A stretch of 64,000 bases of DNA from an uncultured Gemmatimonadales bacterium (GCA_963730185.1 CAVSQW010000008.1:32001-96000); one strand, 5' to 3'. Shown: positions 1-64,000, numbered from the stretch's first letter. Made by a program: numbers and translations. Notes: generated by a model not told the origin, from the letters alone.

Positions 1-28
1 CCGGCCTCCGCTTCACTCTCGTGACTCC

Positions 29-2359
29 GTGCTATTGCCCCTGCTGGCCCTCCTTTTCGCGCCCGTCGACACCGTGGCCCCGACCTACGTCGGCGCGTCG
101 GGGCAGGTTCGGGTGTCACCGCCCCGGATCGAGGCCGACGTCGAGGTCGACGGCCGGTTGGACGAGCCGGTGTGGCAGCGGGCCGCACGGCTGACCGGGT
201 TCACGCAATACGCTCCCGCGGACGGCCGGCCGGCCGAGCAGGAGACCGAGGTGCTGGTGTGGTACTCGCCGACCGCCCTCCACTTCGGCGTTCGGGCCCA
301 CGCCCGACCCGGGACGGTCAAGGCCACGCTTGCCAACCGCGACAAGCTCGCCACCGAGGACCGGATCGAGCTCTATCTGGGCACCTACGACGACGGGCAT
401 CAGGCGCTGGTCTTCGCGGTCAATCCGCTCGGGGTGCAGCAGGACGGCGCCCTGGCGGAGCAGGGTCGGAACAGCGGAGGCCGGGAGTCGTCGGACCTGA
501 GTCCGGACTTCGTCTTCGACTCGCGCGGGCGGATCACCGACTACGGGTTCGAGGTCGAGATCCGGATCCCGTTCAAGACGCTCCGCTACCAGTCGGTGGA
601 TCCGCAGGACTGGGGGCTCCAGGTGATCCGGAGCGTGCAGGCGTCGGCGCAGGAGGACGCGTGGGCGCCGGCCGAGCGGGGCGCGGCCAGCTTCCTGGCG
701 CAGTCGGGCAAGCTGGTGGGGCTGACCGGACTCCATCGGGGCCTGGTCATGGACCTGAACCCGGTCCTCACGGGGCGCGCCGCCGGCGCTCCGGCGGCCG
801 CGGGCGGGTGGGACTACGCCAAGACGGCCGAGCTGGGTGGCAACGTGCGCTGGGGGGTGACCCCGAATCTCACCCTGAACGGCACCTTCAATCCGGATTT
901 CTCGCAGGTGGAGGCCGACGCCAGCCAGATCGTCACCGATCCCCGGCGGGCGCTCTTCTTCCCGGAGAAGCGGCCGTTCTTCCTGGAGGGCATCGAGCAG
1001 TTCGCCACCCCGAACCAGCTGATCTACTCGCGGCGGATCGCGGCCCCGGTCGCCGCGACCAAGCTCAGCGGCAAGGTGTCGGGGACCACCGTGGCCACGA
1101 TGTTGGCGCTCGACGGCAAGGAGACCTCCCGCACCGGCGGCGACAACCCGTTCTTCGCGATCGCCCGGGCGCAGCGCGACCTCGGCCGCGGGTCGCGGGC
1201 CGGGGCGGTGCTCACCAGCCGGACGGAGCCCGGGTTCTCGAACCAGGTTGGCGGGCTCGACGCCCGGTTCGTCAGCCAGGGCGGTCTGGCGGTCTCGCTG
1301 CAGGCGGTGGGGAGCGTGACCGCCCGCGACGGGGTGACCAAGGTGGCGCCGCTCTGGGACGTCGACGTCCGGAGGGCGGGGCGCCACCTCGGATTCAATG
1401 CCGGCTTCTCGGGCGTGAGCGACCAGTTCGTCGCGGGGGCGGGGTTCATCGCCCAGCCGGACGCGGCCCAGCTCGGCGGTGGCACGTCGTGGACGGTCTA
1501 CGGGAAGCCGGGAAGCTTCGTGGGCCGGGCGACGGGCGGGATCCGCCTCCAAGCCCGCTGGATCTACGACGACTTCGTGTCGGGGCGGGCGCCGCTCGAC
1601 AAGCAGTTCTTCGTGACCGGCAGCGCGGAGCTCAGGGGCGGCTGGGGGTTGAACCTGTTCTCGTGGCTGGAGCGGTTCGGCTACGACTACCGGCTCTATC
1701 GTGACTACGCCCTGGAACGGCACCTGGCCGGCGGCGTGGTCGACACGATCGCGCCCTACCCCGGCGGCACCTGGGTGCCGACGATGGGGATCAACCTCTC
1801 GGTCCGGACGCCCTGGGTGGGCCCCTTCTCGGGGACGGTCAACACCTACTACGGCAACGATGTCGACTACGACGAATGGTCGCCGGCCCGGATCCTGTTC
1901 GTAAACTCCACCCTCCAGTACCGCCCGACCAGCCAGATCCGGGTCGACGGCTCGTACATCCTCACCGCCTACTATCGCCGGAGCGACGGGAGCACCGTCT
2001 CGGTGGCCCACGTGCCCCGTCTCAAGCTCGAGTACCAGGTCTCGCAAGCGGTGTTCGTCCGGGTGGTCGGCGAGTATCGGTCGGCCCACCGCGACGCGCT
2101 CCGCGACGACGGCCGGACGGGCGATCCGATCCTGATCCGCGATCCCGCCGACGGGGTTTATAAGCGGAGCCTTGCGCTGGCCCAAGGCGCCGACGGCCTC
2201 CGGGCCGATTTCCTCTTCTCCTACCAACCGATGCCGGGCACGGTGTTCTTCGCCGGCTACGGGGGCAGCTTTCAGGATACCGGCCGGTTCCGGTTCGGCA
2301 ACCTGAGCCGCACGGTCGACGGCTTCTTCCTGAAGGCGAGCTACCTGTTCCGGATGTAG
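29..2359 (+). CDS. Secreted DUF5916-like protein: N-terminal carbohydrate-binding family 9-like domain plus predicted C-terminal outer-membrane beta-barrel
   Basis: 776-aa ORF with signal peptide; VDGRLDEPVW and TFNPDFSQVEAD...FFPEKRPFFLEG motifs typical of this family; C-terminal amphipathic strand FFLKASYLFRM. Confidence 0.8.
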   Translation: MLLPLLALLFAPVDTVAPTYVGASGQVRVSPPRIEADVEVDGRLDEPVWQRAARLTGFTQYAPADGRPAEQETEVLVWYSPTALHFGVRAHARPGTVKATLANRDKLATEDRIELYLGTYDDGHQALVFAVNPLGVQQDGALAEQGRNSGGRESSDLSPDFVFDSRGRITDYGFEVEIRIPFKTLRYQSVDPQDWGLQVIRSVQASAQEDAWAPAERGAASFLAQSGKLVGLTGLHRGLVMDLNPVLTGRAAGAPAAAGGWDYAKTAELGGNVRWGVTPNLTLNGTFNPDFSQVEADASQIVTDPRRALFFPEKRPFFLEGIEQFATPNQLIYSRRIAAPVAATKLSGKVSGTTVATMLALDGKETSRTGGDNPFFAIARAQRDLGRGSRAGAVLTSRTEPGFSNQVGGLDARFVSQGGLAVSLQAVGSVTARDGVTKVAPLWDVDVRRAGRHLGFNAGFSGVSDQFVAGAGFIAQPDAAQLGGGTSWTVYGKPGSFVGRATGGIRLQARWIYDDFVSGRAPLDKQFFVTGSAELRGGWGLNLFSWLERFGYDYRLYRDYALERHLAGGVVDTIAPYPGGTWVPTMGINLSVRTPWVGPFSGTVNTYYGNDVDYDEWSPARILFVNSTLQYRPTSQIRVDGSYILTAYYRRSDGSTVSVAHVPRLKLEYQVSQAVFVRVVGEYRSAHRDALRDDGRTGDPILIRDPADGVYKRSLALAQGADGLRADFLFSYQPMPGTVFFAGYGGSFQDTGRFRFGNLSRTVDGFFLKASYLFRM

Positions 2360-2375
2360 GGCGCCCGGCCGGCGG

Positions 2376-5021
2376 CTATTCGTCGGTCAGGGCCACCCGC
2401 GGGTCGACCGCCGACGCCCGCCGCGCCGGTACCAGGGCCGCCAGCAGACCGGTGACGACCAGGGCGCCGGCCACGACCGCGAAGGTCGCGGGATCGTTGG
2501 CCGAGACCCCCGCCAGGAGCGACCTCAGGCCGCGGCCGGCAAGCAAGGCCGCCGGCAGCCCGATCGCCAACCCGATGCCGACCAGGACGAGCCCCTGCCG
2601 GAGCACCAGCGTCAGCACCTGGCGCCGCTCCGCCCCGAGGGTGATCCGGATCCCCAACTCGCGAGTCCGGCGCCCCACCAGGTAAGACAGCACGGCGTAC
2701 ACGCCGCCGACCGCGAGCGCCAGCGCGATCCCGGCGAAGACGGCGAGGAGCCAGGAGAAGGTCCGGCGGAGGCCCAGTGAGCGAGCCACCGCCTCGGTCA
2801 TGGTGCCCACCTGGTAGAGCGCCAGGGTGGGGTCGATTCGGCGCATGACCGCTCGGACCGGCTCGACCGCAGCGGTCGGGTTGCCGCGGGTCCGGAGCAC
2901 GATCGAGAACGCGGGTGGGTCGGTCTGACCGGCCATCACGTCCATCGGCACGTAGATCCCCGGCCGCGAGGGCCGGTCCAGGCCATAGTGCCGGACGTCG
3001 GCCACGACCCCGACGACGGTCATCCGGTTGGTGGTATCGGATCCGCTTCCGATCCAGCGGCCGGTGGGATCGGGCCCGTCGGGCCATTTGAGCTTGGCGA
3101 AGCTCTCGTTCACGACCACGGCCGGCCGGGTGCCGGGGGCGCCGTCGCCGGGCCGGAGGAGCCGCCCCCGGAGGAGCCGAATCCCCATCGCGGCGAAGTA
3201 GTCGGGCGACGCGAACCGGGTCAGGACCACGGGGTCGTGCCCGTCCGGCGCCTCCGCCTGACCTTCGGCCCGGTAGAACTGACCGAGATGGCAGCCGAGC
3301 GGCGGACAGTTGATCGCGCCGACCCGTTCGACCTCGGGCAGGGCCCGAAGCGAGGTCATGATTCGGTCGTAGAGCGCGAGATGATCGGTGCCGGCGGGGT
3401 AGGTCGACGAGGGCGGCGCCAACCGGTACGACAGCACGTGGTCGGCCCGAAAGCCCGGATCCGCCCCCGCCACGGCGTGGTAGGAGCGGAGCAGGAGCCC
3501 GCCCCCGATCAGGAGCACGCTCGCCAGCGCGATCTCACCGACCACCAGCGCGTTCAGCGTCCGCCGCTGGGGAGCGGTCGGCGAGCCGCCGCGGCTCCCG
3601 ACGATCAGGGCGTGGCGCCCGTCCTGCCGACGGGCCTGCAGCGCCGGCGCGAGACCGAAGAGTACCGCGGTGACGCCCACGACCAGCAGCGCGAAGACCC
3701 CCGCTCGCCAGTCGACCGCGAAGCTGGCCCAGCCCGGCAATTTGTCCGGAAGCCCCGTGACCAGCTGATGGAGCGCCCAACGCCCGAGGCCGCCGCCGAG
3801 CAGACCGGCGGCGACGGCCAGGACCAGGCTCTCGGTCAAGAGCTGCCGAGTGACTTGACCCGTTGTGGCTCCGAGGGCGGCTCGAATCCCGATCTCGCGC
3901 TGGCGGAAGATGGCCCGGGCCAGCATCACGCTGGCCACGTTGGCGCAGGCGATCAGGAGCACCAAGGCCACGCCGACGCCGAGGGCGATGGCGATGACCC
4001 GGTAGTCGGCCACCAGAAGATCGCGGAGCGGAAGGGTCGTGGGCGAAACCACGTGCTCCTTGTCATGCGCCTCCCAGAGCGGCTTCTGCGCCTCCAGCAG
4101 ATCGGCCCGGGCCTGGCTCAGGGAGACGCCGGGCCGGAGCCGGCCGATCCCGGCGTAGCTGTACGAGCAACACGGCATCGCCGGATCCTGGGCCAGCGGC
4201 AACCAGAGGTCGGTCCGTTCGGGGAACTCGGCTGCCCGAGGCATGACCCCAACGACGGTGCGGGGCACGCCGTCGACCGTGAGCGAGCGTCCCACCGCGT
4301 CCTGGGCGCTGGCGAATCGACGCCGCCAGTAGCGCTCGCTCAGCAACACGACCGGCGCCCCGCCCGGTCGATCCTCCTCGACCGTGAAGGTTCGGCCCAG
4401 CAGCGGCTTCACGCCGAGCACCTCGGGGAACTCGTAGGTGGTGCGGGCCACGTCGAGCCGTTCCGAGGTCGAGCCGTCCCACACGTTGGCGCCCTCGGTG
4501 GCGTAGAGCGCCATGGCTTCGAACGCCCGGGTGTGCTCGCGCCAGCCGACGAAGTCACCATAGAAGACCCCGGTGTATTCCAGGTTCCACTTGGGTGCGG
4601 TCTCGTCGAGATACATCAGCCGTTCGGGCGCCTGGAACGGGAAGGGCCGGAGGAAGAGCCCGTCCAACAGCGAGAAGACCGCGGTGGTGGCGCCGATCCC
4701 GAGCGTCAGGGTCAGGAGGACCAGGGCCGTCGCCCCGGGTTGACGGACGAACGCCCGGAGCGCGAAGCGGATGTCTCGCAGGACGGTGGCCATGAGACCT
4801 CCTCCGGTCGAAGGTCGCGAGCGGCGCCAGCGCTCGGCCGGCGCCCGGCGCAGGACGTCGAGACCCGCCTGCCTCCAGACCCGGGCCCGCTCCCGGCGGG
4901 TCTTGGCTTCCGCGAGCCGCTCGACGAAGAGGGCCTCCATCTCGGCCCCGGCCCGTTCGCGGAGCCGCGCGGGGAGGAGCCGGAGCAGGGCGCGGTAGAG
5001 GCGCGGAGCCCGAACGCTCAC
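2376..5021 (-). CDS. ADOP-family duplicated ABC permease (MacB/FtsX-like)
   Basis: LTLGIGATTAVFS, LLIACANVA, REIGIRAALGA, RELGIRITLGA and PARRASAVDP motifs; GTG start at 5021 overlaps the PadR stop (GTGA). Confidence 0.9.
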   Translation of the reverse strand: MSVRAPRLYRALLRLLPARLRERAGAEMEALFVERLAEAKTRRERARVWRQAGLDVLRRAPAERWRRSRPSTGGGLMATVLRDIRFALRAFVRQPGATALVLLTLTLGIGATTAVFSLLDGLFLRPFPFQAPERLMYLDETAPKWNLEYTGVFYGDFVGWREHTRAFEAMALYATEGANVWDGSTSERLDVARTTYEFPEVLGVKPLLGRTFTVEEDRPGGAPVVLLSERYWRRRFASAQDAVGRSLTVDGVPRTVVGVMPRAAEFPERTDLWLPLAQDPAMPCCSYSYAGIGRLRPGVSLSQARADLLEAQKPLWEAHDKEHVVSPTTLPLRDLLVADYRVIAIALGVGVALVLLIACANVASVMLARAIFRQREIGIRAALGATTGQVTRQLLTESLVLAVAAGLLGGGLGRWALHQLVTGLPDKLPGWASFAVDWRAGVFALLVVGVTAVLFGLAPALQARRQDGRHALIVGSRGGSPTAPQRRTLNALVVGEIALASVLLIGGGLLLRSYHAVAGADPGFRADHVLSYRLAPPSSTYPAGTDHLALYDRIMTSLRALPEVERVGAINCPPLGCHLGQFYRAEGQAEAPDGHDPVVLTRFASPDYFAAMGIRLLRGRLLRPGDGAPGTRPAVVVNESFAKLKWPDGPDPTGRWIGSGSDTTNRMTVVGVVADVRHYGLDRPSRPGIYVPMDVMAGQTDPPAFSIVLRTRGNPTAAVEPVRAVMRRIDPTLALYQVGTMTEAVARSLGLRRTFSWLLAVFAGIALALAVGGVYAVLSYLVGRRTRELGIRITLGAERRQVLTLVLRQGLVLVGIGLAIGLPAALLAGRGLRSLLAGVSANDPATFAVVAGALVVTGLLAALVPARRASAVDPRVALTDE

Positions 5022-5353
5022 CGGACCTCGCCCGGGCGCAACAAACGCCGCTTGGCGGTCGCCACCACCGAGGCCAGCTGCCGAGTCTCGGCTTCGAGCG
5101 CGCGGCGGCCCGCGGGCGTGAGCCGGAAGTAGCGCCGGCGCTCGCTCTCGCCGGCGGGGTGGCGGCCGGTGTCGGTCAGGGCTTCGATCCACCCCTGGTC
5201 CACCAGCTCCTCCAGGGTGCCGTAGAGGGTGGCGGGCCAAAGCCGGACCTGCCCGTCGGTCAGCCGCTCCACGTCGCGGGCGATGGCGGAGCCATGGCGG
5301 TCAGCCTCGGCGAGCGAGAGCAGGATGTGGAACGCGTGCGGCTTCATGGTCAT
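5018..5353 (-). CDS. padR: PadR-family transcriptional regulator
   Basis: FHILLSL...HGSAI...PATLYGTL...RRRYFRLTPAGR winged-helix signature; start at 5353 or 5347. Confidence 0.9.
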   Translation of the reverse strand: MTMKPHAFHILLSLAEADRHGSAIARDVERLTDGQVRLWPATLYGTLEELVDQGWIEALTDTGRHPAGESERRRYFRLTPAGRRALEAETRQLASVVATAKRRLLRPGEVR

Positions 5354-5374
5354 ATTATATGAAACAGTATAATA
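5353..5374. promoter_or_regulatory. Perfect inverted repeat TATTATA-N8-TATAATA overlapping a minus-strand TATAAT -10 box; probable PadR operator
   Basis: AT-rich palindrome directly at the padR start; on the minus strand TATAAT lies 6 nt before the ATG at 5347. Confidence 0.65.
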
Positions 5375-5479
5375 GAACGCCAGCCGATCGCCTGTGACCG
5401 ACCGCGTGTTCGGACGACGGTCCCTCGACCCTGACAGCCGCCGGGCCTGGGATTTGGGGCTCACGACGGAAGAAGGCGG

Positions 5480-6023
5480 ATGGCGACCCGAACGGCCGAT
5501 CGAACCTGGACCTGGTGGGTGATGACGCTGGTCACCCTCCCGATCGCCGCCTACGCGGCGAACTATGCCCTAGGCGGCGAGGCAGCCTTCGTGCCCAACC
5601 TGGCCGCGTCGTTTCGAGAGCGCCCGACCGCGATCCTTCTCCACACGGCGGGTGGCGCCCTGGTGCTACTGGCGGGTCTGCTCCAGATGAACCGGACGGT
5701 GCGAGCCCGTTGGCCGGCCTTCCACCGCTGAGTCGGGAGGACCTACGTGATCGTCGGGACGGTCGGGGGCGGGGCCGGGCTCTACCTGGCCCGCTACTCT
5801 TCCGAGGGATGGGTGACGCACCTGGGCTTCGGGATGCTGGCCCTGGCGGTGCTGACCGCGACCACGGTGGCGTTTCTCGCGGCCCGCCGCCGGGTTCGGG
5901 TTCGCGACCGCGTATCGGATCGTGGCGTGGCTCTGCTGGGTTCCCAACCTCCTCTGGGCCGAATGGTACGTCCGCCGGCGGCCGGCGATCGACGGGCGGG
6001 TCCGGGCGCCGGCCGGCGCCTGA
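5480..6023 (+). pseudogene. DUF2306-like membrane protein, disrupted
   Basis: LHTAGG...HR*VGRTY has TGA (5729-5731) at a position usually Trp; apparent deletion plus frame change near 5890-5900 before the C-terminal FATAYRIVAWLCWVPNLLWAEW; stop at 6021-6023. Confidence 0.7.
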
Positions 6024-8729
6024 TTAGTCGGTTCGGAGCGCCACGTTCGGATCCACGGTCGCCGCCCGCCAGGCCGGGACCGCGCTGGCCACGGCGGCCA
6101 CCATGAGCAGGACCGCGGCCACGACGCCGAAAACCAACGGGTCACGGGGGGATTCCGCGTAGAGCAGCGGGCCGAGCCACCGGCTCCCCCAGAGTGCCAG
6201 GAGGCCGCCGATCCCGAGCCCCAACAGCGCAAAGCGGATCCCCTCGCCCAAGACCAGCCGGAGCAGGTCGGCCAGGCTCGCGCCGAGGGCGATCCGGAGA
6301 CCGAGCTCCTGGGTCCGTTGCGCGACGTTGTAGGCGATCACGCTGTAGAGCCCCACGCCCGCCAGCACCAGGGCCAGCAGGCCGAACGCCAGGAACATCG
6401 TCGCGCCGAGCTCCCAGGAGCGGAGGTTGGGGTCGACCATGTCGCGGAAGGGAGTGGCGGTGACGTAGCTGGTCCCCGGCATCAGGGTCTGCAGTCGCTT
6501 CCGGATGGTCTCGGCCTGGTCGGCGGCCCGACCGCGGACCCGGATCACCAGGTCGTCGAACTGGGGCCGGAACTGCTCCGCCGAGAGGTAGTAGAAGTAC
6601 TCGCCGCCCGCGGTGATGTTCCGGTTCCGGATGTTCTCGGCGACGCCCACCACGGTGCTGCAGGGGACGGTGTCGGCCTCGATCTTGACGCACCGGCCCA
6701 GCGGATCCTGACCCGGCCAGAGCACGTCGGCCATCGCCTCGTTCACCACCAGCACGCCGGGCGCGTTCTTGCCGTCCGCGGCGGTGATCCCTCGACCGCG
6801 GAGGATCCGGGTGCCCATGGTCGCGAAGTAGTCGGGCGAGCCGGCCTGGAGCCCGAAGTGCCCGAGCCGCCCCACGGAGTCGATCCCCGGCACGAAGAGG
6901 TCGGTCGAGCGGCTGAGCCAGAAGGGGAGGGTGACGGCCAGGCTGGCGTGCTCCACCTCGGGGTAGGTCTGGGCTTCCGCGAGCAGCCGACGGGCCAGCT
7001 GGGCGCGCCGGTCGGGCGACAGCGCGAGTCCGCGCAGGTTGAGGTCGACATACAGGATGGGATCGACGTCGTACCCGAGCCGGATGTTCCTGACCTGGTG
7101 GAGACTTCGGACGAAGAGACCGGCGCCGACCAGGAGAAGAACCGACAGCGCTCCCTGAACCAGGAGCAAGGCGGTTCGGGTCCGGGACCGCTGATAGGTA
7201 CCCTCCCGGGCCCCGATCCGGAGCGCGCCACCCACGTCGGTCCGCCGGGCCTGGAGGATCGGGGCCAGGCCGGTGAGCACCCCGACGGCGAGGGTGGCGA
7301 GGCCGGCGAACGCGACCGTCCGCCAGTCGATCAGGGCCCGGGTGCCGCCGGCGTCGGGGAGAAAGAGCGAGCGGAGCAGGGAACCGCCCCAATGCGCCAC
7401 CAGCAGGCCGGCGGCTCCCCCCAGAGTCGCGAGCAGGACGCTCTCGGTCAGCAGCTGCGCGAAGAGGCGGGTCCGGCTCACGCCGAGGGCCAGTCGGAGG
7501 CCGATCTCCCGGCGCCGCCGGAGGGCCCGAGCCAGGAGGAGGTTCGCCACGTTGGCGCAGGCGATGAGCAGCACGATCAGGGCGACGCCGCCCACCCACT
7601 GGGCCACCTTGCCGACCGTGGTCTGATTGGGGCCCCGCTCGGTCTGGATCGGTGACACGATCGCCCGCGGGTGCGCGATCGTCGCCGGCGGCAGCTCGGC
7701 ATCACCGGTCCGCTCGACCGCGTAGCTCCGCTGGTACGCCTGGCTCAGGTCCGCGGCCGCGGCGGCCTCGCTCACGCCCGCCTTCCGCCGGACCAGAAGC
7801 TCCATCCAGCCCCAGTCGTACTTGGTATAGTAGGCCGCGCGGTCGGGCGTCCACTCGACGTGCGCCCCATACGTCGTGATCGGGATGAAGGCGGCCGGCG
7901 GCGGCCCCTCCTGGACTCCGACGAACCCGGCCGGCGCCACGCCGACGACGGTGTAGACGACCGGCCCGATCTGGAGGCCGGTGCCCAGCACGTCGGGTCG
8001 GCCGCCGTAGCGGGTTTGCCAGAGCGCATGGCTCAACACCACCACGGGCGATCCCTCCGGGACCGAGTCCTCCGCCGGGCCGAAGTACCGTCCCAGGGCC
8101 GGCGGCGCGTCGAAGAGCTCGAACAGGCTGGCGCTCACCGGCGCGACCCGCATCTCGCGGGTGTCCTCCCCGACGCCGACCGCCATCCGGGCGTCGAAGG
8201 TCGCGGCCATCACGTCGAACGAGCTGGTCGTGCGGACCAGGTCACGGTAGGTCGTGTAGGCGATGTTGGGCTCGTAGTTGGTGCCGCCTCGGCCCTCGGT
8301 GACCAGGTAGACGCGATGAACCCGAGCGGGGTCGCCGAGGAAGGGCGGAGGGCGAAAGAGCAGCCGGTCCACGATCCCGAACATGGCCGCGTTGGCCCCG
8401 AGCCCCAGGGCCAGGGTGCCGACGACCGCCAGGGTGAAGCCCGGGCTGCCCCGCAGCATCCGCGCCGCGTAAGCCAAGTCCCGGGTCACGATCTCCAGGG
8501 CCGAGAGCCCGCGGGCGTCGCGGCTCTCTTCCTTGATCCGGTCCACTCCCCCGAAGGCGAGCCGCGCCCGGCGCCGGGCCTCGGCCGGCGAGAACCCCTG
8601 GCGCTGGTACTTCTCGGTTTCGCGCTCGAGGTGGAAGCCGATCTCGTCGTCGAGCTCCCCTTCGACGGCGCCCCGGCGGATCAGGGCCCGCCAGCGGTAC
8701 TTGAGGTCGCTCCACAGCGCGCTCAGCAT
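6024..8729 (-). CDS. ADOP-family duplicated ABC permease (MacB/FtsX-like)
   Basis: N-terminal ELDDEIGFHLE...EARRRARLAFGG prefix; LALGLGANAAMF, LLIACANVANLLL and PAWRAATVDP motifs. Confidence 0.92.
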   Translation of the reverse strand: MLSALWSDLKYRWRALIRRGAVEGELDDEIGFHLERETEKYQRQGFSPAEARRRARLAFGGVDRIKEESRDARGLSALEIVTRDLAYAARMLRGSPGFTLAVVGTLALGLGANAAMFGIVDRLLFRPPPFLGDPARVHRVYLVTEGRGGTNYEPNIAYTTYRDLVRTTSSFDVMAATFDARMAVGVGEDTREMRVAPVSASLFELFDAPPALGRYFGPAEDSVPEGSPVVVLSHALWQTRYGGRPDVLGTGLQIGPVVYTVVGVAPAGFVGVQEGPPPAAFIPITTYGAHVEWTPDRAAYYTKYDWGWMELLVRRKAGVSEAAAAADLSQAYQRSYAVERTGDAELPPATIAHPRAIVSPIQTERGPNQTTVGKVAQWVGGVALIVLLIACANVANLLLARALRRRREIGLRLALGVSRTRLFAQLLTESVLLATLGGAAGLLVAHWGGSLLRSLFLPDAGGTRALIDWRTVAFAGLATLAVGVLTGLAPILQARRTDVGGALRIGAREGTYQRSRTRTALLLVQGALSVLLLVGAGLFVRSLHQVRNIRLGYDVDPILYVDLNLRGLALSPDRRAQLARRLLAEAQTYPEVEHASLAVTLPFWLSRSTDLFVPGIDSVGRLGHFGLQAGSPDYFATMGTRILRGRGITAADGKNAPGVLVVNEAMADVLWPGQDPLGRCVKIEADTVPCSTVVGVAENIRNRNITAGGEYFYYLSAEQFRPQFDDLVIRVRGRAADQAETIRKRLQTLMPGTSYVTATPFRDMVDPNLRSWELGATMFLAFGLLALVLAGVGLYSVIAYNVAQRTQELGLRIALGASLADLLRLVLGEGIRFALLGLGIGGLLALWGSRWLGPLLYAESPRDPLVFGVVAAVLLMVAAVASAVPAWRAATVDPNVALRTD

Positions 8730-8742
8730 CGGATCCTCCCGG

Positions 8743-9075
8743 TCAGCCCATGGCCAGAACGAGCGACACCGCCTTGGTCAGCCGCTCCCAGGACGTGGCT
8801 TCTTCCTCGAGCTGCTTCCGGCCGGCCCGAGTGAGCTCGTAAAACTTGGCCTTCCGGTTGTTCTCCGAGGCGCCCCACTCGGCTCGGATCCAACCCCGGC
8901 GCTCGAGCCGGTGGAGGGCCGGGTAGAGCGATCCCTGAGGAACCTGGAGCACGGCCTGGGACACCTCGTGGATCCGCTCCGAGATGGCCCACCCGTGCTG
9001 CGGCCCCAGGGAAACGGCCTTGAGGATGAGGAGGTCGAGGGTGCCTTGCGGCAGGTCGAGATGTGGATCGGTCAT
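8743..9075 (-). CDS. padR: PadR-family transcriptional regulator (acidobacterial type)
   Basis: [10 protein letters not shown]...HGWAI...[12 protein letters not shown]...[16 protein letters not shown] signature; lies directly upstream of an ADOP permease. Confidence 0.93.
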
Positions 9076-9080
9076 GGAGT

Positions 9081-9131
9081 CCCCTTGTGCTTCTACAAGA
9101 GCTAGCGCTCTTCTTGTAGAAGCGCAAGGGG
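9081..9131. promoter_or_regulatory. 20-bp inverted repeat (1 mismatch, 11-nt spacer) covering the padR ribosome-binding site; each arm contains CTTG-N8-CAAG; probable PadR operator pair
   Basis: CCCCTTGTGCTTCTACAAGA-N11-TCTTGTAGAAGCGCAAGGGG read directly from the sequence. Confidence 0.6.
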
Positions 9132-9365
9132 GGGAGGTAGGGATTTGGGAGTAGGGAGTAGGGAGTAGGGAGTGGGAGAGGGAGTTGGGAGTAGGGAGTT
9201 GGGAGTAGAGAAGGGAGTCGGGAGTTGTGGGGCGGGACCAGGTGCCCCACCGCCCACTCTCTCTCCCCCCACTCCCCACTCCCCACTCCCTCCCTACTCC
9301 CTACTCCCTACTCCCTAGTCCCTACCTCCCTCCCTACTCACCAGTCACCACTCATCAGTCACTAC
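9131..9365. repeat. Degenerate GGGAGTA heptamer array followed by its reverse complement (TACTCCC) array
   Basis: G-rich arm about 9131-9227, GC core GTGGGGC...GCCCCAC, C-rich arm about 9255-9345. Confidence 0.85.
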
Positions 9366-9446
9366 CAAGGCAAGGCTGGCGTCCGCCAATCGTCGGAGCG
9401 AGACTTCCCGTGCCGAGCCGTCTTTCCACCTTCATTGGGATCCCTC

Positions 9447-10430
9447 ATGAGTCAGCTCAACGCCACCGAATGGATCTGGCGCAACGGCGAGTTCGTCCGG
9501 TGGGACGACGCCCGGGTCCACGTCCTCGCGCATTCGATGCAGTACGGCTCCTCGGTCTTCGAGGGGATCCGGTGTTACGAGACCGATCGCGGTCCGGCCA
9601 TCTTCCGGCTCCGCGAGCACCTCGAGCGGCTGTTGGGCTCGTGCAAGATCTACCGGATGGAGGTGCCCTATTCGGTCGAGCAGCTGCTGTCTGCGTGCAC
9701 CGAGTTGGTCGAGAAGAACGCGGTCTCGGCCTGCTACATCCGGCCGATGGTGCTCCGGGGCTACGGGGCCGCGAGCATGGTCCCGTTCGCGAGCCCGGTC
9801 GAGGTGTTCCTGCCGTGCTGGCCTTGGGGGGCCTATCTGGGCGACGAGGCGTTGGAACAGGGGGTGGACGTCTGCGTGTCCAGCTGGAACCGGGTGGCGC
9901 CGAACACCTTGCCGTCGATGGCCAAGATGGCGGGCAACTATCTGAGCGGGATGCTCACCAAGATGGAGGCGCTCGCCCACGGATACGCCGAGGCGATCGC
10001 GCTGGCGCCGGACGGAACGATCGGCGAGGGGTCGGGGCAGAACGTGTTCGTGGTGCGGCACGGCATCCTCCACACCCCCCCGATCAACGGCTCGATCCTG
10101 CACGGCATCACCCGCGACGCGGTACTCACGCTGGCCCGCGACGCGGGGATTCCGGTCCGGTCCGAGACGCTGCCTCGGGAGCTGCTCTATCTCGCCGAGG
10201 AGGTGTTCTTTTGCGGGACGGCGGCGGAGGTCACCCCGGTCCGGAGCGTGGACAAGATCCCGGTAGGGGCCGGTAAGCCGGGCCCAATCACGCGGCGGAT
10301 CCAGGCCCTCTTTCAAGACACCGTGCACGGGCGGACCGCCGATCCGCACGGCTGGCTCACCCAGGTCCGGAGCGGGAACGAGGCGGCGCCCGCCCGGAAG
10401 GGAGGGGCGCCCGCGAGCCGGTCCGCCTGA
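9447..10430 (+). CDS. ilvE: Branched-chain amino acid aminotransferase (class IV PLP)
   Basis: HSMQYGSSVFEGIR, YIRP, AKMAGNY, EGSGQNVF, GITR and GTAAEVTP motifs. Confidence 0.95.
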   Translation: MSQLNATEWIWRNGEFVRWDDARVHVLAHSMQYGSSVFEGIRCYETDRGPAIFRLREHLERLLGSCKIYRMEVPYSVEQLLSACTELVEKNAVSACYIRPMVLRGYGAASMVPFASPVEVFLPCWPWGAYLGDEALEQGVDVCVSSWNRVAPNTLPSMAKMAGNYLSGMLTKMEALAHGYAEAIALAPDGTIGEGSGQNVFVVRHGILHTPPINGSILHGITRDAVLTLARDAGIPVRSETLPRELLYLAEEVFFCGTAAEVTPVRSVDKIPVGAGKPGPITRRIQALFQDTVHGRTADPHGWLTQVRSGNEAAPARKGGAPASRSA

Positions 10431-10468
10431 CCCCGGAGTGGCGATGGGTTGGTATCCTTCGACCGCCG

Positions 10469-11440
10469 ATGCGAAAAGCCATGACCGCAACTCCCGCCCG
10501 GACCTTCTGGGCCTTCGCGGCGATCTATCTGATCTGGGGGTCGACCTACCTCGGGATCAAGATCGCGGTGGACGAGCTGCCGCCCTTCTTCCTGGCCGGG
10601 AGCCGGTTCCTGATGGCGGGTGCGGTGCTCTTTGCCTGGGCTCGGTTCCGGGGCGAGTCGGTGCCGGGCATCCGGGTCTGGGCGACCGCGGCGGTCTTCG
10701 GAACCTTGTTCTTCGTGTTCGGCAACGGGCTCGTGGTCTGGGCGGAGACTCGGGTGCCGTCGGGGCGGACCGCGCTGCTCGCCTCGACCTCGCCGATCTG
10801 GACGGTGCTGATCGAGAGCGCGCTCACCGGATGGGAGATGCCGCCGGGCCGGGTGATGCTCGGGGTCCTGCTCGGTTTCGGAGGGCTGGCGCTGCTCTCT
10901 CGGCCCACGCCGGAGCTCTCGTCGACGGTGCCGGCGCTGGGACTGGTGGCTCTGGTGGGCGCGTCCTTCGCCTGGGCGCTCGGATCGGTCTACGCCCATC
11001 GCCATCATCTCGAGGGCTCGCCCGCCATGGCGACCGGAATGAAGATGATCGGCGGCGGCGTCCAGCTGCTCCTGATCGGGCTGGTCGCAGGCGAGTGGGC
11101 CACTCTTCGGACCGGGGGCGTGTCGGTCAAGGCCTGGGGTGCGCTGGCCTACCTCGTGGTCTTCGGCAGCATCGTGGCGTTCACCGCCTTCACCTACCTC
11201 CTCCGGACGTCGACGCCGCAGCGGGTGGCCACCTCCGCCTACGTCAACCCGATCGTGGCCTTGGGGCTGGGGTGGGCGCTGCTGGGCGAGCAGGTGACGG
11301 GCCGGATGCTGGCCGGCGCCGCCGTGATTCTGAGCAGCGTGCTGCTGGTTCGGCTGCCGCGCCGACCCGCCGTCGTCGAGGAGGTCGAGGTCGGCACCAT
11401 GGAGACCGGCGAGTTCCCGACGACGGATAGTGAATGGTGA
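10469..11440 (+). CDS. EamA/DMT-family transporter (YedA-like)
   Basis: IYLIWGSTYLGIK and YLVVFGSIVAF...YVNPIVAL motifs; about 10 transmembrane segments. Confidence 0.9.
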   Translation: MRKAMTATPARTFWAFAAIYLIWGSTYLGIKIAVDELPPFFLAGSRFLMAGAVLFAWARFRGESVPGIRVWATAAVFGTLFFVFGNGLVVWAETRVPSGRTALLASTSPIWTVLIESALTGWEMPPGRVMLGVLLGFGGLALLSRPTPELSSTVPALGLVALVGASFAWALGSVYAHRHHLEGSPAMATGMKMIGGGVQLLLIGLVAGEWATLRTGGVSVKAWGALAYLVVFGSIVAFTAFTYLLRTSTPQRVATSAYVNPIVALGLGWALLGEQVTGRMLAGAAVILSSVLLVRLPRRPAVVEEVEVGTMETGEFPTTDSEW

Positions 11441-11443
11441 ATT

Positions 11444-11670
11444 GGGAGTAGTGACTAGGGAGGGAGTCGGGAGTAGGGAGTAGGCAGGGAGTAGGGAGGG
11501 AGTAGCAAGGGAGTAGGAAGCAGCGAGTGGGTCCCCGCGCCCCCTACTCCCTAATCACCTCCCCTCCCTAGTCCCCACTCCCTCCCTACTCCCTAGTCAC
11601 TACTCCCTTCCTACTCCCTAGTCACTACTCCCTCCCTACTCCCTAGTCCCAAGTCACGACTCCCTACGCC
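11444..11670. repeat. Second degenerate GGGAGTA / TACTCCC inverted heptamer array
   Basis: G-rich arm about 11444-11530 and C-rich arm about 11540-11670, between convergent genes. Confidence 0.85.
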
Positions 11671-11677
11671 CACTCCA

Positions 11678-12514
11678 TCATCGCGGCGTGCCGGTGAACA
11701 GGCCCTCGACGAACCCGATCCGGTAGGCGATGAAGAGGCCGAACGCCAGGCTGATGACGCCCGAGGCGATTCGGAGCCGGCGGTTGAGGACCCCGAACCG
11801 GTTCCCGGTGTAGGCGAAGGGCACCGAGATCAGGGCCGTGATCAGCATCATCCCCACGATGGTTCCTACCCCGAAGACGCCGAGATAGAGCACCGCCCAT
11901 TGCGGGCTCCGGATGGTGGTGAGCACCAGCAGGGCCACCGCCGCCGACCCGGCCAGCCCATGGACCACGCCCACCGCCAGGGGGCGGATCAGCTGATAGA
12001 GGCGGAGCCGCCCCAGGTGCCGGTCCAGCCAAGTGACCGGGGTCCGCTCCGGATTGTGGGGATGGGCCTCCGGCTGATGGCCGTGCGGATGGGTGTGGAC
12101 GTAGTCGCCGTGGCGGTGGGCGTGACTGTGGACCTCCGCGGCGATAGCCACGGCGGTCCGATCGGGGTGAGGGGATGACGGCTCAACGGCCGCTCCCGCC
12201 GCGCTTCCCCGGATCAGATCGAGGATCCCGCTCAAGTTCATGAGCCCGAGCACGATCAGCATCACCCCGACCGCGAGCTCCATCGAGAGGCCGACCCGGG
12301 GGGTGATGACCCACTTGAAGATCACGATCCCGCTGCCCACCACCAGGATGGTCAGGGTGTGCCCGATCCCCCAGGCCGCCCCGATGACCGCCGCGCCCCA
12401 CGGGCTCCGCTCCCGCGCGACGATGGTCGAAACCGCGATCACGTGATCGGGGTCGGTGGCGTGCCGCATCCCGAGGAAGAAGCCCAGGGCGAGGACGGCA
12501 AGGAGGCTGGTCAT
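11678..12514 (-). CDS. High-affinity nickel/cobalt transporter (NiCoT/UreH-like)
   Basis: GMRHATDPDHVIAV, WGIGHTLT, His-rich loop HSHAHRHGDYVHTHPHGH and GVVHGLAGSAA motifs. Confidence 0.85.
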   Translation of the reverse strand: MTSLLAVLALGFFLGMRHATDPDHVIAVSTIVARERSPWGAAVIGAAWGIGHTLTILVVGSGIVIFKWVITPRVGLSMELAVGVMLIVLGLMNLSGILDLIRGSAAGAAVEPSSPHPDRTAVAIAAEVHSHAHRHGDYVHTHPHGHQPEAHPHNPERTPVTWLDRHLGRLRLYQLIRPLAVGVVHGLAGSAAVALLVLTTIRSPQWAVLYLGVFGVGTIVGMMLITALISVPFAYTGNRFGVLNRRLRIASGVISLAFGLFIAYRIGFVEGLFTGTPR

Positions 12515-12634
12515 GGGTCGGGGCGATCCGATCGCGGTGCGGGTGAAAGATACCTCGGTCGGGCCAGCGGCCCCGCCGCTTGCGAGTCGTCTGTAACGAA
12601 TGGGTGACGATCCCGCCACGATCGCGCACCTTTC

Positions 12635-13297
12635 ATGAGGCCGAAGCCGGCAGGAAGGAGACCCGCCCTGACCACCACGATTCGATTTGGCGCCCTGATG
12701 GCGCTCGGGACCATGGCCGTGCTCGCTCCGACGAAGTCGGCCGCCCAGTTCTTCCCGGCCTCGATCCGCCCGGCCAGCATTACCACGGCTCCGGTGAGCT
12801 GTGGCGCCGACCTGGTGGCCGCCCGGCTTCGCGTCTCGCATCCGCTGGGCGCCGCCGCGTTCGGCACCCCGCTCTGCCTGAGCGACGACGTGGTGCGATG
12901 GGTGCCGACCCGGGCCCTGACTGGCGAGGAGCGCGCCCGCCTCGGCCGCGCGCTCGTGACCTTAAGACAGGCTCCCGACGGCGCCTGTCGGCTGGCCGCC
13001 TCCACGCTCCGCGCGCTCGACCGCCGCGACCGGGTCAGCGTCTGGCAAGCGGTCGACACCGCGGGGGGCATGGTGTACTACGGCGCCACCTACGTGGCCG
13101 CGGACTCGACCCCGATCGCGGTTCAATTCTGGGCGCCGGCGTTCAGCCGCTCGTCGGACTGGATCGTCGGCGCCGCCGCTCACGAGGCCTTCCACGCGCT
13201 CCACCCGGATGCCTCGGAGTCCGACGCGATCGCCTTCGGCGAGCGGTGCAGGGACGCGGCTCGGGGCCCGACGATCGTGGCCGACGCGGGCGGTTGA
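12635..13297 (+). CDS. Hypothetical secreted protein with an HEXXH zincin-like motif
   Basis: Signal-like N-terminus; AAAHEAFHALHPDASE; start uncertain. Confidence 0.55.
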   Translation: MRPKPAGRRPALTTTIRFGALMALGTMAVLAPTKSAAQFFPASIRPASITTAPVSCGADLVAARLRVSHPLGAAAFGTPLCLSDDVVRWVPTRALTGEERARLGRALVTLRQAPDGACRLAASTLRALDRRDRVSVWQAVDTAGGMVYYGATYVAADSTPIAVQFWAPAFSRSSDWIVGAAAHEAFHALHPDASESDAIAFGERCRDAARGPTIVADAGG

Positions 13298-13308
13298 CGG
13301 GCCCCGGG

Positions 13309-13797
13309 TCAGTCCTGAAGGGCCGGGAAGTACTGGTACACGTTTTGGGGCTGGTCGCCCAGGTAGTGCGTCAGTAGCAGGGCGCCGCCCTGGACCGTTC
13401 CCACCAGCTCGGTCCGGGCGATGCAGAGGGCCAGCGGCGGACAGAGATTGATGGTGAGCTGGTCGCCGGTCAAGGTGAAGGCCAGCTGACTGGTCCAGGT
13501 CTGGGGCATCTGCTGGTCGTCGGTGACGAACTCGGTGTAGGTGACCAGATCCTGGACCGGCGTCGTCCCCCGGGGGCGCCCCTCGAAGACGGTCGCCGGG
13601 AAGCCCAGCGCCGCCCCGGTGAGGGTCCAGCCCGGAGGGAGATTATTGGTGGTGGTCGGCAGGGGCTTTCCGTCGACGCTCGACAGGAAGTAGGACGGCG
13701 CCAGGGTCCCGGAGCCGGGCCCGGTCGGGCCGCCACACGCGGCCACCGCTCCCGCGAGGGCCAGCCCGGTAGTCAGTCGCACGAAGTGCCTACGCAT
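13309..13797 (-). CDS. Hypothetical lipoprotein
   Basis: MRRHFVRLTTGLALAGAVAAC lipobox followed by YFLSSVDGKPLP. Confidence 0.65.
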   Translation of the reverse strand: MRRHFVRLTTGLALAGAVAACGGPTGPGSGTLAPSYFLSSVDGKPLPTTTNNLPPGWTLTGAALGFPATVFEGRPRGTTPVQDLVTYTEFVTDDQQMPQTWTSQLAFTLTGDQLTINLCPPLALCIARTELVGTVQGGALLLTHYLGDQPQNVYQYFPALQD

Positions 13798-14023
13798 CGG
13801 TGTCCCCCGGCATGTCATGCCCTGTTCCGAGGCAACCACCGGGCCATCCGGCCGAAGCTCGTCAAGTGGTTGGGGGCGCGCGACTTGGCCGAGCCGACCG
13901 GAAACGGAGCGCGCCCGATTGACACGCCTGATCGTGTCACCTCCACACCCGGCTGGCCCGATCGAGACGGTCCGTTTAGGTTGCCCCCGCCAGCCGAATA
14001 GCCACGCCGCACGCCTCGACATC

Positions 14024-14305
14024 ATGACCGATACCGCTCCCAGCACCGACGTCTACCATCTCGCGGCCGATCGCGGTCCCACCGCTCAGCTGACTCTCGG
14101 CCTCGCGGTCAAGCTCGATCCGCCGGCTCCCCTGGGCGCCCTGATGCCCGGAGACCGGTTTGTACTCGAGAGCACGGGGGTCGAGGGTCGGCTCGAGGCG
14201 CAGGGGACCGGCTCGGCAACCGTGTTGATCTGGCGCGATGGCGACCATCGTTGGACTCGCACCACCTGGGCGCTGAGCACGGAGGTTCGCCGGCTTCGAG
14301 GGTGA
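14024..14305 (+). CDS. Small hypothetical protein (93 aa)
   Basis: ATG-started ORF with natural amino-acid composition that fills the intergenic gap. Confidence 0.5.
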   Translation: MTDTAPSTDVYHLAADRGPTAQLTLGLAVKLDPPAPLGALMPGDRFVLESTGVEGRLEAQGTGSATVLIWRDGDHRWTRTTWALSTEVRRLRG

Positions 14306-14315
14306 GCCTCATTCC

Positions 14316-14789
14316 TCAGGCCGGCCTCTCCATCGTCGCCGGCATTCGCACCGCCACGACGTCACCCCGGGCCGTCACCACCCCACCGGCCGTCAGCGTC
14401 ACGTCCACGATCGCCTTCCGTGGGCTCCGTTCCGTGACCCGAGCCCGGAGCTCCAGCTCCGGGCCGAGCGGGGTGGGTTTGAGGTAGGTCACCCGGAGCG
14501 ATCCGGTCACGAACCGGGGGGCCTCGGCCTCGCCGATCTCGCGGCCGTCCGCCCGCTCGGCGGCGGCCGAGGCCGTGCCCATCGCGTGGCAGTCGATCAG
14601 CGACGCGATCAGCCCGCCGTAGACGAAGCCCGGCAGGGCCATGTGCTCCGGCCTGGGGGTGAAGCGGGCCACGGCGCCCTCTCCCTCCCAAGTGGTCCGG
14701 ATGTGGAGGCCGTGAGGGTTGAGGCGCCCGCAGCCGTAGCAGTGAGCGAAATCCTCGGGGTAGTAGTCCTGAATGGCTTTGGAGGTCAT
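14316..14789 (-). CDS. PaaI-family (hotdog-fold) thioesterase
   Basis: CYGCGRLNPHGL, GFVYGGLIASLIDCH and VTGSLRVTYLKPTP motifs. Confidence 0.88.
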   Translation of the reverse strand: MTSKAIQDYYPEDFAHCYGCGRLNPHGLHIRTTWEGEGAVARFTPRPEHMALPGFVYGGLIASLIDCHAMGTASAAAERADGREIGEAEAPRFVTGSLRVTYLKPTPLGPELELRARVTERSPRKAIVDVTLTAGGVVTARGDVVAVRMPATMERPA

Positions 14790-14849
14790 CCCGAACGGTA
14801 CGCCGGGCGCGCTGCGGGCGGCAAGGCCGCGACGGCGCTAGAATCCGGG

Positions 14850-16220
14850 ATGCCGGGCCTCCGTTTCGCGACCGTCCTGGCCGGGGTGGCCGCTCTAGCC
14901 TCCGGGCCCGCGTCCGCCCAGCGGCCCTCGTCGCCGCTCCAACGGGCGCCCGGGGCGCGGGTCGTCACCATTTCCCAGCCCGAGCACTACGGCGCCGAGC
15001 CGGCCATCGCGCTCGATCCGAACGCGCCCGCTCACGTGGTGGCGGCGTACGGCGGGCCGTGGGTGGCCTGGTCCGAGGATTCCGCCCGGACCTTCAGCCC
15101 CGCCGAGCGGCTGGTCCTGGGCGGCGCCTGGCGTCTCGGTGGCGACGTCTCGCTGGCCTTCGACGACCGCGGGGCCGCCTACCTCTCGTACCTGACCTCC
15201 GAAGGTCTCGGCACCCCCAGCTACTGGGCCCACCACGCCGGCAAGAGCGCCATCTGGGTGCGCCGCTCTCCCGACGGCGGGCGGACCTGGCCCGACCCAC
15301 CGGTCGCCGTGAAGGTGTGGCCCAACCCGGTGGACACGGCCCCGCAGATGGTGGACATGTCGCGGCTCTGGGCGGACGCCAACCCGGCCAGCCCGTACCG
15401 CGGCCACCTCTACGCCGCCTGGATCAACTGGGAGCTCGACCGCTCTCTGATCCTCTTCTCCCGCTCCACCGACCAGGGCCGGACCTGGTCACGGCCGCTC
15501 CGGATCAGCACCCAGGCCGGCCTCCCGCGGGACGACAACGGGGCGGTGGTCGCGCCGATTGGGACGGTGGGGCCCGACGGCACCATGTACGTGGTCTGGA
15601 ACGACGCCAGCTCGATCGTCTTGACCGAGTCCCACGATGGTGGCCGGACCTTCGAGCCGTCGCGGTCCGTCGTCCCGGTGGCGCCGCCCTACTTCGGCGG
15701 CGCCACCGGGATCCCGGGGCTCTCCCGCGCGATGGGCTTTCCGCAGGTCGGGCTCGACCCCCGGAGCGGCGCGCTCTACCTGAGCTGGAGCGACTACCGG
15801 AACGGCGACGTGGACGTGTTCCTCTCCCGGAGCCCGGACCAGGGCCGGACCTGGTCGGCGCCGGTCCGGGTCAACGACGATCCGGTACACGATGGCGACG
15901 ACCAGTTTCTCCAGTGGCTCGCGGTCGACGCCGTCCGGGGCGATCTCTACGTCCAGTTCTACGATCGTCGGGGAGATCAGGCCAACCGGCGGACCACGGT
16001 CACCCTGGCTCGCTCGACCGACGGCGGCCGGACCTTCCGGAACTACGCCTGGTCGGACCAGCCCTTCACCGGGGAGCGGGTCTTCCTGGGCGACTACGAA
16101 TGGCTGGTCGCGCGCGACGGGCGGGTCTACGGGGTCTGGGCGGAGGCCGTCCCCGACGCTCCGCCCGCCGGCGGACGGTCGGCCACCATCATCAAGATCG
16201 GGACCGCGGACTTCCGGTAA
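14850..16220 (+). CDS. Secreted sialidase-family / BNR (Asp-box) beta-propeller protein
   Basis: Signal peptide; repeated SxDxGRTW/F Asp boxes; FLGDYEWL near the C-terminus. Confidence 0.85.
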   Translation: MPGLRFATVLAGVAALASGPASAQRPSSPLQRAPGARVVTISQPEHYGAEPAIALDPNAPAHVVAAYGGPWVAWSEDSARTFSPAERLVLGGAWRLGGDVSLAFDDRGAAYLSYLTSEGLGTPSYWAHHAGKSAIWVRRSPDGGRTWPDPPVAVKVWPNPVDTAPQMVDMSRLWADANPASPYRGHLYAAWINWELDRSLILFSRSTDQGRTWSRPLRISTQAGLPRDDNGAVVAPIGTVGPDGTMYVVWNDASSIVLTESHDGGRTFEPSRSVVPVAPPYFGGATGIPGLSRAMGFPQVGLDPRSGALYLSWSDYRNGDVDVFLSRSPDQGRTWSAPVRVNDDPVHDGDDQFLQWLAVDAVRGDLYVQFYDRRGDQANRRTTVTLARSTDGGRTFRNYAWSDQPFTGERVFLGDYEWLVARDGRVYGVWAEAVPDAPPAGGRSATIIKIGTADFR

Positions 16221-16246
16221 TCGGCCGGCCGCCTTCCCGCTGCTAC

Positions 16247-16271
16247 GGTCGTGGGCCGGTGACCCACGACC
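16247..16271 (+). terminator. 9-bp stem hairpin after the sialidase-like gene; possible terminator
   Basis: GGTCGTGGG-CCGGTGA-CCCACGACC; no U-tract. Confidence 0.3.
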
Positions 16272-16352
16272 CGCCGGTGCCGCTCCCTTTCGATCGGGCT
16301 AGATTTCGACCGTTCACCGATCCAGTCGATCCTCGTGAAGGACTCACCGGCC

Positions 16353-18668
16353 ATGCCGCGTCTCCTGTCGCTCGCGCTCGCCGCCCTTGCGGCGGCGGCC
16401 CCCCTTGCCGCGCAGTCGCGAACGGTGCCGACCCCCGAGTCCGTGCTCGGGTTCACGCCCGGTGCCGATCGGCGGCTCCCGACCTGGAAGCAGGTCACCA
16501 CCTATTTCCAGGCGCTCGATCGGGCCAGCCCGCGCGTCTCCGTCCGGGTGCTGGGTAAGACCACGCTCGGGCGCCCCTTCCTGGTCGCCTTCATCGCCGA
16601 TTCGGCCACCCTGGCCCACCTGGACCGGTACCGCGAGATCCAGCAGAAGCTCCTCGACCCGCGCCTCCGGAAGCCGGGGGAGCGGGCCCGGTTGGTGGGC
16701 GAGGGGAAGAACGTGATCCTGATCACCTCGAGCATCCACTCGACCGAGGTGGGCGGCTTCCTCACCCCCTTTCAGCTGGCCTATCGCTTGGCCCGGGCCG
16801 ATACCCCGGAAGCCCGGTCGATTCTGGCCAACACCATCGTGATGCTGGTGCCGTCCCAGAACCCTGACGGGGTGGACATCGTGGGCGACTGGTACCGCGC
16901 GACCCTCGGTACCCCGGCCGAGGGCACCGGCCCGCCGGAGCTCTATCATCACTATACCGGGCACGACAACAACCGCGACTGGTACGCCTTCACCCAGCCG
17001 GAGACCCGGTACGTCATCGACTCGCTCTACGGCCGCTGGACGCCCGAGATCGTGAACGACATCCACCAGCAGGGCTCCAACGCGGGCCGGATCTTCATCC
17101 CGCCCTACATGGACCCGGTGGAGCCCAACATCGACCCCATCCTGACCGGGGCCACCAACGCGCTCGGCATGGCGATGGCCTGGCGGATGCTGGCCGACGG
17201 CAAGACGGGCATCGCCACCAACGCGTCGTACGACGAATGGACGCCGGCCCGGCAGTACTCGCTTAACCACCACGGGGTCCGGATCCTGACCGAGACGGCC
17301 AGCGCCCGGCTGGCGAGCCCGCTCGAGGTGCCGTTCGACAAGCTCGGCCCGGGGCGGGGTTACGACGCCCGGGTCTCCAGCTGGAACTATCCGGCCCTCT
17401 GGCCCGGCGGGACCTGGACCCTCGGCGACATCGTGGACTACCAGACCAGCGCCAGCTGGGCCCTGCTGGTCGAGGCGGCCCGTGACCGCTCGGCCTGGCT
17501 GGAGAGCTATGCGACGTTAGGCGACCGGGCGCTCGATCCGAGCCACCCGTGGCGGGACGGCGAGGTGGCCGCGGCCTACCTCATTCCCAAGCGCCAGGCC
17601 GACGCCCAGGCGCTCCAGCGGCTGATCTGGACGCTTCAGCACGGCCAGGTGGAGGTGCACGAAGCCCGGGTGCCGGTCACGGTCGGGGACGTCACCTATC
17701 CGGCCGGCAGCTACCTGGTCCCGATCCGGCAGCCGTTCGGGAGCTACGCCAACGCGCTCCTCGAGCGGCAGCACTATCCTAACCTGCGGGAGTATCCCGG
17801 CGGCCCGCCCAAGGCGCCGTACGACGTAACGGCCCACACCCTCCCGCTGCTCTTCGGCGTGGACGTGGCCGCGACGGCGAGCCAGCCGGCCGCGGGGCCG
17901 GTGCTGGCCCGGGTGCCGGAGCCGCGATTCACGGTACCCGGCCTGAGCGACGGCGCCGGCCCCCGGATCGCGATCTACAAGAGCTATCAGGCCTCGATGG
18001 ACGAGGGGTGGACCCGGTGGGTCTTCGACGTGAACCGGATTGGGTACACCTCGGTGGTGGACCGGGAGGTCCGGGCCGGGGGACTCCGGGACCGGTTCGA
18101 CGTGATCATCGTCCCCGACCAGAGGCCGCAGTCGATCGCCAACGGCGTCCGGGGGAGCTACCCGGATTCACTCCAAGGTGGCCTGGGTGACGAGGGCGCC
18201 AAGGCGCTCCGGGCCTTCGTCGAGCAGGGCGGAACCGCGCTCTTCTTCAACGACGCCTCGGACTACGCGATCGAGGCCCTGGAGCTCCCCATCCAGAATG
18301 TGCTGAGCGGCCTGGCGCGCACCGCGTTCTATGCGCCCGGATCGATCCTTGGCGTGGAGCTCGACCGGAGCACGCCGATCGGTAGCGCCTACACCGCGCC
18401 CGTGCCGGCGGTCTGGTTCGAGAGCGGACCCGCCTTCGACGTCACCGACCAGAGTCGGGTGTCGGTCGTGGCCCGATACCCCTCCGGCGGCGATCCGCTC
18501 CTCTCGGGCTGGCTGCTCGGCGGTGAGAAGCTGGCGGGCAAGGCGGCGCTGGTGGACGTGACTCTCGGCCAGGGGCACGCGATCCTCTATGGCTTCCGCC
18601 CGCAGTACCGGGGGCAGAGCATGGCCACGCAGCCGCTCATGTGGGCCGCGATCCGGGGCGGTCGATAG
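16353..18668 (+). CDS. Secreted M14-family zinc carboxypeptidase with a C-terminal glutamine amidotransferase-like domain
   Basis: IHSTE, NPDG, HDNNRDW, DIHQQG, PYDVTAHTLP and MDEGWTRW motifs. Confidence 0.9.
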   Translation: MPRLLSLALAALAAAAPLAAQSRTVPTPESVLGFTPGADRRLPTWKQVTTYFQALDRASPRVSVRVLGKTTLGRPFLVAFIADSATLAHLDRYREIQQKLLDPRLRKPGERARLVGEGKNVILITSSIHSTEVGGFLTPFQLAYRLARADTPEARSILANTIVMLVPSQNPDGVDIVGDWYRATLGTPAEGTGPPELYHHYTGHDNNRDWYAFTQPETRYVIDSLYGRWTPEIVNDIHQQGSNAGRIFIPPYMDPVEPNIDPILTGATNALGMAMAWRMLADGKTGIATNASYDEWTPARQYSLNHHGVRILTETASARLASPLEVPFDKLGPGRGYDARVSSWNYPALWPGGTWTLGDIVDYQTSASWALLVEAARDRSAWLESYATLGDRALDPSHPWRDGEVAAAYLIPKRQADAQALQRLIWTLQHGQVEVHEARVPVTVGDVTYPAGSYLVPIRQPFGSYANALLERQHYPNLREYPGGPPKAPYDVTAHTLPLLFGVDVAATASQPAAGPVLARVPEPRFTVPGLSDGAGPRIAIYKSYQASMDEGWTRWVFDVNRIGYTSVVDREVRAGGLRDRFDVIIVPDQRPQSIANGVRGSYPDSLQGGLGDEGAKALRAFVEQGGTALFFNDASDYAIEALELPIQNVLSGLARTAFYAPGSILGVELDRSTPIGSAYTAPVPAVWFESGPAFDVTDQSRVSVVARYPSGGDPLLSGWLLGGEKLAGKAALVDVTLGQGHAILYGFRPQYRGQSMATQPLMWAAIRGGR

Positions 18669-18770
18669 GGCCTGTAATGGGACGGTCCAGGGCGCCGGCG
18701 CCGGCGGCTCGGTCAGGCCGGCCCGACCCGGGCGGGGGCTCCCGTCGCGAGCGACTCGCCTCGAGCCGGG

Positions 18771-19586
18771 TCAGGGACGGGCCAGGGCGAGCAGAGACTC
18801 GCCACACCGGCTGCAATAGCGCGCCTCCGGGTCGTGCCGGTCCTGACCGCAGCGGGCGCAGGCCCGGCCAGTGTGCCGGGCCTTGGACAGTTCGACCGTC
18901 ACGATCCCGGTTGGGACCGCCACCAGCGCATACCCGAGCAGCATGATCAGCGTGGCGACGAGTTGGCCCAGGGGCGTCGCGGGCGCGATGTCGCCGTAGC
19001 CGACCGTGGTGATGGTCACGATCGTCCAGTAGATGCTGGTCGGGATGCTGGTGAAGCCGTTGGTGTGGCCCTCGATCAGGTACATGAAGGCCCCCAGGAT
19101 GACCGTCGTCGTGATCACGGTGGCGACGAAGATCGCGATCTTTCGACGGCTCTCCCGGATGGCCACCAGCAGGACGTCGGCCTCGCCGACGTACTCGACC
19201 AGCTTGAGAATCCGGAACACCCGCAGCACTCGCAGCACCCGAATCACCAGCAGGTACTGGGTCCCGGGGATGACCAGGCTCAGCCAGGTGGGCAGGATGC
19301 TGGCGAGGTCGATCAGGCCGAACAAGCTGGTGGCGTACCGCACCCGCCGCTCGACGCACGCCAGCCGCAGCAGGTACTCCACCGAGAACAGGATCGTGAA
19401 GGCCCATTCGACGATCTGCAGGGTGGCCCGGTACTCGGTCCGCACCGACTGGACCGAGTCGATCATCACCGCTGCGACGCTGGCGAGGATCGCCACGATC
19501 AGGGCGATGTCGAAGGCTTTGCCGGCCCGGGTATCGTGGAGGAAGATCACCCGGTAGAGCGAGTCCCTCCAGCCGTTCCTCGTCAC
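18771..19586 (-). CDS. Voltage-gated-type potassium channel (ion transporter)
   Basis: TITTVGYGD selectivity filter; S4-like RVLRVLRVFRILKL. Confidence 0.93.
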   Translation of the reverse strand: MTRNGWRDSLYRVIFLHDTRAGKAFDIALIVAILASVAAVMIDSVQSVRTEYRATLQIVEWAFTILFSVEYLLRLACVERRVRYATSLFGLIDLASILPTWLSLVIPGTQYLLVIRVLRVLRVFRILKLVEYVGEADVLLVAIRESRRKIAIFVATVITTTVILGAFMYLIEGHTNGFTSIPTSIYWTIVTITTVGYGDIAPATPLGQLVATLIMLLGYALVAVPTGIVTVELSKARHTGRACARCGQDRHDPEARYCSRCGESLLALARP

Positions 19587-22500
19587 GGCGTCACCGGCCG
19601 TCCCGGGGTCCAGGGAGCGCCCGCGGCCGTCAGGTCACGCTCGAGCCGGGTCAGCGGGCCGCTCACCAGCGCCTCCAGGTCGCGGGCCAGCCGGTCCATG
19701 TCGCTCGAGGCGATGTCGATGTCCCGCCGCTGGGTGGCCGTCGGCATCTGGCGGGTCTCCCAGTGGCCGGTCTGCACCAGACCGACCCGATCGGCGATCG
19801 ACGGCATGGTGGATTCGCTCAGCCGTTGGCGCTCGGGATCGCCCTGGAGCCGAGCGCCCAGGTCGGTCAGGGCTCGGCCGACCGAGTCGATCCGGCCGTA
19901 GAGCTCGGCCCCGGCCCGGGTGTCTCGACCAGGGCGGCCCGCATGGATCGGAGCCGCTCGTCGAGGCGCCCGATCTCCGCGCCGGCGGCCGAGACCCGCC
20001 GGGCGAGCTCGGCCGTCCGCTGCTGGAAGGCCGCGACGGCGGCCACGTCGGTGCCCGGTTCGAGCGTCGGCACCGGCTTGACCTCGAACGACTGGGGCGA
20101 GCCGACCCGGCGGGCGCCGGCGGCCGACACCACGACCAGCGTCGCCGTGTACCGGCCGGGCGCCACGAGCGGGCCCTTCGAGGGCGCATCCCAGGGGGCC
20201 TGGAACCCCGGCGGGGTCAGGTCGATCGCCTCGGGGTTGGCGCGCCGGAGATCCCAGCTCACCCGGTGGAGTCCGGCGGCGGTCGGCCCCGCGATCCAGC
20301 GGACCGGCGTCCCGGCGGCGTCCGAGACCAGGACCAGCACTTTGGGCCCGCCTTCGGTGGCCTCGGCCCGAAGGAGGTCGTAACCCGGAACTGGGACGTC
20401 CCCTCCCCGGGCCCGGATCGCGCCCTCCTCGAGGTGCCGTCGCTCCGCCGCGGTCGTGGGCGCCTCCTTCAGGTAGTAGGTCAGGAGCGCGCCGGCCGGC
20501 GGGTTCGGGGCGGTGAAGTCGTCGCTGCCCGCGGTGGGGCGGCCCGGAGCCTGGGCCAGCTGCGACGGCACGTACCACCAGGCGTCGCGCAGCGGCAGGA
20601 CGCCGCCGGCGGCGAACGCCCCGGCGGCCAGGGCCCGCAGCGGCGCGTAGTCGTCCAGGATCCAGATCCCCCGCCCGAAGCTGGCGCCGACGACGTCGTC
20701 GTCGCGGCGCTGGAGCTGCACGTCGCGGAAGGCGATGGTGGGCACGCCGGCGTCGAGGCGGTGCCACTTCGCGCCCCCGTCGACGGTGAACCAGAGGCCG
20801 GTCTCGCCGGCCAAGGAAGAGCAGGTCCGGCTCCACGTCGTCCTGCTGGAGCGCCCAGGGGATCTCGCCCGTCGGGGAGGTCGCCGCGGATGGACTTCCA
20901 GGTCCTGCCCCGCGTCGGTGGAGCGGAAGAGCTAGGGCGTGTAGTCGCCCAGCTTGTGGGCGTCGGCCAGCGGCGAACACGGTCGCCGCGTCGTACCGCT
21001 GGCCACCACCTTGTTGATGAAGCGCGCTCGGCACGCCGGGCAGCGCGGCGGCCTTCTTCCACGTGGCGCCCGCGTCGGTGGTGACGTGGATGAGCCCGTC
21101 GTCGCGACCCGGCCAGAGGCGCCCTTCGCCACCGGCGACTCGGAGATCGTGGTCAGCGTCGCGTACTTGGACATGGCCCCGTTGTCGTGGAGCGCGTCCA
21201 CCTCCCACACCCGGCCCATGTACGGGAGCGTGTAGCGGTCGGTGCCCGGTGGTGAGGTCGCCGGAGATGGCGGTCCAGTGGTCGCCCCGGTCGTCGCGCC
21301 CAGAGCCGCTGCGAGCCGTAGTAGATGCGCGCGGCGTCGTGGGGGGTGACGAGGATGGGCGAGTCCCAGTTCCAGCGCTCCGGCGGCTCGCCCGGGCGCG
21401 GCCTCGGGCTGGATGGGCATGACTTCCTCGTGGCGCCGGTCCACGCGGTGCAGGTGGCCCTCCTGCGTCATCATGTACATGACGTCCGGGTCCGAGGGAT
21501 CGAAGGCCACGCCGTAGCCGTCCGGCCCATAGGGACATCAGCCAGTCCTCGTTGCGCACGCCCTCGTGGTGCGGGTGCGCGCCGGCGCCCACAGCGTCCC
21601 CAGGTCCTGGGCGCCCCGCCACCAGATCGTAGAAGGGCGACCGGCTCGAGGGACACCTTGTAGAACTGGGCGACGGGCAGGTTGGGGAAGTGCCGCCAGC
21701 CGCGTGCCCCGGTCGAAGGTCTCGTAGAGGCCGGCGTCGGTCCCGGCGAGCATGTGCAGCGGCGTTTCTCGGGTCGATCCAGAGGGCGTGATTGTCGGAG
21801 TGCTTGTCGCGGCCCGTCTCCAGGTTGTCGAACGTCTTGCGCCGCCGTCGTAGGTGACCTGGAAGAAGACGTCCATCTGGATGACCACGTCGGCTTCGGT
21901 CGGCGAGGCTTCGATCTCCTGGTAGTAGTGGGGGCCGGTTCCGCCGGGGAGGTAGGTGTTGCGCTGCTCCCAGCTCTCGCCCCGGTCGGTGGAGCGGTAG
22001 AAGCCTTCTGCTCCCGGCGCTGGCCTCGATGGTGGCGTAGACACGGTCCGGGTCGGCCGGCGTCACCGCCAGGCCGATCTTACCCATGTCCCCCGTGGGC
22101 AGGCCGGTCGTGAGCTGCCGCCAGGTGCGGCCGCCGTCGGTGGACTTCCAGATCCCGGACTCGGGGCCGCCGGCCAGGAAGCCCCAGGCGTGCCGGCGCC
22201 GCTGGTAGGCGGCGGCGTAGACCATGTTGGGGTCGTCGGGGGCGAACTCGAGATCGGTGACCCCGGTGTTCTCGTCGATGGTGAGGCGCGGCGTCCAGGT
22301 GGCCCCGCCGTCGGTCGGAGCGGTACACGCCCCGGTCTCCTCCCGCCGACCAGAGCGGCCCTTCGGCGGCGACCAGGACGACCTTGCCGTCCTCGCGGGT
22401 CGACCAGGATCCGCCCGATGTGCTCGGACTTGGCCAGCCCCATTCGCCTGCCAGGTCCGGCCGGCGTCCCGGCTCCGATAGACGCCGGTCCCCCAAGCGA

Positions 22501-22855
22501 CGTGCCGGCCGCTGACGTTCTCGCCGGTGCCGACCCAGACGATGTCCGGATTGGACGGCTCGAGCGCGATCTCGCCGATCGAGTAGGAGGGCTGCTCGTC
22601 GAAGACCGGCGTCAAGGTCACGCCGCCGTTGGTGGTCTTCCAGACCCCGCCCGACCCGGCCGCCACGTACCACGTGCCGGGAACCCGCGGGTTCACGGCG
22701 ATGTCGGCGATCCGCCCGCCGGCCAGCGCCGGGCCGATCCCGCGCAGGGTGAGCGCGGCGGTGGCCTGGGCGATCGAGGAATCCGCCGCCTGAGCCCGGA
22801 CCGAGCGGGGCAGGGCGGCGGCGACGAGGGCGACGATGACGATCGGGTATCTCAT
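19583..22855 (-). CDS. Large secreted VPS10/BNR-repeat glycosyl hydrolase-like protein, with many frameshifts as sequenced
   Basis: RGIGPALAGGRIADI, GGVWKTTNGG, HSDNHALWID and ASFGRGIWILDD pieces spread over three frames; indels cluster at about 19.9 kb and 20.8-22.45 kb. Confidence 0.8.
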   Translation of the reverse strand: MRYPIVIVALVAAALPRSVRAQAADSSIAQATAALTLRGIGPALAGGRIADIAVNPRVPGTWYVAAGSGGVWKTTNGGVTLTPVFDEQPSYSIGEIALEPSNPDIVWVGTGENVSGRHVAWGTGVYRSRDAGRTWQANGAGQVRAHRADPGRPARTARSSWSPPKGRSGRREETGACTAPTDGGATWTPRLTIDENTGVTDLEFAPDDPNMVYAAAYQRRRHAWGFLAGGPESGIWKSTDGGRTWRQLTTGLPTGDMGKIGLAVTPADPDRVYATIEASAGSRRLLPLHRPGRELGAAQHLPPRRNRPPLLPGDRSLADRSRRGHPDGRLLPGHLRRRRKTFDNLETGRDKHSDNHALWIDPRNAAAHARRDRRRPLRDLRPGHAAGGTSPTCPSPSSTRCPSSRSPFYDLVAGRPGPGDAVGAGAHPHHEGVRNEDWLMSLWAGRLRRGLRSLGPGRHVHDDAGGPPAPRGPAPRGSHAHPARGRARASRRSAGTGTRPSSSPPTTPRASTTARSGSGRDDRGDHWTAISGDLTTGHRPLHAPVHGPGVGGGRAPRQRGHVQVRDADHDLRVAGGEGRLWPGRDDGLIHVTTDAGATWKKAAALPGVPSALHQQGGGQRYDAATVFAAGRRPQAGRLHALALPLHRRGAGPGSPSAATSPTGEIPWALQQDDVEPDLLFLGRRDRPLVHRRRGREVAPPRRRRAHHRLPRRAAPAPRRRRRRRQLRAGDLDPGRLRAAAGPGRRGVRRRRRPAAARRLVVRAVAAGPGSGPPHRGQRRLHRPEPAGRRAPDLLPEGGAHDRGGATAPRGGRDPGPGRGRPSSGLRPPSGRGHRRRAQSAGPGLGRRRDAGPLDRGADRRRTPPGELGSPARQPRGDRPDPAGVPGPLGCALEGPARGARPVHGDAGRGVGRRRPPGRLAPVVRGQAGADARTGHRRGRRRGLPAADGRARPAGLGRRRGDRAPRRAAPIHAGRPGRDTRAGAELYGRIDSVGRALTDLGARLQGDPERQRLSESTMPSIADRVGLVQTGHWETRQMPTATQRRDIDIASSDMDRLARDLEALVSGPLTRLERDLTAAGAPWTPGRPVTP

Positions 22856-22978
22856 TGGCGTGGTCCGAACGGAGAGGAGGTCGTCACGGCGCGTCGTGAC
22901 GTGGGCCCGGAGGCAACGAAGTATCGGGCGGGTCCCGTTACGGCGCTACCCCGGGCTGGGAGGCCGCGCGAGGTCGCT

Positions 22979-23034
22979 CCGGCGTCCGGCGTCCGGCGTC
23001 CGGCGTCCGGCGTCCGGCGTCCGGCGTCCGGCGT
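22979..23034. repeat. Perfect tandem heptamer (CCGGCGT)x8
   Basis: Eight exact copies counted between the Rrf2 stop and the hydrolase start. Confidence 0.95.
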
Positions 23035-23068
23035 GCGGTCGGTCACGTCACCTGTCAGGGCGTGACGT

Positions 23069-23572
23069 TTAGGATCGAGTAGCCGCCGTGCGGGTAGCCC
23101 AGGCCTCCCGGAGCGCCTGGCGCCTTGGGGCGGCGCTCGCGTGGCGGAGCCGCCGGATGTCGTGGAGCAGGTCGGCCAGAGTCGTCGTGGCGAGGGATGA
23201 CCGGAAGGCCTGGTCCGCCCGGGCGAGTACGGGCTCGAGCGCCTGGTCGAGATGAAAGGACGGCGAGAACCTTCCAGGGCGCCGAGGCCGGGGCTTCAAG
23301 CGGTGAATCGAGCTCCCGCCGGCGGTCTCGAGTGCCCTCATCACCCGCTCGAGATCGATCGCCTCCGGGGGCTGTGCCAGCGCGGAGCCACCCTCGACGC
23401 CCCGACGGGTCGAGACGAGGCCGGCTCGCGCCAGATCCCTGAGCAGCCGGCGGACGAGGGTCGGCTCGGCATGAAGGTGGGCCGCGAGAGTGGCCGAACC
23501 GACGGAATCCGGTGCGTGCCCGGCGAGGGTGACGAGCAGGTGGACCGCGTCGTCGAATCGCCGGGGGATCAT
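23069..23572 (-). CDS. Rrf2-family transcriptional regulator (no cysteines)
   Basis: RFDDAVHLLV...SATLA...PTLVRRLL..L..AGLVSTRRGVEGGSALAQPPEAI...TTLADL winged-helix pattern. Confidence 0.85.
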   Translation of the reverse strand: MIPRRFDDAVHLLVTLAGHAPDSVGSATLAAHLHAEPTLVRRLLRDLARAGLVSTRRGVEGGSALAQPPEAIDLERVMRALETAGGSSIHRLKPRPRRPGRFSPSFHLDQALEPVLARADQAFRSSLATTTLADLLHDIRRLRHASAAPRRQALREAWATRTAATRS

Positions 23573-23591
23573 GGGGGACCTCGTCACGGGT

Positions 23592-23616
23592 AATTGTGAC
23601 TTCAATGGTCACAATT
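23592..23616. promoter_or_regulatory. Putative Rrf2 operator, copy 1 (AATTGTGAC-TTCAATG-GTCACAATT)
   Basis: Perfect 9-bp arms about 20 nt upstream of the Rrf2 start; motif recurs three more times. Confidence 0.75.
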
Positions 23617-23841
23617 TGGGTTGGGAGGACACCACGCCTTGGCGTGCACGGCCCGCCGGATCCACTCGCCCAACGCTGGAGCGTGCCGTCGGGCGGGCGG
23701 GGCTGCGGTCCTGGCCCGCCCCGCGGCCACCATGGGCCGGCAGGGGAAGATCGCCCGGTGGTCTCCCGTCCCCTCATCGTTCCCCCGCCACTCGGCGCCA
23801 AATCGCGCGACCGGAGGCGGGCCCCAGGCCGCCGGGGCTGG

Positions 23842-25210
23842 CTATCTCACCCAGACGGTCTTGATGTTCACGAATTCCTTGATCCCGTAGTGGGAGAGCT
23901 CGCGGCCGTAGCCGCTCTCCCGAATCCCGCCGAAGGGGAGCCGAGGGTCGGACTTCACCATCCCGTTCACGAAGCAGGCGCCGGCCTCGAGCTCGTGGGT
24001 GGCGATCCGGGTGCCCCGGGCGGCGTCGGCGGTGAACACGGCGGCGCCGAGTCCGAAGACGGTATCGTTGGCGACTCGGAGGGCCGCCTTTTCGTTCCTG
24101 ACTGGAATGATGGCCGCCACCGGTCCGAACAGCTCCTCGCCATAGGCCGGCATGCCTCGCTTCACGTCGGTGAGGACGGTCGGCGGGTAGTAGGCGCCGG
24201 GCCCCTCGGGCACCTGGCCGCCGAGGAGGCAGCGCGCCCCCTTCTCGAGGCTCCGGGTTACCTGGGCGTGGAGCTCGTCACGGAGGTCCCGCCGCGCCAT
24301 CGGACCCACCACGGTGGCGGGATCGGTGGGATCGCCCATGGGCGTCGCCCGCATCCGCTCGACGAACCGGCGCTCGAACTCCTCGCGGACCGACTCCACC
24401 ACGATGAACCGCTTGGCCGCGATGCAGCTCTGGCCGCCGTTGATCAACCGGCTGGTGGCGCAGGTCGCCGCCGCCAGGTCGAGGTCCGCGTCCTCGCAAG
24501 ATCAGGTAGGGATCGCTGCCCCCGAGCTCGAGCACGCATTTCTTGAGTTTGGCGCCCGCCGCCCGGGCCACGGACCGGCCGGCCGCGGTGCTTCCGGTCA
24601 GGGTCACGGCCCGCACCAGGGGGGTCCGGATCAGGCCGGCCGCGACCTTGTTGTCGACCAGCAGCGTCCGGAACAGGCCGTCCGGCAACCCGGCCCGCCG
24701 GAACACGTCCTCGATGGCCAGCGCGCACCCCGGCACGTTCGAGGCATGCTTGAGAATGCCCGCGTTCCCCGCCATCAGCGCCGGGGCCGCGAACCGGAAC
24801 ACCTGCCAGAAGGGAAAGTTCCACGGCATGATGGCGAGCACCACGCCCAGGGGCTCGAAGGCCACGAAGCTCCGGGTCGCATCGGTGGCGATGACTTCGG
24901 GCGCCAGGAACCGCTCGGCGTGCTCGGCGTAGTAGTCGCACACCCAGGCGCATTTCTCCGCTTCGCTCACCCCGCCGGACACGGGCTTCCCCATCTCGTC
25001 GGTCATCAGCTTGGCGTAGCTCGGCGCGTCGGCCCTGAGAATCCGGGCCGCCTCGCGGAGCACGGTGGCGCGCCCGTCGAAGGGCACCTTGCGCCAGGCG
25101 AGGTGCGCCGCGTGGGCCGCGCGGATCGCCTGCCGGGCCTCGGCCGGCGGGGTGGGCTGGTACTCGGCGACGACGGCGCCGGTGGCTGGGTTGATCGCGC
25201 GGATGGTCAT
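23842..25210 (-). CDS. gabD: NAD(P)-dependent succinate-semialdehyde dehydrogenase (one frameshift near 24495)
   Basis: IMPWNFPFWQ, LKHASNVP, LTGS, LELGGSDP, INGGQSCIAAKR, EELFGPV and PFGGIRESGYGRE motifs; ATGA overlap with the C45 gene. Confidence 0.85.
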
Positions 25211-26232
25211 GAGGTCTCTCCAGGCTGGGAGGTCGCCAGGGTCGGCGTCCGGTCCGTTGGATCGGGGAACTTGATGGTCACCCGGCCCTCCCGAAAGTCG
25301 GTGATCGACTGCGACAAGGTGAACCCGGGCCAGCGGAACTCGGCTCGGCCGGAACGAGGCTGGTACACCGCCGTGTAGAGGGTACCCCACCCGTGATCGA
25401 AGCGATTCGAGTAGAGGGGCGGGGTCAGGAACCGGTCCGCGAATCGGGGCCCGGTTTCGTGGTCGTCCTCCAGGCGGGCGGACAGGAATCGCTCCCGGTC
25501 CACCGTGGCCGTCGCCGACGCGAACCGGGCCCATTCGACCGTCCCCTGATGGTTGGTCGCATAGCGGCGCCGGAGCACGACGGCGGGGCGGTCCGGGTTG
25601 GTGAACACCGTGGCGTAATCGGCGCCGCGGTCGAGGAGGGTGATGTTGTAGGCCATGTGCGTGGGAACCCGGGCCAGGACCCGGACCGCGTCCGGGACGG
25701 TCGCGCAGGTTTCCAGAACGTACCGGAGGATCAGCGGCATGGCGAACCCGTCACCGACGGCGGTGCGGCCGCCGAAGGCGAGCGAGACCGCCAGGCCGTG
25801 CTCGTTGATGCCGTCGAGCACGCCCCAGAGGCTGTCGCTCATGGCCACCACCCGGCAACCGGTCCAGGCCGAAGCCAGCAACAGGGCCTCCCAGAGCCGG
25901 GGGCTGTAGTCGTAGTTCCGGACCAGGAACGGCTCGTCGCCCCGGGTCCACACCGCCTGGGAGCAGCCGGTCAGGTAGGGCGTGGGCCGATAGAGGCTCA
26001 GGAGCCGGGCCGCGAGATCGCCGCCTCCCGCCAGCTCGACCAGGCGCTCGTAGGTCGGGATCAGCTCCGGCATGTGGGTCCGAAGCGCCCGCACCGACAC
26101 CCGGTAGGACGGGCGCGCGGCATCGCCCTCCTTGAGGAACCAATGGCGGTAGGTTGGCTCCATGAGGGCGTAATGCCGCCGCCAGGTCGCCCCCGGCTCG
26201 GGTTCCTCCACCGCCTGGAGATCGCTGGTCAC
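25207..26232 (-). CDS. C45-family autoproteolytic Ntn-hydrolase/acyltransferase
   Basis: YLTG|CSQ autocleavage site with Cys nucleophile; RNYDY, LDGINEHGL, ATNHQ and GTLYTA motifs. Confidence 0.85.
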   Translation of the reverse strand: MTSDLQAVEEPEPGATWRRHYALMEPTYRHWFLKEGDAARPSYRVSVRALRTHMPELIPTYERLVELAGGGDLAARLLSLYRPTPYLTGCSQAVWTRGDEPFLVRNYDYSPRLWEALLLASAWTGCRVVAMSDSLWGVLDGINEHGLAVSLAFGGRTAVGDGFAMPLILRYVLETCATVPDAVRVLARVPTHMAYNITLLDRGADYATVFTNPDRPAVVLRRRYATNHQGTVEWARFASATATVDRERFLSARLEDDHETGPRFADRFLTPPLYSNRFDHGWGTLYTAVYQPRSGRAEFRWPGFTLSQSITDFREGRVTIKFPDPTDRTPTLATSQPGETS

Positions 26233-26242
26233 GTCGGCCTTC

Positions 26243-27752
26243 TCAGAGCAGCTTGAAGTTCCCCACGTCCACCGGCTGGGCGGCGACCTGGACGTCGGCG
26301 GGCCGGATCCGTCGGCTCCGATACTGGGCGAGAATCCCCTCGGTCCACGCCTTGGCCCGGGCGTTGAGGCGGAATCCCTTGGTCATCAGCCGGCCGGGGG
26401 TGATCAGGATCCCGAGGTCGGCGCCTTCGTACTTGTAGTCGCCCTCCCGGGCGATCCGGAGGAAGAACGCCTCCGATTCGCTTTCCACGGTCCGCCGGTG
26501 GGTCTGGGAGCGGACGAAGTGGACTCCGTCGCCGTCCAGGCGCCAGACCCCGGAGGGCGGGGCCGCGGTGATGACCTCGGTGGTGTCGCTGGTGTGTTTG
26601 ATGACCAGCTGCCCCCAGGGATCGATGTTGGCGGGATCCGACCAGCGCCGGTTGAGCGCGGCCACGTCCAGGTCGAAGTCGGCCTTGGCCCACTGGAGCA
26701 GGTGAAACAGGAAGAGCGGAGCGTCGGCGTGGGCGAACGCGGCGAGGTTGGTCATCGCGCTGGCCCCGGTGATCCGGGGGTTCACCTCGCCCAGGAACAG
26801 TTCGCCGGTGTTCCGCTCGATCAGGAAGTCCAGCTCGAAATATCCGGTGTAGCCCAGCCGGCCCAGCTCGGCCCCGAATTGGAAGCTGGCGTCGCGGGCC
26901 TGGTCCCGGATGGCTCGGGGGAAGGCTTCCGCGAGGACTTCATTGCCGCACCAGCCGCCCCGGTAGGGGGTCAGCTCCTTGAAGCCGATCAGCTCGGTCA
27001 TCAGGGGGCCCACGATGGTGCCCTCGCGGGTGACGCATGCTTCCAGCGCCGAGCCTCGCACGCTGACCCGGCGCATGACCTTGACCTCCGGCTCGGCCAC
27101 GATCTCGTCCGCATGCTTCTTCCAATCGGCCTCGCTCTTGATGAAGAAGGTGGTGTGGCCCGAGTCGCCGAACGCGGTCTGCACGACCAGGTCGTGGCCC
27201 AGCTCCCGCGACACCCGCCTGAGGTCGGTCCAGCTCTCCACCTTGGTCAGGACATGGGGCACGGAGCGGACCCCGGCGCGGTCGCCGATCCGGGTCGTCT
27301 CGAGCTTGTTGTCGACCTGCTGCCGCAGCCGGGCCGGCGGGAAGCAGATCTCGAGCCCGAACTCACGGCAGAGCTGCTCGGTCTGCTCGTCGAAGAAGAG
27401 GAAGACCGCCTGGCCGCCGCGACCCTGGGCCGCGGATGAAGTCCACGACCTCCTTGTGCTCCAGGAGGTAGTTGTTGATCTCCTCGAGGCAGGTGAACGG
27501 CCGATGGGGCCGCTCCGACGGCACGAAGACGTGGGGGTGCTGCCGTCGAAGCAGTCGATGTAGTTGATGAAGTGGAAGTTCCGGACCCACTCGTCGATCC
27601 CGAGCAGGTTGAAGGGGTGGCGCTGATGAAGAAGACCGGCCGCTCCGTGCGGTGGAAGTAGCGCCGGATGTCCGATGACGCCGTGCAAGCTTCGGCCGCC
27701 GGCGTGCGCGCCCCGCTCTTCACCGCGGTGTGGATTTCGTGAGACCGGTCAT
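26243..27752 (-). CDS. Orphan ATP-grasp ligase (family often mislabelled biotin carboxylase); N-terminal part frameshifted
   Basis: DNKLETTRI, VVQTAFGDSGHTTFFI, GYFELDFL and GEVNPRITG ATP-grasp motifs; AAGGAG RBS and ATGA overlap with the decarboxylase. Confidence 0.8.
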
Positions 27753-30590
27753 GCCCGCACTCCTTTCGGCTCCGGGGACCGCGCGGCGCTCGTCGGCGGA
27801 GGCTTCCACCAGCGACGCCAGGCCGTCGGGCTCGAAGATTCGGAGCCCGTAGGCGGGCTCATAGCCATGGATCTCCTTGACGTCGAGCTGCGAGGAGATA
27901 GCGGAGGATCTCCGCCGTGATGACCTGCCCCGGCATCAGGACCGGGAAGCCCGGCGGATAGGGCGTGACGAAGGAGGCGGACACGACCTCGCGGCCGGCC
28001 TCGACGCTCGCGCAGCGGGCCCGTCGAGGGCACGTACTCGCAGGTGCCGTCGTCATAGGCCAGGAAGAAGGCGTCGCGGAGTCGCCTTCGGGCGTCGGCC
28101 TGGTCCGGGGTCGACTGGAACGCCGGGTGGAAGCGGCTGAAGTTCGGCAGCGGCGGCAGCTCGTCGGTCAGCGACCGAGACTCGCTGGTCGGAAGCGCGT
28201 GCCCGGCGATGCCGCTCTGGTGCGACCGCTCGTCATCCAGCTCCTCGGCGATCCGGGTCAGCACCTTGACCAGGTTGCGCGACCGTGCCCCGGGTCATGC
28301 CGATGTGGATCATGAACAGCACGCGTGTTGCGCGAGGTCTTGTTGATCTGGATGTCGAAGCGGTTCATGAGCAGCGTCTTGAACGTGTCGCCGTCCATCC
28401 CGGTCCGGCCGACATCAAGCGTGATGCGGGTCGGGTCGAGCACGAATTCGTCCGCGGGCCCACGCCTCCTCCAGTCGGCTCCAGCCCCGGCTCGGCATCG
28501 TAGTACGCCTCGAGGCCCGACGGCCGGTACGCCGCCGGGACCATCTCCTGCGGGCCGAGCACCCGGAAGTACTTGCGGAGCAGCGGCGTCCGCGCCGGAT
28601 CCGCTCGCGCAGGGTCATGGCCAGCTCGATGCTGCGCTGCGACCAGCTCGTAGCCCTCCAGCTCGACCTGGCGCCGCCCGATATCGAGCGAGGCGAGGAT
28701 CTGATAGTTGGGCGAGGTCGAGGTATGGGTCATGTACGCTTCGTGGAAGACGCTCCGCACGCCGGTGCTCGAAGTCCTGATCGTGCACATGGATCATCGA
28801 GCCCTGCCGGAGCGACGTCAGGGTCTTGTGGGTCGACTGGGTCGCATAGACCCGGACCCGTGACCCGATCGCGGGTCGGGCAACGCGGCCCGGCGGTCCA
28901 CGGACGCTCGTCTTTCGGCTGGGCGGTCGCCGGCTGCCTGGCGTATTCCGCGCGGTACGCCGGGTCGGCATAGCTGGCGGCAGACGGTTCGGCGGCCTCC
29001 ATGGCGGTGCGCTGGCGGAGCGTCGGCGAGAAGCGGGCCGAACGCGAACCACGCCTCGTCCCACACGAAGATCATGTCCGGCTTGATCGCCAGCACCTCC
29101 TCCATGACCCGCTACGGATCGTAGGTGATGCCCGTCGAAGGTGCATGTTGGTGAGGAGCAGGACCTTGACCCGATCGAGCTTGCCGGCCCGTTCCAGGGC
29201 TCGAGCAGGTGCTGTCTTGATCGTCGTCGCAGCGTGACGCCGCCGTACATCGAGAACGGAGTGAGCGGATAGGCGTCGAGGTAGACCGGCCGGGCGCCGG
29301 CCAGGATGACGGCGTAATGGTGCGACTTGTGGCAGTCGTGCGAGAGCAGCACGATGTCGCCCGGCCGGATCAGCGCCTGAAGCACGATCTTGTTGGCGGT
29401 CGATGTCCCGTTGGTGACGAAGTAGGTCCGCCGCGCGCCGAACGCGCGGGCGGCCAGGTCCTGAGCCTGTTCAGCGATCCGCGGGGCTGGAGCAGCGAAT
29501 CCAGGCCGCCGGTGGTGGCCGACGTCTCGGCCTGGAAGATGTTGCGGCCGTAGAACTGCCCCATCTCGCGGATCCAGTGCGACTTCGCGATGCTCTGGCC
29601 GCGCGAGATCGGCAGGGCATGAAAGACCCCGGTCGGCTTCTGACTGTAGCGCTTGAGGGCCGATGAAGAACGGGGTCTCGTACCGCTCGTGGACGCCCTT
29701 GAGCACGCTCAGATGGAGGTCGTGGTAATCCTCCTCCCGGTAGAAGACCCGGCGGAAGTCACGCGGTCGGATCGCCGACCACGTGCTCGACCGGTGCGTC
29801 GGTGACCAGGAAGAGGTCCAGCTCCGGGCGGAGGGCCTTGAGCAGGCCGCCGAGCACCAGGCTTCGCTCCGAGGCCCAGCGGCCCTCGAGCTGCGCGGGG
29901 TCTTGCCCCAGCAGCGCATAGGCGTCGTTCAGGAACCCGTGCCGGTGCTCCGACCGAAACGGGAAGCTGTAGCGGATGATCACCGATTGGATGTTGAAGT
30001 TGACCAGGGCGGCCATCACGGCGTCCTCGAACGTGCCGGCCGACGACGACGTCGTAGGCGAACGGCGTCCTCCGGCCGCCGGAGGTCGAGCAGCCTGGCC
30101 CGGTCCTCCTCGGCCTGCCGGGGAGTGAGCTCGTCGACGACCAACACCTCGAAGTAGGGCCGGTGCTCGCGCTCGGCCTCGAGGTGGACCGAGTTGCTGA
30201 GCGAGCTGGTGTTGAGGAGATCGGCGTAGCTTCGGACCCGCGACGCGCCGAGGTCGAGGCGGCGGTACCAGCCGTTGGAAAGGAGGCGGACCAGCCGGAT
30301 GGTCTGCCGGGCGAAGGTGTCGAACCTGGCGGCGTCGAAGTTGCGTTTCAGCTCCGCGAAGGCTCGTTCGCCGGGGAAGGCGTGATAGGCTTCCAGCGGC
30401 GCCAGGTAGTCGAAGGCCTCGGTGCCGGCCTGGAGCGCTTCGGGGGGAACGTCGCCGGCCTGCTGCAGCCGGCGCGAGACGGCGGCCGTGGTCCCGGAGA
30501 GGTCCAGAGGTCCTTGCGGAGCCGGGACAGGTTGAAGATCGGGGCGTGTCGCGGATCTAGCTCCGCGGGTGGGCGATCGGCATAGGCCAT
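27749..30590 (-). CDS. Large (about 940 aa) Orn/Lys/Arg-family PLP decarboxylase with extended N-terminal wing; many frameshifts as sequenced
   Basis: ETSATTGGLDSLLQP, FVTNGTSTANKIV, CHKSHHY, DEAWFAF, YATQSTHKTLTSLRQGSMIH (PLP lysine), HTSTSPNYQILASLD and FVTPYPPGFPVL motifs across frames. Confidence 0.85.
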
Positions 30591-30595
30591 CAGGG

Positions 30596-31503
30596 CTATC
30601 CTCCTTCCAGGGAGCCCGCCGGCGCCACCGCCGCCGGATTGCCGGGCGGTCGGTGGGCCCGTTCCGGTCGGCGGATCGGTCCCAGGCTCTGAAGAAAGGG
30701 GCTCGCGGCCGGGGCGTAGGCCGGAAACGAAACCCGGGTATCGCGAAAACTCTTGAGCGGCTGGCCCAATCCCCGGAGGCCGATCTCGCGGCTCCGATGG
30801 ACCCGGTCGAGGTCGAGCTCCAGGGGAATGATCTCCTCGGAGGTGCCGGCTTGATGGAGCACGTCGCCCGCCGGGCCCACGATGATCGAGCGACCGTTGC
30901 CGAGGTCGCCGGCGCCGTTCACCTCGACCACGAAGCATTGGTTCATCGCGGCGGTCGCCCGGGCCATCGCCAGCTCGACGTCCCGATCGATCGTGGTGGT
31001 CAGCGCCGGATGCAGGATCACCTCGGCGCCGAGCGTGGCGAGGGAGCGCGAGTGTCTCGGGGAACCACATGTCGTAGCAGATCGAGATCCCGAAGCGACC
31101 GACCTCGGGCACGTCGAAGACGACGAACTCGTCCCCCGGCTCGGTCTCGGTCTCGTACGGCTGGAACGGGAAGATCTTCCGATACCGCCCCACGACCTCA
31201 CCGTCCGGATCGAAGACGCTGGCCGTGTTGTACACCTTGTCGCCGGCCTTCTCGAAGTGCGAGCCGTTGAGCAGCCAGATCCGGTGCTGGCGGGCCAGCT
31301 GGCGAAAGCTCTCCTCGGCTGGGCCCGGGCAGGGGCTCGGCGTGCCCGGCCCCCGGCCCGCACCCGGCCAGCTCGCTGAGCACCACCATCTCGACCCACG
31401 GGAAGACCTGCATCAGGTAGCTCAACCGCTCCCGGATGCGGGGCAGGTTACCGCCCCGGCCCGAGAGGGCCAGCTGCAGGCCGGCGATGGCGAACGGTCT
31501 CAT
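30596..31503 (-). CDS. Nitrilase-superfamily carbon-nitrogen hydrolase (frameshifts near 31320 and 31050)
   Basis: Glu-Lys-Cys triad motifs LSEL, YRKIFP and ICYDMWFPE. Confidence 0.85.
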
Positions 31504-31519
31504 GATCGGACTCCGCACT

Positions 31520-32863
31520 TCAATGGGCGGCAACCTTCGCCGCCGCCCGCCGTTCGGCGCGCGGCTCGGGGAAGGCCCGGAGAATCTCCTCTTCGACGAC
31601 GTCGAGCCCGCGACTCAGTTGGTCCGGCTCGATCACCAGGGGCGACAGCAGCCGGATCACGTTGCCGTGGGTTCCGGCGGCGATGATCAGGACCCCGCGG
31701 GCCACGCAGGCCTGAATGATGGCCGCCACTTGGGCGGTGGCGGGCTGGGCCGGGTCGCCGTCTTCCACCAGCTCGATCCCGATCATGGCGCCCAATCCTC
31801 TGACGTCGCCGAGGGCCGGACACCGCCGCTGAAGCGCCTCGAACCGGTCCCGGATCGTCTTCCCGATCGCGGCGCCCCGGGCGTTCAGGTCCTCCCGCTC
31901 CATCACCCCGATCGCCGCCAGCGCGGCCGCGCACGCCACCGGGTTACCCCCGTACGTTCCACCCACGGTGCCCGGCTTCACCCGGTCCATCACCTCCGCC
32001 CGCCCCAGCACCGCCGAGATCGGCATCCCGCCACCCAGCGACTTGGCCCAGGTCGAAAGATCCGGCACGATGTCGTAGTGCTGGTAGGCGGCCCACTTGC
32101 CGGTCCGGCCGAATCCACTCTGGACTTCGTCGGCAATCAGGAGGATCCCGTGCTCGTCGCAGATCCGGCGGAGCCCTTGCAGGTAGGCGACCGGGGCGGG
32201 GACGAAGCCGCCCTCGCCCTGGACCGGCTCGATCAGCACGGCGGCGACCTGTTCGGCCGCGACCGTGGTCGAGAACGCTTCCCGGAGCCGGCGGAGCTCC
32301 CGCTCGACGAACGCCTCGAGCCCGAGCCCGTCGCCGTGGTGGTAGTAGTTCGGGAACGGCAACCGGTAGATCTCCGGCGCGTAGGGACCGCTGCCGCTCT
32401 TGTAGCCGGTTTTCGAGGTGAGCGACATCCCGAGCAGGGTCCGACCGTGGAACCCCTCGCTGTAGCAGAGGATGGCCGGCCGCCCGGTCGCCTGCCGCGC
32501 GATCTTGACGGCATTCTCGACCGCCTCGGCGCCGCTGTTCAGGAGCAGGGCCTTGGTCCGATCGCCGTGAGGGAAGAGCGAGACCAGCTTCTCGCAGAGG
32601 GCGACGTACGGCTCGTAGGTGGCGACGTGAATGCAGATGTGGAGCAGCTGCTCGGCCTGGGCCTGGATGGCCCGCACCACCGGCTCGGCGCAGTGGCCGA
32701 CGTTCATCACCCCGATCCCGCCGGTGAAGTCGATCAGCGTGTTGCCCTCGAGGTCGGTCAGCATGGCGCCGTGCCCGGTGGCGATGGCGGCGGCCGTGAC
32801 GCGGGGCAGGCCCGGGGTGACGACCGCCGCCCGGCGGGCCAGCAGATCTTGGTTGCGGCTCAT
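31520..32863 (-). CDS. gabT: 4-aminobutyrate--2-oxoglutarate aminotransferase (class III PLP)
   Basis: DFTGGIGV, NSGAEAVENAVK, FHGRT, EPVQGEGG, DEVQSGFGRTG, AKSLGGG and GGTYGGNP motifs. Confidence 0.9.
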   Translation of the reverse strand: MSRNQDLLARRAAVVTPGLPRVTAAAIATGHGAMLTDLEGNTLIDFTGGIGVMNVGHCAEPVVRAIQAQAEQLLHICIHVATYEPYVALCEKLVSLFPHGDRTKALLLNSGAEAVENAVKIARQATGRPAILCYSEGFHGRTLLGMSLTSKTGYKSGSGPYAPEIYRLPFPNYYHHGDGLGLEAFVERELRRLREAFSTTVAAEQVAAVLIEPVQGEGGFVPAPVAYLQGLRRICDEHGILLIADEVQSGFGRTGKWAAYQHYDIVPDLSTWAKSLGGGMPISAVLGRAEVMDRVKPGTVGGTYGGNPVACAAALAAIGVMEREDLNARGAAIGKTIRDRFEALQRRCPALGDVRGLGAMIGIELVEDGDPAQPATAQVAAIIQACVARGVLIIAAGTHGNVIRLLSPLVIEPDQLSRGLDVVEEEILRAFPEPRAERRAAAKVAAH

Positions 32864-32959
32864 TGGGCCTCCCGGCGGGATGGAATTCCGATCGGGCTCC
32901 CAGGAATGCGGGCGTCGAACAGATTCGCGACGGCCTGGGGAGCGAAGGTCGGATCAGGT

Positions 32960-33006
32960 GGTAAGCGCTAACTTATTTCTAATCATATACTTAGAAAGCG
33001 CTTACC
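32960..33006. promoter_or_regulatory. AT-rich nested inverted repeat upstream of gabT with two LacI-like AAGCGCT sites
   Basis: Outer GGTAAGCGCT...AGCGCTTACC; inner TTTCTAA-N8-TTAGAAA; minus-strand TATGAT as a candidate -10. Confidence 0.6.
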
Positions 33007-33107
33007 GCAACCCGTCGGGCTGAGCTGTGACCAATTTGTGTCGGGTCTCCCTCGACCGCTGAGGCGCGTGATCCGGCGGTTGGGCAGGACCGAATCGAGG
33101 CTGGGGC

Positions 33108-33620
33108 TCAGAGGTACCGGGCGACCGCCATCGCCAGGGCGGCGGCCGCCAGCAACCACGCCACCACCTGACCCACCGATCCCGCCCGCGCCCTGAGCGC
33201 CTGGGCCTGAGCAGCCATCGCCTCGCGCGCCGACGCCTCGGCCCCGGCCGCGCTGGCCGAGAGCGCGCCCGCCTTGAGCATCGAGGGCCGGACGATCCCG
33301 GCCCCGAGGCCGAACGCGATGAGCGCGGCGAGCGCGCCGACCCCGTAGGCCATGCCCGGCGCCGACCCGCCGTAGCCCTTCCCGAAGCCGACCGAGGCGT
33401 GCCAGTAGAGGTAGAATCCGGAGAGCAGCGTCAGCCCTGCCACGATGGGCACCACGGTCATGAACCCGCGCTGGGCGAGCCCGGCCGCGACCTTGGCGCC
33501 GTCGGGTCCCGCGTCGCGAATCGCCGGGAATAGGTAGGCGGCGACGAAAATCATGGCGCCGGCCCAGAAGACTCCGCCGCCGACATGGACCAGGCGGGCC
33601 AGGAGGAGCGTGACGTTCAT
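33108..33620 (-). CDS. Hypothetical four-helix membrane protein
   Basis: 170-aa ORF; RLVHVGGGVFWAG; four hydrophobic helices. Confidence 0.75.
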   Translation of the reverse strand: MNVTLLLARLVHVGGGVFWAGAMIFVAAYLFPAIRDAGPDGAKVAAGLAQRGFMTVVPIVAGLTLLSGFYLYWHASVGFGKGYGGSAPGMAYGVGALAALIAFGLGAGIVRPSMLKAGALSASAAGAEASAREAMAAQAQALRARAGSVGQVVAWLLAAAALAMAVARYL

Positions 33621-33744
33621 GGGGATTCCGTGAGGAGGTTAGCCGAAGGTACGGTCCCCGTGGCCGATGGTCCAGCCGGGGAGAAGAGCCGTTGCTGGGT
33701 CGCGTCCGGTGGAGCCCCCGGCCGCTAGCGGAATGCCCCCCCAC

Positions 33745-34072
33745 GAGCCGCCGTCGGTCGAACGGGAGACACCCCGGTCGCCGCCCGCGGACCAGAGCGG
33801 CCCTTCGGCGACAACCAGGACGACCTTGCCGCGGTCGCGGCGTCGATCACGGTGCCGTGCTCGATCGAGCGAACGCCGCGCTCCAACCACCGACGGATCG
33901 CCTCGGGGGATCATGGGGATCTCGTCAGGGATAATTGTGACTTCTAGAATCACAATTGAGGTTGGGATGACAGACGCGTGCCACAGAGCGCGCGGGGTCG
34001 CGGCCGCGGTGGAGTCGGTTGACGGGCCCATCGTGCCACCGCCGCTCGGTGCCGAATCGCCCGACCGGCGGC
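33745..34072 (-). pseudogene. Mosaic remnant: Rrf2 upstream region and first codons, an amidohydrolase fragment and a VPS10-hydrolase fragment
   Basis: 33904-33968 and 34027-34072 resemble 23562-23628 and 23773-23820; 33831-33906 matches 35105-35180 at 66/76 ungapped; 33748-33831 resembles 22305-22389. Confidence 0.8.
33933..33957. promoter_or_regulatory. Putative Rrf2 operator, copy 2 (AATTGTGAC-TTCTAGA-ATCACAATT)
   Basis: Same arms and spacing as copy 1, with one mismatch. Confidence 0.65.
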
Positions 34073-34078
34073 CGGTCC

Positions 34079-34633
34079 TCAGTTGGCGGAGCCGGACCGC
34101 ATCGCCTGCATGGCGGCGGCGGCCCGCCGCCGGAGCTCCTCGTCATGGACCCCCGGCCGAATCCCGTGAACCGATCGGAGCCCCGCCGCGATGGCCCGCG
34201 GCGCGATCGAGTGGTGGTCCTCGTTGTTCATGATCTCCCAATCGAACGCCTTGAGCATGCCGAAGATGCCCTGGAGGGCCTCACCCAGGGGATCGGTCAT
34301 CTCCCAGTCGCCGTGAAAGTCGAAGTTGCGCCGGGCGTAGAAGCCGGCCATCCCCTCGTCGGCCGGGTAGCCCACACCGACCACGATCGAGGGCGGCAGC
34401 GCCGGACTGATCGCGGCGAACCGCCCGTGCACCTCGGCCTGGACCAGATCGAAGAGCAGGTTCCCGTCGGTCGCGAGGATCACGGGGTAGGTCCCCTCGC
34501 CATGCTCGTAGCCGGCCGGCAGCGAGACCTCGATCGTGTACCGACCCAGCCCGTCGGCGACGACCTCGAAGGTGTCGTAGGGCCGCGGCGTGGCCGGGCG
34601 AGGGTGGAGTGCGAGCGGCCTGGAGGCTGGCAT
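34079..34633 (-). pseudogene. IroE/Fes-like alpha/beta hydrolase lacking its catalytic core
   Basis: YTIEVSLPAGY..YPVILATDGN..IVVGVGYP..RRNFDF N-terminus joined in frame to the C-terminal NEDHHSIAP; no GxSxG nucleophile elbow. Confidence 0.6.
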
Positions 34634-34644
34634 GGGGCGCCCTC

Positions 34645-35886
34645 TCAGATGGTCCGCCGGTGGAACCGGCCGGCTTTCATGATCACCGCCAGGCGGGCCC
34701 CGTTCGCCGCCAGCACGCCCAGATCCTCGAGCGGGTTGCCGTCGACGACCAGGAGGTCGGCGTGGGCGCCCGGCGCGACGCATCCCAGCCGGCCGCTCTG
34801 GTTCAGGAGCTCGGCGTTGACCGCGCAGGCCGAGCGAAGGATCTCGAGCGGGGAGAGCACCTGGGCCCGGATGGTGAACTCGGTGCCCTGCCTGACGTGG
34901 TGGGCGCCCAGGAGGTCGGTGCCGAAGCCGAGCTTCACGCCGGCGTCGCGCATCAGGCGGAGGCCCTCGAGCGCGTGCCCGGAGACCCGCTGGAGCTTCT
35001 CGTAGCTCACCGGCGGGAGGCCGAGCTTGGGGCCGTCCTCGAGCAGCGCGAAGATCACCGACATGGTCGGGACCACGAAGGCCTCGCGGTCGGCGACCAG
35101 GGCGGCGGTGGCCGCGTCGATCACGGTCCCGTGCTCGATCGAGCGGACGCCGAGCTCCACGCAGCGCCGGATCGCTTCGGTGGGGTGGCAGTGGGCCAGC
35201 ACGTAGCTCCCGTGCCGGTCGCACTCGGCGACCGCGGCGCGGATCTCGTCTTCGGTGAATTGGCAGCGGTCGATCGGATCGTTGGGCGAGGCAACCCCGC
35301 CGGAGCCCATGATCTTGAGGTGATGGGCCCCCTTCCGGAGCTCCTCCCGGACCGCCCGCCGCATGGCATCGGGGCTGTCGACCACCGCCGCGAACGAGTC
35401 GACGTAACCCGCGCCGGCGCAGCCGCAGCACTCGGCGTAGCCGTCGTGGTCGTGGGGGCGGAAGTCGCCGTGGCCGCCGGTCTGGGTCATGACCCGGCCG
35501 CCGTAGAAGAGCCGGGGTCCCTCCACCAGCCCCTCGGCCAGGGCCCGCGCCAGGCCGACGTCGGCCCCGCCGGTGTCGCGGACCGTGGTGAAGCCGCAGC
35601 CAAGGATGTGGCGCAGGAAGGTGGCGGCGTAGTGGGCGAGGTAGGTGGCCGGCGCCGCCACGATCTTCTCGACGTTCAAGCTGCAGGCGTAGACGTGGAC
35701 GTGCGCGTCGATCAGGCCCGGCATCAGGAACCGGCCGCCGCAGGCCACGACCTCGGCCTCGGGCGCCTCGATCCGCGGTCCCACGGCCGCGATCCGGCCG
35801 TCGGTGACCAACACGTCGCAATTCGCTCTGAGGTCCGGCGACGATCCGTCGAACACGGTCGCCTGGCTCAGCAAGATGGAACTCAT
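34645..35886 (-). CDS. Metal-dependent amidohydrolase (Xaa-Pro dipeptidase-like)
   Basis: PGLIDAHVH, GFTTVRDTGG, LKIMGSGGV, AHCH, SIEHGT, FGTD and ADLLVVDGNPL motifs. Confidence 0.9.
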   Translation of the reverse strand: MSSILLSQATVFDGSSPDLRANCDVLVTDGRIAAVGPRIEAPEAEVVACGGRFLMPGLIDAHVHVYACSLNVEKIVAAPATYLAHYAATFLRHILGCGFTTVRDTGGADVGLARALAEGLVEGPRLFYGGRVMTQTGGHGDFRPHDHDGYAECCGCAGAGYVDSFAAVVDSPDAMRRAVREELRKGAHHLKIMGSGGVASPNDPIDRCQFTEDEIRAAVAECDRHGSYVLAHCHPTEAIRRCVELGVRSIEHGTVIDAATAALVADREAFVVPTMSVIFALLEDGPKLGLPPVSYEKLQRVSGHALEGLRLMRDAGVKLGFGTDLLGAHHVRQGTEFTIRAQVLSPLEILRSACAVNAELLNQSGRLGCVAPGAHADLLVVDGNPLEDLGVLAANGARLAVIMKAGRFHRRTI

Positions 35887-37535
35887 GGATGCACCGCCTC
35901 CGTCGTGAAGAACCGCTCCCCCCGCCACCGCGGCCGGCCCGCGGCGTTCGCCACCCTCCGCCCGATCAGCAGGTTCGCCTCGGCGAAGGTGACCCCGGCC
36001 CGCCAGTCGATCGGCTGGTCGTAGCGGTCGCGCGGGGTGTGGTGGATGTGATCGAGCCAGGCCTGCTGGAGCTGGGTGCCGGTCTGGTCGCCCAGGCCGC
36101 TCGCCTTGCCCGGGAAGAGCATCAGGGCGGGGATCCCGAGCCGCATGAAGGGATAGTGGTCGCTCCGGGTGAAGATCGTCTGTCCCGGCAGCGGGTCGTC
36201 GCTCTCCGCCACGCCGAGGGTCCGGAAGGCGGCGCGCGCGTCCTCCTCCAGGCTCGAATACTTGGCGCCGTAGGCGACGAAATCCTTGACCGGCGCCTCC
36301 ATCACGAAGTTGTCGAGGTTCAGGTCGGCCGTGATCGCGGATCGAGGTACCGGCGGATGATGGACGAAGTAGTCGGAGCCGAGGATGCCCTTCTCCTCCC
36401 CGGTCAGGGCGACGAAGAGGATCGAACGGCGGGGTCGGGGCAGCTCGGTCCAGGCCCGCGCCAGCGCCATCAGCACGGCGGTCCCGCCGGCGTTGTCGAT
36501 CGCCCCGTGGTAGACGCTGTCGCCGTCGACCGGGGTGCGGACGCCCACGTGATCGAGGTGCGCGGTGTAGACGACGTACTGATCGTGGAGGGCGGGGTCC
36601 GATCCCCGGAGCAGCCCGACCACGTTGGAGGCGGCCGTCCGTTCCTGCGCCATCTCGGCATGGACGTCGAGCCTGGCGTCGATCGGAAATGACAGCGGAC
36701 CGTGACGGAGCGCCTGGGCCACCTCGGCGAAGCTCCGGCCGGCCAGTCCCAGGACCTTCGCGGTGCCGGTGTCGGTCAGGCGAACGGCCACGCCGGACTC
36801 GAAGAAGAGGCTGTGCGGCTCGCCGTCCGGGTCGACCCAGGCGAAGTCCTCGAGCTGGCCGAGCTTGTCGGCGACCACGGAGGCCGGAGCGGGCAGGAGG
36901 GTCACGACCCCCACCGCGCCGTGGGCCAGCGCGTTCCGCTCCTTCATCGCCAGGGTGGAGTAGTGGCCCCGCTCGTCCGGGGAGAGCGCCGCCGGTCCGC
37001 CGAAGAGCATCACCGCGAACTTGCCCCCGGCGTCGACGCCGGCATAGTCGTCGTAACCCGGCGCGGTCACCCCCCAGCCGACGAAGACCAGCCCGCCCGA
37101 CCGGTCGAGCGAGGTGACCCGCTTGTCGGGGTGCACGAAGGCGTCCCGGCCGAGAGCCAACGGAACCCGGCCGCCGGCGGCGACGAGGGTGACGGTCGTT
37201 CGGGCGGAGTCGAGCACCGTGTGGCGGAGCGGCACCGGCGCCAGGAACGACGAATCCGGGTCCAGCGGCTGGAGACCCAGCTCACCGAACTCGGCCGCCA
37301 CGTAGCGGGCCGCGATCTCGGCGCCGGGCCGGGCCGTCTCCCGGCCCCGCAATCGGGCGTCGGCCAGGAACCGGACGTGGGGGGCGATCCAGTCGGGCCG
37401 GATCAGGCCGAGCGCGGGGTCGCGGGCCGAGCGGGTGGCTTGAGCCGCTCCGCCGACCGTGACGGCCGGGGTCAGCCCCGCGGTGGCGATCAGGATGGCG
37501 AGAACCGGGTGCGGCACCCGAAGTGTGGCGGACAC
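35883..37535 (-). CDS. Secreted M28-family peptidase with PA domain
   Basis: AHLDHVG, GAIDNAGG, GEEKGILGS, NLDN, RSDHYPF and HTPRD motifs. Confidence 0.9.
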   Translation of the reverse strand: MSATLRVPHPVLAILIATAGLTPAVTVGGAAQATRSARDPALGLIRPDWIAPHVRFLADARLRGRETARPGAEIAARYVAAEFGELGLQPLDPDSSFLAPVPLRHTVLDSARTTVTLVAAGGRVPLALGRDAFVHPDKRVTSLDRSGGLVFVGWGVTAPGYDDYAGVDAGGKFAVMLFGGPAALSPDERGHYSTLAMKERNALAHGAVGVVTLLPAPASVVADKLGQLEDFAWVDPDGEPHSLFFESGVAVRLTDTGTAKVLGLAGRSFAEVAQALRHGPLSFPIDARLDVHAEMAQERTAASNVVGLLRGSDPALHDQYVVYTAHLDHVGVRTPVDGDSVYHGAIDNAGGTAVLMALARAWTELPRPRRSILFVALTGEEKGILGSDYFVHHPPVPRSAITADLNLDNFVMEAPVKDFVAYGAKYSSLEEDARAAFRTLGVAESDDPLPGQTIFTRSDHYPFMRLGIPALMLFPGKASGLGDQTGTQLQQAWLDHIHHTPRDRYDQPIDWRAGVTFAEANLLIGRRVANAAGRPRWRGERFFTTEAVHP

Positions 37536-37563
37536 TGGTCTTCCTCCGGGCCGGGTCGACGAG

Positions 37564-38505
37564 TCAGCGGTCGAGAAACGCGCCCACGACCTTCACGAAC
37601 GCGTCCGGCTCCTCGTAGAAGGGCATGTGGCCGCTCTTCTCGAAAACGTGGAATGCGGAGCCGGGAATGGCCTGATGGATCCGATAGCCCGTCAGCGGCG
37701 CCACGTTCATGTCGTAGCGGCCGTCCGTAACCAGCGTGGGGAAGTCGAACGACGCGAGGGCCGGCGTGAAATCGAGTCGCCCGAGATCCCGGTTCAGCTG
37801 GGTACTCTGGTCGTTGTTGAACTTGAGGTGCGCGCCGAGCGTTCGCCACTCGGCGCCGTGCTCGGGGGAGTAGAACAGCATCGTGAGGTAGATCCGGAGC
37901 GCCTGGTGGACGAGGGCCGTGTCGCCGGTGGCGCGCCCCTGTTCGAAGGGCGTGTTCATGTCGCGGTCGGGAAAGACCTGCGAGAAGAGAAAGATGGTGT
38001 CGGAGAACTTGGGCGCCGCCGACCCGACCAGCACGAGGTGGGCGACCCGGTCGCCGTGGGTGGCCGCGTAGGCCTGCGCCAGGTAGCCGCCCCACGAATG
38101 ACCCAGGAGGTCGAGCTTCTCGACGCCGAGCGCCTGGCGGAGGGCGTCGAGATCGGCGACGAACTCGGCGACCGTCACCGAGTCGTGCGGCCCGACCGGG
38201 GCCGACCGGCCGGTGCCCCGCTGGTCGTAGGTCACCACCCACCGGTTCCGCCCCAGGGTCGGGAACGCCGGACCGAACCAGAAATACTCCGAGTCGTAAC
38301 CCGGACCGCCGGAGAGCAGCACCAGCGGTGTCCCGCGGTGCGGGCCGATCTCGTAATAGACCAGGGTGTCCGTCCCGGCGCGGAAGGGCGTCGGGGCGGG
38401 GGTCTGGGCCGGCGCGGCCCCCGCGCCCAGGGCGAGCGTCAGCGCGGCGAGCAGGGCCGCGCGCAAGGTGCCGGTCGGGGGTCGCGCGGCTCCGGGCCGG
38501 ATCAT
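37564..38505 (-). CDS. Secreted alpha/beta hydrolase, proline iminopeptidase-like
   Basis: GGPG, YDQRGTGRS, GHSWGG nucleophile and SGHMPFYEEP motifs. Confidence 0.85.
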   Translation of the reverse strand: MIRPGAARPPTGTLRAALLAALTLALGAGAAPAQTPAPTPFRAGTDTLVYYEIGPHRGTPLVLLSGGPGYDSEYFWFGPAFPTLGRNRWVVTYDQRGTGRSAPVGPHDSVTVAEFVADLDALRQALGVEKLDLLGHSWGGYLAQAYAATHGDRVAHLVLVGSAAPKFSDTIFLFSQVFPDRDMNTPFEQGRATGDTALVHQALRIYLTMLFYSPEHGAEWRTLGAHLKFNNDQSTQLNRDLGRLDFTPALASFDFPTLVTDGRYDMNVAPLTGYRIHQAIPGSAFHVFEKSGHMPFYEEPDAFVKVVGAFLDR

Positions 38506-40670
38506 CGCCGGGGGGTCCCCAGCTCACGGCCCAGAAACTCCGTCGTGGCCCGGCTCACCTTGACCCAGGTGGCGTACCGCAGGAAGTCGTGGATTTCGTC
38601 CGGAATCAGCAGCTCCTCGTACCGGACGCCCTGGGCCCGGAGCCGCTGCACCAGATCGACGGTCTGGCTCACCTGCACGTTCCGGTCGTCGTCGCCATGG
38701 ATCAGGAGGACCGGCGAGCGCCAGGTGGCCATGTCGGCCACCGGCGACGACTGCCACATCACCATGATGGCCTGCTCCAGATCGGCGGGCTTCTCGGGCT
38801 GGAGCGCGAGCTCGCCGAAGCGTTGGCCGATCCCGGCGGTCCGGTCGTGGACCCCGTGGAGGTCGACGCCGGCCGCGAACAGGTCGGAGTTCCGGGCCAG
38901 GGCCATGGCGGTGAGATAGCCGCCGTACGAGCCGCCCCAGATCCCGATCCGGCTCACGTCGACGTCGGGCCGCTCCCGGAGATAGTGCGCCGCGGCCAGC
39001 ACGTCCTGATACTCGGAGGCCCCCGCCGCGCCGGCGTGCGCCGGGTTCATGAAGTGATCGCCGTAGCCGATCCCGAGCCGGTAGTTCACCGAGACCACGA
39101 CGAAGCCCTGGTTCGCCAGGTACTGGTTTACCGCGTAGTCCGAGGCGTAGTAGTGCCAGTAGTGGAAACCCAGCAGCATCTGTCGCGGCGGGCCGCCGTG
39201 CACGTAGATCATCGCGGGGCGCTTCTCGGCGCCCGCCTTCGCCGGCTTGAAGACCTGGAGATGGATCGGGGTGCCGTCGATCGACGAGATCACCACCCGT
39301 TCGGGCACCACCAGGTCGGCGGCCGGGAAATCGGCCGGGAGCCGGTCGGCGCCGAGCAGCTTCGGGGTCCCGCCGCCCTGGGGCAGCACGGCCGGCAGCG
39401 GCGGGCGGCGCGGGCCGCTGGTCAGGAGGGCCACCGTCTGTCCGTCACCGGTCACGGCCGGCGACCATTCGAGATCGGTGCCCCGGGTCAGCTGGACCGG
39501 GCTGGCGGCGTCGACCGGCACCCGGAAGAGATGACGGCGGTCGTCGTCCGCGCCGTCGGGGCCGGTGTTCGCGTTGTAGACGATGGAACGGCGATCGGGC
39601 GACATGGTCACGAACTCGACCATGAAGTCGCCCGGGGTGAGCAGCAGCGGCGTGCCCCCGGCCACCGGAACCGAGTAGAGATGGGGCCAGTCGTCGAGGT
39701 TGGCGAGGAAGACCAGCCGGTCGCCCGCCGCCCAAGCCAGGTTCGCGCCCCCTTGGGTCCGGGGACGGGAGCCCAGCAGCGTGTTCGGGCTGTCCCAGAC
39801 GGTGCTGGCGGTGCCGCTCGCGGCGTCGACCACCCGAAGCGACCAGGGCCGCGGGTGCCGCTCGAGCAGGGTCTGGGGCGGCCCGCCCTGACCGGGCTCG
39901 CTCAGGTACGCGATCCGCCGCCCATCGGGCGACCAGACCGGCGAGCTGACCCGATCGGTGGCCGGCGCGAGCCAGCGGATCCGGGTCGCGCCCGAGGCAA
40001 AGAGTCCGAGCAGGCTGTAGCCCGATCGGTTCGAGACGAAGGCCAGCGTCTTACCGTCGGGAGACCAGGTCAGGGCGCCGTTCCGTCCCCGGGCGAAGAA
40101 GAGCTGCTCCGCCTTCCCGCCGGCCGCGAGCGGCACGGTCCAGACCTGTCCGTCCTTCACGTAGGCAACCTGGTCTCCGGCCGGATTCGGCGCGGGCTCG
40201 TCGCCCGGGGCGAGCATCCGCCCGCCGCCACCGGTCCAGGGCACCGTCCAGATCTCGACCCGAGCTCGAGTGATCGCACTGGTGGGATTGGGCTCGATGC
40301 CGCCGGGCGAGGGCCAGTTCGATCCGTGGTCGCCGCCCCGGACGAAGACCAGCTGCCGGCCGTCGGCGGTGAAGCCGAGCTGGGTGAGCGCCTGGCCGTC
40401 ATCCTCCGTAAAGCTGGTCAGCTGCCGCGGCGTCCAGCTCGGCCCTTCGGCCGCCCACACGTTCCGGACCCCGTGGTCCTCGAGCACCCAGGCCATCCGC
40501 TGGCCGGTGGTTGCCGTGACCAGCTCGGTGGGGAAGGGAAAGGTGACGAACCGGTCGACCGGCTGGGACGCTGACTGGCCGGCAGCGGGCGTGCCCACGG
40601 CGGCCGACAGGATGAGAGCCAGGGCGCTCCGGCGGAGCAGCGAGTGGGAATGAAGCATCGTCTCAGCCAT
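38502..40670 (-). CDS. Secreted S9 prolyl oligopeptidase / dipeptidyl peptidase with PD40 propeller
   Basis: WSPDG repeats; HGGP; GIWGGSYGG (Ser), DDDRNV (Asp) and EIHDF (His). Confidence 0.92.
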   Translation of the reverse strand: MAETMLHSHSLLRRSALALILSAAVGTPAAGQSASQPVDRFVTFPFPTELVTATTGQRMAWVLEDHGVRNVWAAEGPSWTPRQLTSFTEDDGQALTQLGFTADGRQLVFVRGGDHGSNWPSPGGIEPNPTSAITRARVEIWTVPWTGGGGRMLAPGDEPAPNPAGDQVAYVKDGQVWTVPLAAGGKAEQLFFARGRNGALTWSPDGKTLAFVSNRSGYSLLGLFASGATRIRWLAPATDRVSSPVWSPDGRRIAYLSEPGQGGPPQTLLERHPRPWSLRVVDAASGTASTVWDSPNTLLGSRPRTQGGANLAWAAGDRLVFLANLDDWPHLYSVPVAGGTPLLLTPGDFMVEFVTMSPDRRSIVYNANTGPDGADDDRRHLFRVPVDAASPVQLTRGTDLEWSPAVTGDGQTVALLTSGPRRPPLPAVLPQGGGTPKLLGADRLPADFPAADLVVPERVVISSIDGTPIHLQVFKPAKAGAEKRPAMIYVHGGPPRQMLLGFHYWHYYASDYAVNQYLANQGFVVVSVNYRLGIGYGDHFMNPAHAGAAGASEYQDVLAAAHYLRERPDVDVSRIGIWGGSYGGYLTAMALARNSDLFAAGVDLHGVHDRTAGIGQRFGELALQPEKPADLEQAIMVMWQSSPVADMATWRSPVLLIHGDDDRNVQVSQTVDLVQRLRAQGVRYEELLIPDEIHDFLRYATWVKVSRATTEFLGRELGTPRR

Positions 40671-40930
40671 GGGCTCGAGGAGGCGCTGGGGGATAAAGAG
40701 GGGACTGGGGCAAGCTACCTCCCCCGCTCCGGGGCGGGAAGCACCGGTGGGGAGCGACGAAGCGCTCGCGCGGCCGGCGTCGATCGGCGGGGCACGTCCG
40801 TGACCGGGAGGGGCGTGGGTCGTTAATTTGCCGGAACGGCACGCTGGGCCGCCGCCCCGAAGGGGTCGGCCCCCGGAACCTCCAGCGAGACCACCACCTG
40901 CTGACCTCGTCCCCCTCGGGATCGGTGACC

Positions 40931-41641
40931 ATGCCCACTCGCCGCCGCACCACCGCCTCGCCGAGCTCGGCCCCGGCGCCGGGTCCCGCCCTCCCTTCCG
41001 TGTACAGCAACGAGTCCGGTCGCATCTACCACCTCGTGCGTCTCATTGGGAAAGGCGGCTTCGGCGAGATCTACCTGGCCACGCCGAGCCCGCGCGCCAC
41101 GCTCCCGGAGCGGGTCTGCGTCAAGGTCTCCCATTGGATGACCGGATGGCTCCGCGAGGCCTACTTCGCCCAGCTCCTGGACCGGCACCCGCGGGCCCTC
41201 AAGGTGTTCGACCGGTTCGTCGAGGCCGGCGTGGCCCGGAGCCGGTACTGCCTGGTGATGGAGTACGCCGAGCACGCCGCGCTCCGGCGGCCTCCCAAGG
41301 CGCTGCCTTCGGGTCGGGTTCGCAGTCTGAAGGGCCGGCGGGTGTCGTTCACGGGGTTCCTGAGCCGGCCCCGCCGTGAGGCCGCGGCCTTGGCCAAGCG
41401 GGCGGGCGCGATCGTGCAAGGAAGTCCCGGCCCCTCGACCGACGTGCTGGTCCGCGGCCGACCCAACGCCCAGCAGGCGGCGGGCGAGGCCGCGGGGCTC
41501 AAGCTGATGGAGATCCGCCGGCAGGCCGCCCGGGGCCACAAGATCACCGTCATCGGCGAGGCGCAGTTCTGGAAGCTGGTGACGCCGGCGGCCGGGGCCC
41601 GGCGGCGTGGAACTCCCGCTCGAGCTCCCCGAGCCCGCTGA
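40931..41641 (+). CDS. Protein kinase N-lobe fused to a BRCT domain (C-lobe absent); possibly a pseudogene
   Basis: IGKGGFGEIY, VCVK, REA and LVMEYAEH, then directly LKGRRVSFTGFLS...TDVLVRG...ITVIGEAQFWKL; no HRD or DFG. Confidence 0.7.
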   Translation: MPTRRRTTASPSSAPAPGPALPSVYSNESGRIYHLVRLIGKGGFGEIYLATPSPRATLPERVCVKVSHWMTGWLREAYFAQLLDRHPRALKVFDRFVEAGVARSRYCLVMEYAEHAALRRPPKALPSGRVRSLKGRRVSFTGFLSRPRREAAALAKRAGAIVQGSPGPSTDVLVRGRPNAQQAAGEAAGLKLMEIRRQAARGHKITVIGEAQFWKLVTPAAGARRRGTPARAPRAR

Positions 41642-41703
41642 GCCGGCCCACCCCGGGCCCGCTGAGCCGGCCCACCCCGGGCCCGCTGAGCCGGCCCACC
41701 CGG
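41633..41703. repeat. Three tandem copies of GCCCGCTGAGCCGGCCCACCCCGG (third copy lacks one C), spanning the kinase-BRCT stop codon
   Basis: Read directly from the sequence; no spacers between copies. Confidence 0.9.
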
Positions 41704-41808
41704 GCCGCCCGGGCCCGTTTTCGGATTCGGAGCGCGGGGGGTACTTTCCGGAGGGATCGGGCATCCTGCTGGCGGCCCGTCCTCTCCTTCCTCAAACCCG
41801 GCGCTGCC

Positions 41809-43002
41809 ATGACCGACCGACCCTCCCGTCGTGCTGGCTGGTCCATTCTCCTCGAGATCCTGGGGCTCGTCGCCGCCGTCCTGATCGCGTTCGAGGTCGG
41901 GAGCCGGGCCGGCCACTCGGAACCGGCTCGCGCGGCCTCGAGCGATTCAGCGAAGACATCGACGGTCCTCGGCCTGCCGGAGGGAGCCGAACGCCTGGCC
42001 GATCGTCCCGGCTGGACCCCGCCCGCCAAGGTCGTGGTTCAGGACCTCTGGCCGGGACGGACGGCCGAGATCGCTCGGGTGGCGCCGGGAGTGCGGGTGG
42101 TGGTGACGGCGACCGATTCGGCCTTCCGAGCCGAGATCGTGGATGCCGATGCGGCCTTGGGCTGGGTGGACCGCACGGCCTGGGAGCGCGCCAAGAAGCT
42201 CCGGTGGGTCCAGGCTCCTTCCGCGGGCATCGGAGGGTATCTCGCCCTTCCCGGGATGAAAGAAGGCGACGTGGTGCTCACCAACGCCCAGCGGATCTAC
42301 GCGGAGGGCGGCGGCGAGCACGTGATGGCGATGGCACTGGCGTTGGCTCGGCGCCTGCCCCAGGCTCTGGAGCTCCAGCGGGCCCACCGTTGGGACTACG
42401 AAGGGCAATCGGGCGCCGCGGATCGCTCCGGGAGTGCGACCAAGATGGTGGAGCTCCACGGCAAGACCCTGCTGGTGGCTGGATTGGGCGGGATCGGCAC
42501 CGAGGTGGCCCGAATCGGCAAGGGACTCGGGATGCGGGTCGTCGCCACCCGGAACTCGGGACGCTCCGGACCGCCCTTCGTGGACTACGTCGGTCTCTCC
42601 GACGAGCTGCCCAAGCTGGCCGCGGAGGCCGACGTGGTCGTCGACTGCCTGCCGCTCACCTCGGCGACGGCGGGGGTGTTCGACCAGCAGCTGTTCGATG
42701 CGATGAAGCCGGGGGCCTACTTCGTGAACATCGGGCGAGGGGGGACCGTCGTGACGGACGCCCTGGTCCGGGCCCTCCAAAGCCACCGGCTGGGCGGCGC
42801 CGGCCTCGACGTCACCGATCCCGAGCCCTTGCCCGCCGACCATCCCCTCTGGGGCCTGCCGAACGTGATCATCACCCCGCACAGCGGCGGCGATTCCGAC
42901 GGGCAACAGGAGCGGCTCTGGCAGCTCTTCGAGGAGAACCTGCGCCGCTTCGCGGCCGGCGACCGGCTGCTCTCGGTGGTCGACAAGGCGCGCGGTTACT
43001 GA
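41809..43002 (+). CDS. D-2-hydroxyacid dehydrogenase with an N-terminal membrane anchor or signal
   Basis: GLGGIG, NIGRG, GLDVTDPEPLP and ITPH motifs. Confidence 0.9.
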   Translation: MTDRPSRRAGWSILLEILGLVAAVLIAFEVGSRAGHSEPARAASSDSAKTSTVLGLPEGAERLADRPGWTPPAKVVVQDLWPGRTAEIARVAPGVRVVVTATDSAFRAEIVDADAALGWVDRTAWERAKKLRWVQAPSAGIGGYLALPGMKEGDVVLTNAQRIYAEGGGEHVMAMALALARRLPQALELQRAHRWDYEGQSGAADRSGSATKMVELHGKTLLVAGLGGIGTEVARIGKGLGMRVVATRNSGRSGPPFVDYVGLSDELPKLAAEADVVVDCLPLTSATAGVFDQQLFDAMKPGAYFVNIGRGGTVVTDALVRALQSHRLGGAGLDVTDPEPLPADHPLWGLPNVIITPHSGGDSDGQQERLWQLFEENLRRFAAGDRLLSVVDKARGY

Positions 43003-43012
43003 CTCCCCGCGC

Positions 43013-45116
43013 CTAACGCGGGATCACCGGCAGCGTGACCGACGACGGATGCTCGGCGTCGTGCACGACCCGCTGGTGCGCCACCACGAAGGTGCTGTCG
43101 CGCTCGTTGTTCCCGCCGGTGTTGAGGTTGCGGTCGTACTTCGGGAAGAGCGCCGACGACACCGCGACCCGAAGCCGATGGCCCGTCGGAAACACCTTCG
43201 ACGTGAACCAGAGATCGATGTCGTACTGCCTCCACCGAGCCGGGGGTGAGGAGCAGGGGCCGGTCGCCCCCATGCCGGAATCGCGCTCGCGCCACCCCGT
43301 CCTGCACCCGCTCGGCGCGCCCGTCGGGAAACACGTCCAGCAGCATCACGTACCAGTCGGTGTCGCGGGCGTCGGTCGCGGCCCAGAGGGTGGCCCGCAT
43401 CGGGCCGGTCACCTCGATCGGCCGGGTGAGCGGCGCCGAGGTGAACACCAGGAGGTCGCGACGGGACGCCTCGACCCCGGAGAAGTCCTCGTTGAGCGAG
43501 GTCTCGAGCTCCCTCGAGTCGATCAAATAGGGGGTCGGGTCGGCCGGATCGTAGGTGAAGGTGTCGGCCGGGGCGCCGGCCGGTGGGAGGCTGTCGAGCC
43601 GGCCATTCCCCGCGCTGCCGTTGGCGCCGCCGTCCGAGGCCAGGAACCAGCGGGTCGGACGGGCGCGGGCCAGGGGCCAGGCGTCTTCCTTGCGCCAGGC
43701 GTTGTCGCCCATGATGAAGAAGTCGAACGGCGGCTCCCGGTCCACGCCGTTGTCCTTCCCCAGGAGATAGTGGTCGAACCAGCGGAGCTGGAGCTTCCGG
43801 GTGTCGACCCGGGCCTCGGGTCCGAAGTCGCCCGCGACGTAGTCGACCCCGCGGTGGGCGCCGGGTCCCATCACCAGGCGGATCGGTGGGTGGCCGGGTA
43901 CCCGGCTCAGGGCGGCGGTGTAGTCGATCGGGCCGCGGGAGTCGTCGTACCAACCCGAGATCTGGAGGACCGGGGCTTTGACCTTCGCGATGAAGGTCGT
44001 GACCGCGTGGGCCCGCCAGTAGGCGTCGAGGTTGGGGTGCGCGATCCAGCGGTCCCAGAGGCCCACGTCGCCGCAGCCGAGCGTCTGGGGCAGGTCGGAG
44101 AGCGGGAGGTGCATGAGCGCCGGTCCGATGGCCAGGTCGTCGATGTCCTCGAGGGTCCGGCTCCGCATCAGGCAGGCCCAGGCCACGTCGATCGGCGAGA
44201 AGACCATGTCCTCGTAGGGCACGATCCGCCAGGGGTCGCCGGTCGCGGCCGACGGAGCGATCGCGGCCAGGTGGGGCGGGGCGCTCACCGCCGCGTACCA
44301 GGCCAGCCGGCCTTCGTCCGAATGCCCGATCAGTCCGACCTTGCCGTTGGCGCCCGGGAGCCGAGCCGCCCATTCCACGGCGTCGTAGCCGTCGGTGACG
44401 TCGTGATCGTAGTCGCCGAAGTCGTGGGTGGCCCCGTCGGAGCGGTCTCGGCCCCGGACGTGCTGGGCCACGTAGAGGTAACCGCGTGAGGCCCAGTACC
44501 GGCCGGCGGGCCGGGTCAGGCGGACATACGGGGTCCTGAGCATCACCACCCCGAAGGGTCCCGGCCCGACCGGCCGGGCAACGTAGCTCACCAGCCGGGC
44601 GCCGTCCCGGGTGGTCATGAACACGGCGGTGTCCTCGGTCACGGCGAACGCCGAGTCGGAGACCGGGCCCGGCCAGGGGCTGGTCGCCTGCTCCACCTGG
44701 AACGGTGTGGCGCGCCGGACCAGGCGGACTCGGCGGCCGGCCGGCCGGCCGGCCTCGAGCAGGACGCCGACCAGGGTGTCGCCGTGCCAGGCGGCAGCCA
44801 CGCCCTGGTCGCCTGGGCCTCCCAGGCGAACCGAGTCACCCTGGGTCGCAACTCGGGAGACGGTGACGATCGGCTCGCCGGTGCGGCGGCGGATGGCGCC
44901 CAGGGCGCCCGAGTCGCCGGGCTCGAAATGAGCGAAGCCCATCCGCCGCCAGCCCTCGAAGCCGGTTTGGGGGGCGCTGCCTCGCGCGAAGTAGGCGTCC
45001 CAATCGCCGACGAGCGACGCCGACGGGGTCGGCGCGGGCGCACAGGCGGCGGCGCCCCAAGTGAGGATCGCCGCCCAGCGGAGCGGGCGGCCAGGGCGGC
45101 CCTGGCGGTGGGTCAT
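43013..45116 (-). CDS. CocE/NonD-family serine hydrolase with lipoprotein-like N-terminus (frameshift near 43230)
   Basis: RTPY, DGYDAVEW, GHSDEG, SGWYD, FTYDPADPTP and FPKYDRNLNTG motifs. Confidence 0.88.
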
Positions 45117-45208
45117 GGGTGCGGGTTCCGTGAAGGATGCCGGTAGCGTCAGAGGCGATCGAGGCGCCTCGATCGTGCTTCAGTAGTCTCAAGATAATAG
45201 GCGCCCCG

Positions 45209-45233
45209 AAACGTGACTTTGGAAATCACATTT
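45209..45233. promoter_or_regulatory. Putative Rrf2 operator, copy 3 (AAACGTGAC-TTTGGAA-ATCACATTT), upstream of the CocE gene
   Basis: Degenerate match with identical spacing. Confidence 0.5.
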
Positions 45234-45273
45234 GTCCCCACCCGACTGGTCTCGTGTGGCGGGCTCCGTCGCG

Positions 45274-46413
45274 CTATTTCCCGATCTTCCGGTGCCAGGC
45301 GGCCAGCAGCTCGGCCTCTTTCTCGGGCGCCAACCCGAACCGGAGCCGCCGGGAGTTGGGCGCCTTGGGCGGACGCGACTTGTACTCGGCGATGATGTCG
45401 CGCGCCGTGTCGGCCAGCGGCCGGAAGGTGAGCCCCGCCGCGATCGCCTTCGCGGCGCTCATCTGGGCGAAGCCCTTGCCACCCGGCTCGAACATCGGCG
45501 GCTGCTGGTAGTCGTCGCGCGGCGGCCACCAGATCGGGAGGTCGGTCCAGGGCAGCACCTTCTGCTCGGCCAGCCAGTCGGCGTCCACCCAGGTGAACTT
45601 GACCGGCGAGCTCGTCACCGCCCGGATCCCGTAGAGGAACTCGCCCCAGCCCATTGGACTCGCGGGGCCCATGATGTTGAAGGTCCCGTTGATGTCCTCC
45701 TCGATCGACTTGATCACGAACCGGCCGAGGTCCTCGGGGTCGATGTACTGGGTGGGATCGTCCGGGGTGCCGGGCGCCAGCACCTCGCCGCCCCGGTCGA
45801 TCCGCATCGGCCAGTACGACGAGATGTCGTTGTAGTCGCCGGCGCCGATGATCCAGCCCGGCCGGAGAATGGTGTGCCGGCCGGCGTAGGTGGTGCGCAC
45901 CGTCTGCTCGCAGATGGCCTTGAAGGCGCCGTAGTGCTTGGAGGCGTCTTCCGAGGTCGGATCGTCGAGCACGTCGAGCGGCGCGTTCTCGTCGAGCCCC
46001 ACCTGGGAGAAGCTGGCGTAGGCGTCGCCGCTCGAGATGAAGACGTAGCGGTGGACCTCACCGGCCAGCAGGTCGACCGAGTCCTTCACCACCCGGGGGA
46101 TGTAGCCCGAGGTGTCGATCACCGCGTCCCATTTCCGGCCCTTGAGCACGCCGAGCCCTCCGTCCCGGTCGCCGACCAGCTTCTCGACGTTGGGGAAGAG
46201 GCCGGGGTTGGTACGACCCCGGTTGAAGAGGGTGACCTGGTGCCCGCGGGCTTGGGCCAGACGCACCATGTGGGGACCGATGAAGCCGGTGCCGCCGATG
46301 AACAGGATCCGGAGCGGGGCTCGGATCGCCCGGCGGGGCAGGAGTCGGCCGGCGGGGAAGGCGAGGGCCGCGAAGCCGGTCGCCTGCAGGAGGTCGCGTC
46401 TCGTGATGGCCAT
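45274..46413 (-). CDS. NAD-dependent epimerase/dehydratase-family protein with a twin-arginine-like signal
   Basis: MAITRRDLL N-terminus; GGTGFIG, FNRGRT and YGAFKA motifs. Confidence 0.88.
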   Translation of the reverse strand: MAITRRDLLQATGFAALAFPAGRLLPRRAIRAPLRILFIGGTGFIGPHMVRLAQARGHQVTLFNRGRTNPGLFPNVEKLVGDRDGGLGVLKGRKWDAVIDTSGYIPRVVKDSVDLLAGEVHRYVFISSGDAYASFSQVGLDENAPLDVLDDPTSEDASKHYGAFKAICEQTVRTTYAGRHTILRPGWIIGAGDYNDISSYWPMRIDRGGEVLAPGTPDDPTQYIDPEDLGRFVIKSIEEDINGTFNIMGPASPMGWGEFLYGIRAVTSSPVKFTWVDADWLAEQKVLPWTDLPIWWPPRDDYQQPPMFEPGGKGFAQMSAAKAIAAGLTFRPLADTARDIIAEYKSRPPKAPNSRRLRFGLAPEKEAELLAAWHRKIGK

Positions 46414-46520
46414 GGGACTAGGGATTAGGGAGTAGGGAACGCGCCCGGTTTCGCGTCTAACGAACGCCAAGTGGACTGGCGGGCGCAAGCTGGGGTTGCT
46501 GGGCAGTTCGTATCGATCCG

Positions 46521-46547
46521 CAATTGTGACTTTGAAAGTCACAATTG
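46521..46547. promoter_or_regulatory. Putative Rrf2 operator, copy 4 (CAATTGTGAC-TTTGAAA-GTCACAATTG), between divergent genes
   Basis: Perfect 10-bp arms. Confidence 0.75.
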
Positions 46548-46705
46548 CCCCAGCCCGGAGACCCACCTACTGCGGCCGAGCGTGCCGCTGGCGCGTGAGC
46601 CGATCGTCCTCTAGTTTCGCGCGATACCGATGCGTCGCGCCGCTGGGCGGTCAAGCCTCCCAGCCGCGTTCACGGGGGTCGCCCCCGATACCCGGAGAGC
46701 AACCA

Positions 46706-47712
46706 GTGGCCATTCGCGTGCTGCACTTCGGGCTGGGACCAATCGGGGTGGCGGGCTGCGGCAGGTCGCCAACCGCGCGGCTTCAAGGTGGTGAGGGCGT
46801 GGACATCGATCCCGGCAAGGCCGGACGGGACCTCGGCGACGTCGCCGACCTGGGCAAGCCGGCTCCGCGTCAAGGTGGGCGACGACAGCACCGCGAAGAC
46901 GATCGGGAAGACGAAGCCCGACGTGGTGGCCCTCTGCACGAGCTCGTCGCTAGGGACCGTGGTGCGGCAGCTCGAGGCAGCTTCAAGGCGAAGGACGCCG
47001 ATGGTCTCGACCACCGAGGAGCTGGCCTATCCCTGGTACTCCAACCGGCGGCACGCGCGAGCGGATCGACGCCGTGGCCAAGGCCGCCAAGGTCGCGGTG
47101 GTGGGCACCGGGCGTGAACCCAGGCTTCACGATGGACGCCCTGCCGATCGCGCTCACGGCGGTCTGCGAGCGAGTGGAGTGCGATCCACGTCGACCGGGT
47201 CCAGGACGCGAGCAGCCGGCGGCTGCCGTTCCAGCAGAAGATCGGCGCCGGCCTGACGACCGAGACAGTTCCAGGCGAGGGTCGCGACGCCCGCAGCGTC
47301 CGGCACGTCGGGCTTGACCGAGTCGATCGCGATGATCGCCGACGCGATGGGCTGGAAGCTCGAGCGGATCACGGACGAGATCCGCCGAAGATCGCGGAGG
47401 CCCGAACGTCGAGCGAGTTCCTGACGGTGGAGCCGGGTCTAGGTCTGCGGCATCATCCAGGACGGCGTGGGCTACCGCGACGGCGAGCCGATCCTCACCC
47501 TCCACATGGAGGCGTACTCGGCGCCGCCGGAGTCGTACGACGCCGTCAAGGTCGTCGGCTCACCCATGCTCCACTCCAAGATCGCGGGCGGGGTGCACGG
47601 TGACATTGCCACCGCCTCGATCACCGTCAACACGATGCCCGCCGTGCTGGAGGCCAGACCCGGTCTCCATACCATGCGGAGCCTGAGGCTACCGTCCTAC
47701 TTCCCGGGGTGA
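46706..47712 (+). CDS. DapB-like / 2,4-diaminopentanoate dehydrogenase-type NAD(P)H amine dehydrogenase; many frameshifts as sequenced
   Basis: GLGPIG, STTEELAYPW, NPGFTMD, RRLPFQQKIGAG, HVGLTES and GGVHGDIAT pieces across frames. Confidence 0.75.
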
Positions 47713-47763
47713 GCTTCGACCGGCGCCGGGAATCCGGGCCGGCGGAGCCGGGTCGGGGAGGGC

Positions 47764-49336
47764 CTACTGCCGGCTGATCGCCGACCGCCCTCCCCGGAGC
47801 ACGTACTTCTGCACCTTGCCGGTCGCGGTCTTCGGCAGCTCCGGCACCATGGTGAAGCTCTTCGGCACCTTGAAGCGCGCCATGTTGGCCCGGGCGTACT
47901 CCCGGAGCCCCTCGTCGGTCGCCTCGGCACCGGCCCGGAGCACCACGAAGGCGTGCGGCGCCTCGCCCCACTGCTCGTGCGGCAGGCCCACCACCGCCAC
48001 TTCCTGCGACCGCCGGGTGGCGGAGCAGGATCCCCTCCACCTCGACCGACGAGATGTTCTCGCCCCCGCTGATGATCACGTCCTTGAGCCGGTCGCGGAT
48101 CTCCGCGTAGCCGTCGGGATGGACCACGGCGGCGTCGCCGGTGTGCATCCAGCCGCCCAGCAGGGCGCGCTCGGTGGCGTCCGGGTCCTCGTAGTAACCC
48201 AGCATCACCACGTTGCCGCGGACCACGATCTCGCCTAACGTCGCCCCGTCGTGGGCCACCTCGTTCCCCGACTCGTCCACCACCAAGAGCTCGCCCGAGG
48301 TCACCAGCTCCACCCCCTGACGGGCCTTGAGGTCGGCCCGGTCCCGGAGGGAGAGCGCGTCGTGCTCCGGCAGCGGCTCGCAGATGGTGATGAACGGCGC
48401 CGTCTCCGTCATCCCGTAGACCTGGGTCACGGTCCAGCCCAGCTCGCCCTCGATCCGCTCGATCGTCGCGGCGGCCGGTGGGGCGCCGGCGGTGAACACC
48501 TGGACCCCGGGCCGGGCCCGTTTCCGGACCTCGTCGGGGGCGTGGGCCAGCCCGATCAGCACGGTCGGCGCGGCGCAGAGCGTAGTGATCCCTTCCCGCG
48601 CGACCAGGTCGTACACCGCGGCCGGGTCGACCTTCCGAAGGCAGACGTGGGTCCCGCCCACCGCGGTCACGATCCACACGAAGGTCCAGCCGTTCGCGTG
48701 GAACATCGGCAGGGTCCAGAGATACCGGTCCCGGACGCTCATGTGGTGATGGATCAGCGTGCCGACCGCGTTGAGGTAGGCGTTCCGGTGGGTGATCATC
48801 ACGCCCTTGGGGCGCGAGGTGGTGCCGCTGGTGTAGTTGATGGTGATCAGATCGTTCTCGTCGATCGGGGGCCGCTCGAAGGCCGGCGGGGTCTCGGCCA
48901 GGGTCTTCTCGTAGTCGATCCAGCCGTCCCGGGCGCCCTCCAGCGCGACGTAGTGCTCGACCGTGGGGATCCGGTTCCGGATCTCCTCGATCATCCCGAG
49001 GTAGTCGCGGTGGGCGCAGACCACGCTGCACCCCGAGTGGGCGATGATGTAGGCGAAGTCGTCGGCGGTGAGCCGGTAATTGATCGGGACCAGGACCGCG
49101 CCGATCTGCGGCACGGCGTAGAACGACTCCAGCTGGGCGTGGGTGTTCGGGGCGATGTAGGCGACCCGGTCTTTCGGCTTCACCCCGAGCCGCTGGAGCG
49201 CGGCCGACCAGCGGTCCGAGCGGTCGAAGAATTGTTCGTAGGTGAGTCGGAGATCGCCGTCGACCACCGCTTCTCGCTGCCCGTAGAGCCGGCGGGCGCG
49301 GCGGGCGAACTCCATCGGGGTAAGAGGGATTTCCAT
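47764..49336 (-). CDS. Acyl-CoA synthetase (AMP-binding), frameshift near 48005
   Basis: YTSGTTSRPKG, YGMTE, HTGD, RLKDVIISGGENI and PKTATGKVQK motifs. Confidence 0.9.
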
Positions 49337-49669
49337 GGCGGCTCCGTCAGGGGGCGCAAGGAGTCGGGCCCGCGCCAGGAGAATCGGTCGGGCCGTCAGC
49401 AGCGATGGCAGTGGGGCGGCTGGCGTTGGCATCCCGCCGTCCCGATCGATGTCAGATGCTACCCGAGAAACCGCGAAATGGCGAGCGAGTCGGGCCGCGT
49501 CACGGCACTGCATCCTTCTTCGGGTCGATCCGTCCAGTCCGAGGATTCCCAGCCTGGAGCGGCCTTCGCACTGGCTTCACGTCCCCTTCAAGAGCCCTCG
49601 CCAACTTCTCGATCAATCCACGCAGTAGGTCCATTCCCGCCGTCCCGAAGGCCCATCCGAGGAGGGAAG

Positions 49670-51085
49670 ATGACCCTCGCACCGGTCACCCGCCCCAGCG
49701 CCGCCGGCCTCTTTCACGACCTCGATGCCCGGTGGGAGCGCTGGTACGCCGACACGTACGGCTCGCCCACGCCGGACGCTCCCCTGGCGACCCCGGCGAT
49801 CGAGGCCACGCCGGCGGGACTCGAGCAGGAGATCTTCGTCAAGGCCTGTCTGCTGGCGGACGGCGTTCGGCTCGACCCCTCCGTGCTGACGGGCGTCGCC
49901 ACGGCGTACCGGGAGCAGTCCCGCTGGCTCTTCGACTGGAACCAGGGCGAGCACGAGTACTACCTGCCCGAGGAGATCCTCCTGCCGATGGACACCATCG
50001 TCCAGGTGCGGGAGAATCGGGACTCGCGCTGGCTCTGCACCGTCGAGGACGGGACGATGGTACTGAAGCGAGACGGCGCCTTCGTGATGGAGTGCCGGCA
50101 TCTTCCCCGGCCCCGCTACTACTCGCTCGAGGCGTCGCCCGGGGTCATCATGCGACGGGTGGCGCCCAAGCGAGGGCAGGACTGCCTGGTCCTCAACTAC
50201 GCGCCCTTCTGCATGTACTGGAGCCACGACCAGGGGTGCCGGTTCTGCAACATCGTGCCCAACATGCAGTGGACCAAGGACGACCTCCAGGTCTCCAAGC
50301 GGACCCGGGAGCAGATCGTCGCGACCACCCGAGCGGCGTTCGCCGAGGGAACGGTGCGGCACATCCTCCTGACCGGCGGCTACCTGAACCGGCGGGTCAA
50401 CGCCGCGGGCCAGGAGGTGGACCGGGAGGACGAGACGGTGCTCACCGTGATCGGGGCGATGCAGGAGGCGCTCGGCCGGCACGACATCCCGGTCAACGTG
50501 ATCCGCACCGCGCCGGAGGACGAGGACCTCAAGAGCATCGAGGCCCACAAGGCGGCGGGCGTTCATTCCGTCGCCTACAACCTCGAGGTCTGGGACCCGG
50601 TGCTCTTCGGGTACTTCTGCCCCGGGAAGGCCGGCGTCCAGGGGCGGGCCCATTGGCTCCGGGCGCTGGAAATGGCAGCCGAGGTCTACGGGCCCGGACG
50701 GGTGAGCACCCACCTGGTGACCGGGTTCATGGAGCCGCCGGAAAGCATCCTCGAAGGGGTGGAGTGGCTCTCCTCCCGCGGGATCGCCACCATCCCGCTC
50801 ATCTGGAGCCCGGTGCCGGGCACCCGCTACGACCAGTTCCGGGCGCCGCGGCCCGAGTGGTTCGTCGAGATGGCGGGGAAGATCGCCGACATTCGTCTCG
50901 AGCACGGGGTGGACGCGTTCGAGCCGGCCGCGCTGCCGAACGACTGCCCCCACTGCGCGATGCCGAGCCTGATCGCGGACGAGCTCCGGCGGCGGAAGCT
51001 GGAGCGGGAGCGGGTCAGAGGTGCGAGCGGGAGTCGATCGGTTGAGGCGCCGACGGATCAGGTCCAGACGACCGGGACCCGGTAG
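49670..51085 (+). CDS. Radical SAM protein with a non-canonical CX8CX2C motif (resembles the MSMEG_0568-type family)
   Basis: CMYWSHDQGCRFC (50210-50248), LLTGG, NLEVWD...CPGK, C-terminal DCPHC; GGAGG RBS before ATG 49670. Confidence 0.8.
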   Translation: MTLAPVTRPSAAGLFHDLDARWERWYADTYGSPTPDAPLATPAIEATPAGLEQEIFVKACLLADGVRLDPSVLTGVATAYREQSRWLFDWNQGEHEYYLPEEILLPMDTIVQVRENRDSRWLCTVEDGTMVLKRDGAFVMECRHLPRPRYYSLEASPGVIMRRVAPKRGQDCLVLNYAPFCMYWSHDQGCRFCNIVPNMQWTKDDLQVSKRTREQIVATTRAAFAEGTVRHILLTGGYLNRRVNAAGQEVDREDETVLTVIGAMQEALGRHDIPVNVIRTAPEDEDLKSIEAHKAAGVHSVAYNLEVWDPVLFGYFCPGKAGVQGRAHWLRALEMAAEVYGPGRVSTHLVTGFMEPPESILEGVEWLSSRGIATIPLIWSPVPGTRYDQFRAPRPEWFVEMAGKIADIRLEHGVDAFEPAALPNDCPHCAMPSLIADELRRRKLERERVRGASGSRSVEAPTDQVQTTGTR

Positions 51086-51432
51086 GGCTCGAGCTGCCGG
51101 TCGGCGGTGACGAGCGTCAGCCCTTCCACCTGCGCCTGGGCGACGAGCATCCGGTCGAACGGGTCGGCGTGATGGGCAGGCAGATCGCGGACCGCTTCGG
51201 CGTGCGCCATGCCGACCGCGAGCGGGGTGAACTCGCTCTGCTCCACGGCGGCGGCGAAGGAGCCGGGGAAGCGGAGCTTGCCTAACCGCACCTTGATCGA
51301 GGCTTCCCAGGCCGAGGCCGCGCTCACGTAGACGAGCGTGGCCCGGGAGATGGCGCGTTCGGCCGCGCGATCGATGCGGCGGGGGTCGCTCCGCCACCAG
51401 AGGAAGACCTGGGTGTCGAGCAGGAGCTTCAC
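51058..51432 (-). CDS. vapC: PIN-domain toxin of a type II TA system
   Basis: LLLDTQVFLW, SAASAWE, HHADPFDRMLVAQA and LVTAD motifs. Confidence 0.92.
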   Translation of the reverse strand: MKLLLDTQVFLWWRSDPRRIDRAAERAISRATLVYVSAASAWEASIKVRLGKLRFPGSFAAAVEQSEFTPLAVGMAHAEAVRDLPAHHADPFDRMLVAQAQVEGLTLVTADRQLEPYRVPVVWT

Positions 51433-51704
51433 GAGTCGGTCGGCTCCTGCTCGCCGCCGGCCGGCTCGCCGTCGGTGAACTCGGACAGCACCCCGGCGGG
51501 GAGGGGCCCGTCGAAGTCCTCGGCGATCCAGACCAGGCCTTCCCAGCCGCCCGGGGTCCTCCCGTGCTCGACTCCGGCCAGCGGCACCAGGCGCGCGAGT
51601 GGCTTACCTGCCTTGGCGATCACGATTTCCTCCCCGGCGGCGGCCCGATCCACCAGGTCGGACAGGTGGGTCTTGGCCTGGTAGAGATTATAGGTGTCGT
51701 CCAC
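51429..51704 (-). CDS. Phd/YefM-family antitoxin
   Basis: YNLYQAKTHLSDLVDRAAAGEEIVIAKAGKPLARLVP; GTGA overlap with the toxin gene. Confidence 0.9.
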   Translation of the reverse strand: MDDTYNLYQAKTHLSDLVDRAAAGEEIVIAKAGKPLARLVPLAGVEHGRTPGGWEGLVWIAEDFDGPLPAGVLSEFTDGEPAGGEQEPTDS

Positions 51705-51717
51705 GGCGCGCTCCGAG

Positions 51718-51770
51718 TTGGTCTGAGAGACCAAACTATGAAGATCATAGCATTTGGTCAAGTAGACCAA
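51718..51770. promoter_or_regulatory. Two TTGGTC-N5-GACCAA palindromes; probable TA autoregulatory operators
   Basis: Sites at 51718-51734 and 51754-51770 flank CTATGA-AGA-TCATAG, just upstream of the antitoxin. Confidence 0.75.
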
Positions 51771-51892
51771 CTACCGAGATACGGTGCCGCCCGACGCCGA
51801 TCACGATACCGGGGCTCAGCCCCGGCCAGCTAACCATTTTCGTGCGGGCCAGGGGCGCGCCGCCGCGCTCGCGGCGGCATGCCGGGTGCAGC

Positions 51893-53053
51893 CTAGAAGA
51901 TGTTGGGCTCGTGGGCCAGGGCGCCCTCGCGAAAGCGGGTGAGCCGCAGGGAATCGACGTCGATGGTGTGGGCCCGCCCGTCGAGGATCTCCTCCGCCAT
52001 CAGCATCCCGGTGGCCGGCGAGTGCAGCACGCCGTGCCCGCTGAACCCGTTGGCGTCCACCCAGGTGGGCCGGTCCGGGTGGCGTCCGAGAATGGGGAGG
52101 TGGTCCGGGGTGATCTCGTAGAGCCCGGCCCAGCAGCTCTTCATCGCGAGTCCGGCGTCCTCCAGGGTGGGGAACCGCCGGATGCCGGCCTCGAGCACCC
52201 GCTCCAGCCACTCCCAGTCCACGTCCAGGCGCTCGCTCGACGGCTCGGCCAGGTTCGAGAGGCCGAAGAGGACGTTGTCGTGCTCTTTGCGGAGGTAGAA
52301 GCCGCTCCCCACGTCGATGGTGAGCGGAATGTCCCGGGGAATCGGCGCGAACGGCTCGGTGAAGTAGATACAGCGGCGGTAGGGCAGGACCGGGTTCTCC
52401 AGTCCGGCGAGCCGGGCCACCTGGCCGGCCCAGGCGCCGGCCGCGTTCACCAGGGTCTCGCAGGCAATCCGGCCGGCGGGGGTCTCGACGGAGAAGGTCC
52501 CGTCCGCCGCGAGCCGAATGCCGGTGACCGGCGCACCGCACTCGAGCCGGACCCCCAGCTCGCGGGCCCGGGTCAGGTATCCCATCGCCACGCCATGGGG
52601 GTCGCAGTAGCCGTCCTGAGCGCAGAACGTCGCCCCGACGAGGTCGTCGATTTGGGTGCCGGGCACGATGCCCGGCACGTCCTCGGGCGCGAGGAGCCTG
52701 GTGGGCACACCCAGCGAGTTCTGCAGGGCCACGTTGCGCTGGGAGGCGGCCCAGGTGGCCGGGTCGTCGACCAGCAGGAGGTAGCCGACCTGGCGGAGAC
52801 CCGAGTCGGCCCCCACTTCCTCGGCGAAGCGACCGAGCCGCTCGATGCTGTACTGGGAGAGCCGGATGTTGACGGCGGTGCCGAATTGGTGGCGCACCCC
52901 TGCCGCCGAGCGGGCCGTGCTCCCGGTGACCGGCGCGTCCGCCCGCTCGAGCAGCAGGACGTCGCGGCAACCCCGGACGGCGAGATGGTACGCGACGGAG
53001 GCGCCGACGATGCCGGCGCCGACGATCACCACCGACGCGGGTCGCTCGCTCAC
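51893..53053 (-). CDS. FAD-dependent oxidoreductase (DAO / sarcosine oxidase beta-like)
   Basis: GAGIVG, STARSAAGVR, VNAAGAW, WAGLYEITPDHLPILG and GFSGHG motifs. Confidence 0.9.
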   Translation of the reverse strand: MSERPASVVIVGAGIVGASVAYHLAVRGCRDVLLLERADAPVTGSTARSAAGVRHQFGTAVNIRLSQYSIERLGRFAEEVGADSGLRQVGYLLLVDDPATWAASQRNVALQNSLGVPTRLLAPEDVPGIVPGTQIDDLVGATFCAQDGYCDPHGVAMGYLTRARELGVRLECGAPVTGIRLAADGTFSVETPAGRIACETLVNAAGAWAGQVARLAGLENPVLPYRRCIYFTEPFAPIPRDIPLTIDVGSGFYLRKEHDNVLFGLSNLAEPSSERLDVDWEWLERVLEAGIRRFPTLEDAGLAMKSCWAGLYEITPDHLPILGRHPDRPTWVDANGFSGHGVLHSPATGMLMAEEILDGRAHTIDVDSLRLTRFREGALAHEPNIF

Positions 53054-53083
53054 GGCCTCGAATCCTCGCCGGGCGTCCGGTGC

Positions 53084-55403
53084 TCAGCCCGCACCCGGGC
53101 CGAGTGTAACCCGGCGATGGACGATGGTGACGTCGCCGGTCTGGCTGGGCAGGACGCCGGCCGGCCGCGGCGGGATGGTCACCCCCGGCAGCGGCGGCAG
53201 CCCGGCCGACTGGGCCATCAGGTCGAGGACCGGCTCGCCCCCGGTCGGGAGCTCGAGCTCGAGGGAGAAGCCGGAATCGGCCGGAGGGGCCCAGTAGCTG
53301 ACCTGCCAGGGCGACGGGTGGAACCGGTAGCGGGTCGTGTCCACGGCCCGCCCGTCGAGCCGCGACGCCAGGACCGGCACGCCCGACACCCGGAGGGAGA
53401 GCATCGTGGTCCCGGGGGCCGCGGTGATCGTCAGGCGCACCCGCCGCCGATCGGCGGTGGTCGAGTCGCTCGCGACGGTCACCTCCGGCGGGGCGATGGC
53501 CACCCGGGGCGCCGGGGCCGCCAGCACGGGGAACCGGCCTCCGCCGAGGCTGGTGAGCCAGCGAGCCGTCGGCCCCGGCGGAGTCCGGCCCGTCCGCCGT
53601 GACCCGGCGGGCATCGGGCCCGAGCGCCGACCGGTTCCAGCTGCCGGGTTTGGCAAACCCGTCGGCGGTGACGAGATAGGCGCCGAGCGAGTCCGCGTCC
53701 TGTTGCGTAGGCGAGAAACGACCGGACCGGGAAGGGGGTCCGGCGGCCCGCGATCCAGCCTCCGGCGAGCAGCATGACACCGGCGGCGAGCGCGACCGAC
53801 CGCCCGGCGCCAGGGGTGGTCCGCGGCGACCCGTTCCAGCACCGGCGCCACCAGCCAGACCGAGAGCGGGGTGAGGGCCGCGACCGCGATCCCGCCGGGG
53901 CCGCCGACGCCGAGGGCGACGAGGCCCATGCCATAGGCCAGGGGCACCACCAGGAGGCCGATCGCCACGACCGGAAGCCAGCGAAGCGCGAGCCGCCGCC
54001 GGGTGCGGCCGGGGCCGAGCCGCGGCTACGGCGGCCAGCGCCGCGGCGATCACCGGCCACACCGCGACGAACGAGAGCCCGGGCAGCTTCCAGCTCGCCG
54101 CGGTCGCCAGGGCGGTCCAGAGGAGGAGCGGGCCGAGACCGGTCGCGGCGCCCGACACCCAGCGCCGGATCACCGCCCAGGCCAGCATCGCCAGGCCGAC
54201 GCCCGAGAGCACGAGGCCGATCGCGTAGGCGCCTCGGACCCCCGGCGCGGAAATCCCGTCCGGCAGCGATCGTCCGAGACGCCAGGCGAGCGCTCCGGCC
54301 GCGGCGGTCGTGATCGCCAGCGCCACGACGCCCAGCACCGGTCCGAGGAGCCAGCGGCGTTCCCGGCGGCCGACCGCCACCAGCGCGATCACGACCAGGA
54401 TCACCGCCAGGGTGGCGATCGGCCGGGCCCAGGCTTCGGGATATACCACCAGCCCGACCCAGGGGAGGTTGAAGAAGATCGCGTTGCCGGTGGTGGGCCG
54501 CGGGAGCTCGCCCCGCCCGGCGGCGCGAACCACGCCGAGCGCCGCCCCGCCTTCCTGCTGGATCGACCCCGGATCGAGATGGGCGACGTCGTCCTCGGAG
54601 GTGTGGTACCGCTCGACCCCGTCGGCGAAGGCGAAGTTGAGGGCCGGGGTATCGAGCCGGAAGAGCTCGGAGAGATCGGTGTCGTTGGGGAGGAACTGGT
54701 AGACGGTCACCGCCACGGAGCTGGCCGCGGCGTCCCGCTGGCGCCGGAGGATCCGGAGCTGGTCGAGATTGTCGGGGCCGGTCTGGAACATCGTGGCGGT
54801 GCCGCCGGTGCCCCGGGCCTCGAAGTTGAGGGTCAGCGCGACGTCCTTGGCCCAGGGATGCTCGGTCACGAAGGCGGCGGCGCCGAGCAGGCCCGCTTCC
54901 TCGCCGTCGGTGAAGAGGAAGATCACGTCGTGGTCGAGCGGCGCGCCGGCCCGGAGGGCGCGGAGGCACTCCAGCAGCACCGCCGATCCGGAGCCGTCGT
55001 CGCCCGCGGCGGGAGCGGCGCCCACGCCGTCGTAGTGGGCCACCAGCATGATGGCGCGCCCGCCCGGGGTCCGGCCCGGCAGCCGGGCGACCACGTTCTC
55101 GATCCGGCCCGCCTCCGGGAACCGGGTGCCCACCGCCGTGGTCCGCTGGATCTCGGGCTCGAGCCCGGCCTCGCGGAGACGGCTCACGACGTAGTCGCGG
55201 ACCCGCTCGTGGTCGGCGGATCCGGGCGGATGGGGACGCTGGGCCATCGCCCGGACGTGGACCATGGCCCGCTCGGCGGAGAAGACCGAGTCGGGGGCGG
55301 TGGCCGGGACGGGGTGGGGCGGCCCCTGGGACGCGTAGGCGAGGAATCCGGCGAGGAGCACCAGGGCGACGAGGGCGTCGCCGATCGGAGAGCGGTTGGG
55401 CAT
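53084..55403 (-). CDS. Membrane-bound M28-family peptidase (frameshifts at about 53.6-54.0 kb)
   Basis: FSAERA, AHYD, AGDDGSG, GEEAGLLGA, NFEARG, NDTD and YHT motifs, followed by multiple transmembrane helices. Confidence 0.85.
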
Positions 55404-55495
55404 GGGGCGAATCTGAACCCGAAAAGCGAGGTCAGCCAGTTCTCCCCAGGACCTCGGGCCCGGGGCGGGCCATGTCGCTCGGCCCAGCGTCCGGG

Positions 55496-56056
55496 TCAGG
55501 CCGACCCGAGCACCAGGTCGAAGAGGGCGGCGAGGTCGATGACGAGCAGTGGTCCGGCGGGGTCGGGGCGCCACTCGAGCAGCCGGTCGGCGATGGTGGG
55601 ACTCACCGCCGCGGGCGTCCACGCCTCCACCATCCGGGCGTCCAGATCGACGATCCAGTAGAGCGGGACACCGGAGCGCTGGTACCGGCGCCGCTTGACG
55701 ATCCGGTCGAACCGGGCGGTGGTGGGGGAGACCACCTCGGCGACGAGGAGCGGGATCGGGCAGTCGGACCACTCCCGAGCTTCGCGGCCACCGACCAGGC
55801 CGACTACGAAGAGATCGGGCTGTGAGAGCTGGCCGCTCTGGAGGTCGAGGTCGGCGGGCGAGAGACAGGTGGTCCCGATCCGGTTGGCGCGGACCCAGGG
55901 GGCGATGCGTTCGAAGAGGGCCTGGACGGCCAGCTGATGGACCATCCGGGGGCTGGGCGTCACCAGGAGCTCGCCGTCGATGAGCTCGTAACGGTTGCCG
56001 TCCTCGGGGAGGGCGAGTACCTCGTCGCGGGTCCAGGATCGGGCGCTGGGAACCAT
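55496..56056 (-). CDS. Uma2-family (PD-(D/E)XK) endonuclease
   Basis: RYELIDGEL, QPDLFV, LVAEVVSP, DRIVKRRRY and YWIVD motifs. Confidence 0.9.
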   Translation of the reverse strand: MVPSARSWTRDEVLALPEDGNRYELIDGELLVTPSPRMVHQLAVQALFERIAPWVRANRIGTTCLSPADLDLQSGQLSQPDLFVVGLVGGREAREWSDCPIPLLVAEVVSPTTARFDRIVKRRRYQRSGVPLYWIVDLDARMVEAWTPAAVSPTIADRLLEWRPDPAGPLLVIDLAALFDLVLGSA

Positions 56057-56260
56057 GCCAATACGCTACGCTCGGCCGGAGGGTGGAGGCAAGGGAGCAT
56101 TCACCCAAGGTGGCCGCGCGGGGGATGGGTCCGGCTAACCCAATTCGCGCGAAAGGGTGACGGGACTCGGCGGGGATTCCATAGGCGGGGGTCCGGGGCT
56201 ACACTTCCGGCCCGGCGTGGGAGGACGATCGGGCCCGCGGTCGGGTGGATGTGGTACAGA

Positions 56261-56334
56261 CGGGACGTGGCGCAGCCCGGTAGCGCACCTGAATGGGGTT
56301 CAGGGGGTCGCGGGTTCGAATCCCGCCGTCCCGA
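56261..56334 (+). tRNA. tRNA-Pro(GGG), CCA not encoded
   Basis: Acceptor stem CGGGACG/CGTCCCG; D-arm GCGC-AGCCCGGTA-GCGC; anticodon arm CCTGA-ATGGGGT-TCAGG; T-arm GCGGG-TTCGAAT-CCCGC. Confidence 0.97.
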
Positions 56335-56346
56335 TCGATCTAAACC

Positions 56347-56387
56347 AAGCTCTCACATGGGGTTCGCCCGTGTGAGAGCTTTGCTTT
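56347..56387 (+). terminator. Rho-independent terminator after tRNA-Pro
   Basis: AGCTCTCACATGGG-GTTCG-CCCGTGTGAGAGCT followed by TTGCTTT. Confidence 0.7.
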
Positions 56388-56790
56388 GCGACGGGCGGGA
56401 CCATTACTCTCTGGCGGGTTACCAATAGAACCTCAGGAGCGACGCCGTCTCCGTTCGCCAACGAGGAGCGTGCCCGGTGCGTTGGATTGCCAAGAACCAT
56501 CCGGTTTCTGGCTCGGTGGACTCGGAGGCGTTCTGTGGATCGCGCTGGCGGTGAACCGGCTTGGGCTATGATGACGGGCTCGGCGCCGTAATCGTTCCGC
56601 TCGCACTGATCCTGCTTGGACCCTTCGTTCTCGCCGCTATGATGATGGACCTGGTGTGCCCGAGTGCCAGGGCATGGTTCAATGGAGTTGTAACGCCGGT
56701 GTTCGGCGCCGCCAGGTCACTCTGCGGAAGTCCACAGGGGGTTCGCCCGTGTGAGAGCCTCTGCTTTGGAGGGCCAGGACCAATACTTTC
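56354..56790. repeat. Diverged direct repeat of about 58 bp (56354-56411 and 56733-56790) with a 21-bp identical core
   Basis: GGGGTTCGCCCGTGTGAGAGC at 56359-56379 and 56738-56758. Confidence 0.85.
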
Positions 56791-56837
56791 ACGCCGCTCA
56801 GCGCGCCCGCTCCGCCACACCGGACCTCGTGGCACCG

Positions 56838-58280
56838 TCAGGACGGGCCCGTCCTGGGCCGACGGTAGTGCGCTGCCAGGTCCGCAACCGACGCCGCCGT
56901 CGCGACGAGACTCGTCCACCGGGGCGTGAACATCCAGTCGTCGAAGAAGGCCGAGAGATCCGTTGAGGCCGTCTGTTTGGCGAACGTCACGAGGCCCCGC
57001 GTCGTGCCGCCGTTCGGATACTTCCGGAAATACCCGCCCACGATCCGGTTGAACTCCTCCGCGCCGACGAGGTCGTACAGCGTGCTGAACAGGAAATTCC
57101 CCACCGTATACGACCAGCCGGTCGCCTGGCGGTTACCATAGTCGATGAACGGCACGCTGCGAAGGGTCGAATCCTTCGCCATCTGGTCGTTGAGCCAGGC
57201 GAGCAACCTCGTCTCGTACGCCCCCCGGCCCGTCCAGCCGTTGAGACGCTCCTTCATCAGGTCCTCGAGAAACGAGGCGAGTCCCTCATTCCAGCGCGGG
57301 GAAGGCACGTCGAGGTCGGGGGTGTTCCAGAGGTGCGTCAACTCGTGGTAGAGCTCGTTGATGCGAGTCGTATCACGGAACGCAGCGGCCGACTGGATGA
57401 TCCCACCGACGAGATCGCTCTGCGACCCCCAACCATCCGGGATCTCATTGATCGTCAGTTTCGCCTCAGCGTGGAGCGGGCCGAACCATTGTGACAACGT
57501 GCGCATTGCGCCTTCCGCGCCGTGCGCCAGGAATCGGGCGCCGGTGCTGTCCGCCGGGAAGTAGAAGAACCGCACGCCGCCCGCCGTGACGGTGTCGAAC
57601 GGCGCGAGCGAGAGGTCGAGGAACGGGCTTGGGCGTCCGGAGCGGTACCGCCAGGTCACCGTTCCATCGTCGTGGGGGGTGCGCATTACCGTTCCGCCCG
57701 TGGCAACCAGATATCTGGCCGGCACGCGCACCGACGCGTCGTACGCGAACGGTTCGTTGGGCAGTCGGCGATTCACGGCCTCGTTACGCCCTCCCACGAT
57801 CGGGAAAGCCAGCGCATCCGAGCGAATGATTGTGAAGGCCGTATCGATGTGGTCCTTGACGTACAGCCAGCCGATTTCCGTGTAGGGCGTGAGATAGCCG
57901 GCATAGTCGATGCGCACGGTCGTGTGCGCGCCCGGCCCGACGGGTTGCGGCAGCCGCACGACAATCTGCGTGACCTGTCGGATCGGGTCGTCCTCGAACC
58001 GCACGACGTCCTGGGAGAAGGGGAGTGCCGCGCCCGCGCTGTCGCGCACCTGCGACGCCTCCATCAACCGATGGAGAATGAACGAGACCTTGGTTGCGGG
58101 CTTGGGCGTCCGGTTCTCCAGGTCGAGGGTCATAGCCGCGATCAGCCGGCCTGACCCGTAGTCGATACGCGCCTCGTAGATCACGTTCCGAACAACGAAC
58201 GCCTCGGGGGCGGGTTGCGGCGCCGCAGCCAGCAATCCCACAAGCACCAGCGTGCCGCGTCTCGTGAGCGCCGAGCGCAT
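56838..58280 (-). CDS. Secreted M1-like (gluzincin) metallopeptidase
   Basis: YHELTHLW...WNEGLASF, YTVG and FFDDW motifs; signal peptide. Confidence 0.8.
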   Translation of the reverse strand: MRSALTRRGTLVLVGLLAAAPQPAPEAFVVRNVIYEARIDYGSGRLIAAMTLDLENRTPKPATKVSFILHRLMEASQVRDSAGAALPFSQDVVRFEDDPIRQVTQIVVRLPQPVGPGAHTTVRIDYAGYLTPYTEIGWLYVKDHIDTAFTIIRSDALAFPIVGGRNEAVNRRLPNEPFAYDASVRVPARYLVATGGTVMRTPHDDGTVTWRYRSGRPSPFLDLSLAPFDTVTAGGVRFFYFPADSTGARFLAHGAEGAMRTLSQWFGPLHAEAKLTINEIPDGWGSQSDLVGGIIQSAAAFRDTTRINELYHELTHLWNTPDLDVPSPRWNEGLASFLEDLMKERLNGWTGRGAYETRLLAWLNDQMAKDSTLRSVPFIDYGNRQATGWSYTVGNFLFSTLYDLVGAEEFNRIVGGYFRKYPNGGTTRGLVTFAKQTASTDLSAFFDDWMFTPRWTSLVATAASVADLAAHYRRPRTGPS

Positions 58281-58838
58281 CGCGACCTCCCGTCATGATT
58301 CGGCGGGCCGAAGGTATGGACGTTCAACGGCCGCCGGCGATCGACGCGGCCGCAGACCACGCCGGGATCTGGTACTCAATCGGTAGGCGGCGGCTGGACC
58401 CACGCCCAACGTTTCCCCACCGCGATCACGGCGAGAAGCCGGAGCCAAAGCGCGAACCTAAATCAGTTCCATCGCCTCGGGCCGGATCGGGTTGCCCATG
58501 CGCCACCGCGCAAGAGTACCGAGGGCAAGTGTGCCTATTCGCTGCGGCTGGCGAAAGGGCGAGGGCTTCAGTGAGCGGCGCGGTGCAGTGGACAGACCGC
58601 TCCGCGCGGTGAAGGCACCCGCCGTTGGCGGACGCCGATCCCACTTCGAATGCTCCACGCGGCAGGTAAGCCTAACGAGGGGCCAGCGTGGCATTCCGTG
58701 ACGAAACCGGAATGGTCAGACGTCCGTCGGGAACAAGACCCTCACGTTGGGACGCTCATCGCGATTCTGCGACGGCAGCACGGGAGGCACGCGCGGCGAC
58801 AGACGGCCACCTCCGTCGACCAGATCATAGAAACACCA

Positions 58839-59381
58839 ATGGCCGAACTGCTGATGGCCGCCAGCCGAATCCTCCAGTTCGATCGATTTGAGCTCGATCC
58901 CTATCACCGGACACTGAAGGTGGACGGCGAACGGATGGCGATCCCGACCCAGCTCCTCTCGGCACTCATCTATCTGATCCGTCGCCGGGGAACCGACGTC
59001 TCCCGCAAGGAGCTCCGGCGCGCGCTCTATCGACGAGAAAGCATCGACACCGACGCAGCGCTCGATGGGTGTGTCCTGGCGCTCCGCCGACTCCTCGGCG
59101 ACAACGGGCGGCCGCGATTCATCCTGACCAAGCCCCGAGCCGGCTACCGATTCATTGGGGTGCTGAAGGGCGAGGGCGTGGTCGAGGGCGAGGCTCAAGC
59201 CCGGGGGCCGACGCTCCGCCTGCTCGCGGTCAAGCTGCCCCCCCTCGGCCGCCATCGAGCGGCTGGAAAGCATCACCCATGCGGAGGGTACGATGACGGA
59301 ATGCCGAGAACCCGCCGAGGGCGCAGCTCCCATTGGCCGTCGATGGCTGCACGGTTACCGTGGCGAAGATTCAAGGCTTGA
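58839..59381 (+). CDS. OmpR/CadC-type winged-helix DNA-binding domain protein, possibly truncated
   Basis: LQFDRFELDP...LIYLI...VSRKEL...LRRLLGD...FILTKPRAGYRF; the C-terminal tail looks non-conserved. Confidence 0.65.
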   Translation: MAELLMAASRILQFDRFELDPYHRTLKVDGERMAIPTQLLSALIYLIRRRGTDVSRKELRRALYRRESIDTDAALDGCVLALRRLLGDNGRPRFILTKPRAGYRFIGVLKGEGVVEGEAQARGPTLRLLAVKLPPLGRHRAAGKHHPCGGYDDGMPRTRRGRSSHWPSMAARLPWRRFKA

Positions 59382-59419
59382 CCCTGCTGGGGCTGCGCGG
59401 GCTACGGTGACCCCTTTAG

Positions 59420-60520
59420 TCACCCCGGGCGCGGGCGACGGACCGGGAAGCTCAGGGAGGCTCGCGAACCGCGCCCGGTGGGGTCGATCACCAGATGGAG
59501 GTCGGCGCCCGGGCCATAGTACGCCAACAGGCGCTCGCGGGTGGCCGCGAGGCCGAGGCCCAGGCCTTCACCCTCGGCGCCGCTCCCACGCCGGCCGCCT
59601 CGCTCCTCGATCATCACCTGGATCCACTCATTGGCGGCCACGGCCCTGATCTCGATCGCCGAGGGCCCCGGCCGTCCACTGACGCCGTGGCGGACCGCAT
59701 TCTCGGCGAGGGGTTGGAGCAGGAGGAACGGGATTCGGGAATCCGCCAGCGCCGGGTCGAGCGCAAGTCTCACCTGGAGCCGCTCGCCGAAGCGCAGCTT
59801 CTCGATGGCAAGGTATTCGTCGAGCAGCGCAAACTCCTCGCGGAGCGAGACGTCGTCGTGTTCGCGGGCCCGCAAGGTTTCGCGGATGAGCTGGGACAGC
59901 TGCGCGAGGGCGTCGACCGCCGGGTCGGTCTGGCCGGTGCGTACCAGCGCGGCTACGGAGTTCAGAGCGTTGAAGAAGAAGTGTGGGTGGAGCTGCTGTT
60001 CCAATGCCGTCAGGCGCGCCCCGGTCAGCTGGGTTCGAAGGTCGGCGGATTCATCGACGGCGCGGCGTCGCTGGCGCGAGGACCGGATGGCGTGAAGGGT
60101 TGCCGCCAGGCCGGCGAAGGTTAGGACGTCTGCTCGATAGACCGTGGCGAACAGCCAGTTGAACCGCTCGGTAATGGAGCCGCCCCAGACTGCGGAATAG
60201 AGGACGGCCATGAGGCCGAGATGGACGAAGGGAAGGACGGCTAGCCCTACGATATGGGCCAGGAGGGCGCGCACCTGCCGGCCGTTGCCGAAGGGAAAGC
60301 GTGCCACCAATGGGTAGGCCAACGGGGCACAGAGGGCCAGCAGGGTCCAGGGAAGCAAGAGCCGACCGAAGATCACCCCCGGGCTGGCCGGCTGGCCGGC
60401 GAGTTGCCGGCGATCGATGATCTCCAACGCCTCCACAAAGGCGAACGCCGGAACGAGCAGTAAGGCACCGATCAGGATCGTCGCGGCGCGCGGGAGCGGA
60501 GAGTCGTGGCGACCCGCCAT
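59420..60520 (-). CDS. LytS-family sensor histidine kinase
   Basis: Transmembrane helices; QQLHPHFFFNALN, YLAIEKLRFGERL, LQPLAENAVRHG and GLGLAATRERL motifs. Confidence 0.92.
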   Translation of the reverse strand: MAGRHDSPLPRAATILIGALLLVPAFAFVEALEIIDRRQLAGQPASPGVIFGRLLLPWTLLALCAPLAYPLVARFPFGNGRQVRALLAHIVGLAVLPFVHLGLMAVLYSAVWGGSITERFNWLFATVYRADVLTFAGLAATLHAIRSSRQRRRAVDESADLRTQLTGARLTALEQQLHPHFFFNALNSVAALVRTGQTDPAVDALAQLSQLIRETLRAREHDDVSLREEFALLDEYLAIEKLRFGERLQVRLALDPALADSRIPFLLLQPLAENAVRHGVSGRPGPSAIEIRAVAANEWIQVMIEERGGRRGSGAEGEGLGLGLAATRERLLAYYGPGADLHLVIDPTGRGSRASLSFPVRRPRPG

Positions 60521-61365
60521 CACGCCGTTCCCGACGCGGGCGGCGCCTCCGCCGAGTCGTCGGGCAGGCGGCGTCGAAGCTCGCGCCATCCGGTCCGGCT
60601 CACGGCAATGCGCCGGCCGGTAGACAAGGTGAGTTCGTGCGAGCCAGTCCGACGGCGGTGCACCTGCGTGACCGCGTCGAGCCGGACGATGGCCGAGCGA
60701 TGGACCCGCACGAAGGTCGCCGGGTCCAGGCGGGCCAGCAGCGAATCGAGCGGCTCTCGATGCAGCAGGGTCCCGTGCCGGAGGTGGAGGCGGGCGTAGT
60801 AGCCACGGGCCTCGATCCAGACCACCTCGTCGATCGGCACCAGGTCGGTCCGGCCCAGGCTGCGGATCGCGATTCGTCCCCGACGGGGCTTGGTGGACGC
60901 CGCCTCCGGTCCTTCCCGAAGAAGCGCCTCGAGACGTTGCCCCCACCGGCGATACTCGTGGCTCGTGACCTGGTCGACCGCGCGAGTCACGGCTTGCGCG
61001 AGGCGTCGGTCGGTGTACGGCTTCAGGACGTAGTCCAGGGCGTGGGCTTCGAAGGCCCGAATGGCGTAGTCATCGAATGCCGTGATGCACACGACCGCCG
61101 GCAGCGGCGGGGGGACTTGGCGGAGCACGTCGAATCCGGTCGCGCCGGGAAGCTGCACGTCGAGCAGGACGATGTCCGGCCTCTTTGCCGTGATGAGGGC
61201 CACGGCGGTCTCGGCGTCGAGGGCTGCACCGATCACCCGAACCTCTGGGAGCCGCCCCACCAGGTGGCGCAACACCCGGAGGGCAAGTGGCTCGTCCTCG
61301 ACGAGAACGACGGCGAGGGGTGCCCTCAGCGCAACCAACCGGGAGTCACCAGGCAGTGATGACAT
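60520..61365 (-). CDS. LytTR-family response regulator
   Basis: VEDEPLA, LLDVQLP, TAFDDYAIRAFEAHALDYVLKP and FVRVHRSAIV motifs. Confidence 0.93.
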   Translation of the reverse strand: MSSLPGDSRLVALRAPLAVVLVEDEPLALRVLRHLVGRLPEVRVIGAALDAETAVALITAKRPDIVLLDVQLPGATGFDVLRQVPPPLPAVVCITAFDDYAIRAFEAHALDYVLKPYTDRRLAQAVTRAVDQVTSHEYRRWGQRLEALLREGPEAASTKPRRGRIAIRSLGRTDLVPIDEVVWIEARGYYARLHLRHGTLLHREPLDSLLARLDPATFVRVHRSAIVRLDAVTQVHRRRTGSHELTLSTGRRIAVSRTGWRELRRRLPDDSAEAPPASGTA

Positions 61366-61407
61366 GCCTCCAACGATGGGACCGACTCGGGGTCCCCGCA
61401 AGCAGCC

Positions 61408-62415
61408 TCAGGGCTGGGCGACTTGGTGCCACGACACGCCGTCGAACTCCCAGGTGTCGCCGAACCGTTCGGTGTCACTTTCGCCGCCGAACAGGACGAT
61501 CCGGCCCCGGGCCAGGTCGAGCGCCATGGCATGCCCGACTCTGCCGGCGGGTCCGGAGATCGGTAGCTTAGTCCAGGACGCTCCGTCCCACCTCCAGGTG
61601 TCGGCCAGCACGCCCGCGCCGTCCGAGCCCCCGAAGAGAAGGACCCCACCGCCACCGGGCAGCGTCGCCGCCGCGAATCCCGAGCAGCGGGGTCCCGCGC
61701 TGCTGACGAGCTGCCACTCGCCGGGGCTAGACATCCGATACACCTCGACCTTTCGGTCCGACTGACGGGACTGGATCAGCAGGAGCCCGGCCCCGGTCGG
61801 CGCCTCGCTGACCAAGGTCGGTCCAAATCCACCGACCGGCACGGCGCCGCCGAGCGGAGCCCAGCCGGTGCCGAGAAAGTCGAACTGGTCCGTCAGATCG
61901 GTCCCGGTGGCCGGGTCGAAACCGCCGACCACGACGACCCGTTGTCGGGCGCCGTCGTAACCGGCGGCGGCATGGACCCGCGCGGATGGGCCGCCCATGG
62001 GTCCCCGCGACCACGCGGTGCCATCCCACTCCCAGGCATCCCCGAGGGTGGGGGAATCAGGCGCCGTTCCGATCCGGCCTCCGAACACCAGCAGTCGCCC
62101 GCGCGCCAAGTCGAACGCGGCCGCCGCCGAATTGCGCGCCGTCGGGCCGCCCGTTGCGGCGACCTCCGACCACCCGGTGCCGTCGAACTCCCAGAGGCTG
62201 GCTTGGTCGGCGTCCGGGCTGAGTGCCGGCGTCGCCGGGCCCACGCCGCCAAACAGCATGACGTGGCGACGGACCGCATCGTAGCTCATGACGTGCGACC
62301 GGCGGGCGAGCAGCGTCGGCGCCGGCGCCGGGGAAGTCGCGCCCGATCCGCAGGCCACTGCGGCGGTCGCCAACGCCGCGAAGATCCATGAGGCGAGCAC
62401 TCGACTGGGCACCAT
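61408..62415 (-). CDS. Kelch-repeat lipoprotein
   Basis: AAVAC lipobox; repeated LFGG...D(T/A)WEWDG units. Confidence 0.85.
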   Translation of the reverse strand: MVPSRVLASWIFAALATAAVACGSGATSPAPAPTLLARRSHVMSYDAVRRHVMLFGGVGPATPALSPDADQASLWEFDGTGWSEVAATGGPTARNSAAAAFDLARGRLLVFGGRIGTAPDSPTLGDAWEWDGTAWSRGPMGGPSARVHAAAGYDGARQRVVVVGGFDPATGTDLTDQFDFLGTGWAPLGGAVPVGGFGPTLVSEAPTGAGLLLIQSRQSDRKVEVYRMSSPGEWQLVSSAGPRCSGFAAATLPGGGGVLLFGGSDGAGVLADTWRWDGASWTKLPISGPAGRVGHAMALDLARGRIVLFGGESDTERFGDTWEFDGVSWHQVAQP

Positions 62416-62533
62416 TCATCTCCCGCGGTTCGCGTGGTCGACGCCGACCGGTGAGAGGGGATCGTCAGAGCCCCAAGGTGCGGACTCCCAGCGTCGGGAA
62501 GAAGGGGAGCGCGTCGGACGGGCAACTCGACGC

Positions 62534-62563
62534 AGCGAACGGACCGGAACGTGGGACGAATGG
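62534..62563 (-). promoter_or_regulatory. Putative LytTR binding site CCATTCGTC-N12-CCGTTCGCT (minus strand)
   Basis: Imperfect 9-bp direct repeats with a 12-bp spacer, about 120 nt upstream of the kelch-LytTR-LytS operon. Confidence 0.6.
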
Positions 62564-62665
62564 CGCCTACCTTCGGGTGCCCTTGGGGTGGTGGTCCTTC
62601 TCTTGGGGGTTCCGATCGTGAACTGGCCACACCGACCTGGCCGACCTCTGGCAGCGCCCACTCGT

Positions 62666-62689
62666 CGGCCACCTCGCGAAAGGTGGCCG
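62666..62689. terminator. Hairpin downstream of the SnoaL-like gene
   Basis: CGGCCACCT-CGCGAA-AGGTGGCCG. Confidence 0.35.
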
Positions 62690-62714
62690 TCTCCAGGTGA
62701 ATCGCCGGGGCCGT

Positions 62715-63185
62715 TCAGCGACGCACCCAGTACTCAAGCTCGTGGGCGATCAGGCCGCCCTCGACGAGGTAGACCGCGAGCTGCGTGCGGGCCTGCCGGA
62801 CCCACCTGCCGTCGTCCCCCCGCACCTCGAACTCCAGGCGTTCCTGCGAGGCCACCGCACCGCCTGTGACGATCTGGCGGACGACCGTCAAGCGAGGCCG
62901 TCGGGTCGCGCCCAGGAACCGGCGAATCCCGGCTCCGACGTTGGCTCGGCCGACGATGCGCGCGCCGGCTTGGGGATGCTCGTATACCGCGGAGTCGGTG
63001 AGGAGTCGGAGGACGGCTTCGACGGATGCGTCCGACGCGTCGCCCTCCATAGTCGCGACGCGGGCGGCTCGGTACCGGGCCACGACGGAAGCCGGTTCCG
63101 GCGGTCCGGCCTGCGCCGAGGCCGCAATGGGGAGGATGGCGAGCAGCGTGAGGACGAGGCCCGTCTGAAACGGTCGAGAACTCAC
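62715..63185 (-). CDS. Secreted NTF2/SnoaL-like protein
   Basis: Signal peptide; LLTDSAVYEHP...GRANV...VYLVEGGLIAHELEYW. Confidence 0.75.
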   Translation of the reverse strand: MSSRPFQTGLVLTLLAILPIAASAQAGPPEPASVVARYRAARVATMEGDASDASVEAVLRLLTDSAVYEHPQAGARIVGRANVGAGIRRFLGATRRPRLTVVRQIVTGGAVASQERLEFEVRGDDGRWVRQARTQLAVYLVEGGLIAHELEYWVRR

Positions 63186-63578
63186 GTTGCTTCCTCGGGG
63201 GTCGGGGCGTCGATCCCTACGGATCAGGACCCAGCCCGGTTCCGATCAGGGAAGGCGCCACCCGGCAGTTCGGACCGAGAGTGTACGCGAGCGCCGCGTC
63301 CGCTCCGAGGGGCGCAGGCATTCCGGAGGCACGGGTTGAGAGAGAACGTCCTCCACCATTGGTCGCACTGTACCGGCCGCCGTCCGGCGCCGACAGCGAA
63401 CGGGGAGCCGCTCGCCGGCCGCGGAGCCAGGTGTCGCAGACCGAGAGGCGGGCGGGACGGTTGTAGTGCGTGTCCGGGGAGGGCGAACCACTCGGAATCG
63501 GCCAGCACCCGACCCCGCCGAGAAGCGCCGGCACCAAGCTACCGGTGAGGACTCGCCGAGCAGCGGGATACCGGTGTC

Positions 63579-64000
63579 TTAGGGCCTCGATGTCGTATCG
63601 CGGCCGCTAATGACCAACCGTTCGGTGCGAGCTGCAATGTCGTAGACGTAGACGCCTGAGACACCGGCAACCTCCTTGGCGTACGTGAAGTACCGTCCAT
63701 CGGGCGATGGGGTCGGCGTCTGCACCGTCTCGCCACCCGTGATGCGGCGTACATTCGTACCATCGGGGTTCATGGCGAAGATCGATGTCGCAGCGCCCAC
63801 CGTGGCCCGGAAGTAGATCGTCTTGCCATCCGTCGTCCATGAGAGGCGACCGATCGGGCCCGGTCCCCGGGCCCATTCCCTCAGACCCGAACCGTTGGGA
63901 TGGACCGCCATCAATCGGGTAGCCTGCCGCATGCGTCGTTGCTGCTCGGGTGTCGCATTCTTCCACAACCAGACCTCCACCGGCTGCTGCAAGAAGAGGA
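63579..64000 (-). CDS. TolB-like/PD40 beta-propeller protein, C-terminal part (runs off the window edge)
   Basis: WTTDGKTIYF, IFAMNPDGTNVRRIT and PSPDGRY motifs. Confidence 0.75.
   Translation of the reverse strand, partial: LFLQQPVEVWLWKNATPEQQRRMRQATRLMAVHPNGSGLREWARGPGPIGRLSWTTDGKTIYFRATVGAATSIFAMNPDGTNVRRITGGETVQTPTPSPDGRYFTYAKEVAGVSGVYVYDIAARTERLVISGRDTTSRP

Follow-up and report, generated by a model that had tools for sequence, protein, structure and literature searches.

GabT and GabD together convert GABA to succinate, and in E. coli the Puu pathway proceeds by gamma-glutamylation of putrescine. More recently, glutamate decarboxylase activity was demonstrated (2026) for M. tuberculosis Rv2531c, whose substrate is Glu and not Lys, Orn or Arg and whose active-site residues have been named, in a study that leaves gene neighborhoods, ATP-grasp enzymes and gabT all unmentioned (PMC13506015). 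The ATP-grasp enzyme Rv1722 (GabtS) produces 6'-GABA-trehalose from GABA, trehalose and ATP in a reaction driven by GABA overflow, esterifying the GABA carboxyl onto trehalose with GABA as the acyl donor; GabtS is viewed there as mycobacterial and breakdown of the conjugate is left as an open step (bioRxiv 10.64898/2026.04.15.718621). Rv1722 is a 494 aa protein annotated as a 'possible carboxylase' (the NCBIfam model NF005096 spans 493 positions), its gene overlaps that of a hydrolase by 4 bp within one transcription unit, and it is listed with Rv2531 among horizontally acquired genes that were gained at the same step. Finally, the C45 family includes Tan, which splits N-beta-alanyl dopamine (PMC10194958).

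The locus considered here lies within a window of 64,000 nucleotides, the whole stretch of DNA that was analyzed, and brings together on the minus strand six genes, in the order gabT-like, C-N hydrolase, decarboxylase, ATP-grasp, C45 and aldehyde dehydrogenase. From the upstream end the features are:

32960..33006, minus strand: putative promoter/operator, AT-rich; its perfect inverted repeat has 10-bp arms at 32960-32969 and 32997-33006
31520..32863, minus strand: GabT-like class III aminotransferase (PF00202), 447 aa, intact, 0 frame breaks
30596..31503, minus strand: nitrilase-superfamily C-N hydrolase (PF00795), Glu-Lys-Cys triad, 2 frame breaks
27749..30590, minus strand: predicted PLP glutamate decarboxylase, long-form Rv2531c-type, ~940 aa, 26 frame breaks and an in-frame TAG at 29112
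26243..27752, minus strand: ATP-grasp ligase (NF005096/PRK06524), operon-type clade, 4 frame breaks within its 5' 330 bp, FK tail at the C-terminus
25207..26232, minus strand: C45 autoproteolytic Ntn hydrolase/acyltransferase (PF03417), 341 aa, Gly-Cys cleavage site, intact
23842..25210, minus strand: aldehyde dehydrogenase (PF00171) with 1 frame break, probably a succinate-semialdehyde dehydrogenase of the GabD2/Sad type

The gene set, its order and its tight junctions, as given in the initial annotation, are borne out by these coordinates, with gaps of 16 bp (gabT/C-N hydrolase), 5 bp (C-N hydrolase/decarboxylase) and 10 bp (ATP-grasp/C45), ATGA overlaps at the decarboxylase/ATP-grasp and C45/dehydrogenase junctions, and a purine-rich Shine-Dalgarno-like run 5' of each start at the operon junctions. 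The AT-rich stretch that had been placed ahead of the operon is equally clear, with a GC content of 37% (32960-33010) vs 69% for the operon, and in addition to the inverted repeat it contains a shorter paired motif that is found at a similar distance in four related loci; a regulatory role may be proposed for it on this basis. A 12-mer from this region is, within one mismatch, a single site in the whole genome. When two mismatches are allowed it recurs in just 2 related upstream regions out of 55, and a LacI-like reading of the repeat was dropped. A sigma-70 scan returned no passing promoter and a minus-strand terminator was not found. The window is indeed lacking a GS-like PuuA, BCCP and carboxyltransferase, as had been stated, with all matches to glutamine synthetase, biotinyl/lipoyl domain and carboxyltransferase families falling elsewhere in the genome. 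Literature searches found no paper describing the operon.

This copy carries 33 frame breaks together with a single in-frame stop, distributed as listed above, that are probably sequencing errors. Whether the operon is instead a decaying pseudogene cluster in this genome is a separate question, and we consider decay improbable. In favor of decay are the number of lesions, 26 of the breaks being in the decarboxylase, the intact rpoB and rpoC genes, and the absence of the ligase from 5/5 same-genus genomes. However, insertions make up 24 of the 33 breaks, as in long-read error, which is insertion-rich; unrelated neighboring genes are broken equally (16 predicted shifts at 16-24 kb), with predicted shift rates of 0-9 per 10 kb across contigs; identity to an intact homolog (L011) is 65-74% whether or not a gene is broken; and no catalytic motif has been lost.

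The L011 decarboxylase matches PDB 9N0N/9N0O with E = 4e-244, the next family following at 3e-51, and five operon decarboxylases, of the long form with an additional N-terminal domain, align to M. tuberculosis Rv2531c over nearly the full length (816-892 bits). Equivalents of Rv2531c residues H405, K406, K570, R576, T606, S607 and N731 (numbering from the alignment) are invariant in 103/103 relatives, all of which have either K or R at the R718 position, and the active-site motifs can be found in the window copy despite its frame breaks. The window enzyme is thus most likely a glutamate decarboxylase of the Rv2531c type and not a polyamine maker, as predicted from homology. GABA therefore stands as the probable choice among the four amines that had been suggested as product, while putrescine, cadaverine and agmatine are not supported because of the Rv2531c match and the conserved residues. 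The name gabT is a best match only (TIGR00700, 494 bits, below the cut-off of 507), as is gabD, for which the best NCBIfam model, PRK09406, scores below its cut-off for the intact homolog (536 vs 730). Decarboxylase, gabT and gabD would most likely constitute a complete GABA shunt.

The ATP-grasp of the intact homolog scores 750 bits against NF005096 (cut-off 684), the frameshift-truncated piece in the window 600-602, and a predicted model of the ligase (pLDDT 93.8) has the ATP-grasp fold; fold searches gave no specific ligase class. The label 'orphan' used in the initial annotation is partly outdated, in that an NCBIfam model exists and there is probably one characterized member: Rv1722 is a probable member of NF005096 as judged by length, annotation and co-acquisition rather than by alignment, with no Mycobacterium-named protein among the 120 matches listed in each ligase homolog search. 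A search of 50% representatives, a cluster look-up for 10 of them and an Atlas search likewise yielded neither sequence nor family label for Rv1722. We had considered that the FK tail might be an obligatory catalytic arm or a dock for C45. It is absent in loci L084, L085 and L190-L192, where C45 is whole or partial, and present in L024, L027, L061 and L062, which have no C45 nearby, and hence is not essential. For C45 the L011 homolog lies above the cut-off of model NF040521 and the Cys is invariant in 136/136 relatives; a sequence search gave no solved relative. The Glu-Lys-Cys triad of the C-N hydrolase is invariant in 95/95 relatives, with the motifs seen in the window copy, and its best solved relative is the omega-amidase Nit2 (87 bits, E = 1.6e-23). 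Models for AguB, omega-amidase Nit2 and deaminated glutathione amidase reached no cut-off, the best scoring 78 vs 410 bits.

A neighborhood analysis of related loci establishes that the gene set is kept across phyla; this is a real bacterial operon, common to many unrelated groups. C45 lies directly downstream of the ligase in 120 of 125 loci with enough sequence (66/71 and 54/54 in two locus sets); the decarboxylase is present in 74/78 and 41/58 loci, again in two sets. Where the decarboxylase is absent the pair also adjoins arginine-to-GABA genes (guanidinobutyrase/agmatinase-like, 5-guanidino-2-oxopentanoate decarboxylase), which occur in 11 of 17 decarboxylase-less metagenome loci, so that the ligase-C45 pair tracks GABA. 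An unbiased sample of 400 proteobacterial genomes yielded 11 with the ligase, all 11 having decarboxylase and C45 and 9 the C-N hydrolase. The co-occurrence of ligase, C45 and decarboxylase for which a neighborhood check had been suggested is found across phyla. The embedding between gabT and gabD, by contrast, holds in the window but is not part of the conserved core: just 2 of the 11 carriers have transaminase and dehydrogenase genes inside roughly 8 kb. Recurring neighbors include amino-acid, solute-symport and TRAP transporters, glutamate-type transporters lie nearby, and PuuR-like regulators adjoin 23 of 176 loci. No amine oxidase recurs among the neighbors, nor do genes annotated as PuuD or PuuB. 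An NylB-like hydrolase was rejected as a regular partner (1/176 loci). Identities of the ligase and its partners correlate (Spearman 0.53-0.79; 0.26 for the dehydrogenase), a relation that is confounded by kinship and is not counted as proof. No relative was found on viral contigs. Two soil DNA sequencing runs had shares of 0.20 and 0.16, with no RNA run among those listed.

We propose, with a probability of about one half, that the operon encodes a GABA shunt to which a reversible store of conjugated GABA is attached, most likely a side branch of GABA metabolism that has not been described before and not a polyamine pathway. Glutamate would be converted to GABA by the long decarboxylase, as shown for Rv2531c and expected here from homology and conserved residues, and GABA to succinate by GabT and the dehydrogenase, named by best match and context. 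When GABA is in surplus the ATP-grasp, following the Rv1722 precedent, would phosphorylate its carboxyl and hand the 4-aminobutyryl moiety over to a small acceptor molecule, for which our preferred guess is an anionic amino acid such as glutamate. C45 would then cleave the 4-aminobutyryl bond, as Tan does with beta-alanyl conjugates, returning GABA to GabT, while the nitrilase-family enzyme might, more tentatively, be an omega-amidase-like hydrolase acting on a succinyl or deaminated conjugate.

Two alternatives concern the identity of the enzymes. A polyamine route, with putrescine, cadaverine or agmatine formed by the decarboxylase and then acylated by the ligase, would be in keeping with the match of the decarboxylase to Pfam OKR_DC_1 and with the presence, beside some loci, of PuuR-like regulators and of genes annotated as agmatinase, yet it is very improbable: among Lys/Orn/Arg decarboxylase models (LdcC, CadA, AdiA, SpeC/F) the best score is 197 bits vs a cut-off of 968, the Rv2531c match is better by ~190 orders of magnitude, the Arg576 equivalent is invariant, and Rv2531c itself is inactive on Lys, Orn and Arg. 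The notion that the ATP-grasp is a biotin carboxylase derives from the NCBIfam name of NF005096, and biotin carboxylase domains are among the top fold matches, but it is hardly tenable. True biotin carboxylase models give about 30 bits with cut-offs >600; the pyruvate carboxylase motifs NQK and QVEH, which we take to be catalytic, align to GNE and TGAS in the ligase; and BCCP or carboxyltransferase genes are found neither in the window nor among recurring neighbors of related loci. Judged by sequence the ATP-grasp is no biotin carboxylase, and the database name is a misnomer, in line with the initial description of the enzyme as an ATP-grasp ligase.

The other alternatives concern the chemistry of the conjugate. 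The initial annotation had combined a ligate-then-release cycle feeding GabT and GabD, which remains the best reading, with acylation of an amine for protection by analogy with Puu, which is disfavored. In the latter case the ligase would activate another acid, for example glutamate, and acylate the GABA amine, C45 or the C-N hydrolase later removing the acyl group. Most ATP-grasp ligases do make amides, both hydrolases are of an amide-cleaving type, and PuuR-like regulators and glutamate-type transporters occur nearby. Such protection is nevertheless unlikely, because the only characterized probable relative, Rv1722, uses GABA as acyl donor and because GABA, unlike putrescine before oxidation, needs no protection before GabT; moreover, no amine oxidase recurs. 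Rather unlikely as well, if slightly less so, is the same cycle with trehalose or a similar sugar osmolyte as acceptor, the ligase being a GABA-trehalose synthetase and C45 an esterase. The chemistry of Rv1722 speaks for it, as do the 118 columns that the operon and actinobacterial ligase clades have in common at >=90% and the two OtsA and one TreS in this genome, and trehalose might be imported. On the other hand, the actinobacterial clade (support 1.0) differs from the operon clade at 13 columns, including 404, where Arg in the operon clade (retained in 171/176 loci) is replaced by Trp, and 18, where Arg likewise becomes Thr. OtsA is found in 20 of 50 carrier genomes, the other 30 being without TreY or TreS over cut-off; OtsA, TreY and TreS are all missing over cut-off in 7 of 11 carriers drawn at >=95% completeness (the search covering these three families) and in a complete Novipirellula genome. 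No OtsA lies in the 176 ligase loci, where the neighbors are the transporters noted above. The acceptor is thus probably not trehalose.

Returning to the GABA-conjugate store, a more specific version is speculative, and we consider it rather unlikely: the ligase would store carbon and nitrogen in a 4-aminobutyryl amide not known in bacteria (GABA-glutamate or short oligomers of GABA, which amount to natural nylon-4 units), C45 would be a bacterial counterpart of Tan that frees GABA, the nitrilase-family enzyme would salvage the succinyl form into which GabT/GabD had turned some of the conjugate, and the GABA-trehalose of M. tuberculosis would have arisen from this cross-phylum pathway as a derived offshoot that accepts a sugar. 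In any event two enzyme types, each first characterized on its own in M. tuberculosis (2025-2026; one firmly and one probably), adjoin in one operon of harmless environmental bacteria of several phyla, and the operon names candidate enzymes for the breakdown of GABA-trehalose, the step left open in bioRxiv 10.64898/2026.04.15.718621. An abundant GABA conjugate is predicted, with cultured carriers that include Novipirellula and Roseobacter ponti, and, if the proposal is true, annotation as 'biotin carboxylase' or 'ornithine decarboxylase' needs correcting in thousands of entries.

Comparison with known systems places the locus as follows. With E. coli Puu it shares ATP-dependent ligation and hydrolysis upstream of a GABA transaminase, as well as PuuR-like regulators, but there is no glutamine-synthetase-type ligase, PuuD or oxidase here, glutamate takes the place of putrescine as the point of entry, and the acyl donor is probably GABA. 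The insect Ebony/Tan system differs in that its substrates are beta-alanine and dopamine and in that Ebony is, to our knowledge, not an ATP-grasp, and the operon C45 is likened to Tan by family. What is common is an omega-amino acid that is conjugated and then freed by a C45 Gly-Cys autoproteolytic hydrolase (PMC10194958). Rv2531c (PDB 9N0N/9N0O/9N0P; PMC13506015, PMC12329521) has the same length, four-domain layout and all named active-site residues as the operon decarboxylases, a clade of predicted glutamate decarboxylases, which differ in sitting with gabT, gabD, the ligase and two hydrolases. Rv1722 resembles the operon ligase in being an ATP-grasp misannotated as a carboxylase, in its similar length, in the overlapping hydrolase gene that follows it and in its tie to GABA accumulation. 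It differs in lying far from the decarboxylase in M. tuberculosis, whereas the operon clade is partnered with C45 and known trehalose synthesis is missing from many of its carriers.

The six minus-strand genes of the operon, delimited by ORF listing, Pfam and tblastn with the intact relative L011, are as follows.

32863-31520, minus strand, gabT-like gene
31503-30596, minus strand, C-N hydrolase
30590-27749, minus strand, decarboxylase
27752-26243, minus strand, ATP-grasp ligase
26232-25207, minus strand, C45 hydrolase
25210-23842, minus strand, aldehyde dehydrogenase (gabD)

The same-strand order, the tight junctions and the AT-rich upstream region described in the initial annotation are all borne out. 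Two junctions are ATGA overlaps and the other three are gaps of 16, 5 and 10 bp; the upstream region, at 37% GC, contains a 10-bp inverted repeat with perfect arms. Two near-palindromic 12-mers, spaced by 33 bp at 32960-33006, are the sole genome-wide matches at no more than 1 mismatch, and a paired motif that overlaps them, with a 17-bp spacer, occurs in 5 of the 55 upstream regions compared, 105-131 bp 5' of gabT (mean 0.8 and maximum 4 in shuffles, the motif having been picked post hoc). No PuuR-like gene was found in the source genome (5.3 Mb, 82% complete). Just 3' of gabD is an Rrf2-family regulator (PF02082, 23069-23605, minus strand), not a recurring neighbor, followed by an intergenic region with a tandem 7-bp repeat (about 7 copies, 22980-23035) and by a large secreted-protein gene with many frameshifts (19583-22855, minus strand), presumably glycosyl-hydrolase/sortilin-like from its appearance; a short stretch similar to its 5' part is seemingly repeated near 33750-33860.

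In a frame-aware alignment to L011 the decarboxylase shows 26 breaks plus an in-frame TAG, the ligase has 4 breaks, the C-N hydrolase 2 and the dehydrogenase 1, and gabT and C45 have 0. Insertions account for 24 of the 33 breaks, identity to L011 is 65-74% in broken and intact genes alike, and the catalytic motifs are all kept despite the breaks. A codon-phase model, which undercounts (21 shifts detected in the operon), assigns 51 shifts to the window, of which 16 fall in unrelated genes at 16-24 kb, and 0-9 shifts per 10 kb to 23 other stretches. Although the intact rpoB and rpoC of the source genome and the unusually high density of breaks in the decarboxylase count against sequencing error, this is the likely origin of the breaks.

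For the ligase we analyzed the best 80 of 320 relatives from a genome scan and the best 80 of 416 from a metagenome scan queried with a homolog from Cupriavidus, both sets being skewed toward close relatives; the closest matches among those listed are labeled Gemmatimonadota and Planctomycetota. In these best-80 sets (genome and metagenome, respectively), loci that extend 1.3 kb or more past the ligase have C45 directly 3' of it in 66/71 and 54/54 cases; where 1 kb or more of sequence lies 5' of the ligase, the decarboxylase is found in 74/78 and 41/58; and the full six-gene set occurs in 31/43 and 4/17 wide loci. The exact order is found in 7 of the best 80 genome loci, every one labeled Gemmatimonadota. 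An even draw of 400 genomes from the phylum of the alphaproteobacterial genome G212 gave 11 carriers; the decarboxylase and C45, whose co-occurrence with the ligase the initial annotation had proposed to check, adjoin it in 11/11 and the C-N hydrolase in 9/11. Because a transaminase and a dehydrogenase lie within about 8 kb in only 2 of the 11, the conserved core is the C-N hydrolase, decarboxylase, ligase and C45, with gabT and gabD as frequent additions. The six-gene set recurs in other genomes, but the proposed embedding between gabT and gabD is not part of the core, and the dehydrogenase of operon loci comes from several subfamilies. Within the window's own phylum the cassette is patchy, since the ligase occurs in 1 of 200 other Gemmatimonadota genomes and 0 of 5 in the genus. 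Among individual loci, two (L024, L027) have the ligase with none of its five partners within 10 kb, a proteobacterial locus (L183:207-6443) has cyanophycin synthetase and peptidases directly 5' of the cassette, and Rhizobium/Sinorhizobium plasmid copies (L084 and L085 among them) are divergent and tail-less, some interrupted by IS elements.

The decarboxylase of L011 matches PDB 9N0N/9N0O with E 4e-244 across about 900 residues (next family 3e-51), and four further operon decarboxylases score 847-892 bits. These structures are of M. tuberculosis Rv2531c (PMC12329521, in excerpt), which knock-out, labeling and NMR data show to act as a decarboxylase on glutamate but not on Lys, Orn or Arg, with K406, R576, T606, R718 and N731 singled out (PMC13506015, in excerpt). 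Equivalents of H405, K406, K570, R576, T606, S607 and N731, transferred via the L011-9N0N/9N0O alignment, are invariant in all 103 relatives whose match is long and in a single frame, R718 is Lys in 81 and Arg in 22 of these, and the window enzyme retains the same active-site motifs. From sequence, the decarboxylase very probably converts glutamate to GABA, and with gabT and gabD would make up a full GABA shunt. Putrescine, cadaverine or agmatine, suggested initially as products, are not supported in view of the Rv2531c match and the 103/103 specificity residues; a polyamine pathway is very improbable given that the closest match is inactive on Lys, Orn and Arg (PMC13506015, in excerpt).

For the ligase the precedent is Rv1722, an ATP-grasp enzyme that forms 6'-GABA-trehalose, an ester at the GABA carboxyl, at GABA overflow, the breakdown route being left open (bioRxiv 10.64898/2026.04.15.718621). 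Rv1722, of 494 aa, carries the annotation 'possible carboxylase' and shares a transcription unit with a 'probable hydrolase' gene, the two overlapping by 4 bp (PMC8562490, in excerpt); it belongs with Rv2531 to the same group of acquired genes (PMC3087520, in excerpt). By its length, annotation and co-acquisition it is a probable member of the operon ligase's family. A divergent-representative search returned a ligase clade with Gaiellales and Solirubrobacteraceae names among the matches listed; this actinobacterial clade is separate (support 1.0; 62/183 rows) and about 51% identical to L011. We take Rv1722 to resemble this clade. Comparing every second sequence of each set, the two clades share 118 columns and differ in 13, among them (operon/actinobacterial) Arg18/Thr, Asn77/Cys, Glu255/Asp and Arg404/Trp. 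Arg404 is kept in 171/176 loci and in the window, and Trp in its place would suit binding of a sugar as opposed to an anion. A C-terminal F-K tail (26246-26263; low model confidence) is conserved in both clades and missing from 5 loci that retain the decarboxylase along with all or part of C45. By analogy the ligase would probably act on GABA via its carboxyl; acylation of the GABA amine is rather improbable. Family searches confirm the initial report that GS-like, BCCP and carboxyltransferase genes are absent, with zero matches to glutamine synthetase, biotinyl/lipoyl or carboxyltransferase families within the window, and that the ligase is a biotin carboxylase is extremely improbable.

A trehalose ester like that of Rv1722 is favored by the source genome, which has two OtsA and one TreS and no TreY over the cut-off. 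Nevertheless, in a survey covering OtsA, TreY and TreS, OtsA is found in only 20 of 50 carriers (from the best 80, picked for long contigs); none of the other 30, a complete Novipirellula genome included, has TreY or TreS over the cut-off, with partial TreS-like matches in 11. Among 11 proteobacterial carriers of at least 95% completeness, 3 have OtsA, 1 has TreY plus TreS and the other 7 lack all three over the cut-off, which argues against this ester. OtsA is absent from all 176 ligase loci. We consider the trehalose ester unlikely and favor, with a probability of about 0.5 overall, a non-trehalose acceptor from which C45 would release GABA. Our guess for the acceptor is an amino acid such as glutamate, which would fit the amino-acid and TRAP transporters near ligase loci. 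Separately, a Shinella plasmid (L082, 2397-14924) and five other loci (L097, L115, L120, L126, L130) hold a ligase-C45 pair and no glutamate decarboxylase within a cluster of arginine racemase, D-amino acid dehydrogenase, 5-guanidino-2-oxopentanoate decarboxylase and guanidinobutyrase-like genes, and in 1 of 176 loci a NylB-like 6-aminohexanoate-dimer hydrolase (L127:391-1614, minus strand; E 3.5e-63) lies near a guanidinobutyrase-ligase-C45 unit.

The role of the C-N hydrolase is the weakest step of the mechanism. Its Glu-Lys-Cys triad is present in 95/95 relatives, no named nitrilase branch fits by model scores, and among solved structures the closest match is Nit2, an omega-amidase. A role as mere glutaminase for the decarboxylase is disfavored, since the hydrolase also adjoins the ligase in several loci that have no decarboxylase.

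No description of the operon was found in the open-licence PMC and bioRxiv literature, and PMC13506015 mentions neither neighborhood, ATP-grasp, biotin nor gabT. Recent precedents exist for the parts but not for their assembly, for either hydrolase or for the product. The C45 site is a Gly-Cys whose Cys is invariant in 136/136 relatives, and the same Gly-Cys cleavage site is found in Tan, a C45 enzyme that splits N-beta-alanyl dopamine (PMC10194958, in excerpt) and so would provide a precedent for the removal of omega-aminoacyl groups by this family.
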